From assembly GCF_044704955.1 (NCBI RefSeq), contig NC_091982.1, positions 229,462,001-229,526,000 on the forward strand: 64,000 nt of DNA, written 5' to 3'. The stretch is from Pristiophorus japonicus (lineage: Eukaryota). The notes beneath the pieces are model-generated. The model was not told where the DNA came from, did not search any database, and was given only the letters and a program-made list of their open reading frames with translations. How positions within the stretch are numbered: position 1 is the first letter of the stretch; every line of letters starts with the position of its first letter. Made by a program: the position numbers and the translations under genes. Below, one piece after another: positions 1 through 64,000 of this stretch.

Positions 1-190
1 TGATGCCAGTTCATTGGTTATATTCAAGAGGGAATTAGATATGGCCCTTATGGCTAAAGGGATCAAGGGGTACGGAGAGAAAGCAGGAAAGGAGTACTGA
101 GGGAATGGTCAGCCATGATCTTATTGAATGGTGATGCAAGCTCGAAGGGCCGAATGGCCTACTCCTGCACCTATTTTTTCTATGTTTCTA
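1..190 (+). mobile_element. CR1-type LINE 3' end (truncated by window edge)
   Basis: Closely matches the 3' tail of the CR1 copy at ~56955-57148, ending ...ggccgaatggcctactcctgcacctattttctatgtttcta. Confidence 0.85.
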
Positions 191-344
191 AGTCAATGGA
201 AAGTAAAATCGAGCGGCGAGCAGTCAATCCCAGCAGTTTCCCGTCAGGCAGGTTAGGTTAAGGTTACTCTCAATGCTGCTACACATGACAGCGAGAGCAA
301 TTCTGTCCCCTATACCTATACTAGTTATCACCGCAAACAGCAGC

Positions 345-730
345 AGCATCATCATCATTGGCAGTCCCTCAAAATCGAGGAAGACTTGCTTCTACTCAGG
401 TGACTGTAGAGTCCAAAACGGGAATTACAGTCTCTGTCATAGGTGGGACAGACAGGAAAGGGTGGGTGATGAGTCTGGTTCTCCGCATGCTCCTTCCACT
501 GCCTGCATTTGTTTTCTGCATGCTCTCGGTGACAAGACTCGAGATGCTCAGTGCCCTCCCGGATGCTCTTCCTCCACTTAGGGCGGTCTTTGGCCAGAGA
601 CTCCCAGGTGTTGGTGGGGATGTTGCATTTTATTAGGGAGGCTTTGAGGGTGTCCTTGAAACATTTCCTCTTCCCACCTGGGTCTCGCTTGCCATGTAGG
701 AGTTCCGAGTAGAGTGCTTGCTTTGGGAGC
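345..730 (-). mobile_element. RTE (BovB-like) LINE 3' fragment
   Basis: Minus ORF LPKQALYSELLHGKR...KDTLKASL...WESLAKDRPKWRK...CPTYDRDCNSRFGLYSH is an RTE C-terminus; (CAT)n tail at ~347; same family at 5878, 7096 and 41930. Confidence 0.85.
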
Positions 731-731
731 A

Positions 732-790
732 CTGCCCCCCGGTCATCAAAGTCCACGATGCGGCCTTGGACAACATGGACCATTTTCCGC
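732..790 (+). mobile_element. Inverted upstream piece of the same RTE LINE (5' inversion)
   Basis: Plus frame reads PPVIKVHDAALDNMDHFP, resembling the RTE segment just before the YLG motif, in opposite orientation and abutting the minus-strand fragment. Confidence 0.55.
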
Positions 791-3700
791 AAACAGCAAG
801 ACTGATGGTGGTCCACGGAACATTTGCTCACCCAGGTCTATACTTAGTCCTATAACTTTCAATCTCATTCTTAATGAGTTGCCTGTCTAGCTGCTCTTTA
901 AAAGAATGTTGATACATGCTTGTCTATTTTTCATCGAAGAATTTCAATGACATTTTTAAAAATAACATTATTTCTTTGGAATCGGAGCACTTAATTTGCC
1001 TTATTCAGTAGCTATATGAAATATAACAGTCCAAAATAAAACACAAAGGTGAGCAGACAGAATGGCTGAGGAACAGTCAGGGAGTGATTCATTTTCTTCC
1101 TGTCTGATGAAAATCTGTAATGAGAAGAGCAAATGAGGGCAGTAGTGGCCAAGGTGAGAAAATTGTAGGCCGATATACTGAAACCTAAGATAACACAGAG
1201 CTGATGACAGACAATTGGCAAGGCAATCAGAAACTTGCACTCTATGATCAAAGAAAGTAATAACTTTTACCTGAATGCAAAGGACGAACCAATTGATGGC
1301 TGTAGTCAGGCAGCTCACCACTTTATTTGAACAGAATGTACAAATGAAATGGAAACATTTGACAAGATATCTGAAGAAGACGAGATAGGCATTTGTGCAA
1401 GCTTTAGAAAGAAAAGGTAACTTTCCGGGTGAATATTTGAAATGTAAAGTACTGCATGCTTGAGTAATTCTCGGAATTTTTTGTTACCTTTATTTTGTGA
1501 GAAATTGGTATTTGAGGGTTCTGTACAACACATTTGAATTCCATTTTGGTGATGAGGAAATTAAGTAGGTGCATTCATGCAGTGTTGAGTGTTAAGCTAA
1601 TCAAGGGTATCTCTGCACAACAGGTCCATTGCAAAGCATTAATATGAGCCTATTTGATTGAGTTTCCAGGCAATTGGAATTTTTTAAAATGAAACAAAAC
1701 AATGAACTGCCTGAAGGGTATGGACTGGGATATATGGCTGGAGGAGGTTGCAGTGCTAGGGTGGGGCGAGGCCATGGAGGAGTTTGAGAGTGAGATAAGA
1801 GGTCAGCAAGGGTGTCAGCAAGAGGGACAGATGTAAGCTGCAGAATATTGGGTAATTTTGACAGATTTTTGACAGAGTTAACAATAAGTTATGAAACTCA
1901 AGCAATGCATACTTAGAATAATCACAATAAGTATGATGGATGAAGAGGTGCTTGCCCTTACAAGTTACCAGGCACTAATTATGATGATCTGAAAATTCCA
2001 GAATATGATGCAGGAAAACAGGAAGTCTGCTTTACAGGTGATCTTCATTGTGGAGGAGGCCATGGCCAGGAAAGACACAAGACCCCATCCTCCTACATAA
2101 CAAATTAGGAGCAACCATAGGAGGAGATGAGCTGGTCAGCTGAACACAAGCATCACAAATAGAAAGGACCCATAAAAGATTAAATGACATCAAGAAAACC
2201 ACCATGGGATTATTCCCTCCTTTTTTGGGGATTTATGCTAGTTGAACCAATGGATGGCTTAACTGCAATCCAACATGATGACCTGTGTTATCTGACCTGG
2301 TGGCTGCAATGCAATTTTAATCAACTCCTCGACTTAGGCAATGGGAAGTACTCTGACTCTGGATATGTGTTACATAGGATCAACCCTAAAGCAGCTATAT
2401 GGTCAGACGTGATTATTTTCGATGAAAGACTAAAGTCAACCACCTTGAACACTTTGGCAGATATTAGAGACAAATCGTAGTTCACTATGAGAGAAGGAGT
2501 TACATTGTCAGATAGATTGATGGCTGTCAGAAACACTTAAAATTGTATGCATGACTTGCGGAAGGTAGATTTTACTTTCTATTGCAGTTCCAGCAATTAG
2601 AGCTGCTGTAGTAACAACATGGTGCTGATGATGATGGATTCAATTTCAGTTTTGTTAATAAATTAATTCAGAGAGCCCACATAAGGAATGAAAATAGTAC
2701 CAAGTAAATCATTAATGGTTAATGCTATATCACCGATGGAACAATATAGTACATGATATAAAATGAGGGGGAAAAAAATCACACAGAACAAATGTCATGA
2801 AAAAAAATCAAAGAAAAAGAAACTATGAGAAATAACAAGCTGGTGATGTAGAGTCCAGAGCAGGACTGAGACTGAGACTACATTTCACACACGATGTTTA
2901 CAGCTAGCAGAGAGAGGGAGAGAGAGGACCTTTGTAGTTGGCAGAGAGGAGCACGAGACTTTCATCCCTTCAATCTACCTGGATAACAGATCTTTCAGCC
3001 AGCATGTTACTACACTTCAGAATTCTGTTCCTTCTGGCTATCTCTCTCAAAAACTTTCCTCAAAACCTACCTTTTTCACTTCTAGGTACTGACCTTAAAG
3101 GGGCAAAGGTACTAAGTAATAGTAGTAGAAACAATGACAAAAACAATATTATTAACATATTACGAAGTAACTAACATATAAATCTGGAAATTACCATGTG
3201 TGATATTAGCACATGAATGCATAATGCATTCCTATGAAATTATTGTGTCTGCTATAAGAGAGGTTGTAACTTAACTTTCAACTTTAGTTAAAATTACATC
3301 AAAGTAATATTCTACAACACATTAAGCATTAGTATACCAATAACACATGCTGTAATTTGTTTTCCACATAATGAAAGGTTCCAGTGTGCTTTATAGGGGG
3401 TGAGCAACCTATTCAGGAAGAGCAAGAGAAAATAGGGAAGGTGGATGAAAGCATAATCATACAGTTGGATTTTTAGGAGGCTTTAGAAGAAACCATGGGG
3501 TTTAAGAAAGAAATTCTGGAGTGCCGGGGCACGATGCCATTGCTGATGGACTGATGGAAAGAGGAACGATGGATGAGAGTCGGAAGAGCGGAGGTGGTAG
3601 ATGCTGCTACATTGGGTTCGATAAAATTGAGTACATGAGGACTTGGAGAGATTTGAACAAGGCTGATATTGTCATTGTAGGACTCTTTAGAAAACCAAAG

Positions 3701-4094
3701 AGTAAATCCATGTAAATTATCTGGAATAAGGTATTGTATATTCGCAGAGAGCCCAAAAATCTGCAGCTTCTCCAGCATGTAACTTTGGCTGGAGTATACT
3801 GGAACAACTGGACACTAGGTCAGAACTTAATTGCATTAGGTCTCAACTAACAGCAAAGTATGGATTTTTGGGGGCAGAGACTTCGCTTACCCAATGCAAG
3901 GCCATTGTTATGGGTGGGGGGAGCGGTGCGGTGGAGGCTGAGGACAGGGACTCCCTATGAAGGGGAATCCGGCAGGTCGATGTAAGTTCACTTCATCAGA
4001 CATGCCTCCGAGCCCACCGCCAATTGTGGAGACCATCTGGTGTGCCAGGTTGGGATCAGGGAGTGGATCACTGAAGGTTTTGGCCACATATCAT

Positions 4095-4783
4095 GGACGA
4101 AATTGCCCCTTCCGATAAGGCCTCTGGACACGTAAAAGTGGCGGCCACATGGCAGCGCGGAATGGCCGCCGACTCTCTGTGGAGAGGCCGGCATTTTAAA
4201 CATTGCGCTTTCTCAGGGTCGGAGCGGTGTAGGGGACCGCTCCGCCCATTTTCCCGCCGCGGCATGCACGCGCCAACCCCATACCAACCGGCGTGCGGAC
4301 TCTTCCCCAAATTGCCTCACGAGAAATATCCCTTTTGCGGTTGCGGCGCGGTCACTGGTCGGTATCCCTGACAGCATTGTTTGTCGGTCCACTTCTTGTT
4401 GGTTGGCAGTGCGGCCACCCTTAAAGGGGAGGTGGCGCTGCCGGTGACTACATTTTATTTTTTATTGTCGGCCATTTGCCAGGCCGGTCTGACAATTATG
4501 CCCCCAGGTTTGGCTGTGCCGCCAACAGGCAGCTTTGCACCCCCTCTTGGGTGCCAGGCTGCTGGTCCGGTCGAAACCCTCCTTGGTGGTCCAGTGAACC
4601 TGTGTGAAAAATATGCAGAGCTCACAGCGGCCCTCCCCTTTAACTGAAGGGGAGGGGAGGGTCATTGTTACGCCGCCATGACATCCGCCCCGACCGAAAA
4701 AAAACTTCAAAGTGCCAAATATTGACAGCATCTCTGCCGAGATAAACTTGTAAATATGGAGTGGCGGTGGGCAATTTCGGCCC
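4095..4783. mobile_element. PIF/Harbinger-type MITE
   Basis: TIRs ggacgaaattgccc (4095) / gggcaatttcggccc (ends 4783); CAT on both flanks (3-bp TSD); GC-rich non-coding interior. Confidence 0.7.
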
Positions 4784-5315
4784 CATCTTCTTTTACATTG
4801 TTAAAGTAGCCCCTATTGTAAGGGAGCCACAGACATTCTTCTGGGTGGAGGGCGGGGCCTGCCAACCCTGGCCCAGCACTCTTTCACGGGACTCTGCCAA
4901 CATATGCCACCAAATGAGCTCCCAGTAGGGTGAGTGCCCACCATTGCCATGTTATTTCCGAGATCTCCCCCTGACCCCACAAATGTTGGCAGGATCAGTA
5001 TCAGAGGTCTAGGGTGGGTATATTGCGGCACTTATGTATGATGCCTACTCTGTGGATATTCAGAGCCCGTGTTTTCATGTATTTTTTCAATGGTTGATGG
5101 CACGATCAATGACATGCACAGGAGTGTTATATTTCTGTAAAACACAGTGTGTTCTCTGTATTCAGTAAAAAATCGTCTCTTCCTAACAGCTAACTTCATT
5201 CAACAACGTTCAGAGACAAAACTTAAACAACAATGCTTTGAAAAGGAGAAATAATTGGAAAGTGGTGTTTTAAAAAAAAAGATGGTTACAGTTACAGGTA
5301 TGTTCAAAGCTCAAC

Positions 5316-5831
5316 ACAGAGAAATTGGCCAGCCTTGCGCATGTTTTTTTTGGCGATATTTTGCCTTTTTTGCCGGTAAAAGATACTCACCTAAATTGGG
5401 CAAAGTTTACGAATGGCGGTTTTGAAATATCACTGAAATGCGGATTGACTACGTGCAATGCCAAAAAAACCGCACTGCTTAAAATTAACGGTGAAAAAAA
5501 GCACCTGAAAAAAGGCTGTGTTTGAAGCCGCAGAAACAATGGTAGGTATGAAGACCGACAGAAAAGGTAAGTTGAAGTTTTTATTTTTAAATTCTTTTTT
5601 GTGTGTTTTTTCCCCTCCCAGGGCCTGTGTTTTTAGCAGCGATAGGCCTCAGCTAAATTTGGCGAGGACCGCAGTTTCCATCACGAATCCTCCTGCAATG
5701 CAGATTTTTACCATCGGGCGCATTTTTTTGCCAATTTTACCCCCTTAAAAAATGGTGATTTTTTAGTGGTATTTTTGCCCTAAAATAATGGGGAAAAAAC
5801 TGATATCACCAAATAATGAATTTCTAGCCCC
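5316..5831. mobile_element. Degenerate Harbinger-type MITE
   Basis: Right end aatttctagcccc resembles the other MITE TIRs in the window; left end is eroded. Confidence 0.4.
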
Positions 5832-5877
5832 GAGTCTTTAGTGTCGTTTGAAAGCCCTTGAGCATGTACCAGCTGTG

Positions 5878-6275
5878 TCATCATCAAAGGCAGTCCCTTG
5901 GAATCGAAGAAGAGTTGCTTCCACTCTTAAAGTGAGTTCTTAGGTGGCTGAGTAGTCCAAAAGGAGAACCACAGTTCCTGTCACAGGTGGGACAAATAGT
6001 CATTGAGGGAAAGGGTGGGTGGGACTGGTTTGCCACACGCTCTTTCCGCTGCCTGCACTTGATTTCTGCATGCTCTCGGCGATGAGACTTGAGGTGCTCA
6101 GCGCCCTCCCGGATGCGCTTCCTCCACTTAGGGCAGTCTTTGGCCAGGGGCTCTCAGGTGTCAGTGGGGATGTTGCACTTCATCAGGGAGGCTTTGAGGG
6201 AGTCCTTGTAACGTTTCCACTGCCCACCTTTGGCTCGTTTGCCGTGAAGGAGTTCTAAGTAGAGCACTTGCTTCG
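5878..6275 (-). mobile_element. RTE LINE 3' fragment
   Basis: tcatcatcaaaggcagtccc tail and sequence collinear with 345-730. Confidence 0.85.
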
Positions 6276-7095
6276 CGTACGAAAGCATGGGCCTTACGCT
6301 GAATCATTCCCAAACATAGTCTTTGTGACGTTGACTGAAATAGCATTATTTTTCACACTTGTCCATTTCTGGATGACCACAATCTGCTCTCTGTTAGTGA
6401 CTATAGCTGCAAATGCTTACAGGTGATCAGATATATGGTAGATTATCGCCTAGTATTAGAGACAGCACAAAAGAGGCTATGAATTTTAAAATTAAATCAT
6501 ACCATTTCTATTAAGACTACAATGCAAAATAAAATCCATTATAACAATTAATAATTTCAAACTTGAATTAAGCCCTAATTGTTATTGATATCCAATATGG
6601 CTACAGTCACCATTTGCAAAGTCTATATTCAAAATACAATTATAATTTTCTGCTTCTCCCCATCCAAAGTTCAAGGCTTCTAAACACTACAAATGGAAAA
6701 GATCTTTGCAGTCATGTTACCAGAGTTGAAGCTGTTGCTATGCAGTTTCTTCTGTTGCTATGTGAAACTACATATAGAACCCAGCACTCAAAGTACTTGA
6801 CAGTGATTCCAATAGTGTGGAATTAGACTTTGAAATCGCAACGGAAATCTCTTCAGAACTGTCAGATTTGTTTGCAGGAAAAGCTTATTCTGTCACAGAA
6901 GATAAAAATATTCATTAAAAGAAAAATGTCTATGATCTGCTAAATTTTCAGCAAAATTTGTTCCCTTGGCCCTCCCTTTTCAAATGAGCAACTTCCCCCC
7001 ACCATCCCCCCAGACGTATAGAGTAGAACTGGCCATGCCCGAATGCTTAATTGCGAATTGTTAACACCTAAACTAGTGCACACAGAACTGTACTA

Positions 7096-7780
7096 CATCA
7101 TCATCATCATAAGCAGTCCCTCTGAATCGAGGAAGACTTGCTTCCATTCTTAGCATGAGTTCTTAGGTGGCTGTACAGTCCAATACGAGAACCACAGTCT
7201 CTGTCACAGGTGGGACAGACAGTGGTTGAGGGGAAGGGTGGGCAGGGAGCCTGGTTTGCCGCACGCTCTTTCCGCTGCCTGTGCTTGATTTCTGCATGCT
7301 CTCGGTGACGATACTTGAGGAGCTCAGTGCCCTCCCGAATGCACTTCCTCCACTTCGGGCGGTCTATGGCCAGGGACTCCCAGCTGTCAGTGGGGATGTC
7401 GCACTTTATCAGGGAGGCTTTGAGGGTGTCCTTGTAACGTTTTCTCTGCCCACCTTTTGCTCGTTTGCCGTGGATGAGTTCCGAGTAGAACGCTTGCTTT
7501 GGGAGTCTTGTATCTGGCATGTGAACGATGTGGCCTGCCTAGTGGAGCTGATCAAGTGTGGTCAGTGCTTCAATGCTGGGGGTGTTTGCCTGGATGAGGA
7601 CACTAATGTTTGTGCATCTATACTCCCAGGGGATATGCAGGATCTTGCAGAGACATTGCTGGTGGTATTTCTCCAGCGACTTGAGGTGTCTGCTGTATAT
7701 GGTCCACGTCTCTGAGCCATACAGAAGGGCGGGTATTACTATGGCTCTGTAGTCCATGAGCTTGGTGACAGTCTTGAGGG
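7096..7780 (-). mobile_element. RTE LINE 3' fragment
   Basis: ORFs YRAIVIPALLYGSETW...YHQQCLCKILHIPW and MPDTRLPKQAFYSEL...CPTCDRDCGSRIGLYSH; (CAT)n tail. Confidence 0.9.
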
Positions 7781-7850
7781 ACGTTAATGGTTTACACATG
7801 AACTTTGGATTTGGAAGTTCTACCCTCGGATTTGGCAACCACACTGTGTA

Positions 7851-8680
7851 GAATAAAAACAGAAAATACTGGAAATGCTCAGCAGGTCCGGCAGCATCTG
7901 TGAAGAGAGAAACAGAGTTAATGGGCCGAAAATTCCGGTGTGAGGCCAAACGCCCCTGACCCCACAAAAATCTATGAAAATACCTGGTGGTCCCGGAGGA
8001 ACGTAGGATTCTGGTCGGATGTCTTCATTCGCTGCACAGTGCGCATGGACATGTCTTCCACGTACGGACGTATATGCTGGAATCACATGGGCCTGGACCA
8101 CCAATCACTATCTAGCATTCTCATTAATAATAATGGGAACTCTGTTTGTACGAACTCCCATTCCTATCAATGAGAATAACCCCCAAAAACAAGAAACACA
8201 ACACAATAAATTAAAAAAAACACCTCACATATTTAAAATTAATTGAAATTGAATGTAATTAAATGTTATAGAATTTTTTTTTAATATGTTTTAATAGGGT
8301 TAAAAATAAACTTACCTTAATGTACAGTGTTTTTAAATATAAAACTGAGTGATTAAATTTAATTTTTCTATGTTTTAAAACTCTTATGCTGGTAAAAGTA
8401 AACTATACGCCTGTTTTTACCAGGCATAAGAGTTTGAAGGTAATTTGCTGGGCAAACAGCCCAATTTCTGGCCCACAGATGACCTTCCTGCGGGGATGCG
8501 TAGGATCTGCCTAAAGAAATTTTGACAGATCGGAAAAGCCAGTTCTCAGCGCATGCGCATCGTGTCCTGAGAACTGGCTTTTCCCAGGCCTTGTTGGGTC
8601 CGTACGCACTTTGTACGCACCCGGCAAGGCTGCAATTTTTGGCTCAACGTTTAAGGTCGATGACCTTTCATCAAAACAGT
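7851..8680 (-). repeat. Penelope-type terminal-repeat fragment with decayed hammerhead core, split by a MITE
   Basis: 7851-7922 plus 8646-8680 rejoin to give the same sequence as 21001-21101. Confidence 0.65.
7923..8645. mobile_element. Harbinger-type MITE
   Basis: TIRs gggccgaaaatt / aatttttggctc; flanks AAT/AAC; same family as 27392-28118 in opposite orientation. Confidence 0.75.
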
Positions 8681-9099
8681 TTACCTAGATCTAGTTGCGC
8701 ACATATTTTTCAATGTACATGCTGAACTAAACGAGGATGTGAAAATTCCACTCTGTCTATTCTTAGAACACACCGATTTAACATGTTCAGATTAAATTCC
8801 TGTGTGTTCCATGTTGACAAACTCCTTACCCCATTTAAAATGAACAAGTTCACTGAAATAGTTCACACAGGAATGTGGCACAAATGTGCTCACCAGAGTG
8901 TTAAAAATACTGTGCTGTGGAATTTCAATCTCCTAACTCTTGAGATGTTAATGTTTAACCCCCAAGGCAACATGGGGTGAAGTTCAACTTTTGCTGAGGC
9001 GCAAAAATGGGTGGTATGGGATCGGCCGCTCATTATACTTCAATAGAAAGGAAAATTGAACCGAGAGGTGGGGGGAGGTGGTATAAGGGGCAGCCGATC

Positions 9100-10050
9100 C
9101 ATCATAAGGTCAGAGTGGGGATGTTCGCTGATGACTGCACTGATGATTGCACACTGTTCAGTGCCATTCGCAACTCCTCAGATAATGGAGCAGTCCATGC
9201 CCGCATGCAGCAAGACCTAGACGGCATTCAGTCTTGGGCTGATAAGTGGCAAGTAATATTCGTGGCACACAAGTGGCAGGCGATGACTATCTCCAACAAG
9301 AGAGAGAGAGAGAGAGAGAGTCTAACCACCGCCCCTTGACATTCAATGGCATTACCATCGCCGATTGCCCCACCATCAACAACCTGGGGGTCACCATTGA
9401 CCAGAAACGTAACTGGACCAGCCACATAAATATTGTGGCTACAAGAGCAGGTCAGAGGCTGGGTATTCAGCAGAAAGTGTCTCACCTCCAGATTCCCCAA
9501 AATCTTTCCACCATTTACAAGGCACAAGTCAGGAGTGTGATCGAATGCTCTCCACTTGCCTGGATAAGTGCAGCTCCAACAACACTCAAGAAGCTCAACA
9601 ACATCCAGGACAAAGCAGCCCGCTTGATTGGCACCCCATCCACCACCTTCAACATTCACTCCCTCCACCACCGGCGCACCGTAACTGCAGTGTGCACCAT
9701 TTACAGGATGCACTGCAGCAACTCGCCAAGACTTCTTCGGCAGCACCTCCCAAACCCGTGACCTGTGCCACCTAGAAGGTCAAGGACAACAGGCCCATGG
9801 GAGCACCATCACCTGCAAGTTCCCCTCCAAGTCACACACCATCCTGACTTGGAAATATATCGTCATTCCTTCATCGTCGCTGGGTCAAAATCTTAGAGCT
9901 ACCTCTCTAACAGCACTGAGGGAGTACCTTCACCACAAGGAGAGCAGCAGTTCAATAAGGCGGCTTACCACCATCTTCTCAAGGGTAATCATGGATGGGC
10001 AATAAATGCCGGCTTTGCCAGCGATGCCCATATCCCAGGAACAAATTTTT
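9100..10050 (+). mobile_element. CR1-group LINE 3' fragment (RT C-terminus plus tail)
   Basis: MFADD...LFSAI...QQDLDGIQSWADKWQ, then LGVTIDQKRNW...IYKAQVRS...IQDKAARLI; (GA)n at ~9300-9320; tail gggcaataaatgccggctttgccagcg. Confidence 0.8.
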
Positions 10051-10689
10051 AAAATCTGCTGGTGCTTATTTTGTTCCCCTGCGAAGTTGAATTGTATCCC
10101 CACAGAAACCTTCACCCTTCTTCGCATTGTTCTGTGACACTGCTCATGGTAAATTGAATGACACACAGTTTCATTAGGACAGGAGCATTTAACCATATAT
10201 AACACAGAAGGCTAGACTTACCTCTTCTGGCACTGTTACTGTCAGAATGGCAAACTCAAATGGAGGTGGACAGATTACTCCCAATACTCTTAAGTTAGCT
10301 CATCAGAATAATTTTAGGAGTAGATTTCAATGCATCTAAAGACAAATCTAGCGATGGGAGATAAATCATTGTATGTAAGTCAAATTTAAAGAGATGGGGA
10401 TAATGCAATGGGAGAGTCACATCAGGGGCCAAAAATTCTGAAAAGCTCTGAGTGCAAGGAGGATTGCCTTCTCTGTTACTCTGAAAAGGTCACCACTGCA
10501 GCTTTCAGGAAGGTGCAGCCCAGTTTCAAGCCACTTTCACCGCATGCACCAACCCAATGCTAGATAGTAACAGCAGGAGGTGCAAGGTAAGTTGGTGTGA
10601 GTGAGGATGTGCTGGAGTAGGGTAGGGAAGGAAGAGTGATGGGGATGTGATGAGGTTGAGTGTGGCTTTGCAGTAACGTTTCGTGATCC

Positions 10690-10930
10690 ACTGAGATCAT
10701 TGAAAGGTTTGCGCCACTGCAGCCTGGTCCGCCTGACCACATCTCTGCTTGTGCCCTCCTATGTAATGTGCAACCAGGCTGCTTTAATCTCCTAGGGAGT
10801 TATCTTCTTCCCATTGGAAGGGAAGAGAACCTCCCTGCGTGTTGTGACTCCCTCCATAAGCATATGGAGGGAGAACCTGGGTGCAGCCGTGCCCCTCTCT
10901 GCAGTGCTTGTCGGTGTTTGCAGCAGCTCA
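10690..10930 (-). pseudogene. Harbinger Myb/SANT-like ORF relic
   Basis: Frames give AAPRFS...EGVTTRREVLFP and VRRTRLQWRKPFNDL, matching the Myb/SANT partner proteins of Harbinger transposons. Confidence 0.55.
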
Positions 10931-11293
10931 ATGCTGTAGAACACTGACAGCAGAACTGTCAAAATTAATGTGGACATGGTACCTTTAAGTAAACCGGCTG
11001 ATAACAAGTCATCAAATTACATAATCAGACCCGCTTCCTTTTAATTGACCGGGAACCTCATTGTGCAGGCTTAACAAGCCCAATCATCATGAAATCACGA
11101 CAATAGAGTGGACTGGAGCCAACAACAGGCTGGGACCATGCTACCAACCCCAGTATGTCAGGCATTCACATGTCTTTTGTGATATCATAAAGCCTGGTGT
11201 ACCAGCTTCCTTTGGAAAGAGGAACTGCCAACAGCATGAATCGCCTGTTAAAGTGAGGTATATCCACCTCTGTCTGTAGATGTGGGTGTACAG

Positions 11294-12092
11294 TGTGGAA
11301 ATGTATATTTAAAGTTGCATTACACTGTTTTTTTGTACCCTTTTTGCCATAAAACAAAATGGAGTTCCAGTCCTGCCAGAAACTTCTGCAGCAGACAGTC
11401 TGTTTGCATAAACATGCTAACCTTGACTGAAACTGCTGATAGCTGATTAATAGCCACCAGACAACATTAAGACTGTCCTGCTGAGATAAGTACCACCCAT
11501 TGTGCTCCCCTGTATTATCAATAGTCTGTCGCTATGCCAGACCTTAGAAGGGCTGGATAAAGGTTGTAAAAATGCAGCACCAATTCACCCCCTAAGAGAT
11601 AATCAAATTACCAGCCATTATCTCTTGTACAGAACTCATCCATAATATGCAAGAAGCCAAGTACCCAATCAACCACTCTGGAAATCATGGACCCAAATAA
11701 CTGGCCAGGAAACTGGACAATCCTAAAACAATGCAAAGCTGGTGATAGCACATTACCATACCCTAATCGAGTTATTGCTGACTGGCCCACCAAAAACACT
11801 GACAAAGGAGACATTTGAAAAAAATGTAAAGACAAGGATGTGTTAATTATTAACTGAGTGGAGAACTCTTTATTTGTTTTCGCTAACTGCAAAGGCAGAA
11901 CCAATACACAGGATGGAACCATAACTTGTTTGTTCTATTGTATAAATACATTGTGACACTGCACCATATTGGGAGTCTTCACTTAGCCTTTGACAGAGTG
12001 AGACTCTTCCTTGATGCAAGTAAAACTTATTAAAGGAACATCTGCCGGAGCTGATTGTGTTAGAGTTGATATTGAGAGTCGAGATTTTGACA
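11294..12092 (+). repeat. ERV 5' LTR
   Basis: tgtggaaatg...gattttgaca; CCAAT at 11901, TATAAATA at 11941, ATTAAA at 12029; about 35 differences from the 3' LTR by eye. Confidence 0.95.
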
Positions 12093-12101
12093 GTTACTTC
12101 T

Positions 12102-12119
12102 TGGAGGTTCCACCGAGAT
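12102..12119 (+). promoter_or_regulatory. Primer-binding site, tRNA-Gln
   Basis: TGGAGGTTCCACCGAGAT is complementary to the vertebrate tRNA-Gln 3' end (ATCTCGGTGGAACCT-CCA). Confidence 0.85.
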
Positions 12120-12194
12120 CACTTACTCTCTACTCTGTGAGTGAACAGATGCCGGCATAGTGCCTCTTCAGTGAAGGGCTTAAATGGCCAGAAT

Positions 12195-12203
12195 AAGGTG
12201 AGC
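12195..12203 (+). promoter_or_regulatory. Putative major splice donor of the ERV
   Basis: AAG|GTGAGC about 80 nt downstream of the PBS; candidate env acceptor with CACTAAC branch point (16998) and ctttcattcgcAG ending 17032. Confidence 0.55.
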
Positions 12204-12431
12204 CTTTTGCTCGCAAGAGGTCTCTTTACTGTTGAATCGCATATGTAATCTGTTGTCCATAGTGGAGGTACTGCGATCTACGAGACTCGACATTTAAGAG
12301 CTAAAGTTATTTTTGTAATCATTTCCTTCTCAGCTTGTAGACAGAAGGGATCTGATCCTGAAAATATCCAATCTTGAAACAGCCCGGGGAAATTTTCATT
12401 AGGAAAAGGTAAAAAGAGCGCTATCGATCGA

Positions 12432-12685
12432 TGATCCTTGTGTGATAGGATCAGGGTCCTTGTGTGATAGGACCATAAATTAAGATGATACTTGTGTGAT
12501 AGGATCAGGGTCCTTGTGTGATAGGACCATAAATTAAGATTATCCTTGTTTGATAGGATAATATAAGTCCCTAAAGGAAAGTTCCTTGTGTGATAGGACT
12601 GCCTTAGAAGGGACAGGGTCCTTGTGTGGTAGGATCCAGGTCCTTGTGTGATATCTTATTAAAATTTATGGTCCTAAGTTAAGGA
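12432..12685 (+). repeat. Leader array of about 8 stem-loop units (TCCT-TGTGTGAT-AGGA)
   Basis: Units at 12432, 12455, 12486, 12509, 12540, 12580, 12616 and 12639 (partial) with conserved loop and covarying stem extensions. Confidence 0.85.
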
Positions 12686-13085
12686 CTCGGTCTGTAGTGG
12701 TGTACAACGCAGACTAAGAATTGACTATTTGTTTAGATAGAGTTTAAGGTTATGATTTGTATACCCGCGTGAATGTTGATTGTCCTAGTTGTCCTTGTTA
12801 TACTGTTGGGTGTTCAATACTTTTGTGCGACATTGCAATTAGAGAAACGGGAAGAGTCACTAGGGAAAATTGTGATTCGGAAAAACAAGAATTGATTGAG
12901 AAAAGAAACAGTAACTGATTGATCAACTGTAGTTGGTTCGTGTCAACATATCTCACACACCCAGACTGAGCCCGAATTAAGAGCCTTTTCAGGCCACGTG
13001 ACGGCCAGGAGAAGTGGGCGTAGAGAACTCGGTTGACTGAAAGGATTGTGAGATCAGAAACTGTGAAAAATCTTAATCATCCAGA

Positions 13086-13330
13086 ATGGGTGCCGGAGCA
13101 AGTAAAACACCACCAAAGGGCACACCAGCCTATTTTATGCTCCAGAATTGTGGTCAGTCTTCAATTGACCACCTAAAAAAAATGGATAAAATGGACTAAG
13201 GATGGAAACAGGCCATTTCCACCCGATGGTTCATTTAATTTAGAAAAAAATAACATGTCTAGAGGAGTGTCTTATAGACAGAGACCCAAATAAAAGAGGT
13301 AAAAAAGAATAATAGAAAAGACCTGGGTTC
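13086..13330 (+). pseudogene. gag: ERV gag N-terminus (matrix), frameshifted
   Basis: MGAGASKTPPKGTPAYFML...WIKWTKDGNRPFPPDGSFNLEK: myristoylation Gly2 and a W..FP..GSF matrix motif; frameshifts in A-runs. Confidence 0.75.
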
Positions 13331-14351
13331 CGATTCTCCGAGCCCACTTAAAATTAACAGAGAAAGTAAATCAATATGTAAGAAAAGGAAAAAAAAACTT
13401 GATAGTGACTATCTTAAGTGACGTAGGGATCCAAAAATAGAGCTGGCCAAACAATAAGCTTTGTTGAATGAAGAGAGACTTTTGTGAATGTTTGACTTTG
13501 AATGAGATTGTGTGATTTTTGACTGCGGAATATTTGAGGTGGGAATTAATGAATTTTTCATGTGTCTGAAAGCCTGTTTGAGAAAGTGGTGGAGCTGTCT
13601 GCTGTTTTAGCTCCACCCACTTTTTCGGACAGAGTGAAGGTTTTTTTTTAACCCTTCGTAGTGTTGTATGTGGGAAATTTTAAGAAAGTGTGAACCTAGA
13701 ATTGAATTACATTTTAAGTTAAAAACGCAGATGTAGATTTATTCGGATGATAAGTTACAGAGCTAGGAAATGCACAAAGGATAGGTTTGTTGAGCAAAAG
13801 ATAAAAAAAATGCGTGGTCCTGTTGGTTTAAACATTTTTTTTTTGAAATGCTCATTTGTCAAAAGAAAACACGTAATCATTGATTACATTGGGTTGAAAG
13901 ACAATAAATGTAATCTAGGAATGAGATAAAGGATGGAGAAGGGAAGTTGTAATGCCTTTTTAAAAAAAAGCCTGTGTGGGTCTCTCGAGGCTTTGTGTAA
14001 AACCTTGACACGAAAACTTCTAGCTCAGTAAAAAGAGTTTTAAATAAAAGATTGGCAGTACAATATTTGAATTGGGATTTTGAGATATTTCAGGTGATTC
14101 TCATTGATAAACATTTCGGTTGTATTGGAAAATCTTGGGTTTGGAAGCTTTTTTAATAAAATTACACAACTGCTGCGTCAGAAGCTGAAGCTTACAAAGA
14201 TGTAATTTATGAGACACTGTATTATAAAATTGAAGTTATAGAGCAAAAGATTGGAGTTTTTGATGTTCAGCTTCTAAAACAGAAGTTGGGCACACAATTA
14301 TAAAACAAGTACTTTGCATTTTGTGATCTGTGAATCACTATAAGCATGAAT

Positions 14352-17320
14352 GAGAAGTCCATGTAACACACCGATTTTTCCGGTTCAGAAGCCCAATAGT
14401 GACAAATGGAAATTTGTCCAAGACCTACAAGCCGTGAATGAATCTGTATTCCCAACTTATCCGGTGGTGCCCAATCCTGCGACTATACTTACCAGTATTC
14501 CGGCAAACTCAACGTATTATACGGTGATTGATCTATGTTCAGCATTTTTCTCAATACCCATTCACCCAGAGCCCCAATTCCTGTTTGCCTTCACGTATAA
14601 AGGATGCCAATATACGTGGACAAGACTCCCACAGGGATTTACCGAAAGTCCTACTATATTTTCACAATGCTTAAAGAAGGATCTGGAAGATGTAATTTTA
14701 CCAGCAGGTTCGATACTTGTGCAGTATGTTGATGACTTACTGCTCGCCTCACCCTCCAAATTAGCCTGTGAAACAGATTCTCTTGCATTATTAAAAGCCT
14801 TGGCCTCGAAAGGACACAAAGTGTTAAAGGCGAAGTTACAATTTGTCTCAGAAAGGGTTTGGTATCTAGAACACGATTTGGTCAGAGATACGAGACAATT
14901 GACACAAGACCAAGTAAAAGCAATCTGCTCTGCCCCACTACCAGTAACCAAGAGAGAAATGAAACATTTCCTCGGCATGTCAGGATATTACAGGCACTGG
15001 ATTATGAATTATTCCGAGATCATTAGACCATTGTTAGACATGTCCATGCCCTCACTACCAGAAAAGTTGATTTGGAATGAAGTATCCCGGAATGCTTTTC
15101 AGAATCTTAAGCAGTCCCTCACTTCAGCACCAGCCTTGGGATTACCAGATTACACTAAGCCATTCAACTTATTTGTTCATCACAATTCGGGTTTTGCACA
15201 ATCTATTTTGACTCAGTTACATGTGGACAGGCAGCGACCGATAGCGTGTTTTAGTACCCAACTAGATCCAGTGGCACGTGGACTACCAGGATGTCTTCCT
15301 TCTTTGGCAGCAGCTTATTATGCTGTACAACAGGCTCAGACAATAACTCTAAGTCATCAAACCGTTTTATATATCCCACACTCTGTTGAGATTTTACTTA
15401 CTAAATGTGCCACTCACCACCTAACTTCTGCAATGAAGTTGAACTGTTTTCAAATCTGAACCTTATCATTAAAAGATGTACTACCTTAAATCCAGCCACT
15501 TTACTTCCCACGGAAGAAGACGGCAAACCCCATTCATGTGAAATGGTAACCGAATTAGTGACTAAACCACGTATCAATTTAACAGATGTACCAATGTGTA
15601 ACCCTGATCTAGTGTACTATGTTGACGGATCAGCCTTACGAAATGATAGGGGCCAACCTAAAGTGGCTTATGCAATTGTAACCCAGTTTAATGTTGTCGA
15701 AAGAGCCTCTCTTCCAGACTCCTTTTCAGCCCAACAAGCCGAATTATTTGCGTTAACTCAAGCCTGTATTCTGGCTGAAGGACAAACAGTTAATATCTAC
15801 ACTGACTCCAGGTATGCTTTTGGAGTAACGCATGACTATGGACAAATTTGGAAAATGCGTGGGTACCTGATTTCTTCATGAATCACTATCAAGAATGCAG
15901 AACAAGTAGAAAATCTTCTGCGAGCCATTCAGTGCCCCTTAAAACTTGCCATTATCAAATGCCAAGCACATACAGGCCAGTTGAATGAGGTAGCACGTGG
16001 AAACGCCAGAGCTGATAATGCAGCTAAGTCAGCAGCTCTGTCAAAAGGGGGGGATGCAGGTGTCATTGTTTCCACTAAGGAAAAATAATTGCCTAGATCC
16101 ACCACCCACTTTAATGATGTGCTGGCCTTTCAGACACAGGCCAGCACGGAGGAGGTGTTGACCTGGACAAAGGATCAATGTTATAAAAATCCAGAAGGAA
16201 TATGGGTTTACCATGACGGCCGCGTGGTGGCGCCCAAATCCTTACTTCCATGGATTGCCCGATGTGTTCATACATTCACACACGCTGGCAAAAGGGGGAT
16301 GGCAGATTCAGATTATATTTTGGCAACTTCGTATGCACCAGGTATTTCGGCAATTGCAAAACAAATCTGTGAAAATTGTGTTACCTGTCAGATAATGAAT
16401 CCGGGTAAGACGGAACAAGTAGAATCTGCCTCCCACCCAAATCCAATGGGGCCTTTTGTACATTTACAAATGGATTTTATTAAATTACCTATATGTATGG
16501 GATTTAAGCATGTATTAGTTATTGTAGATGTGTTCTCTAGATGGATTGAAGCCTTTCCATGTAAAAAGGCCGATGCCACTACTGTTGCTAAATTTTTGTT
16601 AAAAGAAATCGTACCGCGCTTTGGAATTCCTGCTAAGCTTTCTAGTGATAATGGGTCACATTTCACGGGAACTGTTATAAAAGAAATGTGTAAATCTTTA
16701 CAGATTAATCAACGTTTTCATTGCAGTTATCATCCACAATCAGCTGGACTTGTTGAAAGATATAATGGAATGCTTAAAAATAAGTTGGCAAAATTATGTA
16801 ATGACACTGGACTAAAATGGGTAGAACTGCTGCCCTTAGCCTTGATGGTAATGCGATCTGCAACCAACAGAACAACAGGCCTGTCACCGCATGAGATAGT
16901 TATGGGACGTCCCCAACGACTACCTTTTACAGCACCATTTACTGCAAAACAAATGGACATCCACAAATGGAAGAAAATATGTTGAATTATTGTATTGCAC
17001 TAACCAAATGTATCTCCAGCTTTCATTCGCAGGTAAAAGAAGCTCAAGTCGAGCCAGTGGAAGGGAAGTGTCATAATCTGGAGCCCGGGGAATTTGTTTG
17101 CATCAAAATCTTTAAAAGAAAAAGCAATCTACAACCAAGATTTGAAGGACCATACCAGGTCTTGCTGGCGACTAATACTGCAATCAAGGTAAAAGAAAGA
17201 CCAACATGGATCCACGTGTCCCATTGCAAAAGGGCACCCGACCAGGAGGAAGAGAAGAAGGAACCAGAGGAACAGAAAAAGGAAGACCGAATAAGGAACT
17301 GTACGGACTATGAGGACTGA
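14352..17320 (+). pseudogene. pol: ERV pol (RT, RNase H, integrase), 5'-truncated and disrupted
   Basis: SPCNTPIFPVQKP, LPQGF..SP, QYVDDLLLA; RNase H YVDGSA / SAQQAEL / YTDSRYAFG; integrase H...H, C..C, QMDF, SDNGSHF, VERYNG, GPYQVLL; stops and frameshifts. Confidence 0.95.
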
Positions 17321-18552
17321 TAGTGCAATGCTTAACAGGGTTGTGCTTTGCGTTATTGATAATACCAGGGGTACAGAAACGCGAACGAAGGGAACTGCAG
17401 GTAAATGTATTTATGGCGCTGAGTCATAAGTATGCTCAAGAAAGAAACTTGTCTAGTTGTTGGATATGTTCCCATGTACCTGTCCACTCTGAAGGGGGGT
17501 ATTCCCCTAAGATCCGACCCTTTAATGAATCAGAAATGATAGAATGGTTGATAGTGCAAAATAGGACAAACCTAACCAAGGTGTCAGAAATGAAGGATCT
17601 AACAGAATGGAGGTCAGCAGGGTATAAACTTACAACCTTCCAGGGATGGTACCAGCCAAATTATAATAATAACTGTCAGCCATCCTTCCTAAGTATTATT
17701 CCCGGAATAGGAAATCCTGAAGGTATAATATGTCTATATGTAAATAATGAGACTAATGGACCAGAAATGGGGCGCAGCAAGTGTTCCCAAATGACTAAAT
17801 GGCAAGCCATAACAAATCTCACTGACGGGAGAAAGATAGCAACCGTTAGCTGGACTATGGTCCATAATAAAGCCTCAGGTGAAGGGTGGGACGGTGAGAC
17901 CACTTGAGCATGGATGGCACGGAAGGACCAAAGGCTGACGTCCTATAATTGCACTTACTTTATTTGTGGCCATGAAGCCTACCCATGGTTACCAGTCAAC
18001 TGGACAGGGTCTTGTTACTTAGGATATGTGGTACCCTTTATTAGGACAACAAAGACTCTAAGCGATGCCTATAGAAGTCATAGACTTAAACGGGATTTGA
18101 CATGGCTAAATGGAATATTCAGGGTAATAATACCACCCTATGGTAGCCATTTGAACAGTGGCTCTCCAAAATTGTATGGTCTTAGATTATCTCCTAGCCA
18201 AAGAAGGAGGGACATGCGCGTTAATTGGTGAGGAATGCTGTATGTATATCCCAGATAAGTCAGAAGAGATCGACAATCTAGCTGAATATATTAGGAAATA
18301 GAGTACAAACAGACTATTGGCCAGGACAGTACCACCTTGTGGGATTGGGCATTGGGATGGTTGGGATCCCTAGGGAGATCTTTGGTACAGGGTTTGATCA
18401 TATTCTTGCTGATAGTTAAGTGTTGCTGTGCCAGGTTGGGAAAAACATTGTTACCAACCGAGACCACTGCTAGGGTTATGGTAGCAACAACTACTGAAGG
18501 TTCTTGTGTGGAAATGGAAATAGAAAGACTATGCAAGATTAGAATGGATTAA
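17310..18552 (+). pseudogene. env: ERV env, gamma-type, disrupted
   Basis: Signal-like hydrophobic start, CWIC (CXXC), furin site RLKR, ISD plus CX6CC VALQNCMVLDYLLAKEGGTCALIGEECC at 18158, TM segment GLIIFLLIV. Confidence 0.9.
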
Positions 18553-18570
18553 GTTGTCCTTGTGAAGGAC

Positions 18571-18582
18571 AAAAGGGGGGAA
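18571..18582 (+). other. Polypurine tract
   Basis: AAAAGGGGGGAA directly before the 3' LTR. Confidence 0.9.
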
Positions 18583-19381
18583 TGTGGAAATGTATTTTTC
18601 AAGTTGCATTACACTGTTTCATGTACCCTTTTGCCATAAAACAAAATGGAGTCCCGGTCCTGCCAGAAACTTCTGCAGCAGACAGTCTGTTTGCATAAAC
18701 ATGCTAACCTTGACTGAAACTGCTGATAGCTGATTAATAGCCACCAGACAACAGAAAGACTGTCCTGCTGAGATAAGTACCACCCATTGTGCTCCCCTGT
18801 ATTATCAATAGTCTGTCGCTATGCCAGACCTTAGAAGGGCTGGATAAAGGTTGTAAAAATACAGCACCAATTCACCCTCTAAGAGATAATCAAATTACCA
18901 GCCATTATCTCTTGTACAGAACTCATCCATAATATGCAAGAAGCCAAGTACCCAATCAACCACTCTGGAAATCATGGGCCTAAATAACTGGTCAGGAATC
19001 TGGACAATCCTAAAACAATGCAAAGCCGGTGATAGCACATTATCACACCCTAATTGAGTTATTGCTGACTGGCCCACCAAAAACACTGACAAATGAGACA
19101 TTTGAAAAAAATGCAAAGACAAGGATGTGCTAATCATTAACTGAGTGGAGAACTCTTTATCTGTTTTCGCTGACTGCAAAGGCAGAACCAATACACAGGA
19201 TGGAACCATAACTTGTTTGTTCTTCTGTATAAATACATTGTGAAACTGTACCATATTGGGAGTCTTCACTTAGCCTTTGACTCGAGTGAGACTCTTCCTT
19301 GCTGCAAGTAAAACTTATTAAAGGAACATCTGTCGGAGCTGATTGTGTTAGAGTCGTATATTGAGAGTCGAGATTTTGACA
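18583..19381 (+). repeat. ERV 3' LTR
   Basis: Direct repeat of 11294-12092, followed by the ACAG TSD. Confidence 0.95.
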
Positions 19382-20639
19382 ACAGGTATGAGTGCATTTG
19401 GCACAAAGCATCTCTTGTAGAGCTTGAGCTGCTTTGCATCTCTCTGTAGGTCCTTCTCTTCTTCCAGACACCAGATAGGCAAGCCCATTGGTGCCAGTAG
19501 TGGTGCTGGGGCAAAGAAATAAAATCATTTACATCAATAGCACAAAAGCTCTGAGAAGCAAAGGGCCAACAGGAAAAGGAAAACAGTTTAATAATAAATG
19601 GCTACGGTACACTTTATATTACTCTGTCATTTTCATGCCCTCCAGGCTAATTGGCGCCATCTAGCAAGCATGTATGCCCACTTCAAACAGGGTTTCTTTA
19701 TGCCAAAACCCTGTACCAGAACTATATGAAATGGCATGCAACACATCCCCAAATAAATATTCTAAGTGTCAGCCAGATTGAGGTAGGACTCATTGGAACG
19801 TACTGTGGGGATGCAAAGCCAACACATTTCTGGTGCAGCAGATATTTCTCATGCAGTCACCCGCTACCAACTGGTGTTCGGATGGTGCAGGTGAAGTAAT
19901 CCAAGCTACAGTGCAGTATTATTCTGCTGCTGCAATGCAGTTGTGTGCAATTTGGTGTGTCCCTTTAAGGCCACAAGATATCATTGCTCTACCTCTCTCA
20001 GGTCAATTAAAGGGCAGACTAGCCATTCTTTATATATGCTCTATTTTTAAATGCAACTCCTTATGTCAATTAGAAGGCATCTGCATGCCTTCCTCAGTCT
20101 AATTAGAGGCTGATGGTCCTAGTAAATACTTATATGAATTAACTGTTTGAATTGTTTTCTTTTTAATATATTTTTTAAGCGTGACAAAGAATTTTACATG
20201 CGACATCTGATCAAGGTTGTTCCTGAGTTCACAGAAAGACTTTGAGAGCTTGCACTGGAGTACCAATAAGACTATCCCTATCTCCTGATGTTTTCCCTAG
20301 CAACCTCGGTTCAATAAGATCCACTTCTGAAAGCACTGACTTCTCATCTGGGTCATCCTTCCACAAGTGCTGAGCACAATTTGGTACCTTACTCTCGTGG
20401 CCATCATTCATGTGTCAGCTGTAGCATTGAGTGTCAGCAGACTGTTCAAGTACAGGGGACATCATGGCCGAGTTTGATTTTGCCCTCACTCAATGTTCAC
20501 ACAAGAACACTTGCAGTAGCAGCAGCCACAGTGACTGGGAGCAGATAAGAACTTGCATTCCTAGAGTATCTTTCACAGCCTCAGAACATCCCAAAGCCCT
20601 ACATAGCGAATAAAGTACAGCCGCTGTTGTAAAGTAGGG

Positions 20640-21000
20640 GAAGAGGATTTTGATACAAATGTATTAATGGCATGGTCATCAATGCTAGGGTGAAGGGAGG
20701 GGGACATATGCAAGAGTCAAAGGGAAGGAATGATTGATGGGGTGGGGGAGGAGATTATATGGCTAGAGGAGGTTAGCGATATGAAAGGGTGAGGCCATGA
20801 AGCGGTTTAAACAGGAGGATGATCATTTTAAATTCGAGGCAATAGGTGGCTGCAGGACAATGAAAGGTAGTTAGGGCAGGTGTAATTAGTCAATGGGACT
20901 TTGTACAGGATAGGATATGGACAGCAGAGTTTAGAATGAGCTGAAGTTTACAGAGGGTGGAGGATAGGAGGCTGGCCAGGAAAGCGTTGGAATAGCCAAT
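20640..21000 (-). mobile_element. L2-type LINE 3' fragment (degenerate)
   Basis: Reverse complement resembles the L2-like pieces at 28800-29150 and 42830-43195. Confidence 0.45.
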
Positions 21001-21135
21001 TAATAAAAACAGAAAATGCTGGAAATCTCAGCGGGTCAGGCAGCATCTGTGGAGGGCAAAACAGAGTTAATGTTTCAGGTCGATGATCCTTCATCAGAAC
21101 TGGCAATATTTTAAAATGTACCAGATTCTTAAGGA
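21001..21135 (-). repeat. Penelope-type terminal-repeat fragment
   Basis: Recurs at 7851, 26520 and 45328; contains a hammerhead core. Confidence 0.65.
21065..21101 (-). ncRNA. Minimal type I hammerhead ribozyme motif (decayed copy)
   Basis: Minus strand AGUU CUGAUGA AGGAUC AUC GACCU GAAA CAUU AACU: conserved CUGAUGA and GAAA boxes, stem II, and stem I AGUU/AACU. Confidence 0.65.
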
Positions 21136-21497
21136 AGGCTGAGGTATTGGAATAGTCATGTCTGGAGGTAACAACAATATGGGTGAGAGTTTCAGGGACT
21201 GAGAAAAATGTAGAACAGATTTGGGGTAAAATAAAATTAAAAATTTGCATTTATGTAGTGTTTCAGCAGGTCCTGAGTATGTCCCAAAATGCTTGGCAGC
21301 CAATAGAATACTTTTTGAAATACATTCATGCATTGTTATGTAGGTAAACACAGCAGCGAATTTGCACACATGCAGGTCCCACAAACAGCAAATGAATCAT
21401 CAAAGAAATTCTTTATTCAAAGAGAGCACAGTGTTTGGAATAATCATGGAGAATAGAGGCAAAAACACTTGAGGTTACTTAAATCACAATTTGACAC

Positions 21498-21725
21498 TCA
21501 TCATCAAAGGCAGTCCCTCGGGGCCGAGGATGACTTGCTTCCACACTAAAAATGAGAACTCAGGTAACTGATGAACTAATTTTAAATGGTGGAAGATGCC
21601 TGTGCATTAATTCTTTTAACTTGGGGTGGCCATTGCACACCTGCCACCACATGGGCTTGACAGAGCTAGGTCTTGGTCCAGTGGAAAGGGGATCCAAGAC
21701 GACTGGAGACCAGCCTCCGCCGCAT
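21498..21725 (-). mobile_element. Bipartite RTE-derived short element (5' UTR fused to 3' tail)
   Basis: RTE tail (tcatcatcaaaggcagtccc...) joined directly to sequence matching the RTE 5' UTR at 63610-63760. Confidence 0.75.
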
Positions 21726-22789
21726 GTGCCAATACATACACACACACTCAAACATACTCCTACTATCCTCCTTCCTTCTTCCTTCCCACAGGACCTCTCC
21801 CCACGTGGAATTCACAGTCCGCAATGTGAGCCTCATGGCCTCTCAGCCTCGCTATTGGCCCGTGCTGTGCCTTCCCTTGGTCTTGTCCACACTGCTCCAC
21901 CTCTGGGTTACAACACGTGGCGTTCATACACCAGAGGAATGAACTTGAATGGGCTGAATGGTCTTTTCCTGTGTTCTATAAAGGGATTAACTACTCCGTG
22001 TTGACCATGCAGTCTCCTCCCAGAGCCCAATATAAAATAACACCACAATTACATCATCAGATAAATGAGTCCAACTGTTCTTCAATAAAATCGATGGACA
22101 TTGAGCCACCAATCAGACTTCAGGTTAAAATTAGTTCAAGGCCCAGTATGAAATTAGACATGATTGAATTAATAATGAACTACTGCACATATACTGTTGT
22201 GCGCTTTATGTAGTGCCTTATGATGTATTTAATTTATTTTTTCTTTTGATCTGATCTTGCCACATGCTCCCAGTGGAAACTAGTTTCCCATAGCTAATCA
22301 GATTTGTTCCCATAATTAGGGCTATAAAGAATATTAAAAAAAACATATAATTGTGTTTGTTTAATCTTTTTCAAAGTGCATGAAAAATGCATACGCTCAA
22401 GGAGTTAAAATACATTTCATGATTGATCCAGCAATTGAGATGTTTGCACAAAATTATACCTATGAAGGAGGATTGCAATAACTTACAGTACCGTTGTATG
22501 CCTCAGTGCCAATGCCTGTGTAGATTTGCAGTAAACTGAGTAGTGGCATGACTGCCAGAGCAAGGTGCTGTTATTTGAAAATTGGACAAGCTGCAAGAGT
22601 GATGCAAGAGCCAGAATTAATTTTCCCACCACCTCAAATAGGTACATTAGCCATTTAGATCCTATCTATTTGCACAGGTAGTAGCTTATAAGTACAGCTT
22701 AGTTAACTAATCTGAAAAGTCTTCAATAGCATCGTAATGTAGGAGAGTAAAGCTCAAGCTGTTTAGTAATTGTATCTGAACCTTACATA

Positions 22790-23070
22790 CAACGTACAGC
22801 ACAGAAACAGACCATTTGGCCCACCTGGTCAATGTCAGTGTTTATGCTCCACACGAGCCTCCTCCCATACCTCTTCTCTAACCCTAGCTGCATAACCCTC
22901 TATTCCTTTCTCCTTCATGTGTTTATCTAGCTTCCCTTTAAATACATCTATGCTATTAGTCTCAATTACTCCTTGTGGCAACGAGTTCCACATTCTGACC
23001 ATTCTCTTTGCAAATAATTTTTTCCTGAATTCCCTATTTGTGACTATCTTATATTTATGGCCCTTGAAAT
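22790..23070 (-). mobile_element. CR1 LINE 3' fragment
   Basis: CR1-type tail (acagaaacagaccatttggccc...) and 3' ORF2 remnant; similar to 46930-47490. Confidence 0.65.
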
Positions 23071-23178
23071 CTTGTTACAGCCTTTCAACACTCTTGGTCA
23101 ACAAGAATGTTCCATATACTGTAAAATTACCAATGTTGTTGCTCACCATCAGTTGATGAATATAAAGTTTTGTTTATA

Positions 23179-23577
23179 CAGTTGTACCTCTCCAGTCCGG
23201 CACCCTTGGGACCTGACCAGTGCCAGATCAGAGAATTTTCTGGACCACAGCAGGTCACGCCGACCCTAGCATTGCCAGCAGTACCCTAAACTTACCGGGT
23301 ACTGCTGACAATGACCCAGCCGCGTTCTGCGCATGCACTGCACAGAAGCCTACTGTGCAGCATTTCTCAGGCCCAGCTTCGGCACCTCAGTCAGCCGCCA
23401 CGCTCCTCACTCCCTCTCCATGCCGACCCGACCAAGGAGGGAACACCGCAGGCAGCGGGGAGAAGAGGAGCAGCCAGCCCCAGGACGCAGCGCAGGTCCA
23501 GACCCCTCCACCAGGAATGATGCCGGACCATGGATGTTGCCGGACCAAAGAGTCCCGGACTGGAGGAATACAACCTG
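23179..23577. mobile_element. Tc1/mariner-pogo (Tigger-like) MITE
   Basis: TA|cagttgtacctctccagtccgg ... ccggactggaggaatacaacctg|TA; about 22-bp TIRs, TA TSD, subterminal ccggacca repeats. Confidence 0.8.
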
Positions 23578-23856
23578 TATATGCAAAAAGGCAACGGAGT
23601 TGGGACAAAGATGTCTGAACTCATTTCAGAGTGCCACCTAGTAGCCAGTGGCTGAAACTTTATCATGACAGTTGACATAGCAAAATTGAATGGGATTTTC
23701 ATAGCAATTCACAATAGTGAATATTGACATAAATGTGATCAAAAATTATGACAAGAAATACGCTTTTGGATGGAAGTGGACGCCGTACAGAAGATTTTTA
23801 ATAACATACTAGTAGTTCTAATATGGCATTGCTCACAGTGAATCAATGGAATTACT

Positions 23857-23974
23857 GGGATTAATTTTCAACATGCCGCCTGGGTGTAAGACTGGCAATG
23901 CGGATCAGCCATCCGTTAAAATCAATGGGCATCCAACCAGTTTTATACCCGGACAGCAAGGTGAAAATTAGCCC
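23857..23974. mobile_element. Short palindromic Harbinger-type MITE
   Basis: gggattaattttca / tgaaaattagccc TIRs, ACT on both flanks, further internal inverted repeats. Confidence 0.65.
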
Positions 23975-24297
23975 ACTATTTTGTAATAGTGGGAGGTGTA
24001 TTATTCATTGCAACATGCAGCACAGGAGGCCATTCAGCCAGTCATGCCTCACTGAAAGAGCTAAATTTAGTCCTACACCCCAGCTTTCTCCCCATAACCC
24101 TATAAATTTGTCCTCTTCAAGCACAGATCCAATTGCATTTGGAAATTTCCTATGGAATCTGCTTCCATCACCCTTTCAGGTAGTGTGTTCCAGATCTTAA
24201 CAACCCACGGTGTAAAACTAATGTCTCCTCAGTTCCCTTCTAGTTCTTTTGCCAATTATTTTAAATCCATGACCTATGGTTACCTGTCAGGAGGGTA

Positions 24298-24716
24298 AGC
24301 TGTGCCTCAGTGGGTAGCACTCTTGCCTCAGAGTCAAAAGGTTGTGGGTTCAAGTCTCACTCCAGGGACTTGAGCACAAAAAAAATCTAGGCTAACACTC
24401 AGTGCAATGTTCCCTCAGAGGTGCCATCTTTTGGATAAGACGTTAAACCGAGGCCCCGTCTGCTCTCTCAAGTGGACGTAAAAGATCCCATAGCATTATT
24501 TCGAAGAAGAGCAGGGGAGTTATCCCGGTGTCCTGGCTAATATTTATTCCTCAATCAACGTAACAAAAAAAAGATTATTTGGTCATTATCACATTACTGT
24601 TTGTGCGCAAATTGGCTGCCGCGTTCCCTGTGTTGCAACAGTGACTACACTCCAAAAGTATTTCATTGGCTGCAAAGCGCCTTGAAACATCCGCTGGTTG
24701 TCAAAGGCGCTATATA
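24298..24716 (+). mobile_element. tRNA-derived Deu-domain SINE (SacSINE1/AmnSINE1-like)
   Basis: A/B-box-like head (ctcagtgggtagca...ggttcaagt), central gacgtaaaagatcccatagcattatttcgaagaagagcagggg...tcctggctaa, L2-like tail aaaggcgctatata; second copy at 34778. Confidence 0.75.
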
Positions 24717-25300
24717 GGTCTTTTACCGGCCCACTTGCTAGAGGAAACAATTTCTCTGCACTTGTTCTATCAAAACCCCTCATAATTTTTAATCCCTCCA
24801 TTAGATCTCCCTTAATCTTCTATTCAAAGCCCCTATTTCTTAACCGCTTTATCAACATGGGCTGCCACCTTCAAAGATTTGTGAATATGGAGCCCCAGGT
24901 CCCTCTGCTCTTGCACTACCCTCAAAAATGTATCTTTTACCTTATACTGCCTCTCCATATTGGGTTTTCCCAAAGTGCATCACTCACACTTATCCGTATT
25001 AAATTGCACCCATCATGTCCATTTTACCAGTTTATATCTCCTGACGTCCGGTACAATGCTGTTCACTATTTACTACGTTGTCAAGTTTGTATCGTCCATA
25101 AACTTTGAAATCACACTCCCTATCCCCAAGTCCAGGTCATTTATATACAATAAGAAAAGCAGTGGTCCTTAATACTGACCCCTGGTGGACCCCACTGCAT
25201 ACTTCTCTCCAGTCAGAAAAACATCTGTTCACCACTACTCTCTATCTCCTATCCCTTAGCCGATTTCATACCCAAGTTACCACCATCCCTTTAACCTCAT

Positions 25301-25914
25301 GCTGCAGATTTTCCGGCCCTTTGTGCTCTGTTTTTCGCTCCGCAGGAGTGGCAATGGCAGCGGTGAAGTCTTCTGGATGGGCGGTCAGCCACCAGCGCCC
25401 CGCGAGTCCGGTTTTGCGGTGGTGCGGAGCATTACCGCCCGGAAGAGCTGTGCCGGTGTGCAATGCCCCTGGTTGAGACACCAGCATGCTTTTTGACTCT
25501 GCCTGACCCGTATGTCGTGCAGTGTGCCCTGCAGTGACTGCCTGGGAAAAGGTCCGGTCCAACCTATACCGACTGCAGAGAGGTAAGTGATCCTCGGGGA
25601 AGTATGAATGTTTTTACTTTTAATTTAATTACAATTTATGTTGTGGTGGCATGGGCTATGTATTGGGAATGTTTTAGTGGGTTTTTTTTCAGGTTTTTGT
25701 TTTCTCCCCAGGTGTCTCTCGGAGCGTTCCTGGGCTGACTCTTTAGCTCGGGATGTTCCCATGCCAACGCGCGAGAGAGGTGTACACGCCTCCCTTAGCA
25801 CTGTGCTCCAGACATACAATTTTGACGACTGAGGTACAAACTGTTCTCAGGCGCAAACTTTACCGCCCCGCTGCCATTCCCCCCTCGAAATCGTCAAAGC
25901 CAAAAATCCAGCCC
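25301..25914. mobile_element. Harbinger-type MITE inserted in CR1
   Basis: Ends gctgcagatttt / aaaatccagccc, CAT on both flanks, interrupts continuous CR1 sequence. Confidence 0.6.
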
Positions 25915-26493
25915 CATGTCCTTCTGTTTTCCAAATAAGTCTGTTATGTGCTACTTTACCAAATGCTCTTTGAAAGTCTACTGCACTACCTTTATCAACC
26001 GTTCCTGTTGTTTCATAAAAGAACCAATCAGGTTAGTCAACTCCGATTTGCCTTTAACAAGTCAGTGCTGGTTGTTCCTTATTGACACATGGTTCTCCAA
26101 GTGAGTATTAATTTTCTCCTTGATAATGGTCTCTAGTAGTTTTCCCACTATTGACTTAGACGGAGTGGCCTGTAGTTACCAAGTTTATTTCTCTCCCCTT
26201 TTTCAAATAGGGGTGTAACATTTGTAATTCTCCAGACCTCTGGCACCACTCCCATATCCAAGGAGGACTGAAAGATTGTGATCAGAGCTTCCACTACCTC
26301 TATCCTTTCTTCCCTCAGGAACCTAGGATCCATCCCGTCAGGACCAGGTGACATGTTAACTTTGAGTGATGCCAAACTATTTAGCACCCCCTTTCTATTT
26401 ATTTTTTATCCTATCCAGTATCTCTACTCCCTCCTCCTCTACTACGACATTAAATACATCCCTTTCTTTTGTGATGACAGATGCAAAGTACTC

Positions 26494-26669
26494 TTACAAA
26501 AGAGAATGCTGGAAATCTGAAATAAGAACAGAAAGTGCTGGAAATGTTCAGCAAGTCAGGCAGCATGTAGAGAAACAGAGTTAATATTTCAGGTCGATGA
26601 CCTCTCTGTTTCTCGCTCCACATATGCTGCCTAATCTGCTGAGTATTTCCAGCATTTTCATTTTTTTAT
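26494..26669. mobile_element. Fold-back Penelope-type short insertion with 12-bp TSD
   Basis: TGCAAAGTACTC at 26482-26493 and 26670-26681; the two arms are inverted copies of the 21001-type repeat. Confidence 0.75.
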
Positions 26670-27391
26670 TGCAAAGTACTCATTCAGTACTTCAGTCATG
26701 CCTTCTGCCTCCACAAGCAGATTTCCTTTTTTGTCCCTAATTGGCTCCACCATTCCTTGAATGATTATTTTACTTTTTATATGTTTATAAAAGATTTTTA
26801 GGTTCCCTTTTATGTTACCCATTAATTTTTTTTTTTGCCCTTCGTATATACTTTGTCAATTTCCCCTACATTCTCTGTATTCTGCCTGGTTTTCTATAGA
26901 ATTTTGCACCTGACATTCAACATAAACATCCTTTTTCTGTTTTATTTTAATCTATATTTCCTTTGTTTTCCAGGGAGATCGAACATTGGATGTCCTATAT
27001 TTCTTCCTCATCCCTTCTCAAATCACTAAAATTGGCTCTCTTATTTTCACCTAGAAAAACACTGATTAAGGAAATTTGCCGTACACATTTTAAAAGTTCT
27101 TCAACGTCTTTGCCCTTTACACTGTCTATATTAGGGTAAACACTCAGCAATATAACAGCTCCTTTTCTGTTCCTTAACTCTAACCAAATAGATTCAGTCT
27201 TGAATCTCATGAACCTTCTACTATATCATCCCTCTGTAGAACCGTAATATTATCCTCGATCAATACTGCCAACCACTCCTTTCTTTTTTCCTTCCCTATC
27301 TCTCCTGAAGACAGATCCAGATCCTGCCCATGTTTAAGCCACGTCTCCGTCATAGCCCCATGTGGCAACTTGTGTCTGCAGCTCCAACAAT

Positions 27392-28118
27392 GGCATGGAA
27401 ATCCCGGCCTCCCCGGGTCCTTACGAAGTTTCTACGGACCCGGGAAGGCATTGGAAAAGCCGGTTTTTGCCACGCAATGCGCATGCGCTGAAAACCGGCT
27501 TTTCCGATCTGTCAAGTTTCTGGATTGACAGATCTTGCGCATCTCAGGAGCGAGGACACTTGCAGGGCAAGATTGTGGGATTTACGAATATCTTGCCCAG
27601 CAAATGTCCACAAAACTCTCGTGCCTGATAAAGGAAGGCACATCGCTTACTTTTACAGGTAATAGAATTTAAAAACATAGAAAAAGCATGATTAAAATAA
27701 AATTTTAAAAAACATATTTATGTTAAAACCCTGGCCACTCAGGTAATTTTATTTTAAACCATAATTAAAACTTTTTTAAAAATTGGCAAATTTTTTTCTT
27801 TAAAAAATATTTATCAACTTTAATTTCTATAGTGTATTTATGTGAGGTGTTTTTTTAATGGTTTATGTAGTGTTTGGGTGTGTTTCTCATTCATAGTAAT
27901 AGGAGTTTCAGATTTACAAAACTCCTATTATTGTGAATGAGAAAATACTTTACCATGACTCCTGCAGACGTCCGAACGTGAACGCGCTCCATTGCACAAG
28001 AAGAGGAGGCCTCGAGTCCGGGATCTCAGGCGGGCATTCGACCAAAAGGCAGGTGCGCATCTTCTCTCCTATTTTTAGTCGAACGCCCGTGCGAAGAAGA
28101 AACAGGGATTTCTGGCCC
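27392..28118. mobile_element. Harbinger-type MITE
   Basis: ggcatggaaatccc / gggatttctggccc TIRs, AAT TSD; reverse-orientation relative of 7923-8645. Confidence 0.8.
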
Positions 28119-28799
28119 AATATTTGTAACACTCCTTGCATTAACATACATGCATTCCAATACCATGCTAGTTTGCTTTTCTCCTCCATCTAATTCCTGC
28201 TCTTTCTACACTATTCTTAACTATGCCGCAGTTTGTCCCTTCTAATTTGTGATACACCTCTCTGCTGCTATGTCCTGGTTCCCCCTCCCCCTGCCAAATT
28301 AGTTTAAACCCTCCCAGCACAGCTCAAGTTAACCTCCGCACAAGGATATTGGTTCCAGCCCTGTTCAGATGCAACCTGTCTGGCTTGTACAGGCCCCTCC
28401 TGCCCCAGATCTGGCTCCAATGTCCCAGGAATTTGAAGTCCTTCCTTCTGCACCACTTCTCTAGCCACACATTCACCCGCACTATATTCCTGTTTCTGTA
28501 CTCACTATCAATTAGCATGAGGAGTAATCCAGAGATTACCATCTTTGAAGTCCTATTCTTTAATCTTTTTCCCAGCTCATGTAACTCTGCCTGCAGCACT
28601 TCAACCTTTTTCTTACCTATGTCATTGGTTCCAACATGGACCATGAATTCTGGCTATTCCCCTTCCCATCGCAGAATGTCCTGCATCCTGGCACCAGGGA
28701 GGCAGCACACCATTCAGCAGTTGGGAGTGGAGGCCCTACAACACATGGGTGTCCAGAAACAGCATTTCAGACCTTAACCTAAGGTGATACCACTTCAGA

Positions 28800-29150
28800 A
28801 GGGAAGTGGTCAATTTTAAAATTATCATTCAGGTGCTCATATCCCTCCATGGCCTTGCACCTCCCGATCTCTATAACCTCCTCCAACTTTAACCTTATGA
28901 CAAATATGCATTCCTCCAAATCTGGTCTCTTATGCATCCCCAATTTCCTTCTCCCTTCCATTGGCAGCCGTGTCTTCAGCCGTCTAAGCTCCAAGCTCTG
29001 GAATTCCCTCCCTAAACCTCTCTGGCTCTTTACCTGCCTTTCCTCCTTTAAGATGCTCCTTAAAACTACCTCTTTGACCACCTGTCCTAATATCTTATGT
29101 GGTTCAGTGTAAAATTTAGTCTGATACTTCTGTGAAGCACCTTAAGAAAA
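28800..29150 (+). mobile_element. L2-type LINE 3' end
   Basis: FKIII...LH...IGSRVFSRLSSKLWNSLP...SFKMLLKT, the typical L2/Crack C-terminus. Confidence 0.65.
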
Positions 29151-29279
29151 GAAAGTAAAAAAGAAAGACTTGCATTTATAGAGCACCTTTCACGACTTGG
29201 TATCTCCCAAAGCGCTTGACATAAAATGTAGTACACTTGAAATGTAGGCACTCTTGTAATGTAGGAAATACAAGTTGTT

Positions 29280-30140
29280 ATTGCTGAACTACGGCATGGA
29301 CAGCACTGCCTGTGACTGTCTTGGCCCTGAATTTCTATGCCACAGGGTTAGCCAAGGCTGCAACAGGTGACATCAGTGACATAACATTTGCTGTCCATTT
29401 CTGCATCAGGGATGTCATCAAGGCTTTGCACTTCAAGAGGAACAGCTTTATCTCCATGGAGCAAGTGAGGCACGATGAAAGAGCTAGGGACTCTGCCAGG
29501 ATTTCAGGCTTCTCAAGAGTGCAAGGAATATTTGACCGCGCACACATCGCCTTGCGTGCTCCAGATCAAGAGCAGGGCGTGTTTGTGAAGAGGAAAGGGT
29601 TCCACTGTTTCAATGTGCAGGTGATGCGTGACAACAGGCAGCACATCATTCAGGTCTGTGCCTGGTTTGCTGGTAGTAGTCATGATGTCTTCATTCTGTG
29701 CCAGTCTTCAATATCACTTCTCTTCTACCCAGACCATTGGGTGTCAGGCTGACTACCTGGGGACAGGGAGTATCCCCTGTTTAACGTGGCTCATGACTCC
29801 TGTCAACAATCCAAGCACAGAATCTCAGCAGCACAACAGGCAGAGCCTCTACCAGCGCTCTGATCGAATAAGTCACAGCATTTTGAAAATGAGGTTCCGC
29901 TGCCTGGACTGTTCTGGAGTTCTGCAGTACAGCCCCAACAGAGTCTCCAAATTCATTGTCATCTGCAGACTCCATAACTTTGCTCTGCCAAGGAGCCAAC
30001 CCGTTAAACCACGTCGGGTGGAGGAAGTGCAGGAGCAGGAAGATGATCAGGACGATGAGGATAACGAGGAAGGGTCGAAGGTGGGGGTGGCGACCAGCTC
30101 AGCAAGCTATGCGGCAGAAAATAATTGAGAAGAGGTTTAC
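29280..30140 (+). pseudogene. Harbinger (HARBI1-like) transposase relic
   Basis: FYATG, GFSRVQGIFDRAHI, RKGFHCFNVQ, GSSHD, LGDREYP, LKMRFRCLD, LHN and an acidic tail; frameshifted. Confidence 0.85.
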
Positions 30141-30420
30141 CTGAAATATCGCTCCCCTCCCAAATCCACCAACAGTCACCCCTCTTTAGTGCAATTGGAG
30201 GAAAGTAGAGATGGAAATGGAAATTTGTTGCTGAGGAGCAATCCTGAGACCTCGGACAAGTGCAACACTACCCAAAGTAAAGACTTCAAGTAAACAGGAA
30301 TAAGTAGATGGCTCATGCCTCATTGTAGCTACAATGCAAGGCGCCAGCAGTTCAACCCAGCTACGCAGTGGGTCAATGCATTACTACGAATTCTAAATAT
30401 TTATGCCCAGGAGCAAGTTT

Positions 30421-31985
30421 ACATAAGAACATGAATAGGCCATTCAGCCTCTCAAGCCTGTTCCACTATTCAATGAGATCATGGCTGATCTGTATCTTAA
30501 CTGCATTCACCTGCCTTCGCTCTATATCCTTTTATACACTTGTCTCAAAAAAAATCTATCAATCTCAGATTTAAAATTATTAATTGAGCTATGCATCTAC
30601 TGCTTTTTGTGGGAGAGTTATTCACATTTCTACCATCCTTTGCGTGAAGAAGTGTTTCCTAGCCTCTCTCCTGAATGGCCTGGCTCTGATTTTAAAATTA
30701 TGTCCAATTTTCCTAGACTTGCCCACCAGCGGAAAGATTCTCTCTCTATCTGCCCTGCCAATTCCTTTCAAAATCACCAAACCCTCAATCAAATCACGCC
30801 TTCACCCTCTATATTCCAGGGAATACAAGCCTAGTTTATGTAATCTCTCCTCATAATCTAACTCGTGGAGCCCTGGCAACATTCTGGTGACTCTGTGCTA
30901 CACTCCTTCCAAGGCCAATATATCCTTTGTAAAGTGTGATGGCCAGACCTGTACACAGTACACTAAGTGTGGCCTAACCAGGGCTTTGTATCGCTGTTGT
31001 AGAACTTCCTCCCCTTTATATTCTAGCCCTCTAATTATAAAGGCCAACATTTCATTAGCTGTTTTGATTATTTGTCATATATTTTAGTGATCTGTAAACA
31101 TTGACCCATAATCTCTTTGGGTCTCCACTGTTCCTAGCTTTTCACCATTTAAATAATACTCAGATCTATCCTTTCTTGGCTCAAAATGGATAACACCACA
31201 CTTACCTGTGTAGAAATCCATATGTCACAGTCTCTTTGTAATTTATTCTCCCATCTGTATTACTTACTATACCACTAATCTTTGTGTCAGGGCAAACTTG
31301 GATATGTGGCTCTCCATTGTGTTAGCTAAGTCATTAATAAAAAGTGAATACAGGTAGTTGAGGCTTTAGCGCTTTTCCTTGTGGGATACGACTAGTCACT
31401 TCCTGTCAATTCGAACATATACCCATTATCCCTACATTCCGTCTTCTACTGCCTAACCAATCTCCACGAGCTTTCATTTTAACGAGCAATCTCTTATGCA
31501 GAACCGCATCGACTGCCTTCTGGAAGTCCATATAAACTACATCCAAAGACATTCCCCTGTCCACTACTTTAGGTATACAAATACTGGTATAGTCTCTTTA
31601 CTCTAAATAAACAATCTTTTGAGTTCTCTATACATACATTTTTTTCCTCAAAAAAATTCAATTAGGTTCATTAGACATGACCTACCCTTTACAAATCCAT
31701 ATGGCCTTTTCCCAAATCAGCTCAAATTTCTCCAAGTGCTCAGTCACTTTGTCCTTAAGTATAGCTTCCAATAACTTCCCCGCAACAGATGTTAGACTAA
31801 CGGGTCTATAATTTCCTAGTTTCTCACCTTTGTTAAATAATGGAGTTACATTTGCAATTTTCCAATCTAAAGGAACAATTCCTGAATCCAGAGAGCTTTG
31901 GAAGTTTATGGCTGAAGCATCTGCAATTTCCTCACCTACTTCCTTTAAAACTCTGGGGTGGAAAGCATCATGTCCTGGGGGTTTA
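30421..31985 (-). mobile_element. CR1 LINE 3' portion, decayed
   Basis: CR1 tail acataagaaca...aggccattcagcc and collinear antisense RT motifs. Confidence 0.75.
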
Positions 31986-32829
31986 GGAGCATGGTCAAAA
32001 ATGCACTAATGCATTAACCCACAGTTACCACATGAGCCCAGGTAAGTGCAAAGTTCCAAACTCCATGATAAAGGAGATCCATATATTGCTGAGACAAGAG
32101 AAAAATTACAGCAGATTCATCTAGCGAATTACACAGCTCAAAGTAAGAGGATGAACACGATTACTTCTGGGAAGTGGCCTGGCAGAATTTATTGCCCGCC
32201 TGTTATAGAACCTGCAACAATTATCGTTCTATTGATTTCGATGTAACTAAATCAGGTGGGTTCTACAATGGGCAGGTGATCTGCTTTGCTACATTACTGT
32301 TCAGACTTGTATTATAGCAAGTGTAATGAAGATATGCTCTAAATCTAAACTACAAGGCTGGGTGAAGAAAACAAAATGGGCTAAATGGATTTGTTAAAGA
32401 TTATGGTGATGAAAAAGTTTTGGAGCACATATTGAAGTTCCACACAGTGAAATATTAAATAATACAAATTTATTTACCCTAATACAAGTAATCTTTTCCC
32501 TACTCTTCAAAAATATCTATTTAGCAGAATATACTTTATTCTAGCTGTTATTTTTTCATGAACGGTAAACGTTCCATAAAGTCTGTAATTTATGATGGCA
32601 TTTTAAATCGTGAAAATGTTGAGCACAGTGTGTTGTAATAAATTTGCATGTTAATGCAGCATATTACATAAACACAAGACTTAGTTTGCCATTAAAACGA
32701 CAATTAGACCACAAAAGGACCCCTTTGATCTGTATGATCAAAGGAGTTCTGATTATCCTACAGACTCAGAAGTCACATTTTATGTCCTTTTGAAGGAGTG
32801 TCAACACCTGTTCCGAGCCAATACTATGT

Positions 32830-33120
32830 TTATGCCCAGTCTTCCATTGTTCACTGTCACGAGAAAGATTGTTTGGTCCCTTGAGGAAGCATCAAATGAT
32901 CAGGGGCTAACAGCACATTCATTCCTACGAGAGCCGTATTTGAATTTTCAGCAAAGCCTTGTATGACAAGCATCATGAAATCTCTAAAGGAGGAGTGCTC
33001 TTGCTCCTTCCGACTCTTCAAAGTACAAACACTTGCAAAGTCTTTTTGGCCTTTCTTCAGTGTCCTCCAGTGATCCACCCTTTAAGGACTGTTGGTGAAG
33101 TCACTCTAGACGGGAAGAAC
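32830..33120 (-). mobile_element. Ancient RTE-like LINE relic
   Basis: Frames give RPKRL..LYFEESEGAR...RFHDAC and NLSRDSEQWK, weakly resembling the RTE C-terminus. Confidence 0.3.
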
Positions 33121-33380
33121 TAGTCCAGAGCTTGCACAACACAAGCTCCACCTCATTGCTGCCCAATTTCCCACCAGGAACCTTAGGATGGATTAGGACA
33201 CTAATTTGAACAACCAAATCAGCCTGCTACCTGTTTGAGGTGGACACCCTGGGTGACTAAAAGTTGCTTGATTCAATCTTATGTGAGGTGCACCTCTGAG
33301 GTCAATTGCGGGGTAGGGTGCCAGAGATCACAACATGATTTTGGATCCCATTGTATGTGTCCAGTTTTGGTCCCACACAT

Positions 33381-33950
33381 CGGCCCCGATATTGGTAGCC
33401 TTACCGCCCACTGCCGCCGAGTTTTGCTGCCATTTTCCCCTCGCTCCCAGTTTCCACTTGGGCTGGAGTGGGCGGGAGGGGAGTACCGCCAGGAACCGCC
33501 CACTGACGTCCTCTGGCGGCCAAGTCGCGTAAGTAGCCTCCCGCCTGCCGAGATGCCAGATGCCAGCAAGGGGAAGGACCGCTACATGGAGGCAGATCTA
33601 ATCCCGAAGGTAGGTATGAAGACATTAAAGAAAAGGTTAGTGAACATCTTTAAAACATTTTTTTACAGCGACTTACCTGGATGGTGTTCCGGTGTTATTT
33701 ATTTTGGTGATGTTTTTTACTTTTTAGAGTTCCCCCCTCCCTTGGGCTCGATTCCATCCTCAGCGGCACTTGGACGGCAAGCTCATTTGCCGCCGAGATT
33801 GAGCGCTCCCACCCGCTGCCACCCAGATTGACGGCGTAAGCCATTATTTTGTCGCCGGCGGTACTGCCACATCTTTTAGAGGAATCTTTCAAGCAAAGTA
33901 CCGCCTGGTCTCTCAGCGGCCATCGGTAGGCCTTTGGGTGGCAAATGGGT
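33381..33950. mobile_element. GC-rich MITE-like element
   Basis: Starts cggccccgatatt; architecture (taccgccc motifs, AT-rich centre) like 25301-25914; right TIR unclear. Confidence 0.4.
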
Positions 33951-34777
33951 GGACCTTGCAGCTAATGAAAACTGGGGCCATTGTAGGTGAAATAGGAGCC
34001 CTGGAAAAGCTTCAGATGAGGGCTGCTAGATTGATACCACACTTAAGGCGCTTCCTTATCATGATAGGCTTGAAGAGATGGGGCATCTTACTCCAGAAAA
34101 GCACAGATTTAGAAGAGATTTTATTGAGGTCCTTAACATAATAAAACTATTAGATTCGGCCAATGTTGATAAGTTATTTGAGTTAGTCAAATCAGGGAGG
34201 AAGGACCAGGGTACAAGATTATAAATTACGTAAGCATTGAATTAGATTAGAGGTCAGGAGGTACTTCTTTTGGCAGAGATTCATCGGCCCAGATATTTAC
34301 TCGGAGCAGGCTGGGACGTTTCCCAGACATTCTGCTGAAATTAACAGCAGGATGTCTTCTAAATTTTTCTGCAGGTTTTCCGCCCAACAACCAGCCTGAC
34401 TGGATAGGCTGTCTGCCTGTCCGGCAGGAAAGCCAGCGGCACAAGGCTGGGGAGCGGAAAGGAGGGAGAGATCAGGGGGAGATCGGGGGGTGGAGGGACA
34501 GGGGTGAGGGGGGGTAAACCATGGAGGTCAGAAGGGAAGGAAATCATGGAGGTTGGAGTGGCGGCGGGGGTGCGGAGGGGGAGTAGATCCTAGCGGTCAG
34601 GGGTGTATCCTGGTGGTCGGGAGTAGATCATAGAGGTCAAGACGGAGGTTGTTGGGGAGTTGAGGAGGAGGGTTCGGCTGATGGCAAGGTTTGTGAAGAG
34701 GTTTGCATGTTGGACCTGGAGAAAGCACTCCTGCTCCTTCTGGCCCACAAGCATTGCTGTAAGTGCACTTACAGAGT

Positions 34778-35230
34778 CAGTTGTGGCTTAGTGGGTAGCA
34801 CACTCACCTCTGAGTCAGAAAGTTGTATGCTCAAGTCCCACTCCAGGGACTTGAACACAAAAATCTAGGCTGACACTCCAGTGCTGAGGGAGTGCTGTAC
34901 TGTCAGAGGTCTTTGGGATAAGACGTTAAACCGAGGCCGTGTGTGTTCTCTCAGGTGGATGTAAAAGATCTTATGGCACTATTTTGAAGAAGAGCAGGGA
35001 AGTTATCCTTGGTGTCCTGGCTAATATTTATCCCTCAATCAACATAACAAAAACAGATTATCTGGCTATTGTCAGATTGCTGTTTGTGGGAGCTTGCTGT
35101 GCGCAAATTGGCTGCCACATTTCCCACATTACAACAGTGACTACACTCCAAAAAGTACTTTAGTGGCTGTAAAGCGCTTTGAGAAGTCCAGTGGTCGTGA
35201 AAGGCACTATATAAATGTAAGTCTTTCTTT
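34778..35230 (+). mobile_element. Deu-domain SINE
   Basis: Collinear with 24298-24716; tail gaaaggcactatataaatgtaagtctttctt. Confidence 0.75.
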
Positions 35231-36067
35231 ATTTACCTGATGGATCCGGGACTTCTCACCGTGACACCAACAACTGACCCGCCTCCTGAGAGCGGATTGG
35301 TCACCCGGCCTGACCTGCTTCTGGAAGTAGACAAGTGTGTTAACAATGACCCCCATCGATTTTTAGAACAAGCTGCCAGCTCATGCAGTGGATGCGGATA
35401 CACTGCAAGGATTCAAAAGGGTGTTCGACGAGTTCCTGAGTGTGACTGGTATCACTGCGTATAAAAGGAAGGTGGGTATTTGGAGAAGCATCTCTTGGTC
35501 ACCATGGTTTCCTGGAATCAAGCTACAAGGTGACTGGTTGGTGGTGGTGAGGTTGGAGGGTTGGGAGTGAGGGAGGTGGAGGGGGTCATGCTGTGCATAA
35601 ATTAGGGACAGGCTCAGCGGACCAGCTGGCCTTTTCCTGCCCTTTGCTTTTGTTGCTGAAACCTTTCCACACACTTTGGCTTTGTGTTTCTCTCTTCCTT
35701 TTTCTCATCATTGACAGCATTGACCCTACTCTCTGGAAGTCCCTCCTCAACCTTTAAATACCTCTGCCACCTCTAGCTTTAAAAACCTTCGAAAAATCTA
35801 TCTTTTGATCACTTCTGCTTATAGGGGGTATGGTATTGTAGCAGTTATGTTACCGGACTAGTAATCCAGAGGCCCGGACTAATAATCATAAATTCAAATC
35901 AAACCATGGCAGCTTGAGATTTTGATGTTTTGTTTTTAATTAGAAAATTAAAAATCAGTACAACTGACCACGAAGCTGCTGAATTGTTGTAGAAACCCAA
36001 CTAATGTTCTTCAGGGGAAAAAAACCTGCCATCCTTACCTGGTCTGGCCTATATGTGACTCCAGTCC

Positions 36068-36300
36068 TGTAAAGTCCTGTCCCCTCAGTACAGATTCACA
36101 CGAGGCATGTAGTGAAGTCAAGGTCACTCTGGACCTGCACCTTTATTTCACAGCTCTGGAATGCTGCACTTGCCTGAGACCTGCCCTTGCAAGTGCACCC
36201 CTGGTGGTAAGGTATGCTGGTGGTTACAGGTCATATCTTATTACAATCATGTATAGCATGTTAGGATACAGTTATATATAATAATGTAAGATACATGACA
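36068..36300 (-). repeat. Gypsy 3' LTR (15-bp deletion)
   Basis: Matches 40492-40739 except 3 substitutions and loss of atatacctgtctctt. Confidence 0.95.
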
Positions 36301-36327
36301 TCACCCTCCCCCAAGGTCTTATTGTCT

Positions 36328-39300
36328 TTATAGGTTCAGTCTCTCAGGTGGTCTACGCTCTCGCGTGGAGCGTCTGTGTTGTGGTTCAGTTGTTTGCCTT
36401 GGTGTCTGTTTTTCTTTGGGTGTGGTTGCTGATATCTCGCCTGGGCTGTCTGTTTCGATTGGTGTGATTGTTGTTGACTCGCCTGGGCTGTCTGTTGGGA
36501 TTGCCCTTTCCTCAGGTTGTTCCCTCTGTCTGTCCACCAGGTGTGGTGCGAGTTCCACATTGTAGTCTGCCTCTGGTTCCGCAGTGTTGGTAAATCTGCT
36601 TTTGACTTGGTCTACATGCCTCCGCCAGGTTTTGCCATTGTCCATTTGTACTACCAGTAGCCTGTTTCCTTCCTTGCCCGTTACTGTCCCTGCAAGCCAT
36701 TTGGGACCCCTGCCATAGTTTAGCACAAACACTTTGTCCCCTATCTCATTCCATCTCCCCCTCAAATTTCTGTCATGGTACTCAGTCAGCTTACGGTGCT
36801 TTGCCTCAACGGTTTCGTGCATGTCTGGGAGGATTAATGAGAGCCTAGTTTTTAGTCCTTTTCATCACCAGTTGCACGGGGGGGATCCCAATCAGTGAGT
36901 GCGGACGAGATCTGTATGCCAGCAGCAGTCGCGACAGGCGACCCTGCAGCGTGGGACCTTGGATTTTAAGCATGCCTTGTTTAATGAGAGCCTCTGGCCC
37001 TGGGCTCACTCCGCCTGGCCGTTGGAGGCCGGCTTGAACGGTGCCGTCTTGATTTATGCCGTGGTCAATTATAAAGTCTTGGAATTCTGTGCTGGTGAAG
37101 CATGGACCATTGTCACTGACCAAGGTTGTGCTCGAGTTTAAAATGGTGCATTCGATCCACTTTGAAAATGCATCTACAACTACGAGGAACATTTTGCCCA
37201 TGAATGGGCCCACATAGTCTATGTGCACCCGCAACCACGGTTTGGTAGACCAGGGGCAGGGGCTCAGTGGAGCCTCCCTGGGGGCATTGCTGAGTTGGGC
37301 ACAAATGGTGCACCTTCGGACACAGAGCTCCAGGTCTGCTTCAATACCAGGCCACCAGATGTGGGATCTGGCAATGGCCTTCATGAGAATGATCCCCGGG
37401 TGCTCGCGGTGGAGCTCCCAGACAAATGCCTCTCTGCCTCACAGAGGCATGACTACTCGGCTGCCCCACATCAGGTAGTCTGCTTGTAGTGATAGCTCAT
37501 GCATGCGCCTGTGAAAGGGTTTTAATTCCTCAGGGCAGGCATCGCGAGCCTCTGCCCAGTCACCGGTTAGGACACATCTTTTTACTAAGGATAACGTGGG
37601 GTCGCTGCCCGTCCAGGCTCTGATTTGGCGAGCCGTCATGGGCGAACCTGTGGATTCAAAGGCATTGATTGCCATGACTATCTCACGGTCCTGTTCGTCA
37701 GACCGTTCCATAGTCGCCAGGGGTAGCCTGCTGAGCGCGTCGGCACAGCTGTCTGTGCCTGGTCTGTGCCTTATGGTTTAGTCGTAGGACGCCAGCATGA
37801 GTGCCCACCGTTGAATTCGCGCCGAGGCGTTGCCGTTTATTGCCTTGCTCTCGGATAGGGGGGACGTGAGGGGCTTGTGGTAGGTTTCTAATGCGATCTT
37901 GGCCCCGAAAAGGTATTGGTGCATCTTTTTGACACCATACACGCACGCGAGCACCTCCTTCTCTACCATTTCGTACCCGCGCTCCGCCCACGAAAGTGAC
38001 CTGGAGGCATAAGCTATGGGTTGTAATTTGCCCGCACTATTGACATGTTGCAAAACGCACCCGACCCCATACGCTGACGCATCGCATGTGAGAACTAGCT
38101 TTTTACCTGGGTCAAAGAAAGTCAAAACACTGTTGGAACACAGAAGGTTGCATGCCTTATTGAAGGCGCGTTCCTGGGCGTCCCCCCAAAACCAATCGCA
38201 CCCTTTTCTGAGTAGCATGTGGATAGGCTCCAGCAGCGTGCTTAAGTTCTGCATAAAGTTCCCAAAGTAATTGAGTAGCCCGAGAAAGGCGTGCAGTTCT
38301 GAGACATTCCGGGGCCTGGGTGCCAGGCGAATTGCTTCTGTTTTGGACTCTGTTGGGCGGATTCCATCAGCGGCAATCCTTCTGCCCAAAAATTCAACCT
38401 CGAGTGCGAGAAACAGGCACTTGGATTTCTTGACTCGTAGGCCTACCTGATCCAACCGCTTTACTACTTCTTCCAAATTACGGAGATGGGAGTCGGTGTC
38501 CCTGCCCGTGATAAGTATGTCGTCTTGAAATACAACCGTCCCCGGGATGGACTTGAGCAGACTCTCCATGTTGCGCTGGAATATGGCAGCTGCCGACCTG
38601 ATGCCGAATGGGCATCGATTGTACATGAAAAGGCCTCGATGTGTGTTGATGATGGTGAGTAGCTTGGATTCCTCGGTCAATTCTTGCATCATATACGCAG
38701 ATGTGAGGTCTAATTTTGAGAAAAGTTTACCTCCAGCCAATGTGGCAAATAAGTCCTCCGCTCTGGGCAGCGGGTACTGGTCCTGTAGGGAGACTCTGTT
38801 TATGGTAGATTTGTAGTCCCCACAGATTCGTACGGATCCATCAGGCTTCATGACTGGGACAATGGGACTTGCCCAGTCGCTAAATTCCACAGGTGGTATA
38901 ATGACTTCCCGCAGAAGCCTGTCTAGTTCGTGTTCAATCTGTTCCCTCATCACATAGGGTACAGCTCTGGCCTTGTGATGGACCAGTCTAGCATCCTGTG
39001 TGATGTAGATTTTGACTTTGGCCCTTTGAAAGTGCCCACACCTGGCTGAAAGAGATGTTCAAATCGCTTTATAACTGTTGAGCAGGAGGTCCATTCCTCT
39101 AATGACATGGCATGGACATCATCCCATTTCCAGTTTAGTTTTGCCAGCTAGCTTCTCCCCAGCCGTGCTGGGGGGTCTCCGGGGACAATCCACAGGGGAA
39201 GTCAGTTCACTGTCCCTTTGTGTGTGACAGAGAGCATGGCGTTGCCAAGGACTGATACAATTTCTTTGATATAGGTCCTTAGTGTGGTGTCGACCCTTGT

Positions 39301-39573
39301 GAGTTTTGGTCTGTCTCTTTTATGCAGCCACAGTTGTTCAAATTGTTGAGCGCCCATGAGAGATTCACTCGCTCCCGTATCCAGCTCCATATTGACAGAT
39401 ATCCCATTGAATAGGACCCTCATCATTATAGGAGGCGTACTGTTGTAGGAGCAGCGGCCATGGATCGTGTTGACCCGCTGTACACCGGTGTCCCGGGTAC
39501 TGTTCCCACCATCTTCTGGTCCGCTTTCTGACCATCCGATTCGAATACCAGCCAAGCTGCCGTTTTTTTGCAC
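36328..39573 (-). pseudogene. pol: Gypsy pol (protease, RT, RNase H, integrase), frameshifted
   Basis: ELDTGA; WASPIVPVMKPDGSVRICGDYK, PFGIRSA, FQDDILI; CDASAYGVG, EKE; H.HPG..MKAIARSHIWWP, C..C, HIDYVGP, SDNGPCF. Confidence 0.93.
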
Positions 39574-39626
39574 ATGCGGGCCAAATGCCCTGTATATTCA
39601 CAATTTCTGCAAACAACCTGCTGAAA

Positions 39627-40457
39627 TCAACATCCCCTTGCCGAGTGCCCACCCCCACACCTCCAGCACAGACCTGTTCCATTGTTCAAAGAGTTTCCAA
39701 AGAATGAGCTGCGTCTGGCTGATCTCTCTTGCGCTTCTCTCAGTTTGTAGTTGATTGCTCGCATTGTGGGTTGATGAGGTGTGAACGGCCGATCCTGTGG
39801 CCCTTGATGGCTTCTGCCTGCTGTCGAGAACCTGTTCTCCCGGTTTTGTCTGTGTGTGGGGGTAGCAGCTTTTTTAGTGCTGTGAACTTCTTGTTCCAAT
39901 ATTTCGTTAGTTGTCGTACCCGCATTGTAAATCAACCTCGTTTCTTCTTCCCCTACCAAGAATGTCTGTGCAACCAGTGCTGCCGTCTCTAAGGTCAGGT
40001 TCTTGGTCTCTATGATCTTTCGGAATATGCCTGTGTGGCCTATTCGTTCAATGAAAAATTCTCTCAGCATTTCTCTCCTCAGTTCATCGGAGAACTCACA
40101 TAAACTAGCCAACCTCTGAAGTTCCGTCACAAAGTCGGGTATGCTCTGGCCCACACAGCGTCTGTAGTTGTAGAACCTGTGTCTGGCCATGTGTAGGCTG
40201 CTCGCTGGCTTTAGGTGGTCTCTTACCAGTGTGCTCAATTCTTCAAACGACTTGCTTGCTGGTTTCTCGGGTGCCAACAGATACTTCATTAAAGCGTATG
40301 TTTTCGAGCCACAGCTGGTCAAGAGATGAGCTCTTCTCTTGTCTGCCTTATCATCGCCTAACCAGTCTTTGGTTACAAAGCTTTGCTGGAGCCTTTCTAT
40401 AAAGTCCTCCCAATTGTCTCCCGCATTGTACTTTTCATCTGATCCGTTGTTCGCCAT
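39627..40457 (-). pseudogene. gag: Gypsy gag with CCHC zinc knuckle
   Basis: MANNGS...WEDFIERLQQSF...ARHRFYN...LQRLASLCEF...CWRCGGGHSARGC; a second knuckle follows in a shifted frame. Confidence 0.9.
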
Positions 40458-40472
40458 TCTGTGGATTCTGTA

Positions 40473-40490
40473 ATCCCATCCTTATCGCCA
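40473..40490 (-). promoter_or_regulatory. Primer-binding site, tRNA-Ser(GCU)-like
   Basis: TGGCGATAAGGATGGGAT versus expected TGGCGACGAGGATGGGAT (CG to TA, consistent with CpG decay). Confidence 0.7.
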
Positions 40491-40491
40491 C

Positions 40492-40739
40492 TGTAAAGTC
40501 CTGTCCCCTCAGTACAGATTCACACAAGGCATGTAGTGAAGTCAAGGTCACTCTGGACCTGCACCTTTATTTCACAGCTCTGGAATGCTGCACTTGCCTG
40601 AGACCTGCCCTTATATACCTGTCTCTTGCAAGTGCACCCCTGGTGGTAAGGTATGCTGGTGGTTACAGGTCATATCTTATTACAGTCATATATAGCATGT
40701 TAGGATACAGTTATATATAATAATGTAAGATACATGACA
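40492..40739 (-). repeat. Gypsy 5' LTR
   Basis: TG...CA, 248 bp; on the minus strand TATATAA (~40610-40616) and AATAAA (~40566-40571). Confidence 0.95.
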
Positions 40740-41929
40740 AGTCCCAATATGGCTGACCTTAACTATCTTTCTCTATGACCCAGCAAGCCACTCAGTTTTT
40801 TTAAACCACTACAACCACGTTGGCTGCAGCATTTCGAGAAGAAAGCCTACCTTCTCAGGGCAACTGGGGATGGCCAATAAATGCCGTCCTTGCCAGCGTG
40901 CCTGCATCCCGAGAATAAATAGTTTTAAAAATCTCACCCCTCATGGATCAAGACCCGTTACCATACCTTCTGCAAAATGGCTTGGGACATTTTCAAACTA
41001 AGTTTTCACCATAGAACGATTTGAAATCTGACTGATAATGGGACACATCTTTTTTCATCTTAAGCGCTTCTGTCGCAGAATATCGTACGCTTGATGTGCA
41101 CATCAGGAATCAGATACATGATTGTAGTGTGGGCCCATGATGTTCCAACCATTAGAATTAATTAGAAAATTAACAGATGGACTTGGAGGGCCTGTAAATT
41201 GGGTCCATGTCGCTTTGTGTGAAGCTGTGTCATGAAGACTCGGAACAATCACAAAATCCAGAATTAAATCCGTAGATTACCATGTAATTTATGAGCCATA
41301 ACTAAAACCCTTTTAAAAAAAATCTTAGGGAGTGTAATTGATAATTTCACTGCCCTTGGAACAGATTGTACAATCCAGCAATGTATCTGTATAAGTAAAG
41401 CTTTTTATTTTAAAGAAAGTGTAATTGATAATTTCACTGCTCACAAGATTAATGTTTTGCATGCGTGAAACTCAAAAATTATCATTCAAAAGTAAGAAAT
41501 AAGTTAGCAGCAGCAGTCTATCGTGTTACAAAATGTATATGAAAGATGTGCTTAAGTTGCTGTCAGGAACTGGGAGCCAACAGAACAGTCAGAAAGCTCA
41601 CCGGTTTTTACCTACAAATTATTCACTAGTCTGAAGGACACAAGTTAAAAATTAGTTAGGTGTAAGAAGGGAAGTCCACTCGTAAGTAAATAGAGCCTTG
41701 AAATAAGTTATAAAACATACCATTAGACAATTAGATGCATTTCTGGAACGAGAAATGATTGAGAAATATAGTGAGAGGTTAGGGCTTTGGGATTGCTTTA
41801 TCAAATAGGGACAGGCGTATTGGGCCTAGTGGCCTTTCCCATTTCTAAGCTCATTGTTCAGTGATTCTGGTAATCAGGCTGCTTTGACCTATCTCAAAGA
41901 CCATTAGGAATCACTTGGGCCTTTGGTCG

Positions 41930-42118
41930 TCATCATCATAGGCAGTCCCTCGGAATCGAGGAAGACTTGCTTCCACTCTTAAAATGAGTTCTTAGGTGGT
42001 TGAACAGTCCAATATGGCAATTACAATCTCTGTCACAGGTGAGACAGATAGTCGTTGAGGGAAGGGGTGGGTGGGACAGGTTTGCCGCACGCTCTTTCCG
42101 CTGCCTGCGCTTGGTTTC
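41930..42118 (-). mobile_element. RTE LINE 3' fragment
   Basis: catcatcataggcagtccctcggaatcgaggaagacttgc tail. Confidence 0.85.
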
Positions 42119-42829
42119 AGCCTTTGGTGCCTGTTACATTGTTATCATGTTGTGTATTTAGCTCACTCTCATTCGGTGAATCCCAACACCTCTATGACTT
42201 TGAGATTGTCTTTACTGGCCTCAATATCTAGTTATGTGCCCAGGACAACAAACAGAAAACCCAGGTCTGTCAATCATTTTAAACTATTAGAATTATTCTC
42301 TGGCTTCACATGATTTATCTCCAGTCCTCAAAAGGTGATGAACATCACAGCATTCCACTTTTAGTTTTAAATGATTAAACAATTATTTTTTAAATAAACA
42401 AGAGGTCAAAATTAGCATAAAATATAGAAGAAATTTTAATTATTAGTCTCTTCAAAAGGAAAAAAATTAAAAGGTGGTAAATCTATATGTTAACCTGTTT
42501 CTCTATAAAGAACTGGTATATGAACAGTTTTTTGTCTTCTTACAAGCTGTGGGAGCTAATGAAAAACTGCCTGCTATTCCATGAAGATTTGAGTTTGATT
42601 TAACTTCATTCATTTTGCTCATTTTTTTCTAGCCCTTGATCTGTTGCCAAAGCTTCATTAGAGATTCTGAACTGCCAGCCTCATTCAAAAATTAACAGAC
42701 TGTCAAATTCATAACTGAACCAATCACAAAGTCTGTATGTATTTGATTATCACATGTCAGGTTTCCTCTCAAGCCTGGTTACCAGGCAAACACCACCAAC
42801 AACAAACTTCACAACAAATATAATGTGTC

Positions 42830-43195
42830 CTAGTTTTCAAATCCCTCCGTGGCCTCACCTCTCCCTATCTCTGTAACCTCCTCCAGCCCCACAAGTCTTT
42901 GAGATCTCTGAACTCCTTCAATTCTGGCACCGTGAGCATCCCCGATTTTAATCGCTCCATTTATTTGCCGGTCATGCTTCAACTGCCTTGGCCCTAAAGC
43001 TCTGGAATTCCCTCTCTAAATTTCTCTGCCTCCTTTAAGGTGCTCCATAAAATATACCTCTTTGACCAAGCTTCCGGCCATCTGTCTTGATCTCTCCTTT
43101 CGAGGTTGGCATCAACATTTTTATTGCTAACCCTCTTGTTAAGCACTGTGACACGTTTTACTATGTTAAAGGCACTATATAAGTAAAAGTTGTTG
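42830..43195 (+). mobile_element. L2-type LINE 3' end
   Basis: Collinear with 28800-29150; tail aaaggcactatataagtaaaagttgttg. Confidence 0.65.
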
Positions 43196-43219
43196 TTTTT
43201 TTTTTAAAACACTAGTTCA

Positions 43220-43770
43220 ACCCCAGCTGGAATAGTGCATCCAATTCTGGGCACCGCACTTTAGGAGAACGAGAACATTTTGGCGAGCGTACAGAAAAAT
43301 TTATGAGAATGGTTCCAGGAATGAGAGATTACAGTTACGTGGATAGACTGGAGAAGCTTGGGTTGTCCTCCTTAGAGCAGAGAAGGCCAAGAGGAGATTT
43401 GATAGAGATGTTTAAAATGATGATGGGGTTAGAGTAAATAAAAAATAAACTCTTTCCAATGGCTGAATGGTCGATAACCAGAGGACACAGATTTAAGGTG
43501 ATTGACAAAAGAACCAGAGGCGACATGAGAAAAAACTTTTTTACGCAGCGAGTGGTTAGGATTTGGAGTGCACTGCTTGACAGAGTGGCAGAAATCAGAT
43601 TCAATATTAGCTTTCAAAAGGGAATTGGGGAAATACTTGAAGGAGAAAAAGCTGCAGGGATATGGAGAAAGAGGAGGAGAGTGGGATTAACTGGATTTCT
43701 CTTCAAAAGAGCCGGCACAGACTCGATGGGCCAAATGGCCTCCTTCTGTGCTGTACTATTCTATGATATA
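43220..43770 (+). mobile_element. CR1 LINE 3' fragment
   Basis: TRGHRFKV...RKNFFTQRVVRIW; tail gatgggccaaatggcctccttctgtgctgtactattctatga. Confidence 0.8.
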
Positions 43771-44125
43771 GTTGAGGCTGTGCAGGTGTTTTTTTTAATG
43801 ATCATTTATTGTTCCTAAATTAAAGGGACAGCTTACCAGATCAAAACAAGATAGAAATGCTTCAGAATTTTCACAAAGCTCATGAGTTGTAGACATCCCC
43901 TGCTGCAAGAGGAACCACAATAACTTGTGATGACTGCTAAGGTGATCAATTGATGTTAAGGAACATAATTTTTTATCACTTCTTTTCCATAATGTCGTTA
44001 AACGATTCTTGTTTCAAAATAAAATAAAAATACAGAGGTGTTGCTGTGAGGTGGCACTGTGCTCTGCCGTTAGCTTTCTTGCCGTGCACGGACAAATACA
44101 TCACACCTTCACCCATGAATCACTG

Positions 44126-45857
44126 GGGGGAAAATTCGTTGTTGCCTGGAAAGCAGTCGCTATCCTCATCAATTGTCATTAATGGCTGTCCGAAATGGCC
44201 ACCGTGCTAGACGAGGTAAATTGGTGTGGGAGACATGGTGGTAAGGAGGTGCAGTGCTAACCTTAGGTGCAACGCCTTCCTGGTGGTGCTGCCCAAGGGA
44301 TCCGGGACTAATTTGTAGTTACTGTTTCCCCGAGCATCTTGTACGAGGCTGTGAAGCTCACAGTGCATTGTGGGCAGCGAGGAGCTCTGAAATTTAAAGC
44401 GGGCACGCACGCACATTGAAGCAAGGGAAAATAAAATGCACCAATTCAATACATTTTTCAGCCCTTTCTGTTTTTTAACAAATAATCAATATTTAAAAGA
44501 AGTTCCAAACGTTAATATTCAGCACTTAAAGCTTAATTACCTTCCTAAACTCAACAAATGGGTAAACTCTCTTATCACTACCTCAAATGGCTCAGCAAGC
44601 CAGGGACGGCGCACCCAGGGTCTCGCACGCAGCACTCCAGCTTTGTGCAGGGTGTCACCACTGCAAAACTGGCCTTCTACCCACACGGGCCCTTTAGAAA
44701 GAACAATGTGGGAGTACATTTTCAAGGTCATCTCTGCCAGCAGTCGCCTCCACCACCTGGCTCCTGTGCCCAAAGATGCTTCCTGACCTCAGACACTGGT
44801 CAAGGTCAGTGAATGCATCTTCAAAAGCCATCTCCTACCAACTGAATCACTAGCATCACACACAGCTCAATGCATGACTCCCAATCACTCACCTACCAAC
44901 AATCTGCACCAATGGCATGGCACATCTCCCATTTCTAGCTTCACCTCACCCCCTTGGAGGAGACGTTGCAGGCTATTCTTGGCAGGGGCATGGCTGAGCC
45001 CTAGGCCAGCGGCGTATCTGAAACGATACAAGATGCGGGAATCCTTGTACATTATCCTCCTTCAGGCATGCAATTCTAGGCTTCCCGCCCTCCCGTCAGC
45101 ACAACTCCACCCTTGTGCCTTCAATATTTCACACACCCAAATAATGCATCCTGTCCAGCCAGTGGGACCATAGTTGGATGATTCCATCCGTGATAGGCTG
45201 GACAAAAAGGGGCTGTCTGGGATGCATCCTTCTGCTTCATTGCTCCTCTTTGGCTTCCTCCGCTTCAGCTTCCTCCACTTCTGCATCTTCCTCTTCCCTC
45301 TGCAAGCAGATACTGTAAATGTGAAATGACAGCATAAAATGCTGCAAATACTCAGTTGATCAGGTAGCATGTTGACCTGAGACGTGAACTGCATGGATGC
45401 AGAGTGACCTGCTGAGTACTCGCAGCATGTTCTGTCTTTTCAAAGGCGTTCACTTACCATCCGAGCCCTTGCAAGCATCCAGCAGCATGCCCTACACACT
45501 TTCCACATCTATTGCAGCAAGCCACCAATAAAATCCCAAAAACCAAGGCTAAATCCTTCCATTCAAACTTACCTGATTGATGTGTGTGTCCCTTTAACAG
45601 CTGCAGATATCGTTCCTGTCAGCGTCTGTCAGTCTGCTTGCACGGCAGGTTAACCTGGCGTGCTTAGGACCCAGTGCGGAATTGAGCGCTAGGATCAAAG
45701 TTTGCGTAGGTGAAGTTCAGTCGGCGTTGCTCATCAACTGGACGTCACCACACCAACATTTTTTGGGGCGCACAAATATGGCGCAAGAACGGCCGCCACC
45801 ATTTCTCCAAGAATCGCTGGCACTAACAGGGGGTGGTAAGTATATGAATTTTACGCC
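44126..45857. mobile_element. Internally deleted Harbinger element with Myb/SANT relic (+, 44587-44810) and acidic transposase-tail relic (-)
   Basis: Ends gggggaaaattc / gaattttacgcc; MAQQARDGAPRVSHAAL...WEYIFKVISA...TTWLLCPKMLPDL followed by a GT donor. Confidence 0.55.
45328..45440. repeat. Degenerate fold-back Penelope-type repeat
   Basis: Arms atgctgcaaatactcag... / ...ctgagtactcgcagcat with central gacctgagacgtgaact, like 26494-26669. Confidence 0.5.
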
Positions 45858-46929
45858 TTCATTTCCTTAATATATGGATGTACAAGATGGGTTGTATAAT
45901 ATTGGATATTGGGGTAGAGTGTAATTTCCAACTATCTAATAACTGCCACTGTCCCATTAAACGCAGCAACCTGCATTCTAACTGCACATTATTAAACAAT
46001 ATTTGACTCCAAGCTGCTACAGGAGGTATTAGGTTTTAAGGAGCGACTTAAAGGAAGAGAGAGTGGTAGCGAGGCGGAGAGGTTTAGGGAGAGAATTCCA
46101 GAGCATCCTGAAAGCATAGCATCTGTATACTATATTTTAATTATTGTAAATTATTTTAAAAAATCATACATTGCTGCAGATCCTAAAGTACTTCTGTGAC
46201 TGCATCACAGTCATTGTTAATTATTTACAGTACTTCTTAGAAATCTCTTCACTTTCATATGCAGCAGGAAATGCAAAGCGAATTGGCATATAAACATTAC
46301 TCTGAAGAAAGGAGGTGTTAAACCTTACTTCAAATGTGTTCCAATTGGACGTATAGTTACCACTCAAAGACATCTAAGTCAAGCAAAAATCATTTCTGGG
46401 TATAATTTTGTCTATTCTACCCCTTAATTATTGCCTTAATTGCTGATTTTCTACTTGAGCGGTAATGTTTAATGTCTGCAATTAAGTCACATTGTAAAAT
46501 ACAACTGAGTAACAATAATGCCCAAAATATGACCTCTTACAAAAAAAAACTCTTTTGAGTGCTAACAGTACAAGAAGACTAATATATATTCGGTGATTCC
46601 ACCGCTCATTTCAAGAGTTATGTGACATGGTATCATATAGCGAATTAATTGATATACTTGGGCTAGAAAAAGAAACAAAAACACTTTCACACTTGAAAGC
46701 TTACTAAATACATTATAACATGCTATACTTGGTTGTTGTGATATTTCATCTGTGAATTTGACTTCCATTTTTACTGGTATTTTCCCACAGGTGTATATTT
46801 ATCAGATCAGTCTCTTGGCCATAATTTATGTTTTTCATTACATTTTAAATCAAATACAAAAAAAGGAATTGAAGTCCATGGGAATAATTTTAGCACACTG
46901 GTTAACATGCTCACACAATAATCCCATTG

Positions 46930-47490
46930 CATAGGATTACATTGCCATTCAGCCCAACCAGTCCAGGCAGTCGTTAATGCTCCACTTGAGCCTCTTCTTT
47001 TTCATCTAATTCTGTCAGCATAATCCTCTGTTCCCTTTTCCCTTATATGTTTGTCTAGCCTCCCCTTATATGCATCGATACTATTTGCTTCAACCATTCC
47101 CTGTGGTAGTGAGTTCCACATCCTCACCACTCTCAGGGTAAAGAAGTTTCTTCTGAATTCCCTAATAGATTTCTTGGTGACTATCTTATATTAATGGCCT
47201 CCAGTTATGCTCTTCCCCACAAGTGAAACATTCTCTCTGTGTCTACTCTATCAAAACCTTTCATAATTTTAAAGACCTCTATTAGTTCACCACCTAGCCT
47301 TCTTGTTTCAAAAGAGACCCAGCTTGTTCATCCTTTCATGATATGTATACCCTCGCATTTCTGGTATCATCCTTGTAAATCTTTTTTGCACCCACTCCCA
47401 TGCCTCTACATCCTTTTTATAATATGGTGACCAGAACTGTACGCAGTGCTCCAAGTCTAACCAAGTTTCAATACAAGTTTAGCATAACTA
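46930..47490 (-). mobile_element. CR1 LINE 3' fragment
   Basis: Antisense of CR1 ORF2 C-terminus and tail. Confidence 0.7.
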
Positions 47491-47974
47491 TTTTTCTTCC
47501 GTGTGCATTATTTTAAACAAAACCATATCAGCTAAGTTCATTTGATAGCACTTTAAATCAGGATATGGGTTCATCCTCCCCATTTCAGGACTCAAGTGCA
47601 TATTTTAGGCTGACATTTCCTACAATACTGAGGAATTGTTGCTTGTTTGGAGGTGCTGTTCTTCAAATAAAATGTTACACCTGAGGCCCCATTTGATGCT
47701 AAAGATCCCATGGGAGGTAGGGAGTTCTCCCAGTGTTCTAGCCAACACTGACCATTCATCTCATGATGTTTGTGGGATCTGCCATGTATGCAAATGTTAA
47801 AACAAAGAACTTATATTGACGGCTCCTATTATAACTCTAATTGATTACTTTTCAAGTGCAGTTTCTGTTGTTATCTAGGCAATTATAACAAGGCCCCACA
47901 AATGAATAAACAACCAGTTAATCTGTTTTTTGTTGGTTGTTGGTTCAGGGAAGAATGTTGGCCAGGAAATAAAA

Positions 47975-48105
47975 AGATCAAGGGGTATGGCGAGAAAGCA
48001 GGAATGGGGTACTGAGGTTGCATGTTCAGCCATGAACTCATTGAATGGCGGTGCAGGCTCGAAGGGCCAAATGGCCTACTCCTGTACCTATTTTCTATGT
48101 TTCTA
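47975..48105 (+). mobile_element. CR1 LINE extreme 3' tail
   Basis: gatcaaggggtatggcgagaaagcagg...ggcctactcctgtacctattttctatgtttcta, as at 60-190; sits within Deu-SINE relics (47530-48330). Confidence 0.8.
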
Positions 48106-51090
48106 ACTCTCTATTCCTCTTTGAATAGTGCCATATGTCCATTTATGTCCATAGGACATTTATGTCCACCTGAGCTGGCAGACAGGGCCACGATTTAACA
48201 TCTTGTGAAAGATGGCATCTCTGACAATGCAGCATTCCCTCAGTAATGCACTGAAGTTTCAGCCTACATTACGTACTCCATATTCGGACTTGAATCTACA
48301 ATCTTTTGAACAAGAGGTGACATTGGCTACATTACTGTCACTGTACTTCAAATTAATCATTTGCATGTGAATTGCTGTGGAGCATTTCTGAGAGACTTGG
48401 TAAGAAGTTATATGAATATTTTGGTCTATTTATACTTTTAAAAGTTCTACTTAATTAAGTCTGAAGTGCCCATTTAATGGCCTTTTTGTGTTTATCTGCT
48501 CAAGTTCAATTTAAATTCCCAAACTAAAACTCGTCATATTAATTCATTACATTTTGTTAAAACATTTAACATAGCAATTAATATAGATGATCTCAAAATA
48601 TTAATATTTACTTAATAATTTTAATACATGTGATTTAGGAGATACGGTAATGTATCAGCAACAATAACAGTAAATCGTGACATCTCACTTTCTTGTATTT
48701 TCAACTCTGATCTAGGCAAAGGGCTTTAAACATTATGAAGGCTGTCACTGCTTTCCTGGTAATAATAGGCTATCAATACAGGTTTTGCAGACCAGGGTCT
48801 GCACAGCATCAAGGTCAAGAAATGATCCAAACCAGGTCAGCAATCCACACTGTGAAATGGCCTGCCATAATACGCTGAAACTTGCTGTCACACAATCTTT
48901 TTGATGTGGGTCTTTTTGTGTCCAATGTTTCACCTGAATGGTTGCCATGCGATGACGATGATACACTTTTTGGTCTTACAAAATGACTAGGTTAAATTTT
49001 CAAATAATCAATACTTATTCAAATGTTCTTGTATTGTGGGGTTAAAACTGTTTTTTTGGGGGGGGCTTACCCATTTTATTTCCCCATGAGGGTCTTCACA
49101 TTGTTCATCAGTGTGAAGTAAAGCTGCTTCAGATGAAAGCTGATGAGAACAGTGAAAAATAACATTTGCTTCTGCTAACCTTTAACATGCAAAAAGTATG
49201 ATCCAGGTATTAGACAAGTAATTTTATAAGCTGCCATTATTATTCTCCTCCTTGCATTTGTACCTGATGCATATAATGTACAAAGGTAATATATTCAGAA
49301 AGGATACCCGTTAAATCTAGGCAAACTGAAATGAAAACCAGGTAAATTGTGTTGCCTTTAGCCTGCGAACTGACGTAATATCAAGATAAACAAGAGTCAA
49401 GCTCCCAGAGGAACACTTATGTCTCAAGCTATGAGCACTACTGTTTAATGTACACTCATGCTCCAGCTACCTCCCATTTCCTTTATTTGAATCTTCTGAC
49501 CTGTTTCACACGCGCACTTCTCAGCTCCATGCTGTGTTTTCTATTTATTGAATACATTTCTCCCTCTAACATTTTTCCACCTGAGCTGGCAGTTGTGACT
49601 TTTATGGTTACATTGCATGCAGGTCTATCACGATTATAAACTAGGTATTCTCTCTCTTTTTTCTTGACGCCTGCTTGCATGGTTCAGTTCCTGGCTAAGC
49701 CAGAACTCAATGCACAAATTGAGAGTGTCATTTCTGACAAGCACCCATTAACATTCTCGGCCACTGGCTTCTTATCAATTTGATTTAAAAGTCTTGTTTG
49801 CTGGAAAACATATTTTTTTTTGCTTTAGATCATTAAAAATAAAACATGTGGAAACAGACACCAAGCTGTGCTAAGGCATAAACATATTCTCATACACAGC
49901 CGCACAATGTTAGGTCATAACTCCTGGCTAATAAATATTGTGGGGCAGTTTTACTTTGTGAAGCTAGCCTCATTTCCAGCAACCCAGTTATCATCACCAA
50001 CTTCCTTTTTTTTCTCATTTTGTTTTTTTTCTCTCCAATCACTTTTCTGGTGCGCTGTCTGTGGTTGGCAGGACACAACTATCCACTAGCTAACTAATGT
50101 TTTATGCTGCAGAATGGTGCAACAAAAAATACGAGTAAATCCGTGCAGTGTTGCCTAAACCTATCAAGCTCAGATCAATGTCGTCTTACAAAGCATCAGA
50201 AACGCACTCCGCTGGAGACCATGCAGTCCTCGCATACACACAGGGCATGGGATTGAGGCAGAACTACGTCACTTTTGTGTAAATAATCAAGCGTTGACCT
50301 GCAAGGTTAAAACCTATAATTGCAGAGATACTTCAAAGCGGCGACTACCTTTCTGAACAGTTTGTGCAGTGACAGATAGCAACGTTGCCCATTAAGTATT
50401 TCATTAGATGTAATACGGCAAAAGTAATATTTTCAACAGCTGCCGTTATGCCCAACCCAGACAAATTAGAGCCTAAAATGAAGCAGTTGAAAAACATCAA
50501 AGCAGTCAAGTAATGCAGGAAATGATTGATACGACCGTGTCTATTTTTCTCGATAAATTATTCATTCCAATTCACATGTTTGCATTTTCCTTCAGCAAAG
50601 TCGCTGTATTATCATATGGTTGTAAAATAACAATTTTCTTTCCACGTCCTTATAAAATATATACAATTATATACCTTCTACAAAGTCATAGGGTTGCATG
50701 TTGGCATATTAAAAGGGCTCACCGCCTGAATCAGGCTAGTGCCCCAGCAGCCCTGCCGTAGGCCTTTGTGACGGTAGTGTTGGCCACACTGCCCTGCTTC
50801 TGCCCAGCAGGTGTGATCAAAATCCTCTCCCTTCTCCATCCCACCGCACCCCGGCACAATACCAATTATGCAGAAAAGGATAAGCATAAATATAGCAGAA
50901 TTTTTTTAAATGACAAAATATTTTGAATGGGTGAATATGGAAAGACTATTCACTCTGTTTGGGGAGTCAGTCACAAGGGGCCATCAATTTAAGATTGTCA
51001 CTGAGATGAGGTAAGAGGTTAAGAGACCTTTCTTAACGCAGACAGCTATTGGATCATGGAATGCTTTGCCTCATGGAGTAGTTGAGGCAG

Positions 51091-51788
51091 TCTCTTGCAG
51101 GTCGGGGCCGCCACGCTGCTCCAGGGCTGCCGCTCGCCACTCCTTTTATGGCCCCGACCTGCCGCTGATGGTCTCTCGCAGGGCGGGGCCACCATGCTGC
51201 TCCAAGGCCGCCGCACGTCGCTCCTGCGGCAGGTCAGGGCCATAAAAGGAGCGGCGTGCGGCGGTCCTGGAGCAGCACTGCAAGGTACAACGTGAGCCAG
51301 TCCGGGAGACGATGGCTGTAAGGGGCTCGACTTGATTGGACGTCACCAACATCCAGGTCGCTGATTAGAGTGTGGGCAGGTACAGCAGGAGCGGCGATGA
51401 CGGAGCAAAGAAGCGGCGGGAAATTGCAGAGCGACGTGATCGGGGCCCAGGCCCAGGAGAGGTGTGAGTTCGGGGACCAGAAGAGGAGAGGGCTCAGGGG
51501 CAGCACGGGCCAGCCCACACTGTGAAATGTGTGTACACTGGGCCCGTGCAGCAGAGCTGGTCTCCAGTTGTTTTGGTTAATCCTTTCCACTGGACCAAGA
51601 CCTAGCTCTGTCAAGCCCGTGTGGTGGCTGGTGTGCAACGGCCACCATGCATTAAAAAAATCCACGCACAGGCATCTTCCACCCCTCAGAATCTGGAATA
51701 TTAGGTCCTTCATTGAAACACCTGTGAACTCATCCCTTTTTGGCATGGAAGCAAGTCATCCTCGATACGAGGGACTGCCCAAGAAGAA
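51091..51788 (+). mobile_element. Bipartite RTE-derived short element with GC-rich fold-back head
   Basis: 51540-51685 matches the RTE 5' UTR (63610-63760); 51745-51788 is the RTE tail ggaagcaagtcatcctcgatacgagggactgcc(aag)n; no ORF between. Confidence 0.75.
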
Positions 51789-52429
51789 ACTGGTAACTAG
51801 ACAAGGAGGGAGTTAAGTCTGTCGGCACTTTTATTTTAATTGGGGTTTTGGTTATTTTACCAAAAATCCTATTTATAATATGCACTTCAGATATAATTTT
51901 CCTGCAATCAAGGGGTACTGAAGCACACAGACCAGGAAGATCTCAGGAGCATTCTCTGCTGTACTGGCTGCTCCAAGCTGAGGTGCGAGTAGGAGCACTA
52001 TAATTGATCTCAGTGCCGGGGTTATATCAAAAAACAATTAGCCAAAGTTCCTCTCCAATTACCTACACTGTAGCAAAATATCTAAGGGCTCAATTTTCCT
52101 CAATGCTGATTTTTGCCGTATTTCAAGAGTTACGCCCGTTTTTTTTGGCCCCAACTACTCCAAAAAAAACGTGAAAGTTTCCCCGTTCTAATTTTTTTAA
52201 TTGGCGCCACATAGCCTGTCCTTTAGCTTCGGGGGGGTGGAGCCTAACGTCTGCGCCGAAAAAACGATGCCCTCACTTCTGCGCATGCGCAAAAAAAAAC
52301 CCCGTTTTTTTACGTGACTGCTATGGGCGCGCATGCTCAGTACAACTCCAAGTCTGCATTCAGCCATTATTAAAAATCCAGTTGTGTGAGAACTTTAATT
52401 CTCAGTGGAAAAAATCGGAGCTGCAATAT

Positions 52430-54052
52430 ATGCAAACGCAACACAAGTACCAAGAATTTCTCCCAAGAGGAAGTGGAGACACTGGTTACTGCAACTGAGG
52501 CCAGATGGCACGAGCTGGACACCAGCAGAGGTCACATAAAAGTTTCACCAAAAGAAATGAAGAAACGCTGGAACCAACTTGCAGAGGATTACTGTGCAAT
52601 GGTGACCACCCCGAGGTCTGGAGGCCAGTGCAAAATGTGACCGGACTTTGGTCAAGTAGTTAGTGTAAGTAATATTTCTATTTATTCACTGGAATTGCAA
52701 TTGTAAATGTGACCATCTGTATGTCCCACCCAACAGAAAGACACACTCTCTAAAAAGTTACATTTTCATCTTTGCAGAGGAAGGTGGCACACAACAAAAG
52801 AGAGAGAACTCGAACAGGAGGAGGCCCAGCATATCTGCACCCACTGACACCCTTGGAAGACAGGGTTGCTGCTTTGATGTGTCCTGCCTGGGGAAAAGCA
52901 ACCACCATTACACAAGCTAGGCCCACACTCGAGGGAGAGGGTTAGTGCTGCAAATTGCACAGTCTGGCTTTGCTAAATGTTAAGTACTGCGCGGGCTAGC
53001 CATGCTTCAGTTCGTGGGGATGTCTCCATCAGCTACGCTTCAGCTGATGCAATGTGCTATTATTCATCGTGGCCCTTCAACTGAGCCTGTTGCCTGCGCT
53101 GTGTGAGCCTACTCATGTCACCCTCCCTGCCCCCTCCTCTGCTGCTAACCATTTGTCTGTTCTGTTATATTTTGCAGAACTTGAGGCCAACCCTGACGAG
53201 GCTGAAGCCGATGCAGAAGAAGATTCAGATGCGGACGAGCCTGAAGAGGAGAACATCTTCCAATCCCACCTTCCAGACCAAGAGCATGGGGGTGAGGTGG
53301 AAGGGGAGGGGCAGGGGCAGGGGGAGGATGAAGGCCCCAATGTTGTACTCACTCTGGAGGAGGTGCTGGTGCCGCCCATTGATGTGCCAGCCCCTTTCCT
53401 GAGTGATATGAGTGTTGGGACATTCCATGGTTTCACACATACCTAGGCTGCGGGTCCCAGTGGGATGCAGCAAGGAACATCAAGGGTGAGGAGGGGAAGG
53501 AGAGCTCGACAGCGCTCTCCTGAAGCGCAGCATGTGGTTCAGATGATGGCAATGAGTGTGAAGAGCATTGACCTTACACGATCACTCCTGGACACCATCA
53601 GTGCGGTGGGTGATGAGGTATCGGGACTGTCGGGAGAAGTAACAAAACTCTCACGAGAAATGGGAACACTGTCGGTGAACATGAGGGAGGGAATGTCGTA
53701 GGCAGCTGATACACTGTCCGGGCACATGAGGGAGGAAATGTCGCAAGTAATTAATATGCTGTTGGGGCACGAGGGGGGAATGTCAGCGATAGTTGCTGCA
53801 ATAAGGGAACACGGCCAGACCCCATGACCAGTGGCGGAATCAAATGCCACTCCCACTCCAATCCCCAGGCAAGCCTCTGAAGAGGCCCAAGCTGGGCCCT
53901 CCATGTTACCGCCTGTCCACGCCCCTCCCAACAAGAGGTGCACAGTGCCAAAGATGCTCGAAAGAATAAGCTTGGTAACAACCCAAGAAATACTATGCCA
54001 CCGCCTGCGGGCAGGGATGGAGTGAGCAAGATCAAGCGCAGCGGGAAGTCTT
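52430..54052 (+). pseudogene. Harbinger Myb/SANT-like DNA-binding protein gene, 3 exons (~52430-52664, 52778-52940, 53178-~54052), with stops
   Basis: NFSQEEVETLV...KKRWNQLA...RSGGQCK; exon 2 RKVAHNKRERTRTGGGP; acidic exon 3; GT-AG introns in compatible phase. Confidence 0.8.
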
Positions 54053-54399
54053 AGAATAAGATGGAAGAGAGATGGGTGCAGCCTTTCTTTGCTGCTGTTG
54101 TTGTCGTCGTTATTATTATTGTTGTTACTATTGTAACTGCTCTGAAATGAAAAGTTTTTTGCAAGTGATGTAAATTTAAAAGTTTGTCAGTGATCTTAAT
54201 TTTCATGTGATCTTAGTTTGTAAGTGATCGTATCTGAAAACTTTAAAGTTTGATACAAGAATATTTTTTATTAACGTTAAGTTAAGTACAAGCAAGTTTT
54301 AAACTTTTGAATGAAATATATTTTAAATTATAACTGAATCATTTCCATTATTTGTTCCATTATTAACACAACATTTTGAACTGAAGAAGTATCATTTAA

Positions 54400-57148
54400 C
54401 ATGGGGTATTCAACATTTAGGAAGGATAGACAGAAAGGAAAAGGAGCTGGGGTGGCATTGCTGGTTAAAGAGGAAATTAATGCAATATTAAGGAAAGACA
54501 TTAGCTTGGATGATGTGGAATCGGTATGGGTGGAGCTACGGAATACCAAAGGGCACAAAACGCAAGTGAGAGTTGTGTACAGACCACCAAACAGTAGTAG
54601 TGAGGTTGGGGACAGCATCAAACAAGAAATTAGGGATGCGTGCAATAAAGGTACAGCAATTATCATGGGCGACTTTAATCTACATATTGATTGGGCAAAC
54701 CAAACTGGTAGCAATGCAGTGGAGGAGGATTTCCTGGAGTGTATTCGGGATGGTTTTCTAGACCAATATGTCAAGGAGCCAACTAGAGGGATGGCCATCC
54801 TAGATGGGTGATGTGTAATGAGAAAGGACTAATTAGCAATCTTGTTGTGCGAGGCCCTTTGGGCAAGAGTGACCATAATATGGTAGAATTCTTTATTAAG
54901 ATGGAGAGTGACACAGTTAATTCAGAAACCATTGTCCTGAACTTAAGGAAAGGTAACTTCGATGGTATGAGACGTGAATTGGCTAGAATAGACTGGCGAG
55001 TTATACTTAAAGGGTTGATGGTGGATAGGCAATGGCAAACATTTAAAGATCACATGGATGAACTTCAAAAATTGTACATCCCTGTCTGGAGTAAAAATAA
55101 AACGGGGAAGGTGGCTCAACCGTGGCTAACAAGGGAAATTAAGGATAGTGTTAAATCCAAGGAAGAGGCATATAAATTGGCCAGAAAAAGCAACAAACCT
55201 GAAGACTGGGAGAAATTTAGAATTCAGCAGAGGAGGACAAAGGTTTTAATTAGGAGGAGGAAAATAGAGTATGAGAGGAAACCAGCTGGGAACATAAAAA
55301 CTGACTGCAAAAGCTTCTATAGATATGTGAAGAGAAAAAGATAGTGAAGACAAACGTAGGTCCCTTGCAGTCAGATTCAGGTGAATTTATAATGGGGAAC
55401 AAAGAAATGGCGGACCAGTTAAACAAATACTTTGGTTCTGTCTTCACGAAGGAAGACACAAATAACCTTCCGGAAATACTAAGGGACCGAGGGTCTAGTG
55501 AGAAGGAGGAACTGAAGGAAATCCTTCTTGGGCAGTAAATTGTGTTAGGGAAATTGATGGGATTGAAGGCCGATAAATCTCCGGGTCCTGATAGTCTGCA
55601 TCCCAGAGTACTTAAGGAAGTAGCCCTAGAAATAGTGGATGCATTGGTGATCATTTTCCAACAGTCTATCGATTCTGGATCGGTTCCTATGGACTGGAGG
55701 GTAGCTAATGTAACACCACTTTTTAAGAAGGGAGGGAGAGAGAAGACAGGTAATTATAGACCGGTTAGCCTGACATCAGTAGTAGGAAAAATGTTGGAAT
55801 CAATTATTAAAGATGAAATAGCAGCACATTTGGAAAGCAGTGACAGGATCGGTCCAAGTTTATGAAAGGGAAATCCTGCTTGACAAATCTTCTACAATGT
55901 TTTGAGGATGTAACTAGTAGAGTGGACAAGGAAGAACTGGTGGATGTGGTGTATTTGGACTTTCAAAAGGCTTTTGACAATGTCCCACACAAGAGATTGG
56001 TGAGCAAAATTAAAGCACATGGGATTGGGAATAATGTACTGACGTGGATCAAGAACTCGTTGGCAGACAGGAAGCAGAGAGTCGGGATAAACGGGTCCTT
56101 TTCAGAATGGCAGACAGTGACTAGTGGGATGGTGCAGGGCTCAGTGCTGGGACCCCAGCTATTTACAATATACATCAATGATTTGGACGAGGGAATTGTG
56201 TGTAATATCTCCAAGTTTGCAGATGGCACTAAGCTGGGTGGCGGTGTAAGCTGTGAGGAGGACACTAAAAGACTGCAGGGTGACTTGGACAGGTTAGATG
56301 AGTGGACAAACGAGTGGCAGATGCAGAAAAATGTGGATAAATGTGAGGTTATCCACTTTGGTGGCAAAAACAGGAAGACAGAATATTATCTGAATGGCGG
56401 CAGATTAGGAAAAGGGGAGGTGCAACGAGATCTGGGGGTCATGGTACATTAGTCATTGAAAGTTGGCATGCAGGTACAGCAGACGGTGAAGAAGGCAAAT
56501 GGTATGTTGGCCTTCATAGCTAGGGTATTTGAGTATAGGAGCAGGGAGGTCTTACTGCAATTGTACAGGGCCTTAGTGAGGCCTCACCTGGAATATTGCG
56601 TTCAGTTTTGGTCTCCTAATCTGAGGAAGGACATTCTTGCTATTGAGAGAGTGCAGCGAAGGTTCACCAGACTGATTCCCGGGATGACAGGACTGTCATA
56701 TGCGGAGAGACTGGATTGTCTGGGCCTGTATTCACTGGAGTTTAGAAGGATGAGAGGGGATCTCATAGAAACATGTAAAATTCTGACGGGACTGGACAGG
56801 TTAGATGCAGGAAGAATGTTCCCGATGTTGGGGAGGTCCAAACCAGGGGACATAGTCTGAGGATACGAGGTAAGCCATTTAGGACTGAGATGAGGTGAAA
56901 CTTCTTCACTCAGAGAGTTTTTAACCTGTGGAATTCCCTACCGCAGAGAGTTGTTGATGCCAGTTCATTGGATATATTCAAGAGGGAGTTAGATATGACC
57001 CTTATGGCTAAAGGGATCAAGGGGTATGGAGAGAAAGCAGGAAAAGGATACTGAGGTGAATGATCAGCCATGATCTTATTGAATGGTGGTGCAGGCTCGA
57101 AGGGCCGAATGGCCTACTCCTGCACCTATTTTCTATGTTTCTATGTTT
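54400..57148 (+). mobile_element. CR1 LINE, 5'-truncated ORF2 (APE plus RT) and 3' tail
   Basis: VYRPPN, MGDFN, SDH, KSPGPD, NYRPVSLTS, YLDFQKAFD, QGSVLGP, SKFADG, RPHLEYC; several stops; (tatgtttc)n tail. Confidence 0.95.
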
Positions 57149-57236
57149 ATTTCCATTATTTGTTCCATTAACACAACACAACAGAACACGTCCAAACAGT
57201 GAACATGGTCCATTTGGAATAGTTGCCGCTGAGCCT

Positions 57237-58437
57237 TCAGGCAGCAAAGCGTTCACGGATGAGCTGCTGGCACAAGGCTCGAGCAATCATTAAAGGGGCA
57301 AGATGGCCCGCCCTCCTCCGCCATCATGCTCCGGGTACAGGTAGTTGCACGGCTTCATCGTGCTCCTCCTCCTCGTCATCTGCATCTTCCTCCTCATCAT
57401 TAGCCACTCACCCCTCATGGGTCTTCTACTACCAGCTGCTTCTGCCTCATAATGGCTAAGTTGTGCAGCATGCAGCAGACCTACAGTGAACTGACCGACA
57501 ATCTCAGGGGAGTATTACAGTTAGCCTCCGAATTGGTCCAGGCATTGGAAACGTTGCTTCAAGATACCAATGGTCCTCTCTACTATACTGCACATCGCAA
57601 TGTGCAACATGTTGTATTCTCGGTCAGCTTCCGTCCTGGTTATGCGTAGGGGCATCATGAGACAGGTGGCGAGGCCGTACCCTTTGTCTCCCTGTAGCCA
57701 GTTCTGCCTTTCTGGCTGCTGCTGAAACATGGCCAATATAGCGTTCTTGCGTAGGATGAATGCATCATGGGTTCCCCCAGGGTATCTCGCATCAACTGAC
57801 ATGATGCAATGCATGATGTCACACGTGAGTTGCAGAGTCACGGAGTAGAAGCCTTTTCTGTTCCTGTACATCTCGGAATCCTCTAAAGGTGTTCGCAAGG
57901 CGATGTGGGTACAATCAATGCAGCCCTGTACCTTTGGGAAGCCAGCAATCCTGGAGAAGCCCTCAGCCCTGTCACGCATTGCCAGGGCAGTCATGGGGAA
58001 CTTTATGTAGTCATTCCTCCGGGCAAATAGTGCAGCAGTCACCTGCTGAATGGAGACATGTGTTGCATGTTGAGAAATGGCGCGCATATCCGCAGTTGTG
58101 GCCTGCAATTATCCAGATGCATAAAATGAAAGTGCAGCTGTACTTTGACTGACAAAGCAGTCCTCCTGACGCTTCTAGGTTGCAGGTCTGCTTTTATTAA
58201 CTCACAGATCTCGGTTACAACTTCTTTGCGGAAACGCAGCCTTCTGACACAGCCTGCATCTCTCAGGTGCATGTACGAACACCTGTCTCGATATACCCGA
58301 CATGGGTAAGGCCTCCTGCCCATCACCCTACGTGCTCTGAGATTCACCATTAGATGCTGTCTAATCAATCCTCTCCTCTGCAGCACAATCATGCAGAGGG
58401 CTTGCACGAGGTATGGCATTGTCAATATGTCCCCCAT
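57237..58437 (-). pseudogene. Harbinger DDE transposase (HARBI1-like), frameshifted
   Basis: RRLRFRKE; GFPKVQGCIDCTHI, NRKGFYS, YPGGTHD, GDKGYG, VERTIGILKQRFQCLD, LHN; ends RERFAA*. Confidence 0.9.
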
Positions 58438-59443
58438 AATTAAATTGTATCTTTGCAAGAAGCTCAAAACAGCAGGTCAAAGCATTTCCACCTTCTTTCC
58501 TCTCTCTCTCTCCCCAAGGTCAATGCCCTAGTATGGACCACACCATGGTGTACGCATGCGCAATAGACTTGCTTAGAACGGGAAGCTCGGCTTTCAATGT
58601 AATGAAGTCGAATGCAATTCTTTAATTTTTTTTCAAAAGTACCACACCACCGACCGAATGTCTCCTCACCGGTCTTGAGGGTCGGCCGGCAGAATCGCTC
58701 ACTTGCCCGGACACAGGGGCTCGGCATCCACCCACACCCACACCACACCCGCCCCCCCACCCCCCACACCCAGCCCACCCCCCCCCACCGCTTCTCCGGG
58801 CTTCTTATGAAGCTGCTGTATAGCCTAAGGGTTCTCATCCCTTCAGTTTGGCTTCCACCCCACCCCACCACCCCACCCCCCAGGCTTCTTTTGAAGCCAA
58901 GCCCTGAGCCCGTGTCCGGGCGAGGGAGCGATTCTAACAGCCAACGCTCTGACCCTCGAGCCCAGTGAGGAGACGTCAGTGGTGATGTGGTACTTTGAAA
59001 AAAAATCAAAAATTAAAGAATTTCATTAGCTTTTGAAAAAATTAAGCTTCATGATGCATATTCTTTGCCTTCTTGACTCCCTCCAAAACGTCGCATAAAA
59101 ACAATGGCATCTTTTTGCGATGAAAAAGTAATTTTGTACACCAGGTCTATTTGTCCCAAAACACGATATGTACTATTTAAGAACACAAGAAATAGGAGCA
59201 GGAATACGCCATTTGGCCCCTCATGGCTGATCTGATCATGGACTCAGCTCCACTTCCCTGCCCGCTCCCCATAACCGTTTACTCCCTTATCGCTCAAAAA
59301 TCTGTCGATCTCCGCATGAATATATTCAATGACCCAGCCTCCACAGTTCTCTGGGGCAGAAAAATCCACAGATTCACAACCCTGAGAGAAGAAATTCCTC
59401 CTCATCTCAGTTTTAAATGGGTGGCCTTTTATTCTAAGACTAT

Positions 59444-62247
59444 GGGCTGGAACCTCCACTTGCGTGCTTATCGCCTAAAAATGGGCATTATTTCCAGCGT
59501 GGGCATTAAAAAAAGGTTTTCAGATTGCCGGCTTCTCGCCCATTCTCAAAACACCATGAGCAATATCAAAAGGGTGGTAGCGTTAAATTTGTTTGACTTT
59601 CTGCCGTAAAGTGTGGCCGTCCTTAGCAACGACATGGCAACGCTCGATTCCCGCGATTCAGGAGGTCAAGGGTCATCATGACATGTGCAGAAGAGGAGAC
59701 AGAGAGAGAGGGAGCTCAGAAGCACTGAAAACATGTGAGGCTGTGGTGTGAGCTTGTTTTTCTGTTGTGGGAGGAACGAAGGAGATTCACCAGCAGCAAA
59801 AAGCCTACTAAGCACCAGGAACATAGTTGGCACCGAGTTTTTGTCCAACAAATAAGATATAACATGGAAGGGATGAAGGAGGCCCTGGAGCTAGTAGCCA
59901 GGAACACTGGTGGCAGGGGGCTCCCAGTGGTCCCGGAGCATGGCACTGCACCCCAAGGTACCGCACCCCCATTGCCAACCACACGAGAGTCAGCAGCAAC
60001 ATCTTGCTTATGGCTCGGAACACGTTCCCACCTCGGGACAGTCCTCTCCCGTGTCCGTCCAAGCAGCGCTTCAGCAGTCACCTCCCTCCCTTCGCCAATG
60101 AAGCATCGCCTAAGGACCTCCTCGGCCAGGCGGCTTGGAGTCAGGAGGGGAACGGGTAGAGGTGGGGAGGAGAAGTGGGAGTGGGGGGAGGGGGGGAGAG
60201 GGGAGGGTTGGTTTGTGCAGAAATAATGATGATTTTAGACTAATGTTCAGTTTAAATGTTTTTTATTTCACAAAACATTGCAGCACATTGGCTCAGATAG
60301 CTGCACCATTACATGCTGGTGATTGCTTTACATCAAAGGGTATAATCACACTTAACTTCAATCAACTTAAACTTTAACTGTCACCAAGGTGATGCCCACC
60401 ATTGATGTTTGACCTGCACACCCAGCAATGTTACAGCCTTGGAAATAACACCAATATTTTTTCAGGCAAAGCGATCATTGATGAGCTCCTGATGTAAGGC
60501 TTTTGCAGCATCATGCCACCATGGACTCTTTCATGAGGTCTACAGGGGGAGTGGGGGGCATGGCTTCAGCGTCAGCCTGATTGCCTGGGACGATATTAGC
60601 GTCCGCCTCATCGTCCTCCTCTTCCTCTCTCTGGTGAGGTGGACTGTCAGACTCATCAGGCAATTCGTGTCCCCTCCTGATAGCCAAGTTGTGCAGCATG
60701 GAGCATACCACCACGAATTTAGCTACCTGCTCAGGGTGGTGTTGCAGCTCGCCTCCTGAGTGATCCAGGCATCTAAAGCGTTGCTTCAGCACTCCAATGG
60801 TTTTCTCCACGATATTGCAAGTTGCTCTGTGGCTCTTGTTGTATTGTCTCTCGGCTTCGGTGTGGGTGTCACGCAGGGGGGTCATCAGCCAGGTGGCGAG
60901 GCCATATCCTTTGTCCCCAAGCACCCAGCATTGACCTTGTGGCTCATTGTTAAACAAGTCAGATACAGTGCACTCAAGCAGGATGTGAGCATCATGGATG
61001 CATCCCAGAAATTGAGCATTGTCATTCACTGCCAGTATAATTTGCTGGTGGTCGTCAACGAGTTGGACATTCATGGAGTGGAATCCCTTGCGGTTCCTGA
61101 AAACCTCAGGCGCCTGAAAAGATGCCTGCATCGCGATATGCGTACAGTCTATTGCTCCCTGCACCTTGGGGAAGATTGCAATTCTGGAGAATCCTAGAGC
61201 CCTCTCACTCTGTGCCTCCCTGGTCATAGGGAAGCTGATCAAGTTCCTCCTGCGTGCGTATAGGGCTTCAGTGACCTATCTAATGCAGTGATGTGTGGCA
61301 TGCTGAGAAAGTCCGCAAATGTTGCCAGCTGTGGCCTGAAAAGGACCCGAGGCATAGAATGACAATGCCTCGGTGACTTTGACCTCGGTGGACAGTGCAG
61401 TTCTGATGGTGCTGGCAAGCTGCAGATCTGCCCTTATCAGCTGGCAAACCTCAGTGATAACCTCTTTATGGAAGCACAGTCTCCGAAGGCAGGTGGTGTC
61501 GGGCAAGTCGAAGTAAGAATGCTTCTCCTTGTACTTGCGGGGGGTGTAACGTCTGGTCCTCCTCATCTGTCTATCACGTCTTACATTGGGCACATAATGC
61601 AATGCAGCTTTCCTTCGGCGATGTCGAGTCTGCTGCATATAATAGATCAGCAAGAGAGGGTGAGAAAGGACAGGCCCCATTGCAGTAGCTCTCTGTTTTC
61701 CACAGACTGGTCATAAACAAGGAATGTCCCGATGAAGACACCTCTTCAATTCCAATCGGTCACAGTATGGTCAAGATGTTTTTAAAGATGTTCACATCAA
61801 CGCCAACAACCTGCAGAGTACATCCGAAACTCCGCCGAGATTGAAGCACAGCAGCCTTTTAAAGGACGCGATATGTGATCTACAACATGGCATCCATAAC
61901 GCTGTGATTCATTCCGGTTAGTTCCACTTTCTCTGGGCATTTGTTTGGGCGAGCGATATTGTGGGCGATATGTGTGCGAGGTGGTGAAATTGACGCTGGG
62001 CGATCTCGTGGCCGCTAGTTTCGGTAAATATGCTCTTTACGACAAAAAACAGTGGGCGGGTGGTAATATATTTTCTCAGCATTGAGCACATGGGGAAAGT
62101 AACGCTCGGCGATAAGTTTCTGAAAAATGCCCGCCAGTTTCCATTTTGTGCCAAAATGGGCAATATGTGGGCGTTATATGTCATTTTAGCGGTAAAATGG
62201 GCATTAAGTGAGCATTAAGCATGCACAAAAAGTGGAGGTTCTAGCCC
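59444..62247. mobile_element. PIF/Harbinger transposon with both TIRs; Myb gene mostly deleted
   Basis: gggctggaacctccact / agtggaggttctagccc (16/17 match); flanks TAT/TTT. Confidence 0.9.
60462..61680 (-). pseudogene. Harbinger DDE transposase, disrupted
   Basis: LSFYASGPFQ; FPKVQGAIDCTHI, NRKGFHSMNVQ, HDA, LGDKGYG, VEKTIGVLKQRFRCLD, LHN; internal stop and frameshift. Confidence 0.92.
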
Positions 62248-62977
62248 TTTGTCCCCGAGTTTTAGTTTCCCCTATGAGTGGAAACATCCTCTCTGCATCC
62301 ACCTTGTCGAGCCCCCTCATTATCTTATAAGTTTCAATAAAATCACCTCTCATTCTTCTGAACTCCAATGTGTATAGACCCAACCGACTCAACCTATCCT
62401 CATAAGTCAGCCCCCTCATCTCCAGAATCAACCTAGTGAACCTTCTCTTAACAGCCTCCAATGCAAGTAAATCCTTCCTTAAATACGGAGACCAAAACTG
62501 AACGCAGTACTCCAGGTATGGCCTCACCAATACCCTATACAGTTGCAGCAGGACTTCTCTGCTTTTATACTCTATCCTCTCTATCTAATTGCAATGTACA
62601 AGTCTGTGTAATATTTACTACAGATGCAAAGATCGTAAGATAGATTTTATATGTGTGCCTGATACGAGCCAGATAGTGATAATCAGTGTTAACGCTATCT
62701 GTTGGTGTGGGCATTTGGCGTGGTTGCATTTCCGATTCAGATTAATATCAATTCCTTTCTTGTTGGTAAGATTATTCAGTACATACCACACCACAATCAT
62801 TCTCAGCATTCTGGGTCATGCATTTAAGCCCCACTGAGCTGTCAAGACACCAGAATTATTACTTGAGGACACCAATGCTTTGTGGTTGCAGTCACAAGAG
62901 AGACTTGCAGGTTATCTGCTTTTATTTTAAACAGTTCAATGACAGCCTCTGTGGATAGCCGCAACCTTCTTCGGCTT

Positions 62978-63060
62978 CTCTGTATCTAACCCGGTGCTGT
63001 ACCTGCACTGAGAGTGTGTGATGGGGACAGTGTAGAGGAAATTTTACTCTGTATCTAATC
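62978..63060 (+). repeat. Single monomer of a ~65-70 bp satellite-like unit
   Basis: ctctgtatctaa repeated at both ends of ...cccggtgctgtacctgcactgagagtgtgtgatggggacagtgtagagg...; resembles a tandem repeat I recall from shark genomes. Confidence 0.45.
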
Positions 63061-63609
63061 CCCCCCGCAATATATGGTCTTTCATGGCGCGGAGAAGTTT
63101 CATCTGTTGACGTGATTAATGTTTGTATTTAAACCTTCCTTTCCCCTTGCAGTCCGAATCGGCCCAGACCTCCGATAAGCCTAACTCTAGTAGTTAGCTT
63201 AGCTCCCCTTACGGTATGTGATGGTCGAGGCCCTGGCCGTGATAGACATTAACGCCCGATGCTATGTATCCGCTATTAATATAATTAATATCTCTCCCGA
63301 CCCGGCGGCGTCCTTTGGAGTCCCTTCGGCTGGTTCAATGCCGACCCCGGAGTCCGTTTGGCCGGCGGCCCATTCTGTGGAGGCGAAAGCAGCTGGAGGA
63401 GCTGCGGTGGAGCCACTGTCGGACACATGGCGCGGGTAATGGCGGCAGGCACATGGCACAGGTAATGGCGGCGGCCACTCTGACTTCTCTCACGACCCCT
63501 TGAGATGCTAAAATGGAGCAGGGTCCCAGCGCCCTCATCCCCACCCCTCATCACAACTCAGATCTCCCACCACCTCATTGAAGGTGCTGTCCATCCACAA
63601 TAGGCAACT

Positions 63610-64000
63610 AGGCCCATACAGTAGAGCTTGGTCTCCAGTCGTCTCAGACCCCCTTGCCACTGGACCAAGACCTTGTTCTGCTGAGCCCGTGTGGTAACCG
63701 GTGTGCAATGGATAACTCCATGTTAAAATAACTAAATCACAGGCATTTTCCACTCTTCAAAATGAAGTTCGGGACCAGGAACGTCAGGACCCTCATGGAC
63801 AACCCCAACAGTGACAGACTGGAACGCCACACAGCTATCGATGCCCGGTAGCTCAGATACTTCAAAGTTGACATCGCCGCCCTAATTGAGACTCAGCAGG
63901 CAGGGGAAGGCCAGCTCAAAGAACAACCTTCTTCTGAAAAGGCCACCTTCATGGAGTTGGCTTTGCCATCAAGAATGAGCTGGTGGGCCATCTCAGAGAC
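63610..64000 (+). mobile_element. RTE LINE 5' end (5' UTR and start of APE domain), continues past the window
   Basis: ATG at ~63762: MKFGTRNVRTLMDNPNSDRLERHTA...DIAALIETQQAGEGQLKE...GVGFAIKN. Confidence 0.85.

Follow-up and report, generated by a model that had tools for sequence, protein, structure and literature searches.

What purpose could be served by a row of RNA hairpins that display one loop on many different stems, in the leader of a provirus that has lost most of its gag gene? The question is raised by an endogenous retrovirus (ERV) in the genome of Pristiophorus japonicus, located in the 64,000-nucleotide stretch of contig NC_091982.1 that was analysed here and is called the window below. 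The initial annotation of the window had described about eight hairpins with a fixed 8-nt loop, and had proposed that they form a structure-selected array for protein binding, possibly favoured by the loss of gag and pro. The hairpin array is real and family-wide, and in this class I ERV it lies downstream of the predicted splice donor and ahead of the gag start. It is probably a selected RNA element.

The provirus

The provirus spans positions 11294-19381 on the forward strand and is flanked by a 4-bp target site duplication, ACAG. The 5' LTR (11294..12092, TG...CA) follows one copy of the duplication, and the 3' LTR (18583..19381) is preceded by a polypurine tract and followed by the other copy. 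The two LTRs are identical at 765 of 797 aligned bases (96%). A primer binding site (PBS) at 12102..12119, beginning 9 nt past the LTR end, is complementary to the 3' end of genomic tRNA-Gln genes. The predicted major splice donor, AAG/GTGAG (12195..12202, with the cut between 12197 and 12198), is assigned by its match to the consensus.

Only a 5' stub of gag remains (13086..13305, with the ATG at 13086), and its reading frame is broken early. Gag-bearing copies of the family diverge from the window at about position 13305, where an AT-rich filler of about 1 kb begins (13306..14345, no strand assigned). The filler replaces most of gag and pro and is present in many copies from all three lineages described below. 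The pol region (14350..17320) occupies several frames and encodes a reverse transcriptase (RT), RNase H and an integrase whose C-terminal domain is of the MLV type (Pfam RVT_1, RT_RNaseH_2, RNase_H, rve and MLVIN_C). In a comparison with solved structures, p80 RT/RNase H chains gave the best matches (E ~1e-84), followed by Pr125Pol and peptidase A9 chains (~1e-31). The RT, the RNase H, the MLV-type integrase domain and the p80 RT structural matches together identify the provirus as a class I ERV. A broken env-like region (17314..18550) was assigned by its position and by CWIC and RLKR motifs recognised by eye; two pieces of it gave no match in Pfam. Two Pristiophorus japonicus proteins are 95% identical to the provirus over part of the integrase, and the top match otherwise is a Callorhinchus protein with 54% identity.

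The window contains a second pair of direct repeats at 36067-40739. These are 98-99% identical and lie about 4.4 kb apart, with long minus-strand open reading frames in between. They probably belong to another, young LTR element.

The hairpin array in the window

The array is immediately preceded by a palindrome, ATCGATCGAT (12423..12432), which is a candidate dimer-initiation site. Hairpin A (12432..12453) has a 7-bp stem, TGATCCT/AGGATCA, and hairpin B (12455..12474) has a 6-bp stem, GGTCCT/AGGACC. A second A-B pair follows at 12486..12528, created by a 54-nt tandem duplication (TRF period 54, 2.4 copies) that is absent from many copies of the family; the stem of its A unit is broken in the window copy, leaving 2 bp, and that of its B unit has 6 bp. 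Hairpin C (12539..12562) has an 8-bp stem, ATTATCCT/AGGATAAT. Hairpin D (12567..12614) is predicted to carry the array loop on a long, bulged stem. Hairpin E (12616..12637) has a 7-bp stem, GGGTCCT/AGGATCC, that includes one G-U pair. The last unit (12639..12652), of B type, is reduced to the 5' arm and the loop, and is an intact hairpin in other copies. All these units are read on the plus strand.

The eight loop sites seen at first inspection are borne out (starts at 12439, 12461, 12493, 12515, 12547, 12587, 12623 and 12645), and the quoted stems (12432, 12455, 12509, 12540 and 12616) are correct. A contiguous stem of 4-8 bp is present at six of the eight sites, and there are no other such sites across the 64-kb window. 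Units 3 and 4 merely repeat units 1 and 2 as a 54-nt tandem copy, so the window contains five stem types (A to E) and not eight. The loop is less uniform than was thought: it is exact in six of the eight units, reads TGTTTGAT in hairpin C (12547) and TGTGTGGT in hairpin E (12623), and conforms family-wide to TGTKYGAT.

The 3' arm of the last hairpin has been deleted by a 23-bp micro-inversion (12653..12675, minus strand) that is private to the window copy among 72 leaders of its type. The inverted segment contains the sequence near 12663 that had been noted as the reverse complement of a piece of the array. Its orientation is unique to the window (1 of 72 leaders) and is the opposite in 61 of the 72, and a functional long-range complement at this site is not supported. 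The inversion may be a genuine event or an assembly error; sequencing contigs give zero cover at 12645-12674, and a sequencing run of a second organism reaches the 3' part of the leader but not the array. The minimum-energy fold of the window contains a long-range rod, which was rejected as a family feature because it is a product of this private inversion. Two short inversions were also observed in the array of another locus (L204), one of which, like that of the window, begins at the edge of a loop.

Distribution of the array and its three lineages

Loci were fetched by searches with the array itself, with gag and filler queries independent of the array, with sequence patterns and by place. 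These gave 198 loci with a usable leader, 145 of them distinct; scoring was confined to the top candidates of each search, which makes the 145 leaders a sample. The number of units per leader was obtained with a parser that is off by one on a few decayed units. The array core TCCTTGTKYGATAGGA, which is common to lineages L1 and L2, has 597 exact matches genome-wide compared to 12 for the reversed control. None of the 57 leaders located independently of the array has zero units (of 30 loci from each query, 29 for gag and 28 for filler had a leader anchor). Leaders carry from 1 to 10 units, and copies with 1-2 units exist. In L1 and L3 the array starts about 240 nt past the donor-like site, a match to the consensus, and it lies 435-480 nt upstream of gag. 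A TCGATCGA palindrome adjoins the array in 50 of 73 L1 and 34 of 38 L3 leaders, and L2 leaders have other palindromes. The palindrome 5' of the array is not displayed on a stable hairpin in the folds computed.

L1, the type found in the window, has 2-10 units per leader (median 6). L2 has the same loop on mostly different stems (TGTTTCT/AGAAACA, CCCT/AGGG, TCATCCT/AGGATGA and GACCCT/GGGGTC, plus A- and C-like stems), and its leader is about 65-73% identical to that of the window. It surfaced in a search with a pattern in which the fourth pair was changed; 19 of the 30 loci fetched belong to L2. The L2 capsid-region protein is 43-47% (about 45%) identical to that of the other copies. L2 is a second virus, which shares the loop motif, the PBS and the filler with L1 and L3. 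L3 has units of the form TCTTAT-GTG-ATAAGA, 1-6 per leader, separated by A- and U-rich spacers. L3 is the commonest of the three, with 4055 exact matches to its unit (control 2).

Several further observations were made in this survey. L2 has a gag of its own, seen as nine places with 81-100% identity followed by a drop to 43-47% (L093, L118, L158, L185 and L186). Five L2 copies on small contigs (L167-L171) are identical or nearly so, and L095 and L096 form a close pair on contig C2; such repeated copies may have been duplicated together with host DNA or may represent assembly redundancy. The distance between the CA end of an LTR and the PBS is usually 2 nt. In this family the gap (12093-12101 in the window) is 9 nt in 56 of 68 L1 and 25 of 37 L3 leaders, 5 nt in ten L3 leaders and 8 nt in 19 of 26 L2 leaders. 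Given a gap of 8-9 nt, processing of the LTR ends may be atypical in this family.

Protein searches for distant families returned the same family, or L2 followed by matches at the level of L1 and L3, with no fourth array lineage among the top candidates. A pattern designed for further stem types, RCT...AGY with a second loop, matched only a simple-repeat array. A pattern scan of viral contigs gave five matches, all of them unrelated short repeats.

Loop, stems and covariation

The family loop, UGUKYGAU in RNA, was tabulated over 591 units. Position 4 is G in 491 and T in 87 units, position 5 is T in 420, C in 153 and G in 15, and position 6 is G in 563. Position 3 was fixed by the filter used for this count; when the filter is removed, 601 of 606 units have T there. 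The commonest L2 loops are TGTGTGAT (104 units) and TGTTTGAT (24 units). The core CTTRTKBGATAR has been kept in two viruses with different capsid regions. CpG decay was considered as the sole source of the T-bearing loops and rejected: the loops have CG 132, TG 277 and CA 21 times, and three CpG sites outside the loop have TG just 2-3 times compared to CG 40-45 times.

The paired stem changes noticed in the window recur between unit types across the family. Among ten stem types with an 8-nt loop, each present in at least 10 loci, 43 of the 50 outer positions pair, compared to 32.8 +/- 2.2 when the arms are permuted. Permuted arms reach this number in 3 of 1,000,000 trials, a figure that overstates the significance because the unit types are related, were chosen by recurrence and had their register set from the window. 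A pair counter applied to 11 types, with one real copy each, found that 5 of 7 pairs change on both sides; the score was 0.488 versus 0.192, none of 500 shuffles scored as high, and slid registers gave at most 0.231. Stem pair 6 occurs as G-C, U-A, C-G and A-U. Compensatory change is supported for L1 and L2, and L3 is without stem covariation. The covariation figures are not probabilities of selection. The stem covariation, the kept loop and the placement in the leader support the view that these are structure-selected hairpins with a conserved tip, at the position of a packaging signal.

Decay within inserted copies looks neutral: 48 of 64 stem variants confined to a single locus break a pair, and private double changes were found in 9 cells (5 of them in one sublineage) compared to 4.9 expected. 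Against the covariation, stem variants present in at least four loci likewise break a pair in 8 of 15 cases, and some of these are chimeras produced by a loop-to-loop deletion.

In context, the loops are predicted to be unpaired at 0.53-0.74 in L1 and 0.72-0.86 in L2, and the apex of L3 at 0.60-0.87. The folding z-scores of three L1 copies are -3.7 to -6.3 on the plus strand and -4.7 to -7.1 on the minus strand; since the two strands fold equally well, the folding energy gives no sign of selection on the RNA strand. A search of positions 11200-14400 against Rfam gave nothing near the gathering score, with two chance matches (E 0.76 and 1.2). Roquin- and Smaug-type loops were considered and do not fit. 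Loop-loop kissing between units was rejected because the U-variant loop has no self-complementary core.

Proposed shrinkage and regrowth of the array in L3

A tree was calculated from the sequence downstream of the array in 142 of the 145 leaders (L198 bears an L2 label there despite its reassignment). L2 is separated with a support of 100/100. L3 is nested within L1, which is star-like, and branches after leaders that mostly have 2-3 mixed units; its end branches are the shortest in the tree. The supports on the way to L3 are 96/87, 96/84, 99/86 and 100/86, and that of L3 itself is 99/72; the branching order they describe is an estimate, because the root is a midpoint, a single clade is assumed and the region is open to recombination, and the bootstrap had not settled (0.960).

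L1 contains a latent register, shifted by one base, in which three pairs would be G-U, U-G and a C-A mismatch. In L3 the same three pairs are A-U, U-A and U-A in 135-137 of 141 units, and it is the old register that has a C-A mismatch. The tree suggests that L3 arose inside L1 via intermediates with 2-3 units, with a one-base shift of the pairing register and a renewed expansion. Three changes would have been fixed after the drop to 2-3 units, converting the 8-nt loop into a GUG triloop, and the array would then have regrown to about four units. All lineages share a K-B-G apex that has U and A on its flanks and is predicted to be exposed, a likeness limited by the weakness of single L3 units (-2.2 to -2.6 kcal/mol), which pair mutually in some whole-region folds.

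A recurrent shortened unit, GATTCT-TGTG-AGGATC, is still a hairpin and has a loop without the GAUA part. It sits in leaders between L1 and L3 (L013, L014, L039, L043, L067, L194, L205 and L210). Among the gag-bearing loci (L031-L060 and L248-L251), position 7 of the Gag zinc knuckle is Thr in L1, Thr or Ser in the intermediates, and Ile in most L3 copies. The register switch coincides with the Thr to Ile change and with the largest and youngest burst of the family; the knuckle change, being a single lineage-linked change, is by itself no evidence of co-evolution.

Gag loss and the number of hairpins

The suggestion that the array was favoured because the provirus lacks gag and pro is contradicted by the unit numbers of L1 and L3. 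In L1 the mean is 5.85 units in gag-bearing leaders (n=26) and 5.90 in gag-replaced leaders (n=48), and in L3 the means are 3.62 (n=13) and 3.70 (n=20), respectively (P=0.95 in both lineages). Copies with gag and copies with filler are intermingled across the tree. The array is older than the gag loss and independent of it. Units are present in all 28 leaders found with the filler query.

Copies of the filler from the three lineages are 72-90% identical, and most L2 and L3 loci contain it; comparison of the filler with a gag-bearing copy gave no match. A CCHC zinc knuckle, one per Gag, was found in 24 of 30 gag-query loci and in 4 of 5 L2 gag loci, and the knuckle of the family matches retroviral nucleocapsid (NC) structures.

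A candidate packaging signal and its alternatives

We assign a probability of about 0.55 to the reading that the array is an elastic, multivalent packaging signal recognised by the NC domain of Gag, a candidate function deduced from sequence. A multivalent signal acting in cis is suggested by a position confined to unspliced RNA, by the fact that the array is never absent, is kept without gag and appears to have been rebuilt after loss, and by a G-bearing tip on exchangeable stems. The exposed G-bearing tips would be held by several Gag zinc knuckles together. Identical loops would permit units to be gained and lost through template jumps, and selection would act during viral replication and not after insertion. 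Packaging signals are described as lying in the 5' untranslated region and consisting of stem-loops with unpaired purines (PMC12789967), and the single knuckle of Moloney murine leukaemia virus (MoMuLV) NC binds an exposed G (PMC7599994). The array has the leader position, the compensatory stems (in L1 and L2), the predicted unpaired G, the retention in cis and the CCHC-bearing Gag of such a signal (Psi). However, MoMuLV NC bound a UCUG linker and not isolated hairpins (PMC7599994), so that the nearest model with a single knuckle works without hairpin tips and the analogy is partial. The packaging reading is also weakened by the leaders with 1-2 units and by the recurrent shortened unit. A tentative and rather doubtful extension of the packaging reading is that the array is a countable, modular code, in which the number of tandem hairpins sets the avidity and is restored after loss, with the L3 register switch representing a natural change of packaging specificity preserved in a fossil series.

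The same position in the leader would suit a host RNA-binding protein that uses the hairpins to export unspliced RNA or to dampen the upstream splice donor, and the need for such a signal in cis would extend to gag-replaced copies. The loop persists in viruses with capsid regions that are half different, which is what dependence on a host ligand would require. A host protein should nevertheless resist the change from the 8-nt loop to the triloop, yet L3 is the most abundant form (4055 matches versus 597). The knuckle itself is conserved across lineages, and no Rfam match was obtained, including to signals of the constitutive transport element type; we regard export or splicing control as unlikely. 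It is less likely still that the hairpins are a dimerisation scaffold, swapping arms between two RNAs after a first contact made by the upstream palindrome. The L3 unit is a near-perfect palindrome, and the TCGATCGA element beside the array has been duplicated together with L3 units, but the conserved loop lacks self-complementarity, and arm swapping would not require one loop to be kept on different stems. Action of the array as DNA, with clustered GATA sites serving as an internal enhancer, is very improbable. Six WGATAR sites are found in 266 nt of the window array compared to 0 and 1 in the remaining leader, and L3 units contain TGATAAG; on the other hand, 132 of 430 L1 loops have CGATAG or a similar sequence there, L2 unit f reads TGATGG, and neither paired arms nor G-U pairs are required for a DNA site.

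The array could also be a neutral by-product, in which slippage copies units and template switching at hairpins copies one arm from the other, resulting in paired changes without selection. Duplications and loop-to-loop deletions are indeed frequent (1-10 units), and micro-inversions from the loop edge are seen in the window copy and in L204, which has two. Private double changes show no excess, however, and most single-locus variants break a pair, although this test covers replication of host DNA only and not reverse transcription. Apart from the arm inversion of the window, there is no inverted loop in 145 leaders (L204 not included). Neutral copying also fails to explain why the loop has outlasted a 30% change of the leader, or why leaders with zero units are absent; its probability is small. 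The amplification of the array in gag-less copies by competition for helper Gag has next to no credibility. Gag-bearing L2 copies have 5-6 units (five leaders) and filler copies 5-7 (median 6, 21 leaders), but L1 and L3 show no such difference and the two kinds of copies are interleaved.

The choice of genome by Gag is usually studied in one-off folds, in which sequence, structure and number of sites are inseparable. The present family offers one motif on at least 10 stems, in 1-10 copies, with two loop shapes, a traceable history and more than 1,000 genomic units. If the array is a packaging signal, loop identity, stem and valency could be separated in assays with short RNAs. It would also be the first candidate signal for fish class I retroviruses, none being described in the literature searched. 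That search found no description of such a leader array; most subscription journals were outside its scope, and supplements or repeat libraries could already describe the family.

Comparison with known systems

Among the retroviruses of fish, zebrafish ZFERV reportedly has a repeat region in its leader, and salmon SSSV is also said to contain repeats. The likeness is that of tandem repeats in the long leader of a fish class I retrovirus; no structural analysis of these repeats is known to us. The mouse ETn and MusD elements include non-autonomous copies in which the coding sequence has been swapped for unrelated filler while the LTRs and the leader are kept. By analogy, the filler copies described here may be an ETn-like, non-autonomous form that spread in trans. 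ETn and MusD are class II elements, whereas the array family keeps remnants of pol and env, and its filler is common to three leader lineages. CmiERV lineages II and III of the elephant shark are ERVs of a cartilaginous fish, as is the present family, and are epsilon-like, as it may be; neither text on them contains the word 'leader' (PMC4422223, PMC4977317).

The Psi regions of HIV-1 (SL1 and SL3), MMTV, MPMV and FIV resemble the array in their stem-loops, which lie 3' of the splice donor, carry unpaired purines and serve as Gag sites (PMC12789967). They differ in being single, heterogeneous folds, and none is described there as a variable-copy tandem array of one motif (PMC12789967). By analogy, the array would work like a retroviral packaging region, one that has no GACG feature and no Rfam family.

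The core encapsidation signal of MoMuLV (DIS-2, SL-C and SL-D, with UCUG sites) is similar in its leader position, in a palindrome followed by stem-loops, as in most L1 and L3 leaders, and in the use of a single-knuckle nucleocapsid with multiple binding sites, which in the array are candidate sites (PMC7599994). It has two GACG kissing hairpins, and its NC sites lie in a linker exposed by dimerisation (PMC7599994). The pair of GACG-tetraloop hairpins of the gammaretroviral signal is not found in the array, whose loops are TGTKYGAT or GTG. Instead of that pair, the array repeats a single, non-complementary loop 1-10 times on stems that are exchangeable.
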